Origin: Paraspadella gotoi | Lineage: Eukaryota > Animalia > Chaetognatha | Reading direction: 5' to 3' | NCBI GenBank assembly: GCA_051294375.1 | Contig: CM119270.1 | Coordinates: forward strand, 7,389,143-7,453,142 | Length of the DNA: 64,000 nucleotides | In this document: positions 1-64,000 of the stretch, piece after piece | How positions within the stretch are numbered: the first letter of the stretch is position 1 | Layout of the letters: every line of letters begins with the position of its first letter | Notes under the pieces: generated by a model | Database searches by the model: none | What the model was told of the DNA's origin: nothing | Seen by the model: the letters and a program-made list of their open reading frames with translations, nothing else | Made by a program: the position numbers and the translations under genes

Positions 1-20
1 CCGACTCTTTTAACTCGTAG

Positions 21-1201
21 GAGAATTCGTCAGCTACACGCCGAGAAAGTTGGATTTTGAAAAGAAAATCTCCTGCACAGGTGAGCACAAACTGATGTGA
101 AAGGTATTTGGATTTTACCGATTATAAGGTGCAGAATTAAAATTTTTAAGATAATATTTATTAAATTTATTTTATTTCAGCGACGAATCCGATCACAAGA
201 AAACACGTGGAAAACTACGTGACGGTTCACGTGAGATACAACTGCAGCGCGGAATGCACGATCGATTACGGAGACCAGTGAGTCTGGGCCTTTGTTTGTT
301 TATTTCTTTATTTGTTAATTTGTTTATTCATTAATAAAATGGTCATTTGGAACAGCCAAGAGTCTCGGGACGGCAAATCCCTCCTTTGCACATTCGACAA
401 ATACCCGAAGGTGGATTACGAATCGGCGAAGCTCATGATCGACGTCATCGGGAACGATCTCAACGTCTCCTATCACAGGTCGGAATCATCTATCACAAGT
501 CACTTCCATTAATTCGCTCAAGAAAATCATTAAGTTGTTTTCGCTTCTTTGTTTGCATCGTTCCTCGAACTTAATCCAAATCATTTTTGCCTTACCCTAT
601 CAGAATTCCGAGTCACGCTTCCGCCAACAAACTCACCGTGCGCGTTGTGGTCCGACTCAACCCCTCCGCCTCATACTCCAAGGTAGGGTTTTTTGGGGGG
701 GCCAAATTCCTTCAACTTTATTTCCCCATTTTGGTCTCAAAAAAATCAAATCAATCAAATGTTCGTCGATTTATTCATTGATTCATTGATTTATTCATTC
801 ATCTTTGTTTCAATAACTAATTGATTCATTGATTGATTGATTTATTCATTCATCCAGGCGTTCGTCAAGGCCCAGCACCCCGACATGCCCCGTTCTTGGC
901 AAACGAGTTTCGTTCTCGAGAAAAGAGACCAATCAGAATTCGACGTCGACGCAGAATCAGCGGCTCCGGTTTTGACTGGTCAGTTGGCATTTTAAAATCA
1001 ATAAATTAATCAATCAATTTATCATATATTAAAAACATATTTTACTTTAATTACATGGAAAAATTGAAAATAGGAAGTCGATTGTGAAAAAAAAAACAAC
1101 TGTCTGTTATTCCTTGAGTCACTGATTAAATCAATTGATTTAAAAGTGATTTTATTAAAAAATATTACGATAACATTAAATAAATAAATAAATAAAAAAA
1201 A

Positions 1202-1292
<91 letters not shown>

Positions 1293-1691
1293 ATCCATTA
1301 ATCAATCAATCAATCAATCAATCACCTCCTTCCTCCTTCAAAAAAGCCGAACTCACCTGGAACTCTTGGCTGAAATCCCCCGGAGGGATGATGATGATCA
1401 TCGGCTTCTTCCTCGTCTTCGCTTTGCTCCTTTTGCTTTTTCTCGTCAAACACGTTCGTCGGTCGAGGAAGTCGTCGTCGACGACGCCGACGCGCGGTTC
1501 CGCCTCTTCCTCCTCCTCCTCCTCCTCCGCCGGGTTCGCCGACCCCCGGGCGCCGGAGCGGCGTCGACTCGACTCCTCCGCCTCCGCCTCCTCGTCGCGG
1601 CCGCTTCATTCCTTGCCGGTGCAGCCGCACTCCTTGCCGGTGCAGGCTCTCGGGGCCGCCGGTGCCGCCCAGGGGGGAGGCTCGGAGTCTG
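21..1691 (+). CDS. Partial duplicate copy of the RTK ectodomain and TM exons (~21-80, 181-277, ~355-478, 604-683, 857-978, ~1347-1691)
   Basis: GT-AG exons translate to Ig-like segments (YTPRKLDFEKKISCTATNP...VTVHVRY; LLCTFDKYP) and a TM plus basic stop-transfer (MMIIGFFLVFALLLLLFLVKHVRRSRK). Near-identical to 3052-5360 and ends at the N-gap 1874-1898. Confidence 0.75.
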
Positions 1692-2817
1692 GTGAGCGTG
1701 AAAGGAAGGGAGGTAGTGGGGAGAGTGGGGTTTTTGTTATGTTTATATAATTGTATATATATATATATATTATATTTATGAAAAATGGAAAGATGACTTG
1801 TTTTACTATATTAAACTTTAAAATTTTATATTCAAATTTAAAAATAAATGTAAAAATTTAATAAATTTCACTANNNNNNNNNNNNNNNNNNNNNNNNNCC
1901 CCACACCACGCACGCGATAGTAATATTCGGGCTTCGAAGTTAAAGTAAAAATATTTGTTTATAAAAAAAAGAAATGTCTTCAAAAGTTTAATTGTTCAAA
2001 ATGATAGTTATACACAGAATTTTATACTTTAGATTGAAAAAACAAATTAAAACGTTTCATTATTCATTTGAATCTTGTTTCAAATATTTTTATTTTTATA
2101 TTTTAAGGTGAAACAGAAGTGACTCTTAAAAATGCGTCGTGGACGAATTGGAAATCCCAGGAGGAAAAGTCGAAGTTGAGAAAAGGATAAGGGCCAGATG
2201 ACACCGTCACAAAAGAGAGGATAAAGGATGCTAAGAGATGAGGTAGAGAAAGAGAGGAAGAAATCGCTTAGAGGAGTTTAGAGGTTGAATAATGAGATGG
2301 TAATGAATAGGAAATGAGTAGAAATGAGTTCAAAATTACAAATGTGAGTGATCTAAGTAGCATGTACTCCTGTGTTAGCGTGATATGATTTGAATTGATT
2401 TTGACGATTGATTATTTTTGATTGATTTCTCCAAATCGATGCAGGGAATTAAAGAGGTACGGTTACCCGACGAGATCGGGACGAATTTGGACGCATTGCG
2501 AGTACGTGTGCTTGGTTTCCTCGCGGTAAGCAGTCGGGCAATATAATTAATCAAGCGCAAATTTTGAGCTCTGCTTTTTTTTTTCGGCCAGGCTTCTGGA
2601 CGAGCCGCTGTGGGACTCCAAGAGGCTTCAAGTGGCCCATGGTCCTTCCACGATTTCCATTGAGGGTGAGTGACAGCCAAGCACATGATTTTTAATTGAC
2701 GGTTCAATGTTTGACTGTTTAACAATTTTTCATTGACTTTTTCACCAACCCCCAACTATCTTAACCCAGGAATAGCCTTTTTTTTACCTTTAATACTTAT
2801 CTCATCTTAACCCACAG

Positions 2818-2953
2818 GTGATCAAAAATTCGTGCGGGCAAGCGACGACTTTAATTGTGCGACGCGAGAGTCAAATCCAAAGTCTGACATTAGTTGGGTC
2901 ATTGCCGGATGGAGTCGGAAAAATGGTGAGTCTCTCTCTCTCTCTCTCTCTCG

Positions 2954-3017
<64 letters not shown>

Positions 3018-4662
3018 CAAGTAAATATAAATATAAATATAAGTATATAAACCCGACTCTTTTAACTCGTAGAGAATTCGTCAGCTACAACGCCGAGAAA
3101 GTTTGGATTGGAAAAGAAAATCTCCTGCACAGGTGAGCAGCAAACTGATGTGAAAGGTATTTGGATTTTTTACCGATTATAAGTGCAGAATTAAATTTTT
3201 AGATAATATTTATTAAATTTATGAAATTTGGTCAACCAATATAAAAATTATCCATTCATTTAATAAATAAGCTATCTTCCCCTGACTTTGGACAGGCTTG
3301 GTGGTTTAAGGCCTCCATCACTCTTACAGATAATGACATAGCAGGTCCCTGCAAGGCTTTCAATTAAGCCTCTCTCACAGTCTCGTTTATTCACTCCCAG
3401 AGTACCTGGCTTCCCTATCAATGAGTGAAAATATTTCAAAGAATGTTTCAATTGTATGAAAAGACCACTCCTTAAGTATTAGATTCGGGGAAATACTTAT
3501 TGTCTCCGCACTAGCATCAAAACAAGGAGCCTGAATTTTATGAAAATTGGTACAACCAATATAAAAATTATCCATTCATTTAATAATAAGCTATCTTGCC
3601 CCTGACTTTGGACAGGCTTTGGTGGTTTAAGCGCCTCATCACTTATTTCAGCGACGAATCCGATCACAAGAAAACACGTGGAAACTACGTGACGGTTCAC
3701 GTGAGATACAACTGCCAGCGCGGAATGCACGATCGATTACGGAGGACCAGTGAGTCTGGGCCTTGTTTGTTTATTTCTTTATTTTTTAATTTGTTTATTC
3801 ATTAATAAAATCGTCATTTGAACAGCCAAGGAGTCTCGGACGGCAAATCCCTCCTTTGCACATTCGACCAAATACCCGAAGGTGGTATTACGAATCGGCG
3901 AAGCTCATGATCGACGTCATCGGGGAACGATCTCAACGTCTCCTATCAAGGTCGGATCATCATCACAAGTCACTTCCATTAATTCGCTCAAGAAAATCAT
4001 TAATTTGTTTTCGCTTCTTTGTTGCATCGTTCCTCGAACTTAATCCAATCATTTTTGCCTTACCCTATCAGATTCCGAGTCACGCTTCGCCAACAAACTC
4101 ACGTGCGCGTTGTGTCCCGACTCAACCCCTCCGCCTCATACTCCAAGGTAGGGTTTTTTGGGGGGCCCAAATTCCTTCACTTTTTTCCCCATTTTGGTCT
4201 CAAAAAAATAAATCAAATCAATGTTCGTCGATTTATTCATTGATTCATTGATTATCATCATCTTTGTTTCAATAACTAATTGATTCATTGATTGATTGAT
4301 TTATTCATTCATCCAGGCGTTCGTCAAGCCCAGCACCCCGACATGCCCCGTTCTGGCAAACGAGTTTCGTTCTCGAGAAAAGAGACCAATCAGAATTCGA
4401 CGTCGAACCGCAGAATCAGCTGGCTCCGGTTTTGACTGGTCAGTTGGCATTTTAAAATCAATAAATTAATCAATTTTTTCAATTTATCATATATTAAAAA
4501 CATATTTTACTTTAATTACATGGAAAAATTGAAAATAGGAAGTCGATTGTAAAAAAAAACAACTGTCTGTTATTTCCTTGAGTCACTGATTAAATCAATT
4601 GATTTAAAAGTGATTTATTAAAAAAATAATTACGATAACATAAATAAATAAATAAATAAAAA

Positions 4663-4693
<31 letters not shown>

Positions 4694-4712
4694 AAATAAA
4701 TAAATAATAAAA

Positions 4713-4751
<39 letters not shown>

Positions 4752-7700
4752 AATAAAATAATAAATAAATAAATAAATCCATTAATCAATCAATCAGATC
4801 AATCAATACCTCTTCCTCCTTCGAAAAAAGCCGAACTTCACCTGGAACTCTTGGCTGAAATCCCCCGGAGGGATGATGATGATCATCGGCTTCTTCCCTC
4901 GGTCTTCGCTTTGCTCCTTTTGCTTTTTGTTCTCGTCAAACACGTTCGTCGTCGAGGAAGTCGTCGTCGACGACGCCGACGCGCGGTTCCGCCTCTTCCT
5001 CCTCCTTCCTCCTCCTCGCCGGGTTGCCGACCCCCGGGCGCCCGGAGCGGCGTCGACTCGACTCCTCCGCCTCCGCCTCCTCGTCGCGGCGCCCTTCATT
5101 CCTTGCCGGTGCAGCCGCACTCCTTGCCGTGCAGGCTCTCGGGCCGCCGTGCCGCCCAGGGGGAGGCTCGGAGTCTGTGAGCGTGAAAGGAAGGGGGCAG
5201 TGGGAGAGTGCGGTTTTTGTTATGCTTATATAATTGTATATATATAATATATAATTATAGTTATGAAAAATGGAAAGATGACTTGTTTACTATATATAAA
5301 CTTTTAAAAATTTTATATTCAATTTAAAAAATAAATGTAAAAATTTAATAAATTTCACTATATATAGATTTATTTGGTTTGGAATTCATAGTAAAATTCT
5401 TTATCGTTTAATGTCATTTTTTTACAAACTCCCCCGTCACACAGAGCCTCCACCCCCACCACCCCCACTTGGAACCCTTCCCTACCCTCCCCCACCCCTG
5501 CACGACCGCCCCACTGCGCCTCTCACTTCCTTCAGATCCTACTCGACGCAGCCTCCTCTCCTCAGAATCGGGTAAGTTCGGTTTTACAATGTTCTCTGGT
5601 GAACTGGGAAAATTATTCAATTTAACATTTTATCAACAACAATTTTTTCAAGAAAAAAAGGGGAAAAATACATGAATTATGAATTAAAGTAATAGGAATA
5701 TATCTAATTGAATTATATGATGACTATTGACTATCCTTCTCCAGGAATCGCCTCCTCCCGATCCGCCTCCCGCTCCGCCTCCCGCATAGACTCGGCTCAT
5801 CCCGCGACTCAATCACATCCGGGTCGCGACCTCGCTCTACCGGTTTCACTTCCGGGTTCGCCGACTCCGACGGACGAAACTCCAATGATATGTCCGAGAA
5901 ATTGCGATGGAAAGGCGCACGGATACAGGTCCTAGTTGTAAAGTTGTAAACAATAGTTACTAATTATTGCTAATAATTTTTTATTCGCTTATTAAACTTA
6001 TTCTTAATTTTATCAAACTTTGATGATTAGCTTTGTTTATTTGCCTCACGTTTTTTTTTCTTTCTTTTTAGATGTCGATCGAATTCTACTGTTTCGGGAA
6101 ACCGAACACATTATTACTTCAACGGAGACGTGAGAAACTTTAAAGGAATTGAATTTCCGCGGAAAAATCTCATCACCAAAGAAACGATTGGTGAGTGAAA
6201 CTGAAAGGATTTGTTCACGGGGGAATTGAGAAAAAAAAGAGCATAGCCGAGCTCCTACTTATCATTAGAGGTCGCTATGTATCAAAGTTTAGTGAAAATG
6301 AAACAAAAAACCTCTTTAACTCGAAATGAAAGTAAGTAATGAACGCGAGTAGGCGAACTGTATTTTTAAAAAAAAATAAGAAAAAAAAAAGATTATTTTT
6401 CAAGAAATTTTCATCGCTTACCTTACTCTATCAATCTCTCTTCACGATTCCCCCCTCGTTTTTTTCCAACCAATCAGGGCTCGGAGAATACGGCAAAGTC
6501 GTCAAGGGTCTGGCCTTTAATCTTGACGGTTCGGAGGAATGGCGACAAGTCGCCGTCAAGATGCTGAAGGAAGACGCGGACAAGAAAAACAAGGAAGCGC
6601 TGATGGTGGAGATGTCCATCATGCGCCTAGTCGATCCGCACAAGAACATCGTCAAGCTGCTGGGGTGCTGCATCGACCAGGTGATTGGGAAGAAGGTTGT
6701 TGGGAAATTCGTCTTGCGTCTGAGTAAAACAACAGCATACGGTTTAAGCATTCTGTTCTATAATATTTAATAGTTATAATTTAAGAATTGCGTCGATACT
6801 CTGACCGAGGTCATGACCACCAAAAAAATAAGGACTTCTGACCTGCAACCCCAGACCCATTTAATAAAAAAACAAACTGACCGTCCCCATAACAGGATCC
6901 TTATATGATGATTCTCGAATTCATGACGCAAGGAAATCTCCAGGATCATCTCCGGAAAGCCTCCGCCTCCACGCCCATTCCGGTCACCGCCAACGACTTG
7001 GTCAACTATGGATACCAAGGTGAGGGAACGGATCATTTCTTTTATAGAGAATGAGCTTATTTTCAGTTTAGACTAGAAAATACAAGCGAGAAGAGAACTT
7101 AGTAAAAACCTTTCTTTCTATTCAAACTCTCGCTCTATTGCTCTCTTCAATGAACTTCGGTGTCTATTTATTTCATTTTCCAATTTCATTTAGTCTTTGA
7201 TTAACTTTCCTTGAAGAGACAGTAATTTATTTTTATGTGATAAGTAGACAGAACCGTTTCAATATTAAGCAAGTCCACTGAGCTTCGGCATCAGGCTGTC
7301 AACACCATGTTGGACAGGCGGGTTAAGCGCCCCGTCGCGCTCTTAACTGCGCAGAACGACCACCGGGCCTTAGAGACCCCGGAGCCTTTTGGTGTTGGGT
7401 AGGGCGAATGACATTGCCTCCGTGCACCAATGGCCGCTGGATGAACGGTTGGTGGATTTTAGTCCACCATACCTTATACGATTAGGCCTTGCAGCAACTT
7501 AACTATCTCGTCCCCTTCTCGCCTTCCCTTCCCAGTGGCCTGCGGCATGCAGCACCTCTCCCTCGCCCACGTGATCCACCGTGACCTCGCGGCGCGCAAC
7601 ATCCTCCTCGGCGCGGACGGCGTCGTCCGCGTCGCCGACTTCGGCCTCGCGCGCGACGTCTTCGGATTTGGCTCCTACGAACAAAAGTCCGAAGTTCGGC

Positions 7701-7799
7701 TGCCGATCCGATGGATGGCGCCAGAGTTTCTGTTCAAGGTGAGCGGATGATCTTCTGTTTCTTTTGGGTATATTATTATTATTATTGTTTTATTAATTA

Positions 7800-7843
<44 letters not shown>

Positions 7844-7856
7844 TATTATTATATTA

Positions 7857-7898
<42 letters not shown>

Positions 7899-8546
7899 TT
7901 TATTATTATATTATTTAATGAAGTCAAACCTTTATAATTATCCCATCACAAATTCTTCCTTTCAACTCTATAATCCAGGGAACATCGTCGTCGGCGAGCG
8001 ACGTCTGGAGCTACGGGGTGCTCCTGTGGGAGATCGTAACTCTAGGAGCGACGCCCTATGGGCACATGAGGAGCGACGTGGTCATGAGATGGGTAAGAGA
8101 GAGAAAAAAGAGAGAGAAAGTTAATGTTGATATAATAATATATTTCTTTCAGGTCGAGCGGGAATAAAGTTAGAAAGCCTCAACATTGCGGCAGCGACTT
8201 TTACCGCGTCATGGACAGCTGCTGGTGGAAAAGGTAAGTTCTTCAAAAATCTACCCCAAAATAATAATTCGAAATTCGATTGTTTCCATTAATTCTTACT
8301 TGTCTTCAAACTTACCCTGACTCCTTACCTTCAGCCGAGAAGCGCCCGTCCTTCGAAGAGCTCATCGGCCGCCTCCTCGATTTTCTCGATCGCAACGAAG
8401 ATTCTCTCGTCGATCAAACTCAAAATGCTCTATCGAAAACCGCCCAACTGCCCACAAGTGCACCCCCGCCCTCTACGCCCAAGATTGTGACCTTAGTCCT
8501 CCCAAAAACTTTGCTAAGTTCAGAGTCGTCTGATTCTAACTACTGA
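2818..8546 (+). CDS. Receptor tyrosine kinase with Ig-like ectodomain, single TM and Ret/FGFR/Cad96Ca(Stitcher)-like kinase; 5' end not identified; contains apparent sequencing frameshifts
   Basis: Exon ~2818-2925 (FNCATRESNPKSDISW, Ig C..W motif); TM exon ~4830-5177; kinase exons ~6478-6680 (GLGEYGKV, VAVKMLKE, HKNIVKLLGCC), ~6896-7019 (DPYMMILEFMTQGNL), 7536-7738 (HRDLAARN, DFG, LPIRWMAPE), 7979-8092 (SDVWSYGVLLWEIVTLGATPY), ~8152-8233 (LEKPQHC) and 8335-~8546 (EKRPSFEEL). Confidence 0.9.
3221..3645 (+). mobile_element. ~420 bp dispersed element with ~105 bp direct repeats at both ends (~320 bp period), inserted in an RTK intron
   Basis: 'atgaaa(a)ttggtacaaccaatataaaaattatccattcatt...ggtggtttaag' occurs at ~3221 and ~3540. 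Absent at the equivalent site (~170) of the other copy. Related fragments at ~40886-41069 and ~62395-62625, weaker at ~49405-49465 (reverse) and ~53908-53960. Confidence 0.75.
7212..7476 (+). mobile_element. ~265 bp non-autonomous element in an RTK intron, ending in a short hairpin
   Basis: Absent from the homologous intron at ~16255. Its reverse complement matches ~60222-60350 and ~60880-60975. The 3' end has ggtgga-ttttag-tccacc followed by atac. Confidence 0.65.
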
Positions 8547-9792
8547 CATCTGCGATTAACCAATGATGTTAAATGCGCGAGACATGCGCGGTCCGCCGGT
8601 GCTGCGACAAGTCATAACACGGGCTAGCCGAATGACGATGTATAGCCGCTTGACAACTGTACCTAGAAGAGTCTTATAAAGCCGGGCAAAACAAACATAG
8701 TAAATCCAATATATTAAATTAATGCTTTCTTACTTTTTCTGAGCCAAAATAAACCAAAAAAGATCTTCTCTTCTAGAAGTCCACCAAAAGCGAACACATA
8801 GTCCGAATATCGAAGAGAGTCTATGCTCTGAAAGAACTAACCCTGACAACTTGAATCTGAAGATCCTCTGGGTAAATTCATTAGAATCTTAATCGAAATC
8901 TATCGAAATCACGGGCACCAATCAGAATCAGCTGTACCTCCTTCGAATTCGCCTCCGCTTGGTAAAAAAAAACGACTCTTTGGAAAGTAATCTTTTTCAA
9001 TCTCCCGACTGTCGTCCCGATGCGCGATGACCAAAAATACTGACTTTTCACCCAATCACTTTTGCCAAATTGAAATTCTTTTTTTTTTTCTCCCAAAAAT
9101 GCTCGGCGCCGCTAAGGGACTGCGGATCCGTGATTCCCGTGATAATCTTTGCCCCTTCCCAACATTTTTTTTGCTCTTTGTCTGCCATTGTGATTTTTTT
9201 TTAAATTTTTTTTTTCGCTGGTGAAGAATTGATTGATAATCCGTAAATGAACACCAAAAACCTTTTCCCTAATAAATGATAAGTCTTTAATTTTTTATAA
9301 AAAACCTTACATACGATTATATATTAAAATTATTATTAATTAATTAATTAAAAAATGAATCCCCTAAATTGCCAAGGCGCGGATGGCGCGAACGTTTTCT
9401 CGATCTTTTCAAAAAGTTGTATTATTTGATGAATATTACAATCATTACATTGAAGCGGATTGATACAAAAATTGATATTGCGACTGGCCAGTCCTGAGGT
9501 CATACTGAAGGTCATAACTGTTGCACGACAGAGTGAATTATGAATCATGACTAAAACACGGCAGCGATGATCTCTTTATCATCTAACATTTTACATCTGC
9601 CATCGAATCTCTGCCATCGGATGGTATTTTGTAATGTCAAACCTCTTGTCTATATAGTTTACAAAAAACATTTAAAGAAATTTAAGAACATGGCAAAACA
9701 ACTTTTAAAACAAGAAATCTATTAAAATTTTCTACTTTGTGGAATTAGCGCTAATTTTACAGCCAAATTGTGCAAACCAAAGCAACACAATA

Positions 9793-10376
9793 CAGTCCTG
9801 TGTAAAAAAAAACGCGCCACTTTATTTAAGAGTTTAAAAATCACTTTTATACTTAATTTTAAAAATAAAAAACAAAACTTTTTTCCTTTAATGAAAAAAA
9901 TTTTTAAATAATTTAAAGTTTATTGAAAGATAATAAGTTTGGCATACATTTTATTAAAATTGTTCCAATCCATTTAGCAGCAATGATTTTTTAAAATGAA
10001 GTAATTTACCACAAAGCTGAATGTAAAAAAATCTCAAGAATTAGGACTAATTTTTTTCTGATATTTTAAAATATTTGAAATAGATTAAAATAAAAAAAGT
10101 TATACAGGATTACCCCAGATCCCAACGACAATGTCAGCCTTTTTCATTTTCTTCTAGTTAAAAATCCGTAGAGATAAAAATCGATTTTTCCCGTTTGGTT
10201 TTAAAACACTCACGTTAAAAAATCATATCTCTTTAAACCACTTGACCGATCGAAATAAATTTAACACATTAATTCCTTTTTTAAAAAGTTTTATTTTTTA
10301 TAAATTTTAAAAATGTCTTTATAAAACGTCTGGAATTTAATGTTTTAAAGTGGCGCTTTTTTTTTGCACAGGACTG
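9793..10376. mobile_element. Tc1/mariner-type MITE (~585 bp)
   Basis: TA|CAGTCCTGTGTAAAAAAAAACGCGCCACTTTA ... TAAAGTGGCGCTTTTTTTTTGCACAGGACTG|TA: ~30 bp imperfect TIRs, CAGT termini, TA target duplication, AT-rich non-coding interior. Confidence 0.85.
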
Positions 10377-10641
10377 TACATCTGGAACTGGTTTCCAGAA
10401 ACCACTGATGCTAAATCTCAATTAAACCGGTGCAAATTTTACTTTTTGTTTACAAACATATTTACAAATTTGTTTCCCCTCTTTACTCCCGAAATGTAAA
10501 TTGTATGTCATATGTATATTCGGTCATTTTATTATGTAAGCTTTAAGACAAGCCAGTTATACAAAACTGAAAGTTAGATTATGATAAATTTGACAAAGCT
10601 GCACAACACGACAAAGTCAAAATTTTATAAGGGGAGAAAAG

Positions 10642-10708
<67 letters not shown>

Positions 10709-11119
10709 CGGTGTCATCGCCTGTATCCATCAGGCAGGACGTGCTCGTTCCCGTGTTCATCAATGACCCTAAAGCAAAAGGTCCCAACGTCGGCGGTCGA
10801 ACGTTTTCGTTCCACCAGGGGCGACGAGAGGACGCTGACGTCGTCGTCGTCGTCGGTCGCCGCGAGATCCTCTCCCTTTTCCCGTCGAATTTGTCTTCTG
10901 TTTCGATTTTCTTTCGCCACTCAAGAGGGGTTCGAGTGGCGATTTACGCCAGATAGGCGACCGCCATCTATGACGCCAATCTTGACGCCATCAACGTTGC
11001 CCTTTCTTCAAAATCGTCCATTTTGTCGTCGTCGGTTGTTGTTGTTGTTCGGTTTTTCCCATTTTGGCGAAAGAATATTCGACTCGAATTTCCCNNNNNN
11101 NNNNNNNNNNNNNNNNNNN

Positions 11120-11397
11120 GTCCCCTTTCTCGCCTTCCCTTCCCAGTGGCCTGCGGCATGCAGCACCTCTCCCTCGCCCACGTGATCCACCGTGACCTCG
11201 CGGCGCGCAACATCCTCCTCGGCGCGGACGGCGTCGTCCGCGTCGCCGACTTCGGCCTCGCGCGCGACGTCTTCGGATTTGGCTCCTACGAACAAAAGTC
11301 CGAAGTTCGGCTGCCGATCCGATGGATGGCGCCAGAGTTTCTGTTCAAGGTGAGCGGATGATCTTCTGTTTCTTTTGGGGTATTATTATTATTATTA

Positions 11398-11492
<95 letters not shown>

Positions 11493-12193
11493 GTTTTTTA
11501 TTATTATTTTTATTATTATTATTAATGAAGTCAAACCTTTATAATTATCCCATCACAAATTCTTCCTTTCAACTCTATAATCCAGGGAACATCGTCGTCG
11601 GCGAGCGACGTCTGGAGCTACGGGGTGCTCCTGTGGGAGATCGTAACTCTAGGAGCGACGCCCTATGGGCACATGAGGAGCGACGTGGTCATGAGATGGG
11701 TAAGAGAGAGAAAAAAGAGAGAGACATAGTTAATGTTGATATTAATAATAATATTATAAACATTTCTTTCTTTCAGGTTCGAGCGGGAATAAAGTTAGAA
11801 AAGCCTCAACATTGCGGCAGCGACTTTTACCGCGTCATGGACAGCTGCTGGATGGAAAAGGTAAGTTTCTTCCAAAAATCTACCCCAAAATAATAATTCG
11901 AAATTCGATTGTTTCCATTAATTCTTACTTGTCTTCAAACTTACCCTGACTCCTTACCTTCAGCCCGAGAAGCGCCCGTCCTTCGAAGAGCTCATCGGCC
12001 GCCTCCTCGATTTTCTCGATCGCAACGAAGATTCTCTCGTCGATCTTCCAAACTTCAAGAAATGCCTCTATCGAAAACTCCCGCCCAACATGCCCGACGA
12101 AAAGTGCTGAGACGCCTCCAGTCGCCCTCGCCCTTCCCCCTACCGCTCCAAAGATTGATGACCCACTTTCTCAGCTCCTCCCCCCCAATTTAA
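11120..12193 (+). CDS. Second copy of the RTK kinase C-lobe exons (partial, starts at an N-gap)
   Basis: Same HRDLAARN/DFG/WMAPE exon and downstream exons as 7536-8546; this is the cleanest copy of VRAGIKLEKPQHCGSDFYRVMDSCWMEK. Confidence 0.8.
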
Positions 12194-13649
12194 TAATAAC
12201 TTGTTTTGAACTAAGTTCGGAGAAGTGGCGTCTTTGAATTCTAACTGACTGGACTAATTCTGCGCATTCAAAACCAGATGGAATTGGGTATAAAATGGCG
12301 CAGAGAGACGATGTGGCGCCGGTCCAGACGCCCTGGAGATGCTGACGACAAAGTCTCAGTAGACGACGTCGGCTAAGGCCGAAATGACGACTGTCCACTA
12401 AGCCCAGGACTTGACGAAAGGTCTGTAGTCTTTTGCTGTAGAAGGAGTCTGTAGATAGAAGTCCTGGGCAAAGAATAACAAAACATTTAGTACAAACTCA
12501 GCAAATATATATAAATTTAAAGTGTCTTTCTTACTTGTTTCTGAAGCCAATAATAAACCAAAAAGAGATGCTTCTCTTCATAGAAAAGTCCACCAAACCA
12601 GCGATCACACAAAAAATAAGATTCCGAGATATCTGATAAGAGAGTTTCTATGCTCTGAGAAAGAACTAAAAACCCAGTGACAACTTTGAGATCTGAAGAT
12701 GCCACGTGGGTAGAATTCGATTAGAATCTTAATCGAAATCTATCGAAATCACGGGCACCAATCAGAATCAGCTGTACACTGCCTTCGGAATTCTGCCTCC
12801 GCTTGGTAAAAAAAAAACGACTCTTTGGAAAGTAATCTTTTTCAATCTCCCGACTGTCGTCCCCGATGCGCGATGACCAAAAATACTGACTTTCACCCAA
12901 TCACTTTTGCCAAATTGAAATTCTTTTTTTTTCTCCCAAAAATGCTCGGCGCCGCTAAGGGACTGCGGATCCGTGATTCCCGTGATAACTTTGCCCCTTC
13001 CCAACATTTTTTTTGCTCTTTGTCTGCCATTGTGATTTTTTTTTAAATTTTTTTTTTTCGCTTGGTGAAGAATTGATGATAATCCGTAAATGAACACCAA
13101 AAACCTTTTCCCTAATAAATGATAAGTCTTAATTTTTTATAAAAAAACCTTACATACGATATTAATTAATTAATTAATTAATTAATTAATTAATTAATTA
13201 ATTAAAAAATGAATGCCCCTAAATTGCCAAGGCGCGGATGGCGCGAACGTTTTCTCGATCTTTTCAAAAAGTTGTCATTATTTGATGAATATTACAATCA
13301 TTACATTGAAGCGGATTGATACAAAAATTGATATTGCGACTGGCCAGTCCTGAGGTCATACTGAAGGTCATAACTGTTGCACGACAGAGTGAATTATGAA
13401 TCATGACTAAAACACGGCAGCGATGATCTCTTTATCATCTAACATTTTACATCTGCCATCGAATCTCTGCCATCGGATGGTATTTTGTAATGTCAAACCT
13501 CTTGTCTATATAGTTTACAAAAAACATTTAAAGAAATTTAAGAACATGGCAAAACAACTTTTAAAACAAGAAATCTATTAAAATTTTCTACTTTGTGGAA
13601 TTATGCGCTAATTTTACAGCCAAATTGTGCAAACCAAAGCAACACAATA

Positions 13650-14243
13650 CAGTCCTGTGTAAAAAAAAAACGCGCCACTTTATTTAAGAGTTTAAAATCA
13701 CTTTTATACTTAAATTTTAAAAATAAAAACAAAACTTTTTTCCTTTAATGAAAAAAATTTTTAAATAATTTAAAGTTTATTGAAAGATAATAAGTTTGGC
13801 ATACATTTTATTAAAATTGTTCCATCCATTTAGCAGCAATGATTTTTTAAAATGAAGTAATTTACCACAAAGCTGAATGTAAAAAAATCTCATAGAATTA
13901 GGATTAATTTTTTTTCTGATATTTTAAAATATTTGAAATAGATTAAAAATAAAAAAAGTTATACTGGATTACCCCAGATCCCAACGACAATGTCAGCCTT
14001 TTTCATTTTTCATTTTTCTAGTTAAAAATCCGTAGAGATAAAAATCGATTTTCCCGTTTGGTTTTAAAACACTCACGTTTAAAAAATCATATCTCTTAAA
14101 CCACTTGACCGATCGAAATAAAATTTAAACACATTAATTCCTTTTTTAAAAAGTTTTATTTTTTATATAATTTTTAAAAATGTCTTTATAAAACGTCTGG
14201 AATTTAATGTTTTAAAGTGGCGTGTTTTTTTTGCACAGGACTG
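13650..14243. mobile_element. Tc1/mariner-type MITE, copy within the duplicated block
   Basis: Same TIRs, TA flanks and flanking DNA as 9793-10376. Confidence 0.85.
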
Positions 14244-14516
14244 TACATCTGGAACTGGTTTCCAGAAACCACTGATGCTAAATCTCAATTAAACCGGTGC
14301 AAATTTTACTTTTTGTTTACAAACATATTTACAAATTTGTTTCCCCCTCTTTACTCCCGAAATGTAAATTGTATGTCATATGTATATTCGGTCATTTTAT
14401 TATGTAAGCTTTAAGACAAGCCAGTTATACAAAACTGAAAAGTTAGATTATGATAAATTTGACAAAGCTGCACAACACGACAAAGTCAAAATTTTATAAC
14501 GGGGAGAAAAGAAAGA

Positions 14517-14578
<62 letters not shown>

Positions 14579-14588
14579 GGAGACGGTG

Positions 14589-15217
14589 TCATCGCCTGTA
14601 TCCATCAGGCAGGACGTGCTCGTTCCCGTGTTCATCAATGACCCTAAAAGCAAAAGGTCCCAACGTCGGCGGTCGAACGTTTTCGTTCCACCAGGGGCGA
14701 CGAGAGGACGCTGACGTCGTCGTCGTCGTCGTCGTCGGTCGCCGCCGAGATCCTCTCCCTTTTCCCGTCGAATTTGTCTTCTGTTTCGATTTTCTTTCGC
14801 CACTCAAGAGGGCGTTCGAGTGGCGATTTACGCCAGATAGGCGACCGCCATCTATGACGCCAATCTTGACGCCATCAACGTTGCCCTTTCTGTCAAAATC
14901 GTCCATTTTGTCGTCGTTGTTGTTGTTGTTGTTCGGTTTTTCCCATTTTGGCGAAAGAATATTCGACTCGAATTTCCCCGTCGACGTTGTCGTCGTTGTC
15001 GTCGTCGGCGTTGTTGTCGTTTTAGTCGGGGAGTTTTTCGAAGGAAAAGACTGATTCTCCGCTGTGCGTCGACGTTGAATTCTGGAAGAGGAAGACGACG
15101 ACGACGATGACGACGACGAAGACGAAGACGGTCGCTTCCTATTTGTTCGGATTCTGTTCGGAAAATAAATTTTGAATCGCGGCTGCGGAGTTGACGACGA
15201 CAACGACGACGATGACA

Positions 15218-15248
<31 letters not shown>

Positions 15249-15614
15249 TGACGTCTCCGGAATTTCGTTCGTTTCTTCGCCGCCTTCGACGGCGCCGTTC
15301 TCTCCCGGCGCCGATCCTCCTCGTCTCGAAGACCCGGCGTTATTTCTTCCTCTTCCGCCGGAAGATGATCCGGATGAGACCGCGACGCCGAGAGAACTTC
15401 CGGCAGATTTCCTCCCGAACGGAACTCCGTTGGTCGAAGAAATTCGGTTGACGGTGAAACGACCTCGAGAAATGGATCCGGTTTCCGGCGGATTCCGTCG
15501 CGAAGTTTCCGGCCGAATCGGCTTGACGACCTCGTTGGAAACGGAAGCCGGTTTAGACGCCGGTTTGGGTGAGGCGCGGGTGGGGTAAGGAGGGGTAGGG
15601 GGCAGGGTGGGGGC
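14589..15614 (-). CDS. Intact copy of the terminal exon (341 aa, Ser/Thr/Gly/Arg-rich) of the minus-strand secreted-protein gene
   Basis: Acceptor 'ttattccatccag|GCC' at 15614, then 1026 nt open to TGA (APTLPPTPPYPTR...FRVIDEHGNEHVLPDGYRR*). Frameshifted copies at ~10711-11094 and ~19599-20593. Confidence 0.7.
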
Positions 15615-16118
15615 CTGGATGGAATAAATTATCGTTGTTAATTTAAAAGATTATAAAAATCAACGAAAATAGAAACAGAAAAATATGTTAANNNNNNNNN
15701 NGAATGAGGCAGGAACGATTTACATTTGTCATACAATGAAGCTTTACAAGTATAGACTATAGAGATATCCATAAAATTGCAATCCTAATATATCACTTAA
15801 AGATCTTTATGTGTAAATACTTTCTTTTTTGTAGTCGGTGTAGAGTACAAGATATTTTAATTATTTGCAACATCAATTTATTTTTAAAAGACGAACATGT
15901 TTCGGCTCAAATTCCAGCCTTCATCAGCGTCAAACTTTGAGCCGAAACCATGTTCGTCTTTTGAAAATAATTGTTTTGCAAATAATTAAACTGTCACTTA
16001 AAGATCGTAATTTAATTTTAGATGTACATTCAAAAAAAAAAGTTTCTTTCCATGAAACTGATCTTTCATTGAACCGCAATATGCAAATTACANNNNNNNN
16101 NNNNNNNNNNNNNNNNNC

Positions 16119-16628
16119 ATTGTTGTTGAGAGAGATAGAGATTAGTTAAAAACCTTTCTTTCTATTCAAACTCTCGCTCTATTGCTCTCTTCCAAATGAG
16201 CTTCGGTGTCTATTTATTTCAATTTTCCAATTCATTTAGTCTTGATTAACATTCCTCCAATACGATTAGGCTGCCAGCAATCTTTATCTCGTTCCGTCCT
16301 TCCTCGCTCCCCTCCCAGTGGCTGCGGCACAATGCAGCACCTCCCTCGCCCACTGAATCACACCGTGACCCTCGCCGGGCCGCGCAAAACAATCCTCCTC
16401 GGCGCGGGACGGCGTTCGTCCCGCGTCGCCGACTTCGGCCTCCGCGCGACGTCTTCGGATTTGGCTCCTACGAACAAAAGTCCGAAGTTCGGACTGCCGA
16501 TCCGATGGATGGCGGCCCGAGTTTCTGTTCAAGGGTGAAGCGGATGATGCTTCTGTTTCTTTTGGGGTATATTATTATTATTATTTGTTATTATTATTAT
16601 TATTATTATTAATTATTATATATATATA

Positions 16629-16664
<36 letters not shown>

Positions 16665-17400
16665 TATTATTTTATTATTATTTTTTATATTATTATTAAT
16701 GAAGTCAAACCTTTAAATTATCCCATCACAAATTCTTCCTTTCAACTTCCTATAATCCAGGGAACACTCGTCGTTGGCGAGCGACGTCCTGGAAGCTACG
16801 GGGTGCTCCCTGTTGGGATAGATCGTAACTCCTAGGAGCGACGCCCTATGGGCACATGAGGAGCGACGTGGTCATAGATTGGGTTAAGAGAGAGAAAAAA
16901 GAGAGAGACAGAGTTAAATGTTGATATTATAATAATAATACTATTTTTCTTTCAGGTTCGAGCGGGAATAAAGTTAGAAAAGCCTCAACATTGCGGGCAG
17001 CGACTTTTCTACCGCGTCATGGACAGCTGCTGGAATGGAAAAGGTAAGTTTCTTCCAAAAATCTACCCCAAAGAATAATAATTCGAAATCGATTGTTTCC
17101 ATTAATTCCTTACTTGTCTTCCAAACTTAACCCTACTCCTTACCTTCAGCCCGAGAAGCGCCGTTCCTTCGAAGAGCATCATCGGCCGCCTCCCTCGATT
17201 TTCTCGAATCGCAACGAAGATTCTCTCGCGATTCTTCCCAACTTCAAGAAATGCCTATCGAAAACTCCCGCCCCAACATGCCCTGAAAAAACGAAAAGTG
17301 CTTGAGACCCTCGCCCTCGCCCCTTCTCCCCTACCGCTCCAAAGATATTACGCCACTTTCTCACGTCTTCCCCTCCATAAACTGGACGCAAAGCGTCTTG
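16119..17400 (+). pseudogene. Third, heavily frameshifted copy of the RTK C-lobe exons (probably uncorrected long-read sequence rather than a true pseudogene)
   Basis: Collinear with ~7100-8500 but with dense 1-bp insertions throughout exons and introns; begins right after N-gap 16093-16117. Confidence 0.6.
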
Positions 17401-18674
17401 AATTTAATAGGACTAATCCATCAAAAACCGAGATGTTATGGAAGGACATGCGCTCAGCCTGGAGCACGCAACTCGTACGCTGCTAAGGCCGAATAACTAC
17501 AACAATGACGAAGCGTCTTCTTAGGGAATTGATAGAAGCCTGGCAAAAATAAACTTTATCAATCGCAAATTTATTATCTACTTTCTACATATAACCAAGA
17601 CCCTAGTCCCACCAGGATACCAAAAAAGTCCGAGTCTTAGAGTCTATGCCTGAGAAGACTAAACCCAGTGACACTAGAAGATACGTTGAATTCGATTAGT
17701 CTAATCGATTCTATCGTCCGCACCACAATCAGCTGTACACTCTTCTGCTCCGCGTAAAAAAATTTGAAGTACTACATCTCCCGATGCGATGACAAAATTG
17801 CTTCCATTTTTGCCAAATATTCTTTTCCCAAAAATGCTCGGCGCCGCTAAAGGGACTGCGGCATCCGTGATTCCCGTGATAACTTTTGCCCTTTCCCAAC
17901 ATTTTTTTGCTCTTTGTCTGCCATTGTGATTTTTTTTATAAATTTTTTTTTTCGCTTGGTGAAGAATTGATGATAATCCGTAAATGAAACCAAAAACCTT
18001 TTTCCCTAATAAATGATAAGTCTTAATTTTTTATAAAAAAACCTTTACATACGATATTTAATTAATTAATTAAATAATTAATTATTAATTAATTAAATAG
18101 CCCTAAATTGCAAGGCGCGGATACTTTCCCTTCAACTTTTGCTCTTTTCTCCTTTGATCTTTTTTAAAAAAATTTTTTTTTCGCTTGTGAGATTATGATA
18201 ATCGTAAATGACAAAAATTTTCTAATGAAGTATTTTAAAACCTACATACGATTATATTAATTATATAAATATAAAGATCTAATTGCGGCGGTAGCGGAAG
18301 TTCGCTAAAAGTGCATATTTGTGAATATATACATGAAAGATGATAATGATATTGCGACTGGCCAGTCCTGAGTGTCATACTGAGGTCATAACTGTTGCAC
18401 GACAGAGTGAGATTATGAATATCATGACTAAAACACGGCAGCGATGATCTCTTTATCATCTAACATTTTACATCTGCCATCGAATCTCTGCCATCGGATG
18501 GTATTTTTAATGTCTAAACCTCTTCTATATAGTTTAACAAAAAACATTTTAAAGAAATTTAAGAACATGGCAAAACAAACTTTTTAAACAAGAAAATCTA
18601 TTAAAATTTTCTACTTTGGTGGAATTAGGCGCTAATTTTACAGCCAAATTGTGCAAAACCAAAGCAACACAATA

Positions 18675-19256
18675 CAGTCCTGTGTTAAAAAAAAAAACGC
18701 GCCACTTTATTTAAGAGTTTAAAAATCACTTTTATACTTAAATTTTAAAAATAAAAAACAAACTTTTTTCCTTTAATGAAAAAATTTTTAAATAATTTAA
18801 AGTTTATTGAAAGATAATAAGTTTGGCATACATTTTATTAAAATTGTTCCATCCATTTAGCAGCAATGATTTTTTAAAAATGAAGTAATTCACACAAAGC
18901 TGAATGTAAAAAAATATTCAAGAATTAGGACTAATTTTTTTTCTGATATTTTAAAATATTTGAAATAGATTAAAAATAAAAAAAGTTATACGATTACCCA
19001 GATCCCAACTACAATTTCAGCCTTTTTTTCATTTTCCTAGTTAAAAATCCGTAGAGATAAAAAATCGATTTTCCCGTTTGGTTTTAAAACACTCACGTTT
19101 AAAAAATCATATCTCTTTAAACCACTTGACCGATCGAAATAAAATTTAAAACACATTTAATTCCTTTTTTAAAGTTTTATTTTTTATAAATTTTTAAATG
19201 TCTTTATAAACGTCTGGAATTTAATGTTTTAAAGTGGCGTTTTTTTGCACGGACTG
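18675..19256. mobile_element. Tc1/mariner-type MITE, copy within the duplicated block
   Basis: Same TIRs, TA flanks and flanking DNA as 9793-10376. Confidence 0.8.
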
Positions 19257-19516
19257 TACATCTGAACTGGTTTCCAGAAACCACTGATGCTAAATCTCAA
19301 TTAAACCGGTGCAAATTTTACTTTGTTTACAAACATATTTACAAATTGTTTCCCCCTCTTTACTCCCGAAATGTAAATTGTATGTCATATGTATATTCGG
19401 TCATTTTATTATGTAAGCTTTAAGACAACCAGTTATACAAAACTGAAAAGTTAGATTATGATAAATTTGACAAAGCTGCACAACACGACAAAGTCAAAAT
19501 TTTATTAAGGGGAGAG

Positions 19517-19565
<49 letters not shown>

Positions 19566-19598
19566 AGAGACAGAGAGAGAGAGAGAGAGAGGGAGACG

Positions 19599-22500
19599 GT
19601 GTCATCGCCTGTATCCATCAGGCAGGACGTGCTCGTTCCCGTGTTCATCAATGACCCTAAAAGCAAAAGGTCCCAACGTCGGCGGTCGAACGTTTTCGTT
19701 CCACCAGGGGCGACGAGAGGACGCCTGACGTCGTCGTCGTCGGTCGCCGCCGAGATCCTCTCCCTTTTCCCGTCGAATTTGTCTTCTGTTTCGATTTTCT
19801 TTCGCCACTCAAGAGGGCGTTCGAGTGGCGATTTACGCCAGATAGGCGACCGCCATCTATGACGCCAATCTTGACGCCATCAACGTTGCCCTTTCTTTCA
19901 AAATCGTCCATTTTGTCGTCGTTTTGTTGTTGTTGTGTCGGTTTTTCCCATTTTGGCGAAAAGATATTCGACTCGAATTTCCCCGTCGACGTTGTCGTCG
20001 TTGTCGTCGTCGTCGCGTGTTGTCGTTTTAGTCGGGGAGTTTTTCGAAGGAAAAGACTGATTCTCCGCTGTGCGTCGACGTTGAATTCTGGAAGAGGAAG
20101 ACGACGACGACGACGACGAAGACGGTCGCTTCCTATTTGTTCGGATTCTTTCGGAAAATAAATTTTGAATCGCGGCTGCGGAGTTGACGACGACAACGAC
20201 GACGATGACAACGACGACGACCGACGATGACGATGACGTCTCCGGAATTTCGTTCGTTTCTTCCCGACCTTCGACGGCGCCGGTCTCTCCGCGCCGATCC
20301 TCCTCGTCTCGAAGACCGGCGTTATTTTCTTCCTCTTCCGCCGGAAGATGATCCGGATGAGACCGCGACGCCGAGAGACTTCCGGCAGATTTCCTCCCGA
20401 ACGGAACTCCGTTGGTCGAAGAAATTCGGTTACGGTGAAACGACCTCGAGAAATGGATCCGGTTTCCGGCGGATTCCGTCGCGAAGTTTCCGGCCGATCG
20501 GCTTGACGACCTCGTTGGAAACGGAAGCCGGTTTAGACGCCGGTTTTGGGTGAGGCGCGGGTGGGTAAGGAGGGGTAGGGGGCAGGGTGGGGCCTGGATG
20601 GAATAAATTATCGTTGTTAATTTAAAAGATTATAAAAATCAACGAAAATAAAAACAGAAAAATATGTTAATGCAAAAATATGTTTCTATATGCAGAGTTA
20701 TTTTTAAAAAAAATTTGGAGACTGAACTTCACCATTCATTTTTAGCTAGATTAGTTAAATTTTTAAGTAGTTAGTAGTTTAGTAATTTTTTTTAATTTCG
20801 TACATAGAGATTTAGTTTTATCGTCGCCATTATTTTATGAATTTACATATATCTTTTGCAGCATCTATATACGTAAAAATAAACTGCACTATCCAATACT
20901 GCAAAACCCTATCCAATGCTACTCTACACTCTACACACCACAGTCTACAGCATCTCTTACTCCATGGACTTTTTCGGCAGCCGGAATGAGATTTACCCTC
21001 CTTATCGACAAAGCTAATTCATGAGGCGTCAAGCGCGAGCGAAGTGCTCGTCGAGAGGAACTGAAGCATCGGGCTTGGAAAAGAGGAATGAGGCAGGAAC
21101 GATTTACATTTGTCATACAATGAAGCTTTACAAGTATAGAGAATATCCATAAATTGCAATTCTAATATATCACTTAAAGATCTTTATGTGTAAATCTTTT
21201 TTTTTTGTAGGGAGTCGAAGTACAAGATATTTTAATTATTTCAACATCAATTTATTTTTAAAAGACGAACATGTTTCGGCTCAAAATTCCAGCCTTCATC
21301 AGCGTCAAACTTTGAGCCGAAAATGTTCGTCTTTTGAAAAATAAATTGTTGTTGAAATAATTAAACTGTCACTTAAAGATCGTAATTTTATTTTAGAGTG
21401 TACATTCAAAAAAAAAAGTTTCTTTCCTGAAACTGATCTTTCATTGAACCGCAATATGCAAATTACATAAGCGACGGATGGAAAAACATAGATATAAACT
21501 AGTTTTATCATATACATAAAAAAAAAAACATCTCGCGATGTTAAAATAGCTCCTTAGTTATAACAAGCGAGTATATTTGATTCGTGCGGCCGTTCATGCA
21601 AATTGCAAGGTTAATTCAAGTGCGTTGAATGAATCGAAGCTAAGCCATAAGTTGTTCAGACGAAGCAATTAATTAAGTCGTCAAAAAGAATGTCTTTCCA
21701 TATTACTTTTGTGGTCTTGCCCACGAGTGTTGATTCTTCCCTTCTTGGGGGAATCGTCCCCACGAAAATTCCTCTGACTCTATTTTGCTGAGCGACTTTG
21801 ATTTGTCGGAAGCAGCGATCTCGAAAGAGGGTGAGAGGTGATAAGGAAGAAAGGAAATGGTCGTGATTTAATGATAAGTCTCTCTCACTCAGTGGTTACT
21901 TTACAGTTTACAGGATATCCCCTCTGCAATTTACTTATAAAATTTTCTTTATTTTTTTTTTTAACGTATGGACTGTAATGATTTTGATCTGGCCCAATTC
22001 ACCATTACGAAACTCACTCAAAACAGGGTCGTCAACTTTGTCCCTCAAAATGGCGTCGTCCAATTTCTCCATCAGATTTGATGCCGAGACTTTTTCCCCT
22101 TGACTGGAACATATCTCCTGCATTCCCTGTATCAAATGAATAATAAAAGTCCCGATAGTCATTTTATGATAAATTTTATTGTTGCCCTTAATTGTCAAAC
22201 CGTTACACTTCTTGACTTCAGAAATAAAACATTTACAAAAAAAAAAAAAAAAAAAAATCCAATCCCAAACTAGGAACTGACCTGCAAGATCGGACCCACG
22301 AGGTCATTGAACGCCGGACAGTGTCTCACGGAAATCCGTTGCCGTGACGAACACGTCATCACGAATTGAGTTCTCAAGGTCACCAACGTTCTGGATTTCA
22401 GATTTCAGATTAGCAGCTTACGGTAAAAAGAAATTTAGGTCAAATATTATCAGTTGAGGTTCGTTATGTTTAGAACCAGGGCGGATTTAAACACAAATAT

Positions 22501-23435
22501 GTAAATGAGGAGAAAACTCACGCCAGCTTCAAGTCGAGGATGTTGACAAGAATGTGATCTCGACCGGAGTTGAAGCAGTGAACGAATTCACCGAGACGAG
22601 TTTGACCGCAGGGACCCGTGAGTAAATTGTAGAAGTGACTCTGGAAGGGGACCTGTAAAGAATATCGAGGGAAGGAAAAGACTAATGACGTGAAAGAAGA
22701 GGTAGAACGTTAATTAAACGTTTCGACTTTTAGCTATTCATAAATGGTGTGTCATTATCATTATCAATATAAATTATTTACATTACTAAAATCTCCGAAA
22801 GTATCATCATTAAAAGCGTCGTGAAAGCAACACAGTGCCATTAAAATTTTCACCCGAAAATGTCACGCAATTGCTTTCCAAAACGCCATCCCCCGACTAA
22901 CCTTAAAATGCCAGAGAGTGTCCAACAGGTAAAAGTTGTAGAGACATTGCTGATCGAACCATTTGCGTCGCGAAGCAATGGCGACGGGAATCAAAGCGGA
23001 TGTTCGTCGATGGCAGATTAAACGGAATGACGTCATCAGATCGTCCATTCTGTNNNNNNNNNNGGCAGATTAAACGGAAGGACGTCATCAGATCGTCCAT
23101 TCTGCGGTCGATGGTGGTTTGTGGATTGTGGAGGGAAAGGGTAAAGTGTGGGGGGGTTGATAAAGAGTGTGGGGTTATGAGGACACGACGGTTTGGAGAG
23201 TTTTTGAGGATTGTGGAAAGCGATGAGTTTTTACGTCAAAAGCGCCGTCAGGGATTAGGGTGGATTACAGATTTCGTATAGTTTCGTGGTGATCTTTGAT
23301 AGGGATGACATCGACTTACCTTTTAACTCGGACCCTCGATTCTTCTTCGCCGCTAGTCGTCGCTTCGACTTTTAAACAAAAGACACTTACAATCGAGGCG
23401 AAACAAAAGATGAGCGAGACGGTCGACGGCTTCAT
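19599..23435 (-). CDS. Uncharacterised secreted Cys-containing protein; exons 23435-23320, 23049-22902, 22652-22522, 22390-22282, 22126-22018, then either 21819-21656 (stop, ~258 aa) or 21073-20997 plus 20593-~19599 (~571 aa)
   Basis: Exon phases are all compatible with canonical GT donors. N-terminus MKPSTVSLIFCFASIVSVFCLKVEA is signal-peptide-like, followed by RVRVKR (furin-type site) and 8 Cys in the core. No family recognised. Confidence 0.75.
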
Positions 23436-23868
23436 CGTCCTAGATTTTCGCCTCTTTTAATAATAGACGGAATGACTTCTCGAAATTACTTTTAACCAAG
23501 TCGATATAAAGAACATCAATCGCCAATTTGATCCAAGCGAGAAAAGGATCGACTTAAAATGACGCGAAGAAATTGCATTGATGTCTGGATCGATGTTTTC
23601 GCTGTAGACGTCAAAAACGGCGTTTACTGTCTTCTGATGTAGATTTTAAAAATTTAGTTTTATATGAGATTCTGTTTCTATCGCCGAAAAGATCATTGAC
23701 TGCGGTCATTGTTTTTCACTTTAATTCGTTTGATTGTTTATTCTTTATTTATTAAAATTCAGCAAAGTTAGTACTTCTGTTTTTTGCCTTCAGAATTTTT
23801 TTAAGGAATTTTATCGTGATGATCACGGAGGTTTTTACGAAAAAGAGCCAGAGAGAGTGGGGAGAGTA

Positions 23869-23899
<31 letters not shown>

Positions 23900-24692
23900 G
23901 AGAGAGAGAGAGAGAGAGCAGTTTAAATCCAGCCGTCTATGAATCTAAAAAGCAAGCTCACAACGAACATCAATAAAATCCGGGAAATTTAAAAACGAAG
24001 AAAGAAAAACACAATTTTCAGGTTCAGTGAAGCGAAAAAAAAAGTAGGCAACGAAGTGGGTCAAACTCCTGAAATTTGATTCAAATTCAAAAGACCGACA
24101 ACAACAACAACAACGAGCAAAAGAACAACAAAAAGTTTCTTTTTTTCATGGTTCGCCGACGTTTCTCGTCAGACTTTTCCGAGCTTTCCGGATGGCGTGA
24201 AAGATCATCATGGGATTTTATTTAGAATTATACCTGCCTAAAAATTCACTATTGCCATCTAGTAGAGATCTACTCAAGTTTTTTGCGTAAGTATCATCAA
24301 ATCTTAGACATGATAAATTACGGCCTGATAAATGTAAAACAAACAGTTTTTATAGGTCATTTTAGGTAAAACGCGACATTTTACCATTTTTGAAAACTAA
24401 TGCCTGGCTTTAATGTCTAGGATAATTTAATCTTTGATTTAACCACAACAGAAACACCGCGTCTTGTGACTAATCGGGTGGCGAGAGATGATTTTGCAAT
24501 TTGAATACTAGGAAAGAACTCCGCTTCAAACTGTCGCCGCCACCTGGCGAGATTTTGAATTATGATCCGTTTACCTTCAGACGAAAAGCGGAAGAAAATT
24601 CGACTTTAATTAATTAATTGAATTCGCAAAATCGTGTAACGAGGTCGAGGGAAGAGAGGAGAGAGAGAGAGAGAGGAGGAGAGAGAGAGAGG

Positions 24693-24746
<54 letters not shown>

Positions 24747-25600
24747 GAGTGTAAAAGGTAGGACGAAGCCAGGTGGAGGATGTTTTTGAAGAAAAACAAT
24801 TTTCTTTAATTTATAAAACCCTACCTCATTTTTTAAATTTGAAAAGTTTTTACGCACTAAACTAGGCTGAACTAATATGGACAGAAAAATCTTCCCGACC
24901 CACTTGGCACCTTCGAAATTCAGACAATTGATTCACATGAGTGATGATTTTTTTAAGGCGTGATTCAAGAAGGAAAAGGACGCCTCCTCGTGACTCGGCA
25001 CTTGTTTCTCCTCAAATCAAATTGTTTCCAGTTTCCACACATCAGTTTTTACAGAGCGGAGCTGTTAGTGTTAGGATGGACAGGTGGTTTTAGGGCGAGC
25101 TGGCGACGCTTCAGCGGTCGGCGACATTTCTAATTACATCTGTTTCACATTTTCTATATCCATGTCATAAAATAATAAACGTCTAGTCAAAATGGTTCAC
25201 CGTTTAACATTTGTTAACCAAGACAAGAAATAACCTTCAGGAGAAAAATAGGGTTCGCTTTTGTTTGCCTGTTCAAAAAAAAAAAAAGAATTCTTGGCGA
25301 GAAAAAAAAAAAAACAGAAAAAAAAACTATCTTGAGATATTTACGAACCACTTCTTTAAATAAACTGCTCTTTTTTAGGAAAAAAAATTGAAATGTTCGA
25401 AAACATTTTTTAGCTAACAAGCTGTCTCTCAAACTATGTTGAAGACATTAAAATAAAAAAAAAATAAATTATAAGAACTAACCATTTACTTTTTAGATTA
25501 ACAATACATTATGATTACGTCCTAGGAGAAAGCAAAGACTGCATGACCATCATTGACCACCTGAGAGATAGATTAAGGAATTTATTCATTTTACGTTATT

Positions 25601-25703
<103 letters not shown>

Positions 25704-26362
25704 TCGCAAATGAAATCGTGTTGGCTGCCAACGAAAAATTCATCTTTTGTTTTTTGTCGAATTTTCAAAGGGAGAAAAAAAACTTTGGTTCGAATTTGCG
25801 ATTTACGGAAGAAGCTAAAAAAGAAAATAAAAAATAAAAACATAAATTTAATCGTAAAAAAACATTTTTTTCGTCTCGAAAATTTGAAAAAAAAGTTTAA
25901 ATGCGAAAAACATTTTTTCTGTGAAAAAAAAAACGAAACAAACAATTTTAAAATCGAAAATTTCGAAGATGAGAAAACGAATTCTGCCTGACGATGAAAA
26001 AAAAAGTCGAAAGAGAAAAAACTTTTAATCTAAAAGTGAATCAGAAAAAAATTTAAGAAAGTTTTGATATCAAACGACAATAACAAACATCTCGTCTTCG
26101 AAACGATTACTACTTTTGTAAAAGAAATAAAACATAACAAAATTAAATTAAATTATTAAAAAAATAATGAGTTATCGCTCCCGATTAGCCGCACTCTTAG
26201 CCGCTTATAAGTAAAGTTGCCTTCCAATATCAACCACATCACGAAAATAACTCCTTGCCTCTTTCTCTGCGATCACATATCACGTATCATCCTTTTAGAA
26301 TATATAAAATTTTGTCCTAAGATTCCTCTCACCATTTGCCACATCATCTCTGACCTCCAATC

Positions 26363-32061
<5,699 letters not shown>

Positions 32062-32225
32062 TAGTGGAAAAGCGAAGATTGAAATAATTGTTTTTATTTT
32101 ACAGAATTTTCTTCGCCGTTATTAAAGATTCTTGCTTAGGCTAATTGTATAATTAATCCTGCATAATTTTTGTTGATAATAAACTATTTACTGTTTTTCC
32201 TGTGTATAATTTCGCCAAACGCGAA

Positions 32226-32313
<88 letters not shown>

Positions 32314-32578
32314 AGAGCGAGAGCTCAAGACATAGCTTCACCGACTGATGTCCCTCGTTCTCTACTGTTTCGAGATCCTAACGTCATTCCGCCCCAAATC
32401 TCTTCCTCTGTTATGGTGTGTTATGGTGTTTCTTCTTTCGTTCCATCGACCGCGATCCTTATTTGGAGATTTTCTTTGTCTCCTTTTTTTTTCCTTTTTA
32501 GATTCTCGTGGTCTTTGGGCTTCGCGCTGTTCTGGGCCGTCTTTGTCTTTTTTTCTTTGTCTTTTTTCTTTCTTTAAT

Positions 32579-32658
<80 letters not shown>

Positions 32659-33804
32659 TCATTCTTTCTTTCTTTCTCTCTTTTTTTATTCATTTCTTTG
32701 TTTATTCTCCATCTCTTTCCTTTTTTTCTTTCCTCTCTTTCCTCCCTTTCCTCCCCACAAGCGCCTAAGCGGAACTGCTCCTCGTCCCGAACTCAATGTC
32801 GCGTGAAGAATCGAGCGACGCAGTCTCGATTTAGCGACCAACTTTATTTTTTTTGGCTTTAATTTAAGCTTTAGACATAAAGTTAAGTCAAATGTCAGTT
32901 ATATCTTGTGTCAATTAAATTACATTTATAAATGAGATCTGCGTTTTGTGAAGTAAATTTCGGTTTGATCAAAATTAGACAGGAATTTGTAGTATTCTGA
33001 TTATTATCGCCGAAAGAAAGATTTATTAATAAAAGCTTTATTATTTAGTATAAAAGTTGCATCTTTGATGAAATTTTGGCTCCCTTCTAACCGCGCCAAG
33101 AATTTTATATTTAAATAAACGCGATATCTATGAAAAATCTATCAGCTAATAAAATACAAGAAAATAAAAACTAAAAATAAAAATTGGGAAAAACGCGATA
33201 GCAAAGAAGATAGTTATTCTCAGCATAGTAAACTCGGATCTAGTCCAACGAGTAAAGAAGAAAGAAAGAAGGAAAAAGAAAATCGCTGCATCGGGTAAGT
33301 TTCGCCTCTTGCGATCAAGTTGGGTGAGATTCGCTCCTGCGGTGACCGGCGGTGGAGGACTTCTCACGGATTATTCTCGACCTTGTCAAAGTCACGCTCA
33401 GAATCACAGAATCACATAATGAGATCGTCGAATTCGAGGTATGGATAATTTGAGATGACTGAACATTAAGAGTATTATTTTGAATTCTCAAAATTATAAT
33501 GTACAATGTATAATGCATACTTTATTTTTCAACATTTCATTTTTTTTCCCCTTTTTCCTTTTTCCCCACATTTTCCACTTTTTCGTCTTCCACTTCGGTG
33601 ACTCTCCCTGTGCCAACGTTTGCCTGTCATCCCATCTCGTTATTTAAACAATCACTCATGCGTGACTCAAACCCACACATCTCTGTTTATCTATTTCCCA
33701 TGATTTTCTGTCCATTCCTTTATAATCTCTCTCTGGACAGTGGACACTTCTTAGTTCTTACTGGCCCCGACCCGCGCGTCCCCACTTCCCTCCTCCTCAC
33801 CTCT

Positions 33805-33880
<76 letters not shown>

Positions 33881-34284
33881 TCTCTCTCTAATCCCCACCC
33901 CCCCACGCCCTCCTCCCTCTCTTTCGCCAAATCGTGTCATCATGTAAATAAAGTACAAAAATATTTAGGGAAAAAAAAGGACAGGGGACGAGAGAGGGGG
34001 CGGAAAGGGGGCGGAGGATATGATGGAAAAATGATGAGATGATGATCCGAGATCTTCGTCGTCGTCGTTGTCGTCGTCGTCATCATCATCAGCGACAGGA
34101 GTGTGACACCATGAAGAGGCCAAAGTAAGAAGTTGATGACCCATCAAGAGTTTTTTTGACCTCAAATCTGATGAGAGGGACGAGGGAAGGATAGATGAGA
34201 GGGGGGGAAGGAAAAGATGAATGTTGAATGGGAATTCCCTCGAGGAGAAATCGGGAGATGAGAAGTTTAGAATAAAAGGTGGAA

Positions 34285-34468
34285 ATAGTATAAAAGGTGA
34301 AAATAGTATCAAAGTTATAGTATAAAAGGTGAAAATAATATAAAAGTTATAGTATAAAAGGTAGAAATAGTATAAAAGGTATATTATAAAAGGTGGAAAT
34401 AGTATAAAAGGTATATTATAAAGGGGAAAATAGTATAAAAGGTATAGTATAAAAGGTGGAAATAGTAT
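34285..34468. repeat. Minisatellite built from ATAGTATAAAAGGT(GGAA) units
   Basis: Alternating ~14 and ~18 bp imperfect tandem units. Confidence 0.85.
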
Positions 34469-35134
34469 TGGTGTAGAACGTAGATACGAGAGAGTAAAAT
34501 GAGAGAAGGGGGGAAAGTCAAAAATGTAAGTGGCTCAAAGGGTGAGGAAAAAGTTAGAAAGAAATTGAGTAGCGGAAAGAAAAACTGTCAGTAATTCTTT
34601 TATCTATATTGATTAAATGATAGATGATAATCTCTGGTGCCAACTCTGAGATGATAATTCGTTAATTTTCATGAATTGCCGATGATTTTTATAAGAAAAC
34701 ACAAACGATCTCAAAAATGTGAAACATATTTTCTATTATTGATTCTTTTCTGGAAGAAAACATCAATTTTTTGCATCGAAAAAGGGTTTCTTTTTCTCCC
34801 ACTTCTATTTCTGATTCTCTAAAGTATGTTCAATCGCGCGGATGAAGATATAAATCTTCGCTCGAAACATGGACGCAAAAATAAAAACCTCTTTCATTTA
34901 CAGAAACGAGTAAAAAACAACGAAACGAAAGGCAAACCACCACTAATTCTTTATAAAATGGTTTTATAAAATTGATCCCTTCGCTCAATGCAAATCGTCG
35001 CGACGATGAAAAACAAAAGACAAACGAATTTTAAATCTTGAATAAAGATAAAGTTGAAAGACTCATAAACACGAAAACCCACCCTACAACAGAAGTTACG
35101 CCCTACTGCCTCTCTCTCTCTCTTCTACTTTCTT

Positions 35135-35225
<91 letters not shown>

Positions 35226-35433
35226 ACCAGTTTTTCTTCTTTCAGACCCAAGGTTTTCTCGAATCCACGAAATTGTCGACTGACGAGATTTTCGGTTTTT
35301 CATTTTTCGAAATTCTACGATGTCACACACATATTGAGCGAGAGAGAGACACCCTCATATCCGTCCCTCCGGTTGGGGCAGAGCTGGGCGCGATGACGAC
35401 TGCGACGACGAAAAAGGCCACAACAAAGAACCG

Positions 35434-35487
35434 AACAATGTTAAGTTAACATTGTTAAGTTAACATTGTTAAGTTAACATTGTTAAC
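35434..35487. repeat. Short tandem array of a largely self-complementary 15-mer (GTTAAGTTAACATT-type)
   Basis: aacaatgttaagttaacattgttaagttaacattgttaagttaacattgttaac. Confidence 0.8.
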
Positions 35488-36100
35488 GGACGTCGACGAA
35501 AAGTTGAAACAAAGACGAAGAAGATTTTTTTGACAACCGCGATGATGAAGAAGAATAATAAAAAAAGACGACGACGAGTAGACAGCGACGACAATGACGA
35601 CATCGCAACAAGTTTGTCTCTCATCGAACTCAATGACTCTTATTATTTTCTCGAAAACTCTTTTTCAATTATACCTGGTTTTTTTGTAGTTTTAAATAAA
35701 TTCTATTTTCTGTATACAATTTTATTAAATTCAATTTGATCGTTTTCGATGTTGAGATTAATTTAGTTTTATACTTTACATTACTTTATCATTTAAATTT
35801 TTGACTTGATTCTTATTTTCCGTGGCTACTGGATGTTTTATTGATAAAAACTGGAAAATACTTCTTTGACTTAATTTTTTTTAAATTTATTTTTTAGCTT
35901 TATGTTTACCAATAAACGTGCAAAAAACGGAAATCTCGGTATTTAAGAAGTCCTTACAAATATTTAAATAAACTACATCAGTGGGTGTCTTCTCACGAGG
36001 TGATTTTTTTTTACCAAAAATAAATTTTCAATAAGTAATGTTACATGAATTAACGTTAAATAGTGTTGTATTTAGTCTTAAATTTACGTAAAAGAAATAA

Positions 36101-36379
36101 CATTCATCCCTCCATCCATCCACCCGTCCATCCATCCATCGATCCATCCGTCCATCATCATCCATCATCCATCCGTACACAGATCCATCCATCAATCAAT
36201 CCATCAATCATCGATTCATCCGTCCATCCATCCATCCATCCATCCATCCATCCATCCATCCATTCAGCCATCCATCCATCAATCATCCATCAAATCAATC
36301 AATCATTTCTTCATTACACGTATCCAATAGTATCCATTCATTCTTGCCTCCATCCATTCCTCCATCCATTCATCCATCC

Positions 36380-36453
<74 letters not shown>

Positions 36454-36510
36454 TCTTCATTACACGTATCCAATAGCATCCATTCATTCTTGCCTCCATC
36501 CATTCCTCCC
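36101..36510. repeat. (CCAT)n/(TCAA)n compound microsatellite with an internal ~70 bp duplication, directly upstream of TRP gene 1
   Basis: 'atttcttcattacacgtatccaatag..tccattcattcttgcctccatccattcctcc' occurs at ~36305 and ~36451. Confidence 0.85.
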
Positions 36511-36524
36511 GGTTTCAGATCAAG

Positions 36525-39500
36525 ATGCCCAAATTGAGGAAGAGGAAAACCCGGGAACGCCTCCGCGATCACGCGGACCTCAACATCTGCGGGAAGTTGA
36601 CGCCGAACGAGAAGATGCTTTTCGTGGAAGTCAGAGAGGGAGACACTGATCGGGCGATCGCGCTTTTGAAGAATCTCCAGGTCAGTTGGTTGGTGAAAGT
36701 AACAAGGTTAATAAAATGAACGAGAATTTACTTGAAAATATTCTTTTAAAAAAGTTATCTTGAGTTGCAGTGTGACCGCCTGTAACAGCCTATTTTTAAA
36801 TAGCAAACGGCCACATTATTAAGCTTAATCCGTTCGAACACTGCAGGAATAAAACTAATTGTACGTAAATCGGAGTACATCGCTCGTTTTATGTATGTCG
36901 GTAGTTTAACAATTAAAATGAAGCACACTTGTCTTTTTTACACAAGTCTCCGATAGATTTATTGTCTTTTTCCTTTTATTATTTTGTTAAATATGTTTAT
37001 TTATTTTATCTTTAACATTTTCTTGTTACTTACAGGAGAATTTAGACCTAGAAAAACGCGACTTCTACGGCCGAACGGTCCTCTCCTACGCAGTCATTCG
37101 CCAAAACGAAGAACTAGTGGATTTCATGACCGGAAGTCAATTTCCCGAAGAGCGCAAGCCCGTGTTTCTGGGCGATAGCCTCGCCTACGCCATCGAGGGG
37201 CGAAACTACAGCATCGCGGAAAAGCTGCTCACTTACGCCGAGGCCATGGACTGGCTGGAGCGTGACTACCAAGAGGCCGCCTTCAACAGCCACGTCTCGA
37301 CCAAAAAGTCCAAACAGAACTTCGAAAAGCGAGAGGCGACGTCCTGCTTCATCAGCACCGAATCCTTTGGCTTGGTTCAGCAAAATGTCAGCGTCAAGTT
37401 TACCGACGACGTTCTGCGGAATCCCATCATCAAGGCGAGCATCATTGATGATTATCCCATCATTCAGATGCTTTATGAAAAAGGGTTCCGGTACGTTGAA
37501 AGTTTAAAGTAACTAAAGAAATAAATGTAACCAAAAAATGGTGACAATTTTACCTAATTACTGTTTACTTTTTTTTTTTTTTGTTCAGAGTTGTCGTTGA
37601 TGGTCGCCCTGAAGACGAAAAGGCCATTGCCCGCTTAAATCGTTTCAAAGCCTATTGCAGCCCAGGTTATCTCAGTGTAAACGAATTGGACGCCATTGAG
37701 GTCTGTTTCAAGAAATCGGGCACCCTGGAATCTCTGGCTGAAAAAGATCCCGTTTACACTGTCGAATATGAGCAGTTGGCGGCACAGCTGCGCCACTATG
37801 CGGTCAACTTGTTAAACCAGTGTAGAGGGGACAAAGAAATCAAGCTGATTATGTCGAAATTTAATGAGAAATATGACGAAGAAAAAAAGACTGCCGATCC
37901 TGGGGTCTTCAGATTCCCCCGACTTGAAGAGGCTATCAAGTATGAGCAAAAAGAGTTCATAGCTCATCCTCACAGTCAAAAAGTCATCACAGAGATGTGG
38001 AGGACTCACGGCGGCACAGAAATGAGCTACATGAGACTTTTTCTAAATTTTATGCTGCAGATTCTTTTTGTTCCTTTGTCATCCATTTATCTCTTGTGCG
38101 TTGTTACTGATGATTGGTCTATCAGAAAAGTATATCCAAAAGAGAAACGAAAAGAGAATCTAAATGAAGTTGAGTCAAATACAACTGACAGTTCGCCTCC
38201 CAAAACAAGCCGTTGGGAGAAGTTTGAAAATATTTATCTGAAGAGTCCAATCTCCAGCTTTCTCCGATACTACGGAACGTATCTCATCTTTGTCATTCTG
38301 CTTGCTGTAGAGGTGCTTGAGCCAAATTTGACAAACGAGACAAGAAATTCATTGACTTATGGATGTAGCCTTGATGCTTTAGAGTACCTAATTATCATAT
38401 TTGTTGCAGGATACACGAAGCATATAATCACACTCATTTATCTTACCGGAGCTTCTTTTTTTACCAAATTTCAAAACATAACTTACCTTTTTTCGGTAGT
38501 TTTCTTTTTTCTCGCATATATTATTTGGGTTGTCGGATTTCTCATAACTTCAGCAACGTTTGCCTCTGACGGAGTTGATGTAAACTTGTGTCAGAAAAAT
38601 ACTATTCCTCGCTATCTTTACACCTCAAAACATACTTATGTTTTGGCCTCAGAAATCTGCTTCATGATTGCCGTTATTGGGTCATACCTGAAGGTTCTTG
38701 AAGTTTGTCACATTAATCGATATCTTGGTATTATGCAATACATTCTTTTCCAAACTTTTAAGGATGCAACATATATTTTATTCATGTTCCTACTTTTTAT
38801 CATTTGCTTCACTCTTGGACTTCAAATGATCTACTTCAATTACCAGAAAGATAACTGGAGAATAAAAATAAATGACCTGACCGGCCTCCCAGAATGTAAT
38901 AACATGCACGAAGAGTTCACTGATTTTCAAAAGACTCTAAAAACTCTATCTTGGGATCTTTTTGGTTATGGTCAAGCTTCATATGCAAACATTATGCAAC
39001 CCAACATTCGGGATACAAGTGGAAAACTTCTAGAGCCACAAAAGATGGACGAGATGCGATTGTTGTTATGCAATCCACAGTTAACTAAGATCGAGTGGCA
39101 TAAAATCTCAAAAGAAAATAACATAAGCATGACGTTCGAAAGTAATTTCGAATTGGCAACAGAGTTTTTTGGCTACCTCGTTGACTTTTTATATCACGGT
39201 ATTGTCATTATTCTCTTGCTAAATTTGCTCGTTGCCAAAATGAGTCAGACCTACGTAAACATTTTTAAAAATGCCGACAAAGAGTGGAAATTTCAGCGCA
39301 CGATTTACTTAGCCAGATTTATGGATTACTCTGAGTACGTGCCTCCACCATTCAACCTCCTTCCTCGTCTCCATTTACTACTCGAACTGGCGGGAAAATT
39401 TAAACATGTATTTAAGCATTTGACAAAGCGTCACTTAAAAACAGAAAAAAAGACGCCTATAAACCACGAATATCACGAATTTGAAGACATACTCCATCAC

Positions 39501-39653
39501 CGACTTATTCACAAACAGTTGGAAGAAAGGTCGGCAAATGCTGAAGTTCTCGAGCTTTCCAAGGAATTAGTGCAGGACACTAACGCTATGCTGTGCAAGA
39601 TCAAAGAGTTGAAGGATTTGACTTTATATTCCTCGCTGGATCTCGTTGATTAA
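36525..39653 (+). CDS. TRPC-like cation channel paralog 1 (~891 aa); exons 36525-36680, 37036-37490, 37589-39653
   Basis: Ankyrin-like repeats (DFYGRTVLSYAV; GDSLAYAIEGRN), TRPC linker (RLNRFKAYCSPGYLS; RLEEAIKYEQKEFIAHPHSQ), six hydrophobic segments, pore LSWDLFG, S6 LLNLLVAKMS, TRP box EWKFQR and PPPFNLLP. Confidence 0.93.
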
Positions 39654-40072
39654 AAAAAAAGAAAAACTTAAACTTTTGGTGGTTAAACATCAAAATATTC
39701 ATCAAGATGCTTTTTTCCCTAAATATTTCATTTAAATTATGTTTTTAGTATAATTTTTAATAATATGTCAAAAAGTAAACAATAAAATAAAATATATGTC
39801 ATACTATTTTGAAGCTATAACATGAATTAATATTGTCAAATTTCCCTGTTTTCAATTGATCCTTTGAACAAATACATAAACAGCTTGAACAGCTTAAACG
39901 TGCAACAAAGCAAAACACAAAGTTTTATTCGCTTCGGTCAATGTGTGCCAAATTTTTCAATTTTTTAAAACCTTTTGTCCCGGCTGGTGCTATTTGTGCG
40001 ATTTACAATATTTTTTTCTGCCATGTAAATTATTTGTCTACTTTTTTTTGCCCAAGTTTCTCATACATAAAG

Positions 40073-43000
40073 ATGACAAAACTGAAAAAAAGAAAAACGC
40101 GGGATAAAACCCGAGACCATGCTGACCTCAATCTCAGCGAAAAGTTGAGCTCAGCGGAGAAGATGTTGTTCGTGGAAGTGAGAGAAGGAGACACCGACAG
40201 GGCAATCGCACTTTTAAAGGATCTCAAGGTTAGTAAAAATTACTGAAAAAAAAAATGTACGTGTATGCAAAAAATAAACTAAATTTAAACCAAGTAATAT
40301 TACGTTTTTACTTTAGGAAAACTATGACCTGGAAAAGCGAGACTTCTACGGTCGGACGATCCTCTCCTACGCAGTCCTCCGCCAAAACGAGGAACTCATC
40401 GACTTTATGACCGGAAAAGAATTTCCCGAAGAACGGAAACCAGTCTACATCGGTGACAGCCTCGCCTACGCGATCGAGGGACGGAACTACAGCATTGCCG
40501 AGAAACTCGTTAAATATGCGGAGTCTATGGATTGGCTCGAGCATTCCGACAAGGAGACGGCTTTCAACAATAACGCCTCCTCCAAGTCCGTTAGCAAATC
40601 CAAGAAAAACCTTGAGAGAGTGGAGACAACGTATTGCTTCATGCGTCCGCAGTCGTTTGGGCTGATTCAGCATAACGTCAGCGTCAAGTTTACCGATGAT
40701 GTTCTGAGGAATCCTATTATTAAAGCCAGCATTATCGATGATTATCCTATCATTCAAATGCTGTATGAGAAGGATTTCAGGTAAATGTTGAGCCATTCGG
40801 TATTAGTTAATTGAATTAAAAAGTATATTATTTCATAGCGGTTTAGTCCATATTATTATTTTTTTTTTTTTTTTAAGAAATTGTTATGAAATTGGTACAA
40901 CCAATATAAAAATTATCTATTCATTTAATAAATAAGCTATCTTGCCCATGACATTGGACAGGCTTTGGTGGTTTAAGGCCTCCATCACTCTTACAAGATA
41001 ATTGCATAGCAGGTCCCTGCAAGCTTTCAATCAAGACTCTCTCACAGTCTCGTTTATTCACTCCCAGAGTTATTTTACCTTATAAAATTTCTTTTATTTT
41101 TATTTTTTGACAAGGGCATCGAGAACACTATTAAGATTAAGTAAAAATATTATTAAAATTGTTAAAATATAACTAAAATAAAAAAATGATTTTTGGCTTT
41201 AAGACCATAGTGTTTTATTTTAAATAATTCAGGGTAATTGTGGATGGTCAACCTCAAGATGAAAAGCCAATAGCTCGCCTCAACCGTTTTAAAGCATACT
41301 GCAGCCCTGGATACCTCAGCCTCAACGAATTGGACGCCATCGAAGTTTGCTTCAAAAACTCAGGTGTGTTAGAATCACTGGCAGAAAAGGATTCCGTCTA
41401 CACTGCCGACTATCAACAGTTAGCGAGCAAACTTCGAAACTACGCGGTGAACTTGCTCAATCAGTGCCGGGATGACAGGGAGATCAAAATGATCATGAGT
41501 AAGTTTAATGAAAAACAAGATGAAGAAAAAACAGCGGATCTCGGAGTTTATAAGTATCCCAGACTCGAGCAGGCCATCAAGTATGAGCAAAAAGAATTCA
41601 TCGCGCACCCGCATTGCCAAAAGGTGATAAATGAGATGTGGAGCAGCCTGGGTGACATCGGATACGGCTACAAGAGTCTCTTTTTCACTTTCGCGCTGCA
41701 AACGTTACTTGTTCCTTTTACCTCTATCTACCTGCTGTGCGTAGTCACCAAGCAATGGTCAATTAGAAAGGTGTATCCACAGGATGAACTCCGGAAATCC
41801 AAGAGTAACGGCACAGTCAACGAGATTGAATCCATGACCGAAGTCAGCGTTTCAATCAAAAAAAGTAAATGGGAAAAGTTTAAGGATCTTTATTTGAAAA
41901 GCCCGCTTTCCTGTTCTCTCAGATACTACGGAACGTACCTCATATACGTCTGTCTCTTAGCCGCCGAGGTCCTCAAACCAAACGTGACAAAAGTGAGAAG
42001 AAACATGTTGACTTATGGTTGCAGCTTGGATAAGCTGGAAGTCGTAATTTTGATATTCGTGATAGGGTACATGGAGCATGTGGCGTCGAGCATTTACGTC
42101 ACGGGAAAGAGGTTTTTCACCAAATTTCAAAACATCACCTACATGGTTTCCGTTTTTTGCGCTTTTCTTGCGTATGTGATCTGGGGAATCGGTTTCCTTC
42201 TCACCCGAAAATCTTTCGGCGAAGAAGACGTGGATGAAAATCTCTGCCAACAAAAGACCATTCCTCGCTATCGCTGGACCGCCAAACAGGATTACATTTT
42301 AGCATCGGAGATATGCTTCATGTTGGCTGTAATCGGTGCCTATCTCAAAGTACTGGAAGTATTCCAGATAAATCGTTACTTGGGCATCATGCAGTACATT
42401 CTGTTTCAAACATTCAGAGATGCCTTGTACATCTTGTTCATGTTCTTCCTGTTCATCATCTGCTTCACCCTGGGTCTCCAGATGATTTACTTCAACTACC
42501 AGAAGGACAACTGGCAAATCAAAATCGGTGACGTCTCTGGTCTTCCCGAATGTCAGAACATGCAAGAAGAGTTTTTCAGTTTCAAGAAGACAATCAAGAC
42601 TTTATCATGGGATCTTTTCGGCTACGGCGACACCTCCTATGCCCGAATCATGCAGCCAAACATAAGAGATATCAACAAGAAACTTCTTCCACCGGGCAAG
42701 ATGAACGAGGTGCGCCCGCTGCTCTGTAATCCTCAGTTGACCAGAAAAGATTGGGAAAACATTACGGCGACTTACAACCTGAGCACGGAATTCGAACCCA
42801 ACCTGGCCGACGCGACGGAGTTCTTTGGCTACACTGTAGACTTTGTCTACCACTGCATCGCCATCATCCTTCTCCTCAACCTACTCGTCGCGAAAATGAG
42901 TCAGACTTATTCGGAGATCTTCGACAACGCGGACAAAGAGTGGAAGTTTCAGCGGACCATCTACTTGACCAGATTCATGGACTATTCCGAATACATTCCG

Positions 43001-43321
43001 CCGCCTTTCAACATCATCCCACGACTTCATTTTTTCGTGGAATTCGTCGAGAGCATCATTTTCAAGTGCTCCGAATTGACCAACCGCAGCGGAGGCTCTG
43101 ACCTAGACAATGGGCCCACTGCTCCCGTCAACCAAGAGTATTACGACTTTGAGGACATGCTGCATCACCGCCTGCTGCACAAGCAACTGGAGGAGAGATC
43201 AGAGAGCGCGGAGGTGCTTGACCTCTCCAAGGAGTTGGTACAAGATACAAACTCGATGCTGACGAAGATTAAGGAGTTGAAAGATGTGACGGATGGATGC
43301 TCCGAAGATCTGGTCGACTGA
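40073..43321 (+). CDS. TRPC-like cation channel paralog 2 (~902 aa); exons 40073-40228, 40317-40780, 41233-43321
   Basis: Same motifs and intron positions as paralog 1. Many synonymous and amino-acid differences with intact frames indicate a real paralog. Confidence 0.93.
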
Positions 43322-44032
43322 AAAAAATCGCTTTCTTTCTCAACTGTAATTTTAACAAAATATAGCATCGGCACAGGTTTAAAATGTATTTTTTAAACTT
43401 TACTTTAATGGTTTGATTCTTGAATTTTGTAGGATGACAGTCTAGTTTTTCTTTTTTAAATGTTAACAAATTACTAGATAAATAAAAAAAATGAAAAAAA
43501 TAAAAATACTAAAACTAAAAGAAGTTAAAGAGTAAAAAGTAAAAAGTAAAAGAAGGAATTTTAAATTGAAAATAATTTATCTTAAAAACAACAAACGAAA
43601 AGAAAATGAGAAACATAAATGTGAATAATATACTTTTGGGCTTGGAGGTTTTTTCTCTGAGCTATCATTTTTTACTCCCGAATTCGATAAATGTATTTAC
43701 TTGATTTGAAAGTATACTGCATTTCGCGAGCTGTCTGTAGTATGAGATTTTTTCCTTAAATGAGATGGTGCAAAAGCAAAATTATTTCGAAAGTAATGTG
43801 TATTAACGAATACAATACATAATTGAATTACATATCAAATTTATTGTTTGTATGTTTTCTTTTGAACCGTTTTTGGTGACGAATTTTTCTGTTGATTATT
43901 CATGCATCATTATAAATACATTTTTTTAAATAATTCTTTCATTTACACTTCTGAAAAAAATAACCATCGACCAAGTGTCAAAATTAAATAACGAATTAGA
44001 TTAGCGCGAGGGATGTCGCCAGGGACGAGTCG

Positions 44033-44075
<43 letters not shown>

Positions 44076-44559
44076 TGTCGTCTTTTTTGTTGTCGTCGAT
44101 GACGTCCTCTTCGTCGTCCTCTTCGTCGTCGTCGTCATCGTCGTTGACGTCGGCCTGGGCGTGATGTATGCAAGATTCGGGGGATCTAATGGTCACCTAG
44201 ACTGAAGCGCGGGGACTCCGCGGGGATCATTAATACGTCATCACGATGGTAGTGGGGGGAAGGGGCGCGTGGGGAGAGGCGGGGATTTGGTCAAAGAGTG
44301 TGGGGAGAGAATGTGAAGTGGGGGAAGTGTGTTGGGGGGTAGAAGAAGATTTGGAGACAGAAAATATATAAAAAGATAGAAATTAAACAAAAAATGTTTA
44401 TTGTGGTCACTAAATGGTATTTTATTGCTGGACGAAAATTGGCGAGGAAAATTTGTAAGTTGACCGTAAATAAAATATAGAGTCCAGTTAAATAGAACTT
44501 AAGTTTTTTGGACGCATGAAAAAGCTTGACCAGAAACGTAAATAGGCAAAAGACTAAGA

Positions 44560-44740
44560 GAATAAGAGAAAAGAGAAAAAGAAAGAGGAGAGAAAGAAAG
44601 AAAGAAGAAAGAAAAAGAAGAAAAAAAAGAAAGAAAGAAGAAAGAAAGAAGAGAAGAAAGAAAGAAGAAAGAAAGAAAAGAAAGAAAAAAAAAAGAAGAA
44701 AGAAGAAAGAAAGAAAGAAAAAGAAAGAAAGAAGAAAGGA

Positions 44741-44776
<36 letters not shown>

Positions 44777-44842
44777 GAATCAAGCGTGAATGTGGGAGAG
44801 AAAAAAAGGTCATCAACCATCGATCATTTCGCAAAAGGAGGT

Positions 44843-44925
<83 letters not shown>

Positions 44926-45058
44926 AGAGAACGAGAGAGAGAGAGAGAGAGTTTATTCCTGCATATTGTCCTCCTCTCCTCCCACATTTCTGTTCGTTAT
45001 GTTTCGCGCTTGACCTGTGGTTGACCTCTCCTGGAGAAAACTTCGCGCTCGCGAGGAT

Positions 45059-45109
<51 letters not shown>

Positions 45110-45130
45110 CTCGTCGTCGTCGTTGTTGTC
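44560..45130. repeat. Simple-repeat cluster (GAAA)n, (GA)n, (TCG)n; representative of many GA/CT, TAT, TAAA, GAAT and TTTC tracts across the window
   Basis: Directly visible. Other tracts at ~1180-1290, 7770-7915, 11380-11520, 25605-25700, 32580-32680, 48760-48910, 49805-49945, 55195-55290 and 58830-58965. Confidence 0.95.
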
Positions 45131-46923
45131 TTCCTTTTCATTCTTTATCCATTTCATCGCTTCCTAAGATAGCTTTTATTTTATAATTAATAATTATCTC
45201 AGGGCACGTAATCAATATAATCATTCCGATCCTGAATATCATCATCATTATTAAGATCATCATCATCATCATCATCAGCATCATCATCATCCTCCTGTCA
45301 TTGCGAGAAAAAAAAATTGTCTTCGTTGTCATCGTCGTCATCATCATCGTCATTGACCAGGACTGGTCATCATTTCATATCTTCATTCTTTGTTGTCCCA
45401 TTTTTTCTTTTCCGAGTTTTTCTTAATTTTTTTCCCCCTTTTTTTCCTTTTTTTTCCTTTTTTTTCCTCTTATTTTCTTTCTTTCTTCCTTTTTTTTATT
45501 TTACTTGGTCATCATCATTTCATGTCTTTATTCTTCCTCGTCAACTGTTTTCTCTCCCCTAATATCCTGTCCTTTTTTTAATTTTTCTTTCTTTTTTCAT
45601 TTCCTTCTTTTTTAATGTGTTTTTTTTTATTTCTTGATTTTCCTACTATTTTTATGTCGGTCAACAATTGGCACTCTGCAGTCTGCACTATCTTTATAGT
45701 TCTTAATATTCCCTTTCTTTTCTTATTTCTTCTTCCATTTGTTCCTCCTATTTTTCTTTCTTCTTTATTTTCTCCTCCGGCTTTTCTTTCTTAGCCTTTT
45801 CCTCCTCTTCCTCCTCCTCTTCCTCCTCCTCCTCCTCTTCCCCGCCATCTTCCGTCGACGTCGGGACGAAAAACTTTTTGCGACGAAAGAAGGAGAGAAG
45901 GATCACACTGTGATTCACAGATGGAGAGAATGATTTGACATTTAGGTTAAATCATTTTCCAGTTAAGATAAAGAAATTATTTCGGGAATTAGCGTTGAAT
46001 GTCAATTTCAAAATGTTGATTGAAATCAAAAACTCGATAACAGTGAAGTAGAAATATAAATAAAATGGAAAAACAAAGAAACACAAAGAAACAAAGAAAC
46101 AAAGAATACGAAGGTGAATAAAGAACGAATTTGAAGAGAGAAGTAATTAGAAGCGATAGTGAAGAGGGTTTTGGAAAATCATAATTGGGCATTTCGTCGT
46201 AATAAGTCCGTAATATGATATTTAAAAATTTCAATTTATGAATTAACTATTGATTAACTATTAACTATTAAGCTTTGATCAACATCAGGGAGAGCCCACA
46301 CCCAGCAATTGAGTGATATTTACATTAATATCGTCTCACACAAAATATCGAAAGCTCATTCCTTCGTTTTCTCGTCATTCTTCTCTTCCTCCTCCTCTCG
46401 TCTCATGATCGGGTAAGTCTCATCGAAAATATGGGTAAACGACGACGACGACGACCACGACGACGACGACGACGACGATGACGACGACTTTGACTCTGCC
46501 CCGTTTATGGTGATCGGTGTTGATCCTCTGCCCGTTAAAAGTCGTTATCGCTTCTCCCTCTCACATTTTGTCTCGCTCGCTCTCTCGCTCTCTGTCTTAC
46601 TCTCCGTCTCCATCTTTCTTTCTTTTTCTGTGACGAAATGATCATAAGTTTCCGTCGTTGAGAGAAAAGGTAGAGAGGAAATCACCCTTTAACAAAATAC
46701 TCTTTTGTCCTCGTTAATTAATTTTGTCAATGTTAACGTCGTTGCGAAAATAAATAAACAAATAATCACACTATCGAGTTTAAAAAAAAAACTAAAATTT
46801 TTTTTCTCACAAAAGTCAGCACTCTCTCATATTCATTTTTCACGCTTTTAACATCCAAACTCACGACTCCAGCCCACTTTAAACCCACACCTTCGCCCAC
46901 ACGCCCGCACGGCCACCGTCGCC

Positions 46924-52307
<5,384 letters not shown>

Positions 52308-53327
52308 GGAATTAAATGTTGTTCATGCGATTGTTTTATATTCATTAAAATTTTGTGCTGATTAGTTTTTTAACTTTATTTTCTTGCGAGAATGGAGAGA
52401 AAAAAAAATGATGATGACCATATCAAGTCTTATTTTAAACGTTTTTGCAGTCAAGTTTTTCTTTAGTACAATTACTTGCTTAATTAAGATAATCTTTAAA
52501 CATTTGAAAGATGACTATGAACGTAAAAGAGGAAAATTCACAGCATAATTCTATATTACTATATGCTATGTTTAATGAGCAATATTCTAAATACAACTCA
52601 CTGAAGTAGGTACAACGAATATGAAAATTATTCGTTCATTTTTTGCAAGCTATTTTAGGTTTACGTCTTTTGTTATTTTCTTCAGTTTACTTCGCATTCA
52701 TATCGAGAGAAGGCGCTTAAACCGCGAGAGTGAGAAAACAAAAGATATTTTTACCTAAATTTTACCTTTCTACTTCTATAATATCGTCACAATCCCTCAC
52801 CTTTTTTCCTACCTTTATTTTCGTCTTCTACACGGTTAAAATAAATGAAAATATTTTGTAAGCATGTACAAGGGAACTACATTATTTACAAGTATGAACA
52901 TAATCTTCATTTACTAAACTCTTTCTCTTGAGAGCTGTTAGAAAAAAAGAAGAAAATAAAAACCATTCGGTTGATTTACTTTCGACTAAATATTTTATTT
53001 TATACTGTAACATTTTATATTTTATATAATATATTTACATTCAATTTAAGTAACAATTTTACGTATTTTAAATGTAAATCCTCACGCACGACAATTTGAA
53101 ATTTGTAGGCACGCACGCCACTTTTTAGCTGTATTTTATATTTCTTTCTCCTTCTCTTTTTTAAACAGGTTTGTCTGGTTTAGACGGTTTTAAATTTTAA
53201 ATAATCCCCCCCAGAAAAACCCCGAATTCCCAAACCGATCGATCTAACCTTTATTTATTTTCAAAGCTGTTACTCAACATTAATGCACGTCCTTCTTCTA
53301 TCACCTTCTCTCGAAGCCACGCCCACA

Positions 53328-56643
<3,316 letters not shown>

Positions 56644-56737
56644 TCCGTTCCTTTAGAACATTCGGCTTACAAAATTCCTAAAATTTTAAAAAACCTCGGA
56701 GCATCAGTTGTTAAAAAGTAAAAAAACTCCCAGATTA

Positions 56738-56769
<32 letters not shown>

Positions 56770-57409
56770 AACTCTTATCAAAAGCCTTAATTTCCCACAA
56801 ATAGGGGCGACCTTTTAATCCTGTTTTTTTTTTCCCTAATTTATTCTTAATTTCGGTCAACTCGAACTACGAAAAAATTGAGCCACTATTAACATTACTT
56901 TCTCCTCTCACTGTCTGTCTCATTCACAATTTTTTTTCCCCAGATCAAAGGGCTTATATGGCGTGTTGCGTGTTGCTGCTGCCACACTTACATATTAATT
57001 TGTCTTATTTGTCAATGAAGCCTGCGCGCGCAGCGACATCGCAGGAAACAAAAAGCTATCGCGAATATTTTTAGCAATCTCATTAGTTTTGTTTTGTTTT
57101 GTTTTAGATTAGATTAGATTTGTTAGATTGATTAGATTAGATTAGATAAGATTGTAATGACATTACAATACATTTTTAGTTGCGCCGCGAATACGAAGAG
57201 ACGGAAGGTCGATCGGTTAGCATGTCTGGAAGTCAATATGTCGGCCCGTCGGTCTGTCCCACTTACAATTTAACAAGTTTCGACAAACAATGTCGGATCT
57301 GCCTACGATAATTTAGCGGTAATCAGCTAAACAGATGATAATCATGATAAGTTTTTGTTATCTCTACAGATCATAACAGATGTAATAAAACAAATCATAA
57401 TAGACTTCT

Positions 57410-57590
57410 TATTTTTAAACTTATATATTTTTTTTTACTTGCATAATTTTTTCAACTTGTACAATTTTTTCTACTTGAACAATTTTTTAAAACAAGCACA
57501 ATTTTTTCAACTTGCACTATTTTTTAAACTTGCACAATTTTTTTAATGTGCACAATTTTTTAAACTTTAAAAAATTTTTAACTTGCACTA
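57410..57590. repeat. ~20-21 bp minisatellite (AAACTTGCACAATTTTTT-type)
   Basis: About 9 imperfect tandem units. Confidence 0.8.
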
Positions 57591-57959
57591 ATTAATCAAT
57601 TATTGATGTAATGAATATCTATTCAATATCTATTCAATATCTATTCAAACAACTGATTAATCATTTATTCCATCCTTTTATCTCAGTTATCTCACTTGCA
57701 CGATTCCATCAAAACTTTATATTCAGTTCAAGCACTCACTTTCCTTCACACACACAAAATTTAATCTCAATCCATTTATACAATTAGGATTATTTAGAGT
57801 AATTATGAGGTAATATTTCAAGTAAACATGACTTTTGAATTTTCCATTTAAACTCATTTCCACTCGGACAATTTCATTGAAATTTTATATCCTACCCACA
57901 CACAAAATTTCATACCAATACAATAATCCAATCACGAGTAATTGGAGTTCAATGCTAAG

Positions 57960-58180
57960 GTGGGACGGACAGTCAAACAGACAGAGAGACAGACAGACGG
58001 ATGGACGGACGGACGGACATAATTTTTTTTGTATAAGTTTTTTTTTTGCATAATAATTCGATGTTCTGACATGATATAAGTGAATGCCCGACAAGATTTG
58101 TGGGGGAGACCGACGGACCGACAAAGTGAATTATAGAGTCGGAGACTCGGAATCTGCTATAAGCAGATCCGACTAAAAAC
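57960..58180 (-). mobile_element. DINE-1/Helentron-associated-like non-autonomous element fragment
   Basis: Minus strand reads TTTTTAGTCGGA-hairpin(tctgcttatagcaga)-TCCGACT-CTATA...GTCGGTCCGTCGGTC, followed by (CCGT/CTGT)n. Similar CCGT-tract fragments at ~57170-57305 and ~59000-59290. Confidence 0.5.
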
Positions 58181-58828
58181 TCTGGAAAAACTTCATCAAT
58201 TAGTCAACAAATTAAAGTTATGATTGAGTTGCGTGAAAAAATTCTTGGAAGGAAGAATCCGGTTTTGAGATTCGTTTAATCGTATATCTTACGTCAAACC
58301 TTCGGGTTTTCCACCGCCATTTACGACGAAGTAAATTTAAATGTTCTATTTTAGTATTTACTAAAGCAAGATCCAAATTCTTAGCATTCAAGATTTGTCT
58401 AGATTTGTACCAAATGATAACTACCGTCTTGTTAACCAATTATTCTCTAGTCTTGTTGTCTCATTATTCATGTATTTCTAACTATTTCTAACAAAATGCA
58501 ATCTCGTATAATTCGTTTTAATAATTTGTTTGATGACATTATTGATCGTATTTCATTTAATCATATTCAAACCAATATATCTCCGATAGAACTCCTACTG
58601 GGTTGGGAAATACTAGGAAAGGAGCGAATCTGTGTTCAGTTCAGTTCACTGTTCACAGTCAATTGGAGAGATTTCATGAAGTTTGTTCAACCGACTGTAG
58701 TTAGAAGTGCGATGCACTTTTGTTTCAAAGTCTATTAAAATTTGTAAATATTCTAGAGAAAATGGTAGCTTTAAAAGGCCCTAAGGTGCCTAAAGCCGCG
58801 AGTAATTAATATTGTCTATTGTCTATTG

Positions 58829-58969
<141 letters not shown>

Positions 58970-60221
58970 CATCCCTCTCCAAAAAAAAACAAACTATTGC
59001 GTCCACACTATGTTCGTCCGTCCGTCCGTCGGTCTGTCTGTCTATCCGTCAGTCTGTCTGTCCGTCCCCCTTCAATCAATCAATCAATCAATCAAGTCAA
59101 TCAATTAATCGTTATCGGCATTATTGTCGTCGTCGCTTTTGTCGTGGTCAGTGACGAATAGGCCTAAAACAAACATGGCGGATCAAATTGATTAATTAAT
59201 TAATTAATTAATTAATTGACTCATTAATTAACTTGAAATTAATTAATTAATGATTAACTAATGATCGTGGGCAGATCCGGCATTGTTTGCTCAAACTTGT
59301 GATTGCAATTAGCCAGAGTACCTTTTATCAATGTAACTCAAATGAGTTTACATAAAGAACTCTGTTTAAGTAAGTCTCGAAGGAACCTAGCATTTCATAG
59401 TATGAAAAAATTGATACAGCCGGAAAACAATACTATTACTTCCTTTTCTTTATTAATTTTTGTAGCATTTTGGGTATCGAAAGCCAAAAACTTTTTATTT
59501 TTTTATTTATCAATAATTGTAAGAAAAATGTCAAGCTGCAAAGTTTCAAAGTTTCTATATCTATTTTCGGTTTTAATCTAAATGTGACTGTTCTCAAGTA
59601 ATAAAGGCCCAAAGTTGTTCCCAAAATAGCTGTAAAGACTAAGAACTATACTGTACTAAGAAAACGGCGGTAATTTTATTTTTATGGGTCTTTTTTTTCA
59701 TCCTCAATATTCAACGAATAAATCTTTAAATAATCATTGACCTCATTTAAACGCTAATAAAACAAAATTGAAAAAAAGACTCGCTTTTCTAAGTAATAAG
59801 TAAGTTGGGAGGAAGTAAAATTATTCCTGCGACTATCGCAACTTTGCTTAGCTTGGAAGCAAATCCAGTATGTCGCTTTGTTACGTCCGTTCTCTCTACG
59901 TGGGTTAAGCTCGTGCACTCGTCCGATATTGAATACAGTTTTGCTCCTTCACAGAATCTAGAACATCTCACCAGGTTCTTTAAGAGAGTCATAAGAGATG
60001 AGGTTATTGTTAGAAAGGTCGGAATAGGATTAGGAGGAAAGTTTTTAAAGAGGCATTTAATATTACTATTAATAAAAAAGAGAAATAGGCACACGATACT
60101 AATAACTTATTTGCATCACGTGCAACGAGCATATTTTTTTGGTTTTATAATGTTTTTCTATTTCATATGTATATTATTAAAGAGTGTACATTAAATATTT
60201 GTAAATTTTTGAATAATATGT

Positions 60222-60975
60222 AGTATGGTGGACTAAAATCCAGCAATCGTTCGTCGGCGGCCATAGGTGCAGGAGGCAAGTCATTCGCCTCCCAACCCAA
60301 ACATCGGGGGTTCTTGCTCGGTGGTCGCCTAACAGTTAAGAGTGACGGGCTTGTTAATTAGCTGTAGCCGACCAAATTCAAATTTTAATGAGAACAGCAC
60401 GAAACAAATCTATTATTGGTATTAGTCATTGTGTTAAAATATTTTTTTTGCAAAAATGTTCCGAACCATGAGTAATTCGCTCATTAAAATTATTATATTG
60501 CTATATAATGTCAAAATTTTTTTTGGATATTTTAAGTTTATTTAATTTATTCTGATAGAGCTTAAAAAGTTAAGCAAAAAATGTAATTATAACTTTTGAA
60601 AATTTTGATGTTTTATTACTAAAAATTAGTAAAAACTGCTAAAATCATCGGAGATGATGATGATGATCACATCAAAATATTGAAAAAATAATAATAATTT
60701 GTGTAGACAACTTTTCATAAGCTATCTGAATCTGCTTTTAAAAAAAATTACTAGTGCTTCTAGCTATTTTGGAAAATTTTGGTCCATTGAAAGTTTTCTC
60801 AGAAATGTATAAAGTTTCATTCGGGAAGGTTCCCAAATCAAACTTCTGACCCACCCCATAGACATAGATTGGCCCTATCTTAACCCGCCTGTAACACGGT
60901 GTTACAGCCTCATCCGAAGCTCAGGGACTGCTTATTTTGAACTCTGTTACTCACTCATAATTATTACTTACTGTA
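60222..60975 (-). mobile_element. Longer reverse-orientation relative of the 7212-7476 element, with ~530 bp extra internal sequence
   Basis: 60222-60350 and 60880-60975 are reverse-complement matches to the right and left halves of 7212-7476. Confidence 0.6.
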
Positions 60976-61681
60976 GAGATAAAAAAAAACTTCGTCTCAG
61001 GTCGCTGAGGGTTTTTTACCACCCTTCGGTCCTCTCTGTGACTCAGAATTCTAAGAATCTAAGAATTCTAAGATTGCGATGATATTTTTAGTCCTTCAAA
61101 CTTAGTTCTCCGCATCGATCGTTCGATCGGACGAGCTTCGCCCTTTTCTATTCTATTACGCATTTCGAGAGAGAAAGTATAAAAGGTAGGACAACGAGGT
61201 TAAAAAGAAAAGATCGTGCCTCTCCGTTTAAATTATTCTTGTAGTTTTTCTCGCTTTTTGAAAATAGATTTAAAGACGAAATTAAATGAAAAAAAAATTA
61301 ATTAGGAAATTGTTATATAAAAAATAATTTAAAAATTAAAAATATTAATTAAATATATTAGAATAAGGAGAAAAATTAAATTAATAAAATATTAAAAGAG
61401 CTATTAAGTCTGAATAGATAGTAGATCTTCACACTTTCTATATCCTAGTTCTAAGAAAAATGAAATGAGAATTAGAGTTTTTATTACTCCTTAATAATGA
61501 TTTCATTTTAAAATAAAAATGTAATGTGATTATCGAATAAGCTTGCAATTGTGAATGTATTTTTGAACTTTTAATAGTAATGTCTGAATAAAATCAATTG
61601 GCGGTAAAGTTAATTTCACGGAATCAGACAACTCATAAGCAGTATAATTTTCTCCGTTGTGTTTATATCGATTGGGCGGAA

Positions 61682-63257
61682 ATGGATACTGGGCAAAATA
61701 TGGAAAGTAAGTTTCAGAATGAGATGATTAATGAAAATACGATGCAGTGGAAGTAAAACTTTATGATGATTACACTAGAAAGAAAATAAAAACGGCCATA
61801 TTTTGATATTTTGTTCATTAAACAATAAACAAAGAACTTTTTAAAAATCCCGCAGGGGGGACCACGACGCCTCCGAGACAGAGCCCCCTCGCGTTCATCC
61901 TCGTACGCAGACCCTCAATCTTTCTCATCTTCTTCGGCATCATCTTCATCATCCTTCAAATCATCATCACCATTGTGTACTATTCCAGCAACGATCTTCT
62001 CATCTACTCCTTGTTCTCTGGCTTCTGGGGCGGATTTTTTTTTATCATCACCGGAATTTTCGGCATCTTTGCCAACAAAAAAAATGACCTCTGTCTGGTG
62101 AGATTTCTTTTCCTTAATTCTTTTAACAGCTCCGTTAACACATTGTATAATATTTATATTTATATTAGTTGTACCATTTTCATTTATTAATAATTTTTGC
62201 TTATAATGAAAAATTTAAATAAATACTACAGGTGATGGCAAAAAGAACAAGAGAGAAATAATGAGAGAGAGAAAAATACTCTAGATACTTACTACGTTGT
62301 TATGTACCGTAGGAGAGGCATAAATAGAGAAAAGTTTTGGATCTCTTTTCTTAATCCCTATACCTACTTTTAACCTTAATATTTAACCCTGTTCTGGTTT
62401 AAGGCCTCACACATACAAGATAATAACAAAGCAGTTCCTTGAAATCATTAAATCAAGACTCTCCCAGTTACGCTTATTTACTTCCAGAGTACCTGGCTTC
62501 CCTATCAAGGAAGTGGTATAAAGTTTCAAAGAATGTTTCAATTGTATAAAGGAACCACTTCCTTAAGTATTAGAAAGGGTAATACTGTATTGTACTCTAT
62601 ACTAGCATCAAAATACAAGGAGCTAATCCTAATTACTAACCTCATCCATAACAACTCACCTAATTCTCAACCCTTTTGAGCAATTTCTAATGCTATTTTT
62701 GAACCTTATCCCGACCTATATCCTTTAGCCCTAACCTAATCACCAACTTCTAACCGATAAGTTTTGGCGGAATACGCCCCAAATTTTTGTAGTGTATATT
62801 CTTGAATTTCTTTCTTTTTTTTTTTGCAGTTGTTTTTGTTCTTCATAACTACTTTGGCTTCTGCAGTATTATCCTTAGGGGCTATAATATTTATAGGAGG
62901 TAAACGATTTCATTTTTTAAAAAAATAACAGTTTCGTTAAATGCCTATTTTAAGAAATAATCTTTTTAATATTTAGTCCCGAGCGTCACTACCGTAAAAA
63001 GAGTCCACGATGCCTTTGGAGGAATTTACCTTGCCAACGCCATACTGAGCCTCCTTTCTTCTTTTTGGGGATTCCTTGCCTCCTTTGTCTCCTGTTTCCG
63101 GCAATGCTGCGGCAATTGCTGCAGAGACTGCTATGAAGAATGCTGCGGCGATTGCTTCGACGATTGTATTTGTTGTGGTTGCAAGTGTACCACAGTCTCG
63201 GATGAAAGTGAGATACAGGAAAGGCCACCGACGATTGCGCAAATCGAAACACCTGTG
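61682..63257 (+). CDS. MS4A/CD20-like four-TM module with a Cys-rich tail (206 aa); exons 61682-61706, 61856-62097, 62830-62899, 62977-63257 (stop at 63344 if the last donor is not used)
   Basis: TM2 motif SGFWGGFFFIITGIFGIFANKKNDLCL matches the CD20/MS4A pattern. Four hydrophobic segments, consistent phases, and post-TM4 SCFRQCCGNCC. Confidence 0.82.
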
Positions 63258-63502
63258 GTAAATTTCTCTTTGAATTCAAAAAACTCTTTAAAATTTATAA
63301 AAATCAACATGATCTTAAATCTTAATATTCGCTCTAAAATTTAACGTTTTTATCAATAAGAGTAAGCTTTTGTTCTGAATATACTAAATTCATTTGTGCT
63401 AAAACATATTAAAATTAAAATAATTAAATATTTATTAATGCGTATATTCGTACGTAACTTTCACTAAGCTCTAATGTATATATATATATATTTTTTTTTT
63501 AG

Positions 63503-64000
63503 CATGTGATGACCAAACTGGAACAAAGAAAATTACAACAAAAAGTTTCTGGACCTGCAGATCTTGTTTTAAGTGAAAACTTAACAGCGCCGGAAAAGAT
63601 GGTTTTTGCAGAAATTAGAAAGGGTGATAATGACGCAACAATTTCACTCTTAAAAAATCCAAATGTAAGTATAAATTTAATATTTTTAAATGTCTTGTTT
63701 TAATTAATTGTCACTTTTAAAAGCGACTAAATTTTTTTTCACATTCATGGATAAATATTATCACATTAAAACAATTTAAGGTCGAGGTTGACCTGAATAA
63801 ACGCGACTTTTACGGACGAACCATCCTTTCTTACGCCGTTCTTCGCAATAATGAGGAACTCATTGATTTTATGACGGGAAATGAATTTCCTGCACATAGA
63901 AAACCAGTTTATATCGGAGACTGTCTCGCCTACGCAATTGAAGACCGAAATTACAGCATTGCCGAAAAAATCCTTAACTACGCCGAGTACATGGGATGGT
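63503..64000 (+). CDS. TRPC-like channel paralog 3, N-terminal part (exons 63503-63664, 63781->64000); truncated by the window end and probably continuous with the MS4A-like module
   Basis: ADLVLSENLTAPEKMVFAEIRKGD and DLNKRDFYGRTILSYAVLRNNEELIDFMTG...GDCLAYAIEDRNYSIAEK align with paralogs 1 and 2 and share the same intron position. Confidence 0.88.

Follow-up and report, generated by a model that had tools for sequence, protein, structure and literature searches.

Two adjacent, intact TRPC paralogs of three exons each (A, 891 aa; B, 902 aa) were found in the 64-kb window, the whole stretch of DNA analysed, and on their sequences they belong to a divergent invertebrate TRPC lineage. Both genes are exactly spliced and constrained, have a TRPC fold in prediction, have lost the zinc, Ca2+ and several lipid-sensing residues of characterized TRPCs, and carry an extended extracellular loop. 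The leading, still tentative, explanation is that they form a non-selective cation channel in which PLC/PIP2/Ca2+ control of opening would have been disconnected or rewired. Current TRPC gating models derive from a small set of mammalian and fly channels, and they treat the zinc site, the LFW motif, the DAG-pocket Gly, the PIP2 Lys and the S2-S3 acidic pair as universal. A and B represent a multi-site variant made by nature and kept under selection, with the R572Q change that removes PIP2 sensitivity from TRPC3 among its substitutions. They offer a way to ask which inputs are essential to a TRPC and whether the zinc knuckle, missing from roughly one in three invertebrate TRPC-like representatives, has any role.

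Gene A (all features are on the plus strand) consists of exon 1 (36525-36680; start codon and ankyrin repeat 1), exon 2 (37036-37490; remaining ankyrin repeats) and exon 3 (37589-39653; linker helices, S1-S6, TRP helix, C-terminal helices and stop), all supported by reading frame and a spliced contig, and exon 2 also by Ank_2. In gene B, exons 1 (40073-40228) and 2 (40317-40780) are supported by frame and spliced contig, the second also by Pfam, and exon 3 (41233-43321) by frame, Pfam, sequence match to solved structures, a structural model and junction bases in a contig. All four introns are GT-AG, neither frame contains an internal stop, and intron 2 measures 98 nt in A (37491-37588) and 452 nt in B. 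A 3039-nt contig from run X1, a run from a single study that is RNA by guess (none of the matching runs listed is on record as RNA), has A's 355- and 98-nt introns precisely removed and differs from the gene at 3 letters over about 3 kb. In a 2785-nt contig, B's 88-nt intron is removed and the end of B exon 2 is joined to the first bases of exon 3, whose contig support comprises these junction bases and cross-matches to A. Runs X2 and X3 gave no such contig. The paralogs share 72% identity over 890 aligned residues (93% in the S4-S5/S5 segment, 84% from S6 to the TRP helix), and the substitution pattern (pS 0.80, saturated; pN 0.17) indicates that both are under purifying selection. A third paralog, C, starts near the window's end (exon 1, 63509-63664; GT-AG intron, 63665-63780; exon 2 cut at 64000) and is 62% and 68% identical to A and B, respectively, over 125 aa.

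Membership in the TRPC family follows from a short N-terminal ankyrin domain, succeeding TRP_2/linker helices, and a six-TM TRP fold with pore helix, TRP helix and C-terminal helices. Pfam matches to Ank_2 (E 0.002) and TRP_2 (E 2e-4; profile positions 20-60 of 63 in A and 20-59 in B) fall below the Pfam cut-offs in both proteins. Among solved structures, TRPC4/TRPC5 (alpha-TRPC) were the best matches by sequence (E 1.4e-43, vs 3e-11 for the best TRPM and 8e-36 at best for TRPC3/6/7) and by fold. For an AlphaFold2 model of B exon 3 (mean pLDDT 84.4), all Foldseek matches listed were TRPCs, the best listed being TRPC5 (E 9e-21), and the best VIA-align row was a chain of the TRPC1/C4 heteromer (Z 29.0, rmsd 4.4, 510 aligned). 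The model of a relative, P0002, likewise had TRPCs as all 50 matches listed and aligned with TRPC5 from the ankyrins to S3/S4 (Z 19.6, rmsd 4.3, 366 aligned). In our own alignment, A carries 10 of the 12 residues of the group I TRP fingerprint (F572 to Ser, I617 to Val) and B carries 9 (F366 also to Ser), compared with a score of 7-11 given as usual in PMC9242649. Candidate identities outside TRPC were rejected: TRPN, with 28-29 ankyrin repeats (PMC12980990), because the stretch before the TRP_2 region is only about 200 residues long and A's spliced contig spans the entire frame, and TRPM or TRPS, with an N-terminal SLOG domain and no ankyrin repeats (PMC7306681), because the N-terminus of A and B is short and ankyrin-like.

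Within the family, two quick, unrooted, long-branched trees, among whose rows no vertebrate TRPC3/6/7 sequence was identified, set the A/B clade, together with its protostome neighbours, apart from the alpha rows (TRPC1/4/5 and insect TRP) and all other groups (SH-aLRT 95 and 100); A and B did not join the beta-like rows. The neighbours form an unnamed protostome TRPC-like group of Owenia fusiformis (CAH1777258.1, P0003), Lamellibrachia, Limulus and Lingula proteins, which adjoins the A/B clade in a 34-row tree. The closest relative with a name is P0003 (E 1.3e-50). It has the GYG filter and the beginning of the loop behind it in common with A and B, but retains the zinc motif, F572, K365, R511, D438, M619 and EWKFAR and lacks the Cys-bearing turret described below. 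Divergence of this sort is widespread among invertebrate TRP paralogs. The initial annotation had proposed a lineage-specific divergent TRPC, and this proposal is supported: no exon was missed, and a literature search, mostly of open papers, listed neither a described subfamily with these residues nor zinc-less invertebrate TRPCs, though trees in other papers may include members. Metagenome contigs gave 299 pattern matches and 0 confirmed relatives, and a search of the ESM Atlas for an own cluster or model returned generic TRP/Ion_trans clusters only (best 0.95).

The regulatory sites were compared with 147 other TRPC-like representatives (denominators are rows with a letter in the column) and with mammalian channels, to which the alignments run at about 20-25% identity. 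Like TRPC4/5, A and B have the order ankyrin-linker-S1-S6-TRP helix-coiled coil and keep G503, D515, W573, G577, Y604, N614 and W635; unlike them, they have replaced E417/Q420/D438, K365, R511, K518, K641, F572 and G602. The PIP2-coupling lysine (TRPC4 K365, TRPC3 K385), basic in 128/135 others, is Ser427 in A (38256-38258) and Cys434 in B (41912). A clade-conserved Arg three residues further on, present in 0/136 others, could stand in for it, to judge from the alignment. At the S2-S3 cation site, Ile483, Leu486, Asn500 and Tyr503 of A (38424-38486; B, 42080-42142) occupy TRPC4 E417, Q420, N435 and D438; across the two paralogs E became I/V, Q became L/S and D became Tyr, leaving only N435. 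D438 is D/E in 123/138 others and Tyr in 0/138; the S2 register involves small gaps in the large alignment and was stable in two slower ones. Loss of this site is common to P0001, P0002, P0106 and P0180, and direct Ca2+ binding at S2-S3 would be gone. The S4-S5 linker is rewritten (Gly584 to Asp596 in A, 38727-38765; B, 42383-42421), with four positions each in a state seen in 0/145 others, and the rewritten form recurs at 42-46% identity in P0001. Gln592 of A lies at TRPC4 R511/TRPC3 R572, a column basic in 104/145 others; P0001 has Lys here, and hence this loss is not clade-wide. Since TRPC3 K385 and R572 correspond to Ser/Cys and Gln, and K385A and R572Q are reported in PMC11189476 to abolish PIP2 sensitivity, PIP2 coupling would be weakened or gone.

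The DAG pocket is likewise altered. Ser658 of A replaces F572 of the LFW motif, giving LSW, within the pore helix and filter LSWDLFGYG (38946-38972; B, 42602-42628); the column is aromatic in 127/144 others and in 96.8% of group I TRPs (PMC9242649), and the loss of the LFW Phe pointed out in the initial annotation is real. Opposite, Phe737 of A (39186-39188) and Phe744 of B (42842) occupy the S6 wall at TRPC4 G602/TRPC5 G606/TRPC3 G652, which is G/A/S in 119/144 others; TRPC3 G652A is reported to suppress activation by endogenous DAG (PMC9253791). The pocket is remodelled and not simply lost, given that the DAG-site Trp, the TRPC3-type Lys (K619, three residues ahead of the LFW Phe) and the Tyr (Y648) are kept and the new Phe faces the gap. 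The pocket may have been refilled from the opposite wall, pore-helix Phe giving way to Ser as the neighbouring subunit's S6 Gly became Phe, a swap that would preserve packing of the pore while tightening the lipid site; it is not a strict either-or, as P0069 and P0083 carry both Phe residues. On these retained residues, DAG might still bind. Relative to TRPC3/6/7, the DAG-gated beta-TRPCs, A and B thus share K619 and Y648 and differ at F622 (Ser), G652 (Phe), K385 (Ser/Cys) and R572 (Gln).

A possible though less likely account is that A and B are conventional receptor-operated TRPCs whose host evolves fast: the changes would be compensated drift, and opening would still proceed via PLC/DAG. 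The branches are long (path 2.4-2.7 to the nearest non-inner rows), the DAG-site Trp, Lys and Tyr and the TRP-box Glu and Trp are kept, many TRPC-like proteins have lost the zinc motif, and R511 is non-basic in 41/145 others. Against drift, losses coincide at three separately mapped regulatory sites, and the linker is 93% identical between paralogs despite saturated synonymous sites and is shared with P0001, which argues for a new constrained state and not decay. Over seven regulatory sites (D438, K365, R511, F572, G602 and M619 among them), A and B depart at all seven and the other 114 scorable proteins at four at most, although this contrast is partly circular, the sites having been picked with A and B in view and long-branch proteins being prone to drift at many sites.

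Uncoupled or rewired opening, as favoured here, would also involve lower S6, where A has Val752 at I617, Lys754 at M619 and Ser756 at N621 (39216-39254; B, 42872-42910). The Lys is a true mark of the clade (4/4 inside; K/R in 0/143 outside), while N621S was rejected as one (Ser in 88/144 others). In the initial annotation the Asp, the Lys near the lower gate and the loss of Phe had together been taken to suggest new gating or selectivity; the divergent lineage is supported and a gating effect plausible, but a change of selectivity is unlikely. The Lys occupies the M619 column instead of the gate columns I617, N621 or Q625, and on an ideal 100-degree helix points about 160 degrees off the pore-lining face. 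On sequence grounds a selectivity effect is unlikely and an effect at the gating interface plausible: the Lys would face S5 and the rewritten S4-S5 linker, might pair with a conserved Asp of that linker, and would shift the open-closed balance. The TRP box is EWKFQR (A, 39282-39299; B, 42938-42955), with the Gln in 1/143 others, instead of the EWKFAR that canonical vertebrate and insect TRPCs have along with LFW. A Gln here resembles the boxes of TRPM and TRPV. LSWDLFG, LLNLLVAKMSQTY and EWKFQR are identical between A and B, and all motifs quoted in the annotation are present in the sequence.

The gate also bears on whether A and B are TRPC1-like modulatory subunits that conduct little alone and tune heteromers with other TRPCs or paralogs, which we consider unlikely. 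TRPC1, described in PMC6079076 as the vertebrate TRPC without E417 and D438, is likewise divergent with Val at the gate; hagfish TRPC1 (P0077) combines this Val with an S6 Lys, though at N614, mTRPC5 F576A has been catalogued as a dominant negative without function, and the top VIA-align row was the heteromer chain noted above. TRPC1 nevertheless keeps the zinc motif and LFW, the tree groups A and B with neither it nor the alpha group, N614 is intact in both, and the retention of at least three paralogs is less well explained by a single accessory role. TRPC5 F576A is reported still to conduct, with englerin potency at least 245-fold lower (PMC7683545). In A and B the pore would go on conducting cations: it has retained the Trp of the pore helix, the Gly of the filter, Tyr and Asn in S6 and, with Val in place of Ile, a hydrophobic residue at the gate.

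Any new opening input would most readily be sought in the extracellular turret after the filter (A, 38979-39161; B, 42635-42817), which exceeds the median length by about 48 residues. A has Cys698, an N-glycosylation sequon and a predicted partner, Cys640 (38895); B has Cys705 and Cys647, and the disulfide is predicted. One turret Cys aligns with TRPC4 C554, and a turret with the Cys pair marks a wider unnamed clade. This Cys-bearing turret is the best candidate for the opening input. In a bolder version, to which we give little credence, the lineage would have abandoned second-messenger gating entirely (zinc, Ca2+, PIP2 and DAG sites) and turned into a primary sensor that later expanded by duplication. 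A new turret, glycosylated and stapled by a disulfide, would together with re-engineered S4-S5/S6 coupling let a chemical or a mechanical tether open the channel from outside.

A changed selectivity, in which the Asp, Lys and GYG filter alter the ions passed (e.g., K+-preferring or Ca2+-poor), is improbable. GYG occurs in A, B and P0001, and B reads GYGD, resembling the K+-channel signature. The Asp directly after the pore-helix Trp (Asp660 of A at S574) is found in 1/144 others; it is Gly in P0001, the closest full relative, and His in P0069 and P0083, so it is not the clade constant that the annotation suggested. GYG following from Gly663 (G577) also appears in 5/147 others, including P0003, no Thr precedes the filter, and the Lys lies off the pore face; the residue at TRPC4 N580 is ambiguous, reading Q/D by position after the filter Gly and shifting in another alignment. 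Filter residues are moreover reported not to predict selectivity in TRPs (PMC5951680).

The His/Cys3 zinc site of canonical vertebrate and insect TRPCs (HxxxCxCxxC; H172, C176, C178, C181) is absent from both proteins, as annotated. The post-ankyrin linker is shortened (A, 37480-37646; B, 40770-40780 plus 41233-41290) to 33 residues, vs typically 47 in motif-bearing TRPCs, and the string originally quoted is A's, B differing at 5 of 23 residues and also lacking His and Cys. Because the linker crosses the exon 2/3 junction, and in A spans intron 2, a missed exon had to be ruled out: for A as for B, the spliced contigs run from exon 2 into exon 3, and no H-x(2-4)-C-x-C-x-x-C turned up when the window was scanned in all six frames. 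Artefact from a missed exon, mis-assembly or pseudogenes is thus negligible, even though the first 21 kb of the window hold imperfect, frameshifted repeats and N runs and the assembly is not clean throughout, given the near-exact contig match, open frames, purifying selection and the same linker deletion in P0002. The loss does not distinguish the clade: 44/124 other TRPC-like representatives covering the region lack the motif, so the site, described in PMC7683545 as conserved across all TRPCs, is no defining feature of the whole family, and the zinc knuckle may be a dispensable loop. Among them, hemichordate, sea-star and amphioxus proteins (P0012, P0018, P0020, P0024, P0045, P0048, P0149) mostly retain LFW, E417 and K365, unlike A and B; a tree uniting the turret clade with seven ambulacrarian rows was rejected (AU p 0.0003), and the two zinc losses therefore look independent.

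Two tandem TRPC-like genes on the plus strand, A (36525-39653) and B (40073-43321), represent a real and apparently undescribed divergent TRPC lineage. Their sequences and the predicted fold both point to the TRPC family: matches reach E 1e-43 with TRPC4/5 versus 3e-11 for the best TRPM, the Foldseek rows listed for the model of B exon 3 (pLDDT 84.4) are all TRPCs, and VIA-align of this model places TRPC chains at the top, followed closely by algal TRP1 and TRPM8 (Z 20-22). TRPN and TRPM/TRPS identities were ruled out on architecture. A word-based search picked 2 proteins out of 4738 candidates; the full scan for relatives gave 1246 matches, the best 150 of which were taken, and further searches contributed four fragments. 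In quick, unrooted LG+G4 trees of hand-chosen subsets with long branches, A and B fall with the database relatives P0001, P0002 and P0013 in an inner clade (SH-aLRT 100, 56-row tree) and additionally with P0106, P0069 and P0083 in a wider one (SH-aLRT 99, same tree), which bears out the divergent lineage proposed in the initial annotation; none of the six database members carries a name. The neighbor of the wider clade in a 34-row tree is an Owenia fusiformis protein (P0003, CAH1777258.1) that retains the zinc motif; a topology joining the clade to seven ambulacrarian proteins lacking the motif, a grouping defined after inspection of earlier trees, was rejected there (AU p 0.0003). The post-filter loop (turret, filter Gly to S6 Gly) spans 69-84 residues in the wider clade versus a median of 22 over 146 rows, with loops of at least 55 residues also in three unrelated rows; all eight members covering the region possess two cysteines. 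Invertebrate surveys, in the portions available, recognize no TRPC groups besides alpha and beta (PMC13402157, PMC12980990), and the accessible portions of 10.64898/2026.06.15.732245, PMC7017149, PMC12104807, and PMC11260127 offer nothing further about the clade. A literature search, largely of open-access main texts without supplements, found no paper on it.

Every motif quoted in the initial annotation is present (the post-ankyrin string as quoted in A, with 5 of 23 residues different in B; LSWDLFG, S6, and EWKFQR in both), and the reported absence of the His/Cys3 zinc motif holds. The main risk was a missed exon, because the zinc-less linker spans the exon 2/3 junction; this is excluded by a scan of intron 2 in all frames, where the motif is absent, and by contigs of sequencing run X1. 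Only 33 residues separate the last ankyrin from the next conserved helix, versus a typical 47. The equally short linker of P0002 is modeled confidently (10-residue blocks at pLDDT 86 and 81, residues 141-160), and the TRPC fold is therefore predicted not to need the zinc knuckle. As a peculiarity of the clade, the loss does not stand: the motif is present in 75, absent in 44 (one being clade member P0106), and partial in 5 of the 124 other representatives covering the region (23 of 147 do not). The zinc-less proteins include named ones from Ptychodera, Glandiceps, Saccoglossus, Patiria, and Branchiostoma, so that the loss, though genuine in A and B, is an ordinary one for marine invertebrates. 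The structural paper describing the site, in its available part, grants it a subtle role at most (PMC7683545). Hemichordates, sea star, and amphioxus carry a large, expanded set of TRPC-like proteins without the zinc motif (P0012, P0018, P0020, P0024, P0045, P0048, P0149, and kin), annotated as TRPC4/5/7-like; the literature search found no paper on this expansion.

What merits testing is that residues of the Ca2+ site, of PIP2 coupling, and of the DAG pocket are lost jointly and that a new turret accompanies these losses. Residue states were compared with 147 other representatives, denominators being the rows covering each position. The S4-S5 linker, which lies in the stretch where A and B agree most closely (93%), is rewritten to Ile, Tyr, Ile, and Phe at TRPC4 positions 504, 507, 508, and 510 (each 0/145 others), as it is in P0001. 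The S2-S3 cation site retains only N435, with D438 replaced by Tyr (0/138), a loss extending to P0001, P0002, P0106, and P0180. PIP2-coupling K385 and R572 of TRPC3, placed through numbering offsets, become Ser/Cys and Gln; R572Q abolishes PIP2 sensitivity in TRPC3, according to the accessible part of PMC11189476. In the DAG pocket, the S6 glycine (TRPC3 G652/TRPC5 G606; PMC9253791 and PMC7683545, in part) is replaced by Phe in A and B; only 2/144 others, both clade members, have Phe there. The proposed loss of the LFW Phe was upheld, with Ser in A and B and Leu in P0001 at a position aromatic in 127/144 others and in 96.8% of group I TRPs (PMC9242649, available portion). Because TRPC4 F572 and W573 pack against the neighboring subunit's S6, a Ser in place of Phe on one wall, with a Phe in place of Gly on the opposite one, resembles a swap across the pocket at the residue level. 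At seven sites of this kind, picked after A and B had been seen, the two depart at all seven, and none of 114 other proteins scored departs at more than four. The S6 Lys is clade-specific (4/4 inner-clade rows, 0/143 others) but lies away from the gate face: it occupies the M619 position of mammalian TRPC4 (P0015), 160 degrees by ideal helix geometry from the face of the gate residues I617, N621, and Q625 (PMC5951680 and PMC6079076, in part). The TRP-box Gln, found in 1/143 others, resembles the TRPM/TRPV box. Besides the two cysteines common to the wider clade, A (38364-38366 and 38589-38591) and B (42020 and 42245) have another extracellular Cys pair, one in the S1-S2 loop and one in the S3-S4 loop, which is apparently matched in P0001 and P0002 and is a possible second disulfide.

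Our preferred reading, held tentatively, is that A and B form a TRPC channel uncoupled from its usual inputs. Its pore would be a non-selective cation pore, direct Ca2+ potentiation would be lost, PIP2 coupling would be weak or absent, and the DAG pocket would be narrowed; the S6 Lys could act at the S6/linker interface, perhaps with a conserved linker Asp, resetting gating. Against this, the DAG-site Trp, Lys, and Tyr are retained, P0001 keeps a Lys at R511, and a nearby clade-specific Arg may replace the lost K365. An ordinary receptor-operated channel, its changes being compensated drift, is a less likely account. That they serve as TRPC1-like accessory subunits is more doubtful still.

Changed ion selectivity appears improbable. 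The filter of B is GYGD (42620-42631), which is like the K+-channel signature; GYG occurs in 5/147 other TRPC-like proteins, and the preceding Thr is absent. The pore-helix Asp is rare among the other representatives (1/144) but inconstant within the clade (Gly in P0001, His in P0069 and P0083).

An artefact is scarcely credible. Both genes have three exons (products of 891 and 902 aa), GT-AG introns at equivalent positions, and no internal stops. They share 72% of 890 aligned residues. Saturation of synonymous sites (pS 0.80) and a pN of 0.17 point to an ancient duplication, with constraint on both copies. The X1 contigs, presumed RNA from one study and possibly from the same organism, precisely skip the 355- and 98-nt introns of A and the 88-nt intron of B; in the B contig, exon 2 runs on into nine bases (41234-41242). 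Paralog C of the same clade lies ~20 kb downstream (63509-64000, cut by the window end), with a 156-nt exon 1 as in A and B and 62% and 68% identity to them, respectively, over 125 residues. A pyrimidine tract and AG lie within ~8 nt of each paralog's ATG (36510-36527, 40040-40075, and 63490-63511), and the spliced A contig bears 25 extra 5′ letters without a match in 36000-41000, which suggests a 5′ UTR intron or trans-spliced leader. This contig stops at 39982, leaving 91 nt to the ATG of B.

The gene content marks the host as an animal. Elsewhere, ~300-21000 holds imperfect tandem copies (3.5-5 kb units) of receptor tyrosine kinase exons (Pfam PK_Tyr_Ser-Thr, E 2e-24 at 7463-7747), the later ones frameshifted and with N runs present, reflecting either uncollapsed assembly or decayed duplication. 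An acidic low-complexity open frame of 618 codons (27501-29354) has no Pfam match at E 0.01. A C2H2 zinc-finger gene of several exons occupies ~49550-52300, and a multi-exon amidase gene, presumably FAAH-like, lies on the minus strand at ~53300-56480 (Pfam Amidase, E 5e-19, one exon).

What the first reader, a model, noticed from the sequence alone, without database searches (positions are those of the whole stretch)
61682..64000. Putative MS4A/CD20 tetraspan - TRPC channel chimeric gene
Seen: the last MS4A-like exon has no stop before 'ACA CCT GTG|GTAAAT' (63257/8, phase 0), where the sequence abruptly becomes AT-rich. After 245 bp a strong acceptor 'tttttttttttag|CAT GTG ATG ACC AAA' (63502/3) continues in the same frame into TRP paralog 3, giving ...AQIETPV-HVMTKLEQRK.... 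Known: MS4A proteins have both termini cytoplasmic, TRPC ankyrin N-termini are cytoplasmic, and some MS4As act as chemosensors or Ca2+-entry modulators. Inference: a topologically coherent ~10-TM subunit with a built-in sensor or auxiliary module tethered to a TRP pore. I do not know this architecture from described TRP families.
Basis: partly seen in the sequence, partly recalled or inferred. Interest (0 to 1): 0.95.

Follow-up and report, generated by a model that had tools for sequence, protein, structure and literature searches.

The report
Tetraspan fused to TRPC channel
In an animal genome, a spliced RNA contig joins a CD20-like four-helix membrane gene in frame to a TRPC-type ion channel gene, which would likely give a ten-helix channel subunit carrying its own predicted accessory module, a layout my searches did not find elsewhere.

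Summary
The fusion is real at the RNA level. One public run holds a 3,558-nt spliced contig that lies on 62975-63257, 63506-63664 and 63781-64000. Three letters separate the first two pieces, as a 63257^63503 splice predicts. The upstream module is CD20-like (Pfam E 5.5e-6; FcεRIβ E 1.3e-4; four hydrophobic segments). The downstream gene is an old paralog of two TRPC-like channels in the window, under purifying selection, and the contig's length fits a complete channel.

Limits: the support is one run. The start exon and everything past 64000 were not seen letter by letter. TRP3 keeps its own Met, and paralog TRP1 has the same acceptor six bases before its Met, so the acceptor predates the fusion. 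Minor separate or trans-spliced products cannot be excluded. None of 152 TRP relatives carries such a module, but the closest two lack the N-terminus. The module is MS4A-like, not a shown MS4A member.

Best reading (0.7): a translated ~1,100-residue, ten-helix TRPC subunit with a tethered accessory tetraspan, likely tuning targeting or gating. Direct chemosensing is possible but untested.

The parts
61682..61706 (+). Predicted first coding exon (start ATG, 8 codons plus one base, GTAAGT donor, phase 1)
   Evidence: Sequence only. It is the nearest candidate with a full GTAAGT donor among 7 phase-1 candidates in 58000-61800.
61856..62097 (+). CD20-like exon, hydrophobic segments 1 and 2
   Evidence: Pfam CD20 E 5.5e-6, 26.9 bits against cut-off 27.9; FcεRI beta E 1.3e-4. 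Presence in the RNA contig is inferred from the 309 letters before 62975.
62830..62899 (+). Exon with hydrophobic segment 3
   Evidence: The loose end of record 1 equals this exon's last 30 bases; hydropathy; no Pfam match.
62977..63257 (+). Exon with hydrophobic segment 4, cysteine cluster and acidic linker, ending at the fusion donor
   Evidence: Covered by record 1 with no differences; GC 0.50; no Pfam or Atlas match.
63093..63191 (+). Cysteine cluster, 14 Cys in 33 residues right after segment 4; predicted membrane anchor (palmitoylation) or metal site
   Evidence: Count; role inferred, untested.
63258..63502 (+). Fusion intron, 245 nt, GT..AG, phase 0
   Evidence: Record 1 joins across it. 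GC 0.19; the same donor hexamer starts TRP2 intron 2 in my gene model.
63258..63344 (+). Alternative read-through tail to a stop (rival product)
   Evidence: Open frame but intron-like GC 0.18; the contig joins across it.
63361..63378 (+). Possible five-codon alternative last exon behind an AG at 63360 (rival product)
   Evidence: Sequence only. The only cover is a 21-letter minus-strand piece of another record.
63503..63664 (+). First TRP3 exon, 162 nt as in TRP1; ancestral start Met at 63509; an out-of-frame ATG-TGA at 63504
   Evidence: Record 1 covers 63506-63664; alignment with TRP1 and TRP2; ATG list.
63665..63780 (+). TRP3 intron, 116 nt
   Evidence: Listed joint, GT..AG, depth 76.
63781..64000 (+). 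Second TRP3 exon (ankyrin repeats), runs off the window
   Evidence: Ank_2 E 9.5e-4, below cut-off. Covered by record 1, which continues 2,584 nt further.
36525..39653 (+). TRP1, unfused comparator paralog, 891 aa, 3 coding exons
   Evidence: Open model; no CD20-like sequence elsewhere in the window by tblastn.
40073..43321 (+). TRP2, unfused comparator paralog, 902 aa; only 419 nt behind TRP1, too little room for the 618-nt module
   Evidence: TRPC fold.

Best explanation
A spliced RNA contig joins CD20-like exons in frame to a TRPC-like channel paralog, and this message is likely translated into one protein of about 1,100 residues with ten predicted membrane helices, whose four extra helices would likely act as a tethered accessory subunit that tunes the channel's targeting or gating. 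Origin (inferred): the ancestral channel gene had an acceptor a few bases before its start codon, and a duplicate came to lie 245 nt behind a tetraspan gene whose last donor now uses that acceptor. Working (inferred): the module enters the membrane with both ends inside and the cysteine cluster likely anchors the tail to the inner leaflet. A tether of about 52 residues then reaches the ankyrin repeats, so each channel tetramer would carry up to four modules, fewer if it co-assembles with TRP1 or TRP2. Given that the protein is made, my odds for its role are: accessory for trafficking, clustering or gating 0.55, direct ligand sensor 0.25, passenger 0.2.
For: Shown: one contig carries both genes in consecutive record positions, 283 letters before and 379 after the join, with a 3-letter gap that keeps the frame and no other letters. 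It is spliced at a listed GT..AG intron and its loose end equals exon 3, so it is RNA-derived. Logan contigs are paths of 31-mers seen at least twice, so junction-spanning words were in the reads. Both copies of the short TGTG repeat at the ends are retained, which argues against a template switch there. 2,584 nt remain after 64000 against 2,300-2,333 needed for a paralog-length ORF. Exons 2-4 are open over 197 codons; 1 of 20,000 base shuffles was. TRP3 differs from TRP1 and TRP2 at 0.79 and 0.69 of synonymous sites but 0.23 and 0.19 of non-synonymous sites. The read-through tail looks intronic, and a start-stop ATG-TGA overlaps TRP3's own Met context, which TRP1 and TRP2 lack (weak). There are four hydrophobic peaks, no more. 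The tether can span the ~80 A cytoplasmic domain of TRPC4 (PMC5951680; my arithmetic). Precedent: MS4A12 acts through a complex with Orai1 (PMC8112172).
Against: There is one run and one study, marked RNA only by guess, and only as contigs. The tool warns that a contig across two genes shows no single transcript, and the joint row was not listed. The start exon is not shown in RNA; by length the contig starts about one base into exon 2, and exons 2-4 hold no in-frame ATG but six out-of-frame ones. TRP3 keeps its Met and an acceptor shared with unfused TRP1. There is no evidence of conservation: 0 of 152 relatives have two or more hydrophobic windows before the channel, and the two closest lack the N-terminus. 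The second half of the module matches no family, and loop 3 has two K/R although it should be outside. The channel sequence past 64000 was not read. No protein or functional data exist.
Confidence: 0.7

Rival explanations
1. Two genes share one transcription unit (operon-like or read-through). Some messages give a stand-alone tetraspan and a stand-alone TRP3, leader-spliced at 63503, and the cis-spliced fusion is one product among them, perhaps of little consequence.
For: TRP3 has its own Met and a family-type acceptor. A second acceptor at 63360 and three ATTAAA at 63408-63423 could end a tetraspan message. TRP1 and TRP2 are also only 419 nt apart. The assembler simplifies the graph and reports only contigs over 150 bp, so short or rare branches and a short leader would be invisible.
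Against: The contig runs unbroken through both 63257 and 63503 at mean depth 76. A long, abundant competing branch should break it (inference from how such graphs work; the thresholds are recalled). There is no AATAAA in 63250-63510, while TRP1 and TRP2 each have one downstream. 245 nt is tight for a last exon plus a promoter, exon and intron (the shortest intron modelled here is 77 nt). Whether this animal trans-splices was not tested.
Confidence: 0.18
2. The fused message is real but the module is not part of the working channel: translation starts at TRP3's own Met, or the linker is cut, so the tetraspan exons act as a borrowed promoter and leader or as a separate piece.
For: The Met at 63509 is kept with a purine at -3. 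There is no in-frame ATG in exons 2-4, and the start exon was not seen in RNA.
Against: The three exons keep an open, in-phase, CD20-like frame. Out-of-frame ATGs would hamper scanning to 63509. A well-formed start exon lies 149 nt upstream of exon 2.
Confidence: 0.08
3. Artefact or dead end: a mis-assembled or template-switched contig, or a TRP3 broken beyond the window.
For: The evidence is a single contig, and the joint row was dropped at a repeat. The first 21 kb of the window show 89-95% duplicated blocks beside N gaps, so the assembly is rough. The downstream ORF was not read.
Against: The join falls at canonical GT..AG ends predicted beforehand from DNA and keeps the frame. There is no N gap after 23063. 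RNA and DNA agree letter for letter over 662 nt. TRP3's first 125 codons are under purifying selection and the contig length fits a whole ORF.
Confidence: 0.04

Closest known systems
Canonical TRP channels (TRPC4/5; invertebrate TRPC-like proteins such as Owenia CAH1777258 and scorpion sTRP1)
   Same: The paralogs match TRPC4/5 best by profile (E 6e-47) and by fold (TRPC5 E 1e-22, TM 0.62), with ankyrin, TRP_2, six-helix core, TRP box and PPPFN motif. The nearest named proteins in a tree are TRPC-like (weak support 0.82-0.85, long branch).
   Different: Only about 20-29% identical to named TRPCs. The TRP box reads EWKFQR, the pore helix LSW rather than LFW, and the paralogs have no Cys/His cluster in TRP_2. 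TRP3 gains four predicted helices at its N-terminus, seen in none of 152 relatives.
MS4A / CD20-like tetraspans (Pfam PF04103; CD20, FcεRI beta, MS4A12)
   Same: The first two helices match CD20 and FcεRI beta; there are four hydrophobic segments with short loops. MS4A genes are known to fuse in tandem with each other (PMC2826416). MS4A1 responses need outside calcium (PMC11026480) and MS4A12 works with Orai1 (PMC8112172).
   Different: PMC2826416 limits true MS4A to jawed vertebrates and treats invertebrate look-alikes as doubtful. The score is just under Pfam's cut-off on one exon, and helices 3-4 are unmatched. It has a 14-Cys cluster and is joined to a channel rather than free.
TRPM6/7 channel-kinases and TRPM2 with NUDT9-like domain
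   Same: TRP channels that gained a module; the TRPM6/7 kinase is proposed to come from fusion with a neighbouring duplicated gene (PMC13143021).
   Different: Those are soluble C-terminal enzymes on TRPM; here a membrane module is added at the N-terminus of a TRPC.
Polycystin-1 (11 helices, last six TRP-like) and tetraspan accessory subunits such as TARPs and LHFPL5 (recalled, not tested here)
   Same: Extra membrane helices in front of a TRP-like core; four-helix proteins that regulate channels.
   Different: Polycystin-1's extra part is unrelated to CD20 and sits on a TRPP core. TARPs and LHFPL5 are claudin-like and separate polypeptides.

Membership tests
TRPC channels | N-terminal ankyrin repeats (four in TRPC4) | tested here: inconclusive
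   Ank_2 E about 1e-3 in TRP3 exon 2 and both paralogs, below cut-off. Ankyrin-like, but the number of repeats was not established.
TRPC channels | Six-helix channel core with TRPC fold | tested here: met
   On paralog TRP2, not TRP3: Ion_trans E 5e-9, model pLDDT 84.6, best folds TRPC5/TRPC4. TRP1 did not reach Ion_trans.
TRPC channels | TRP box EWKFAR and proline motif after S6 | tested here: met
   EWKFQR (one change) and PPPFN in TRP1 and TRP2; the corresponding TRP3 part lies outside the window.
TRPC channels | TRP_2 domain and LFW pore motif | tested here: inconclusive
   TRP_2 E 2e-4, below cut-off, Cys/His part missing; LSW for LFW, in the paralogs.
TRPC channels | Intact channel ORF in TRP3 itself | tested here: inconclusive
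   Only the first 125 codons are in the window; the contig's length fits a whole ORF but its letters past 64000 were not shown.
TRPC channels | Cation current, tetramer, PLC-linked gating | not testable with these tools
   Needs expression and recording.
MS4A / CD20-like (PF04103) | Profile match to CD20 family | tested here: inconclusive
   Exon 2 alone: E 5.5e-6, 26.9 bits against 27.9, profile 7-59 of 156. Exons 3 and 4 alone: none. The whole module was not scanned. Atlas hits at 0.88-0.89 to clusters with 14-16% CD20 members are leads only.
MS4A / CD20-like (PF04103) | Four membrane helices, both ends inside | tested here: met
   Peaks at residues 30-48, 61-79, 87-105 and 135-153 on two recalled hydropathy scales. 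K/R counts 4, 0, 2, 2, 3 favour N-in, with loop 3 equivocal. Prediction only.
MS4A (strict) | Orthology with the jawed-vertebrate MS4A clade | not tested
   No relatives of the module were retrieved for a tree; PMC2826416 found no clear invertebrate MS4A. Not filed as a member.
MS4A / CD20-like (PF04103) | CD20 fold | tested here: inconclusive
   An 80-residue single-sequence model gave a helical hairpin with no fold match at E 0.001; too small to tell.

The most novel reading that the evidence does not exclude
This is a natural receptor-channel: a CD20-like chemosensing tetraspan covalently tied to a TRPC pore that it gates. It would be genetic evidence that MS4A-type proteins signal by coupling to TRP channels, and mixing with unfused paralogs would give channels with zero to four sensor modules.
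Probability: 0.18. Interest if true: 0.92.

Novelty: new variant of a known kind. Interest (0 to 1): 0.76.

Why it matters
TRPC channels have a stable layout, and I found no TRP with a CD20-like module in 152 relatives or in the paper searches named. A natural fusion suggests that the two kinds of protein can work together in one membrane complex. It also offers a clean experiment: the same channel with and without its module, beside two unfused paralogs from the same genome. That bears on how MS4A-type tetraspans cause calcium entry, where at least one member is reported to depend on a separate channel (PMC8112172). The locus also shows a simple route to new architectures: an acceptor just before a start codon lets an upstream gene capture a whole channel. 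The fusion may be confined to one lineage, which limits its reach.

Tried and rejected
No whole genome is held for this window, so the sequence past 64000 and other copies of either module could not be searched. The run search listed no holder on record as RNA; its one row is a guess. The word share 0.35 fits exons plus TRP3 (0.36) but also a long read-through form (0.29-0.32), so it was not decisive. Lack of contig cover at 63264-63335 is used only because a contig joins across it. Record 2 (18-21 letter pieces on opposite strands) was rejected as chance. Searches for longer proteins like exon 2 gave 0 of 467 candidates, and like TRP2's ankyrin exon 1 ankyrin protein of 208; both are weak negatives. 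Two metagenome scans found no relative. The Atlas gave no usable hit for exon 4. The fold search of the 80-residue hairpin was uninformative. Rfam found nothing in the window. Three look-ups of earlier findings were empty. No complex prediction was run, because TRP3's membrane part and the whole module were not available as single stretches. I rejected the strong acceptor as proof of fusion, since TRP1 shares it. I rejected a hidden module for TRP1 or TRP2: tblastn finds only low-complexity matches elsewhere, and TRP2 has no room. I did not establish the taxon beyond 'animal, likely invertebrate', so trans-splicing remains open.

Full report
Setting. The window is eukaryotic, with AT-rich introns, and encodes a receptor-kinase-like gene, zinc fingers, an amidase and TRPC-like channels. 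It is an animal, likely an invertebrate by its nearest named relatives. No whole genome is held. There is no N gap after 23063.

Observation. Four exons (61682-61706, 61856-62097, 62830-62899, 62977-63257) give 206 codons without a stop, and a phase-0 intron of 245 nt leads in frame into 63503-63664 and 63781-64000. GC drops from 0.50 to 0.18 exactly at the donor; introns modelled in the window lie at 0.18-0.32. The donor hexamer GTAAAT also starts TRP2's second intron in my model. Of 20,000 base shuffles of exons 2-4, 1 stayed free of stops; this control does not allow for my choice of exon ends. Two other endings are possible from DNA alone: read-through to the stop at 63344, or an acceptor at 63360 giving five more codons.

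RNA evidence. The run search gave one run, X1, contigs only, RNA by guess, holding 0.35 of the words. Laid on 62940-64000, 2 records fitted. Record 1 (3,558 nt, depth 76) lies on 62975-63257 at record 310-592, on 63506-63664 at 596-754 and on 63781-64000 at 755-974, with no other letters or gaps. Three letters lie between the first two pieces, the number needed for 63503-63505, which fall in a repeat the tool skipped. The tool dropped one joint row at repeats, so this join is read from the pieces and not from the joints table. The 63665-63780 intron is listed as a GT..AG joint and the loose end before 62975 equals the end of exon 3, so the record is spliced RNA. Logan contigs are built from 31-mers seen at least twice, with graph simplification, and only contigs over 150 bp are reported (Logan preprint 10.1101/2024.07.30.605881, passages). 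The junction words were therefore in the reads. That the fused path is the main continuation of exon 4 is my inference from the unbroken contig; rare or short alternatives would be lost, and a contig is not a single molecule. After 64000 the record has 2,584 nt left, against 2,300-2,333 needed for a paralog-length ORF. Before 62975 it has 309 letters, which would start it about one base into exon 2, so the start exon is not shown.

The channel half. TRP1 (36525-39653, 891 aa) and TRP2 (40073-43321, 902 aa) are open paralogs. TRP3's Met at 63509 aligns with their start Met. TRP1 has an acceptor 6 nt before its Met and a first exon of the same 162 nt; TRP2 has an AG directly before its Met and another 16 nt earlier. 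The acceptor is therefore a family trait and not proof of fusion, but it explains how the fusion could arise. Over 125 codons TRP3 is 77 and 85 residues identical to TRP1 and TRP2, with synonymous differences near saturation (0.79, 0.69) and non-synonymous ones at 0.23 and 0.19: an old paralog under selection. Its first 16 residues are the least conserved (5 and 7 of 16, against 11 of 16 between TRP1 and TRP2). A profile of the paralogs matches TRPC4/5 best (E 6e-47), and a model of TRP2's large exon (pLDDT 84.6) matches TRPC5 and TRPC4 folds. The family is divergent: EWKFQR box, LSW pore helix, no Cys/His cluster in TRP_2. A tree of 61 sequences (TRP1, TRP2 and 59 of the first 60 hits; P0009 left out as short, later hits not used; midpoint root) puts the paralogs with P0001 and P0004 (support 1.0) on a long branch. 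They lie next to an Owenia protein and chelicerate TRPC-like proteins, including the cluster of scorpion sTRP1, with weak support. sTRP1 is a reported chemosensor (PMC9170154, passages); the link is loose.

The tetraspan half. Exon 2 matches Pfam CD20 (E 5.5e-6, one bit under the cut-off) and FcεRI beta (E 1.3e-4). Atlas neighbours are CD20-, FAM70- and MLC1-type clusters at 0.90 or below (leads). Exons 3 and 4 match nothing alone. Hydropathy gives four peaks (residues 30-48, 61-79, 87-105, 135-153), then 14 Cys in 33 residues and an acidic linker. An even count keeps the ankyrin repeats inside. About 52 residues lie between the cluster and where I place the first ankyrin helix, enough for the ~80 A depth of the TRPC4 cytoplasmic domain (PMC5951680, passages). 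Exons 2-4 have no in-frame ATG and six out-of-frame ones, so translation of the module rests on the predicted first exon. PMC2826416 (passages) restricts true MS4A to jawed vertebrates, so I call the module CD20/MS4A-like.

Is the layout known? A full-library profile search returned 1,794 proteins at E 0.001, of which the best 150 were listed. With two I examined 152. None had two or more hydrophobic windows before the channel, 7 had one weak window, and the module matched none (best E 1). Only 56 of 152 align from within TRP2's first 40 residues, and the closest relatives P0004 and P0001 start at about TRP2 residues 44 and 289, so they cannot tell. Thirteen relatives picked for long extensions or inserts had no CD20 match. 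Paper searches (listings and abstract starts) showed no such fusion; 'CD20 domain' with 'transient receptor potential', and PF04103 with TRP, gave 0 papers. The held half of a TRP review (PMC12799467), a choanoflagellate TRP preprint and a TRPM evolution paper had no occurrence of MS4A, CD20 or tetraspan in term searches. The library lacks most subscription papers, and I read no supplements, where genome-paper domain tables might list it.

How it likely works. Shown: the spliced in-frame join in one RNA contig; a CD20-like first half; TRPC-like paralogs. Inferred: translation from 61682, a complete channel, ten helices, and a module held beside the pore by a tether and a likely lipid-anchored cysteine cluster. 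I commit to a tethered accessory subunit that changes targeting, clustering or gating. The precedent is MS4A12 acting through Orai1 (PMC8112172, abstract and passages). The bolder reading, a built-in chemosensor, rests on MS4A1 responding to odorants with calcium entry from outside (PMC11026480, passages); in that paper MS4A1 neurons did not express Trpc2, so it gives no direct MS4A-TRPC link. Rivals: a two-gene unit with the fusion as one product (0.18), an untranslated or cleaved module (0.08), an artefact or broken channel (0.04).

Verdict. It is a new architecture of a known channel kind, so far in one organism and one run, with function untested. Interest 0.76.

Noticed in passing
window 36525-43321: Tandem TRPC-like genes TRP1 and TRP2, 419 nt apart, about 70% identical in the large exon but saturated at synonymous sites. 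They form a very divergent clade whose only close relatives found are two fragments (P0001, P0004; about 40-45% identity). The TRP_2 Cys/His cluster is missing.
   Followed up: partly
window 36519, 40073, 63503: All three TRP paralogs have an AG in phase 0 within 6 nt before the start Met, so TRP1 or TRP2 might also receive upstream coding exons or a spliced leader; not tested with RNA.
   Followed up: partly
window 63504-63509: A start-stop ATG-TGA sits directly behind the acceptor and overlaps the context of TRP3's own Met; absent in TRP1 and TRP2.
   Followed up: partly
window 61856: By length the RNA contig starts about one base into exon 2, at an exon border, which may mark alternative first exons or retention of intron 1.
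   Followed up: no
window 1-21500: Blocks of 1-2.5 kb repeated at 89-95% identity beside N gaps, including three copies of the end of a tyrosine-kinase-like gene, some with many indels; likely uncorrected long-read gap filling rather than true duplication.
   Followed up: partly
window 6336-8546: Exons with protein-kinase motifs (HRDLAARN, DFG) of a receptor-tyrosine-kinase-like gene; label from recall of the motifs, not scanned.
   Followed up: no
window 26950-32061: Gene with two USHBP1 PDZ-binding domain matches, MCC/USHBP1-like, with a 618-codon acidic open frame without Pfam match.
   Followed up: partly
window 49580-52307: C2H2 zinc-finger gene in several exons.
   Followed up: partly
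window 53280-56690, minus strand: Amidase-family gene (Pfam Amidase E 6e-19 on one exon), head to head with the CD20-like gene about 5 kb away.
   Followed up: partly
window 3219-3403, 40884-41070 and about 62390-62620: A dispersed repeat of about 190-250 nt occurs in introns of TRP2 and, by eye, of the CD20-like gene; the first two copies are 93% alike.
   Followed up: no
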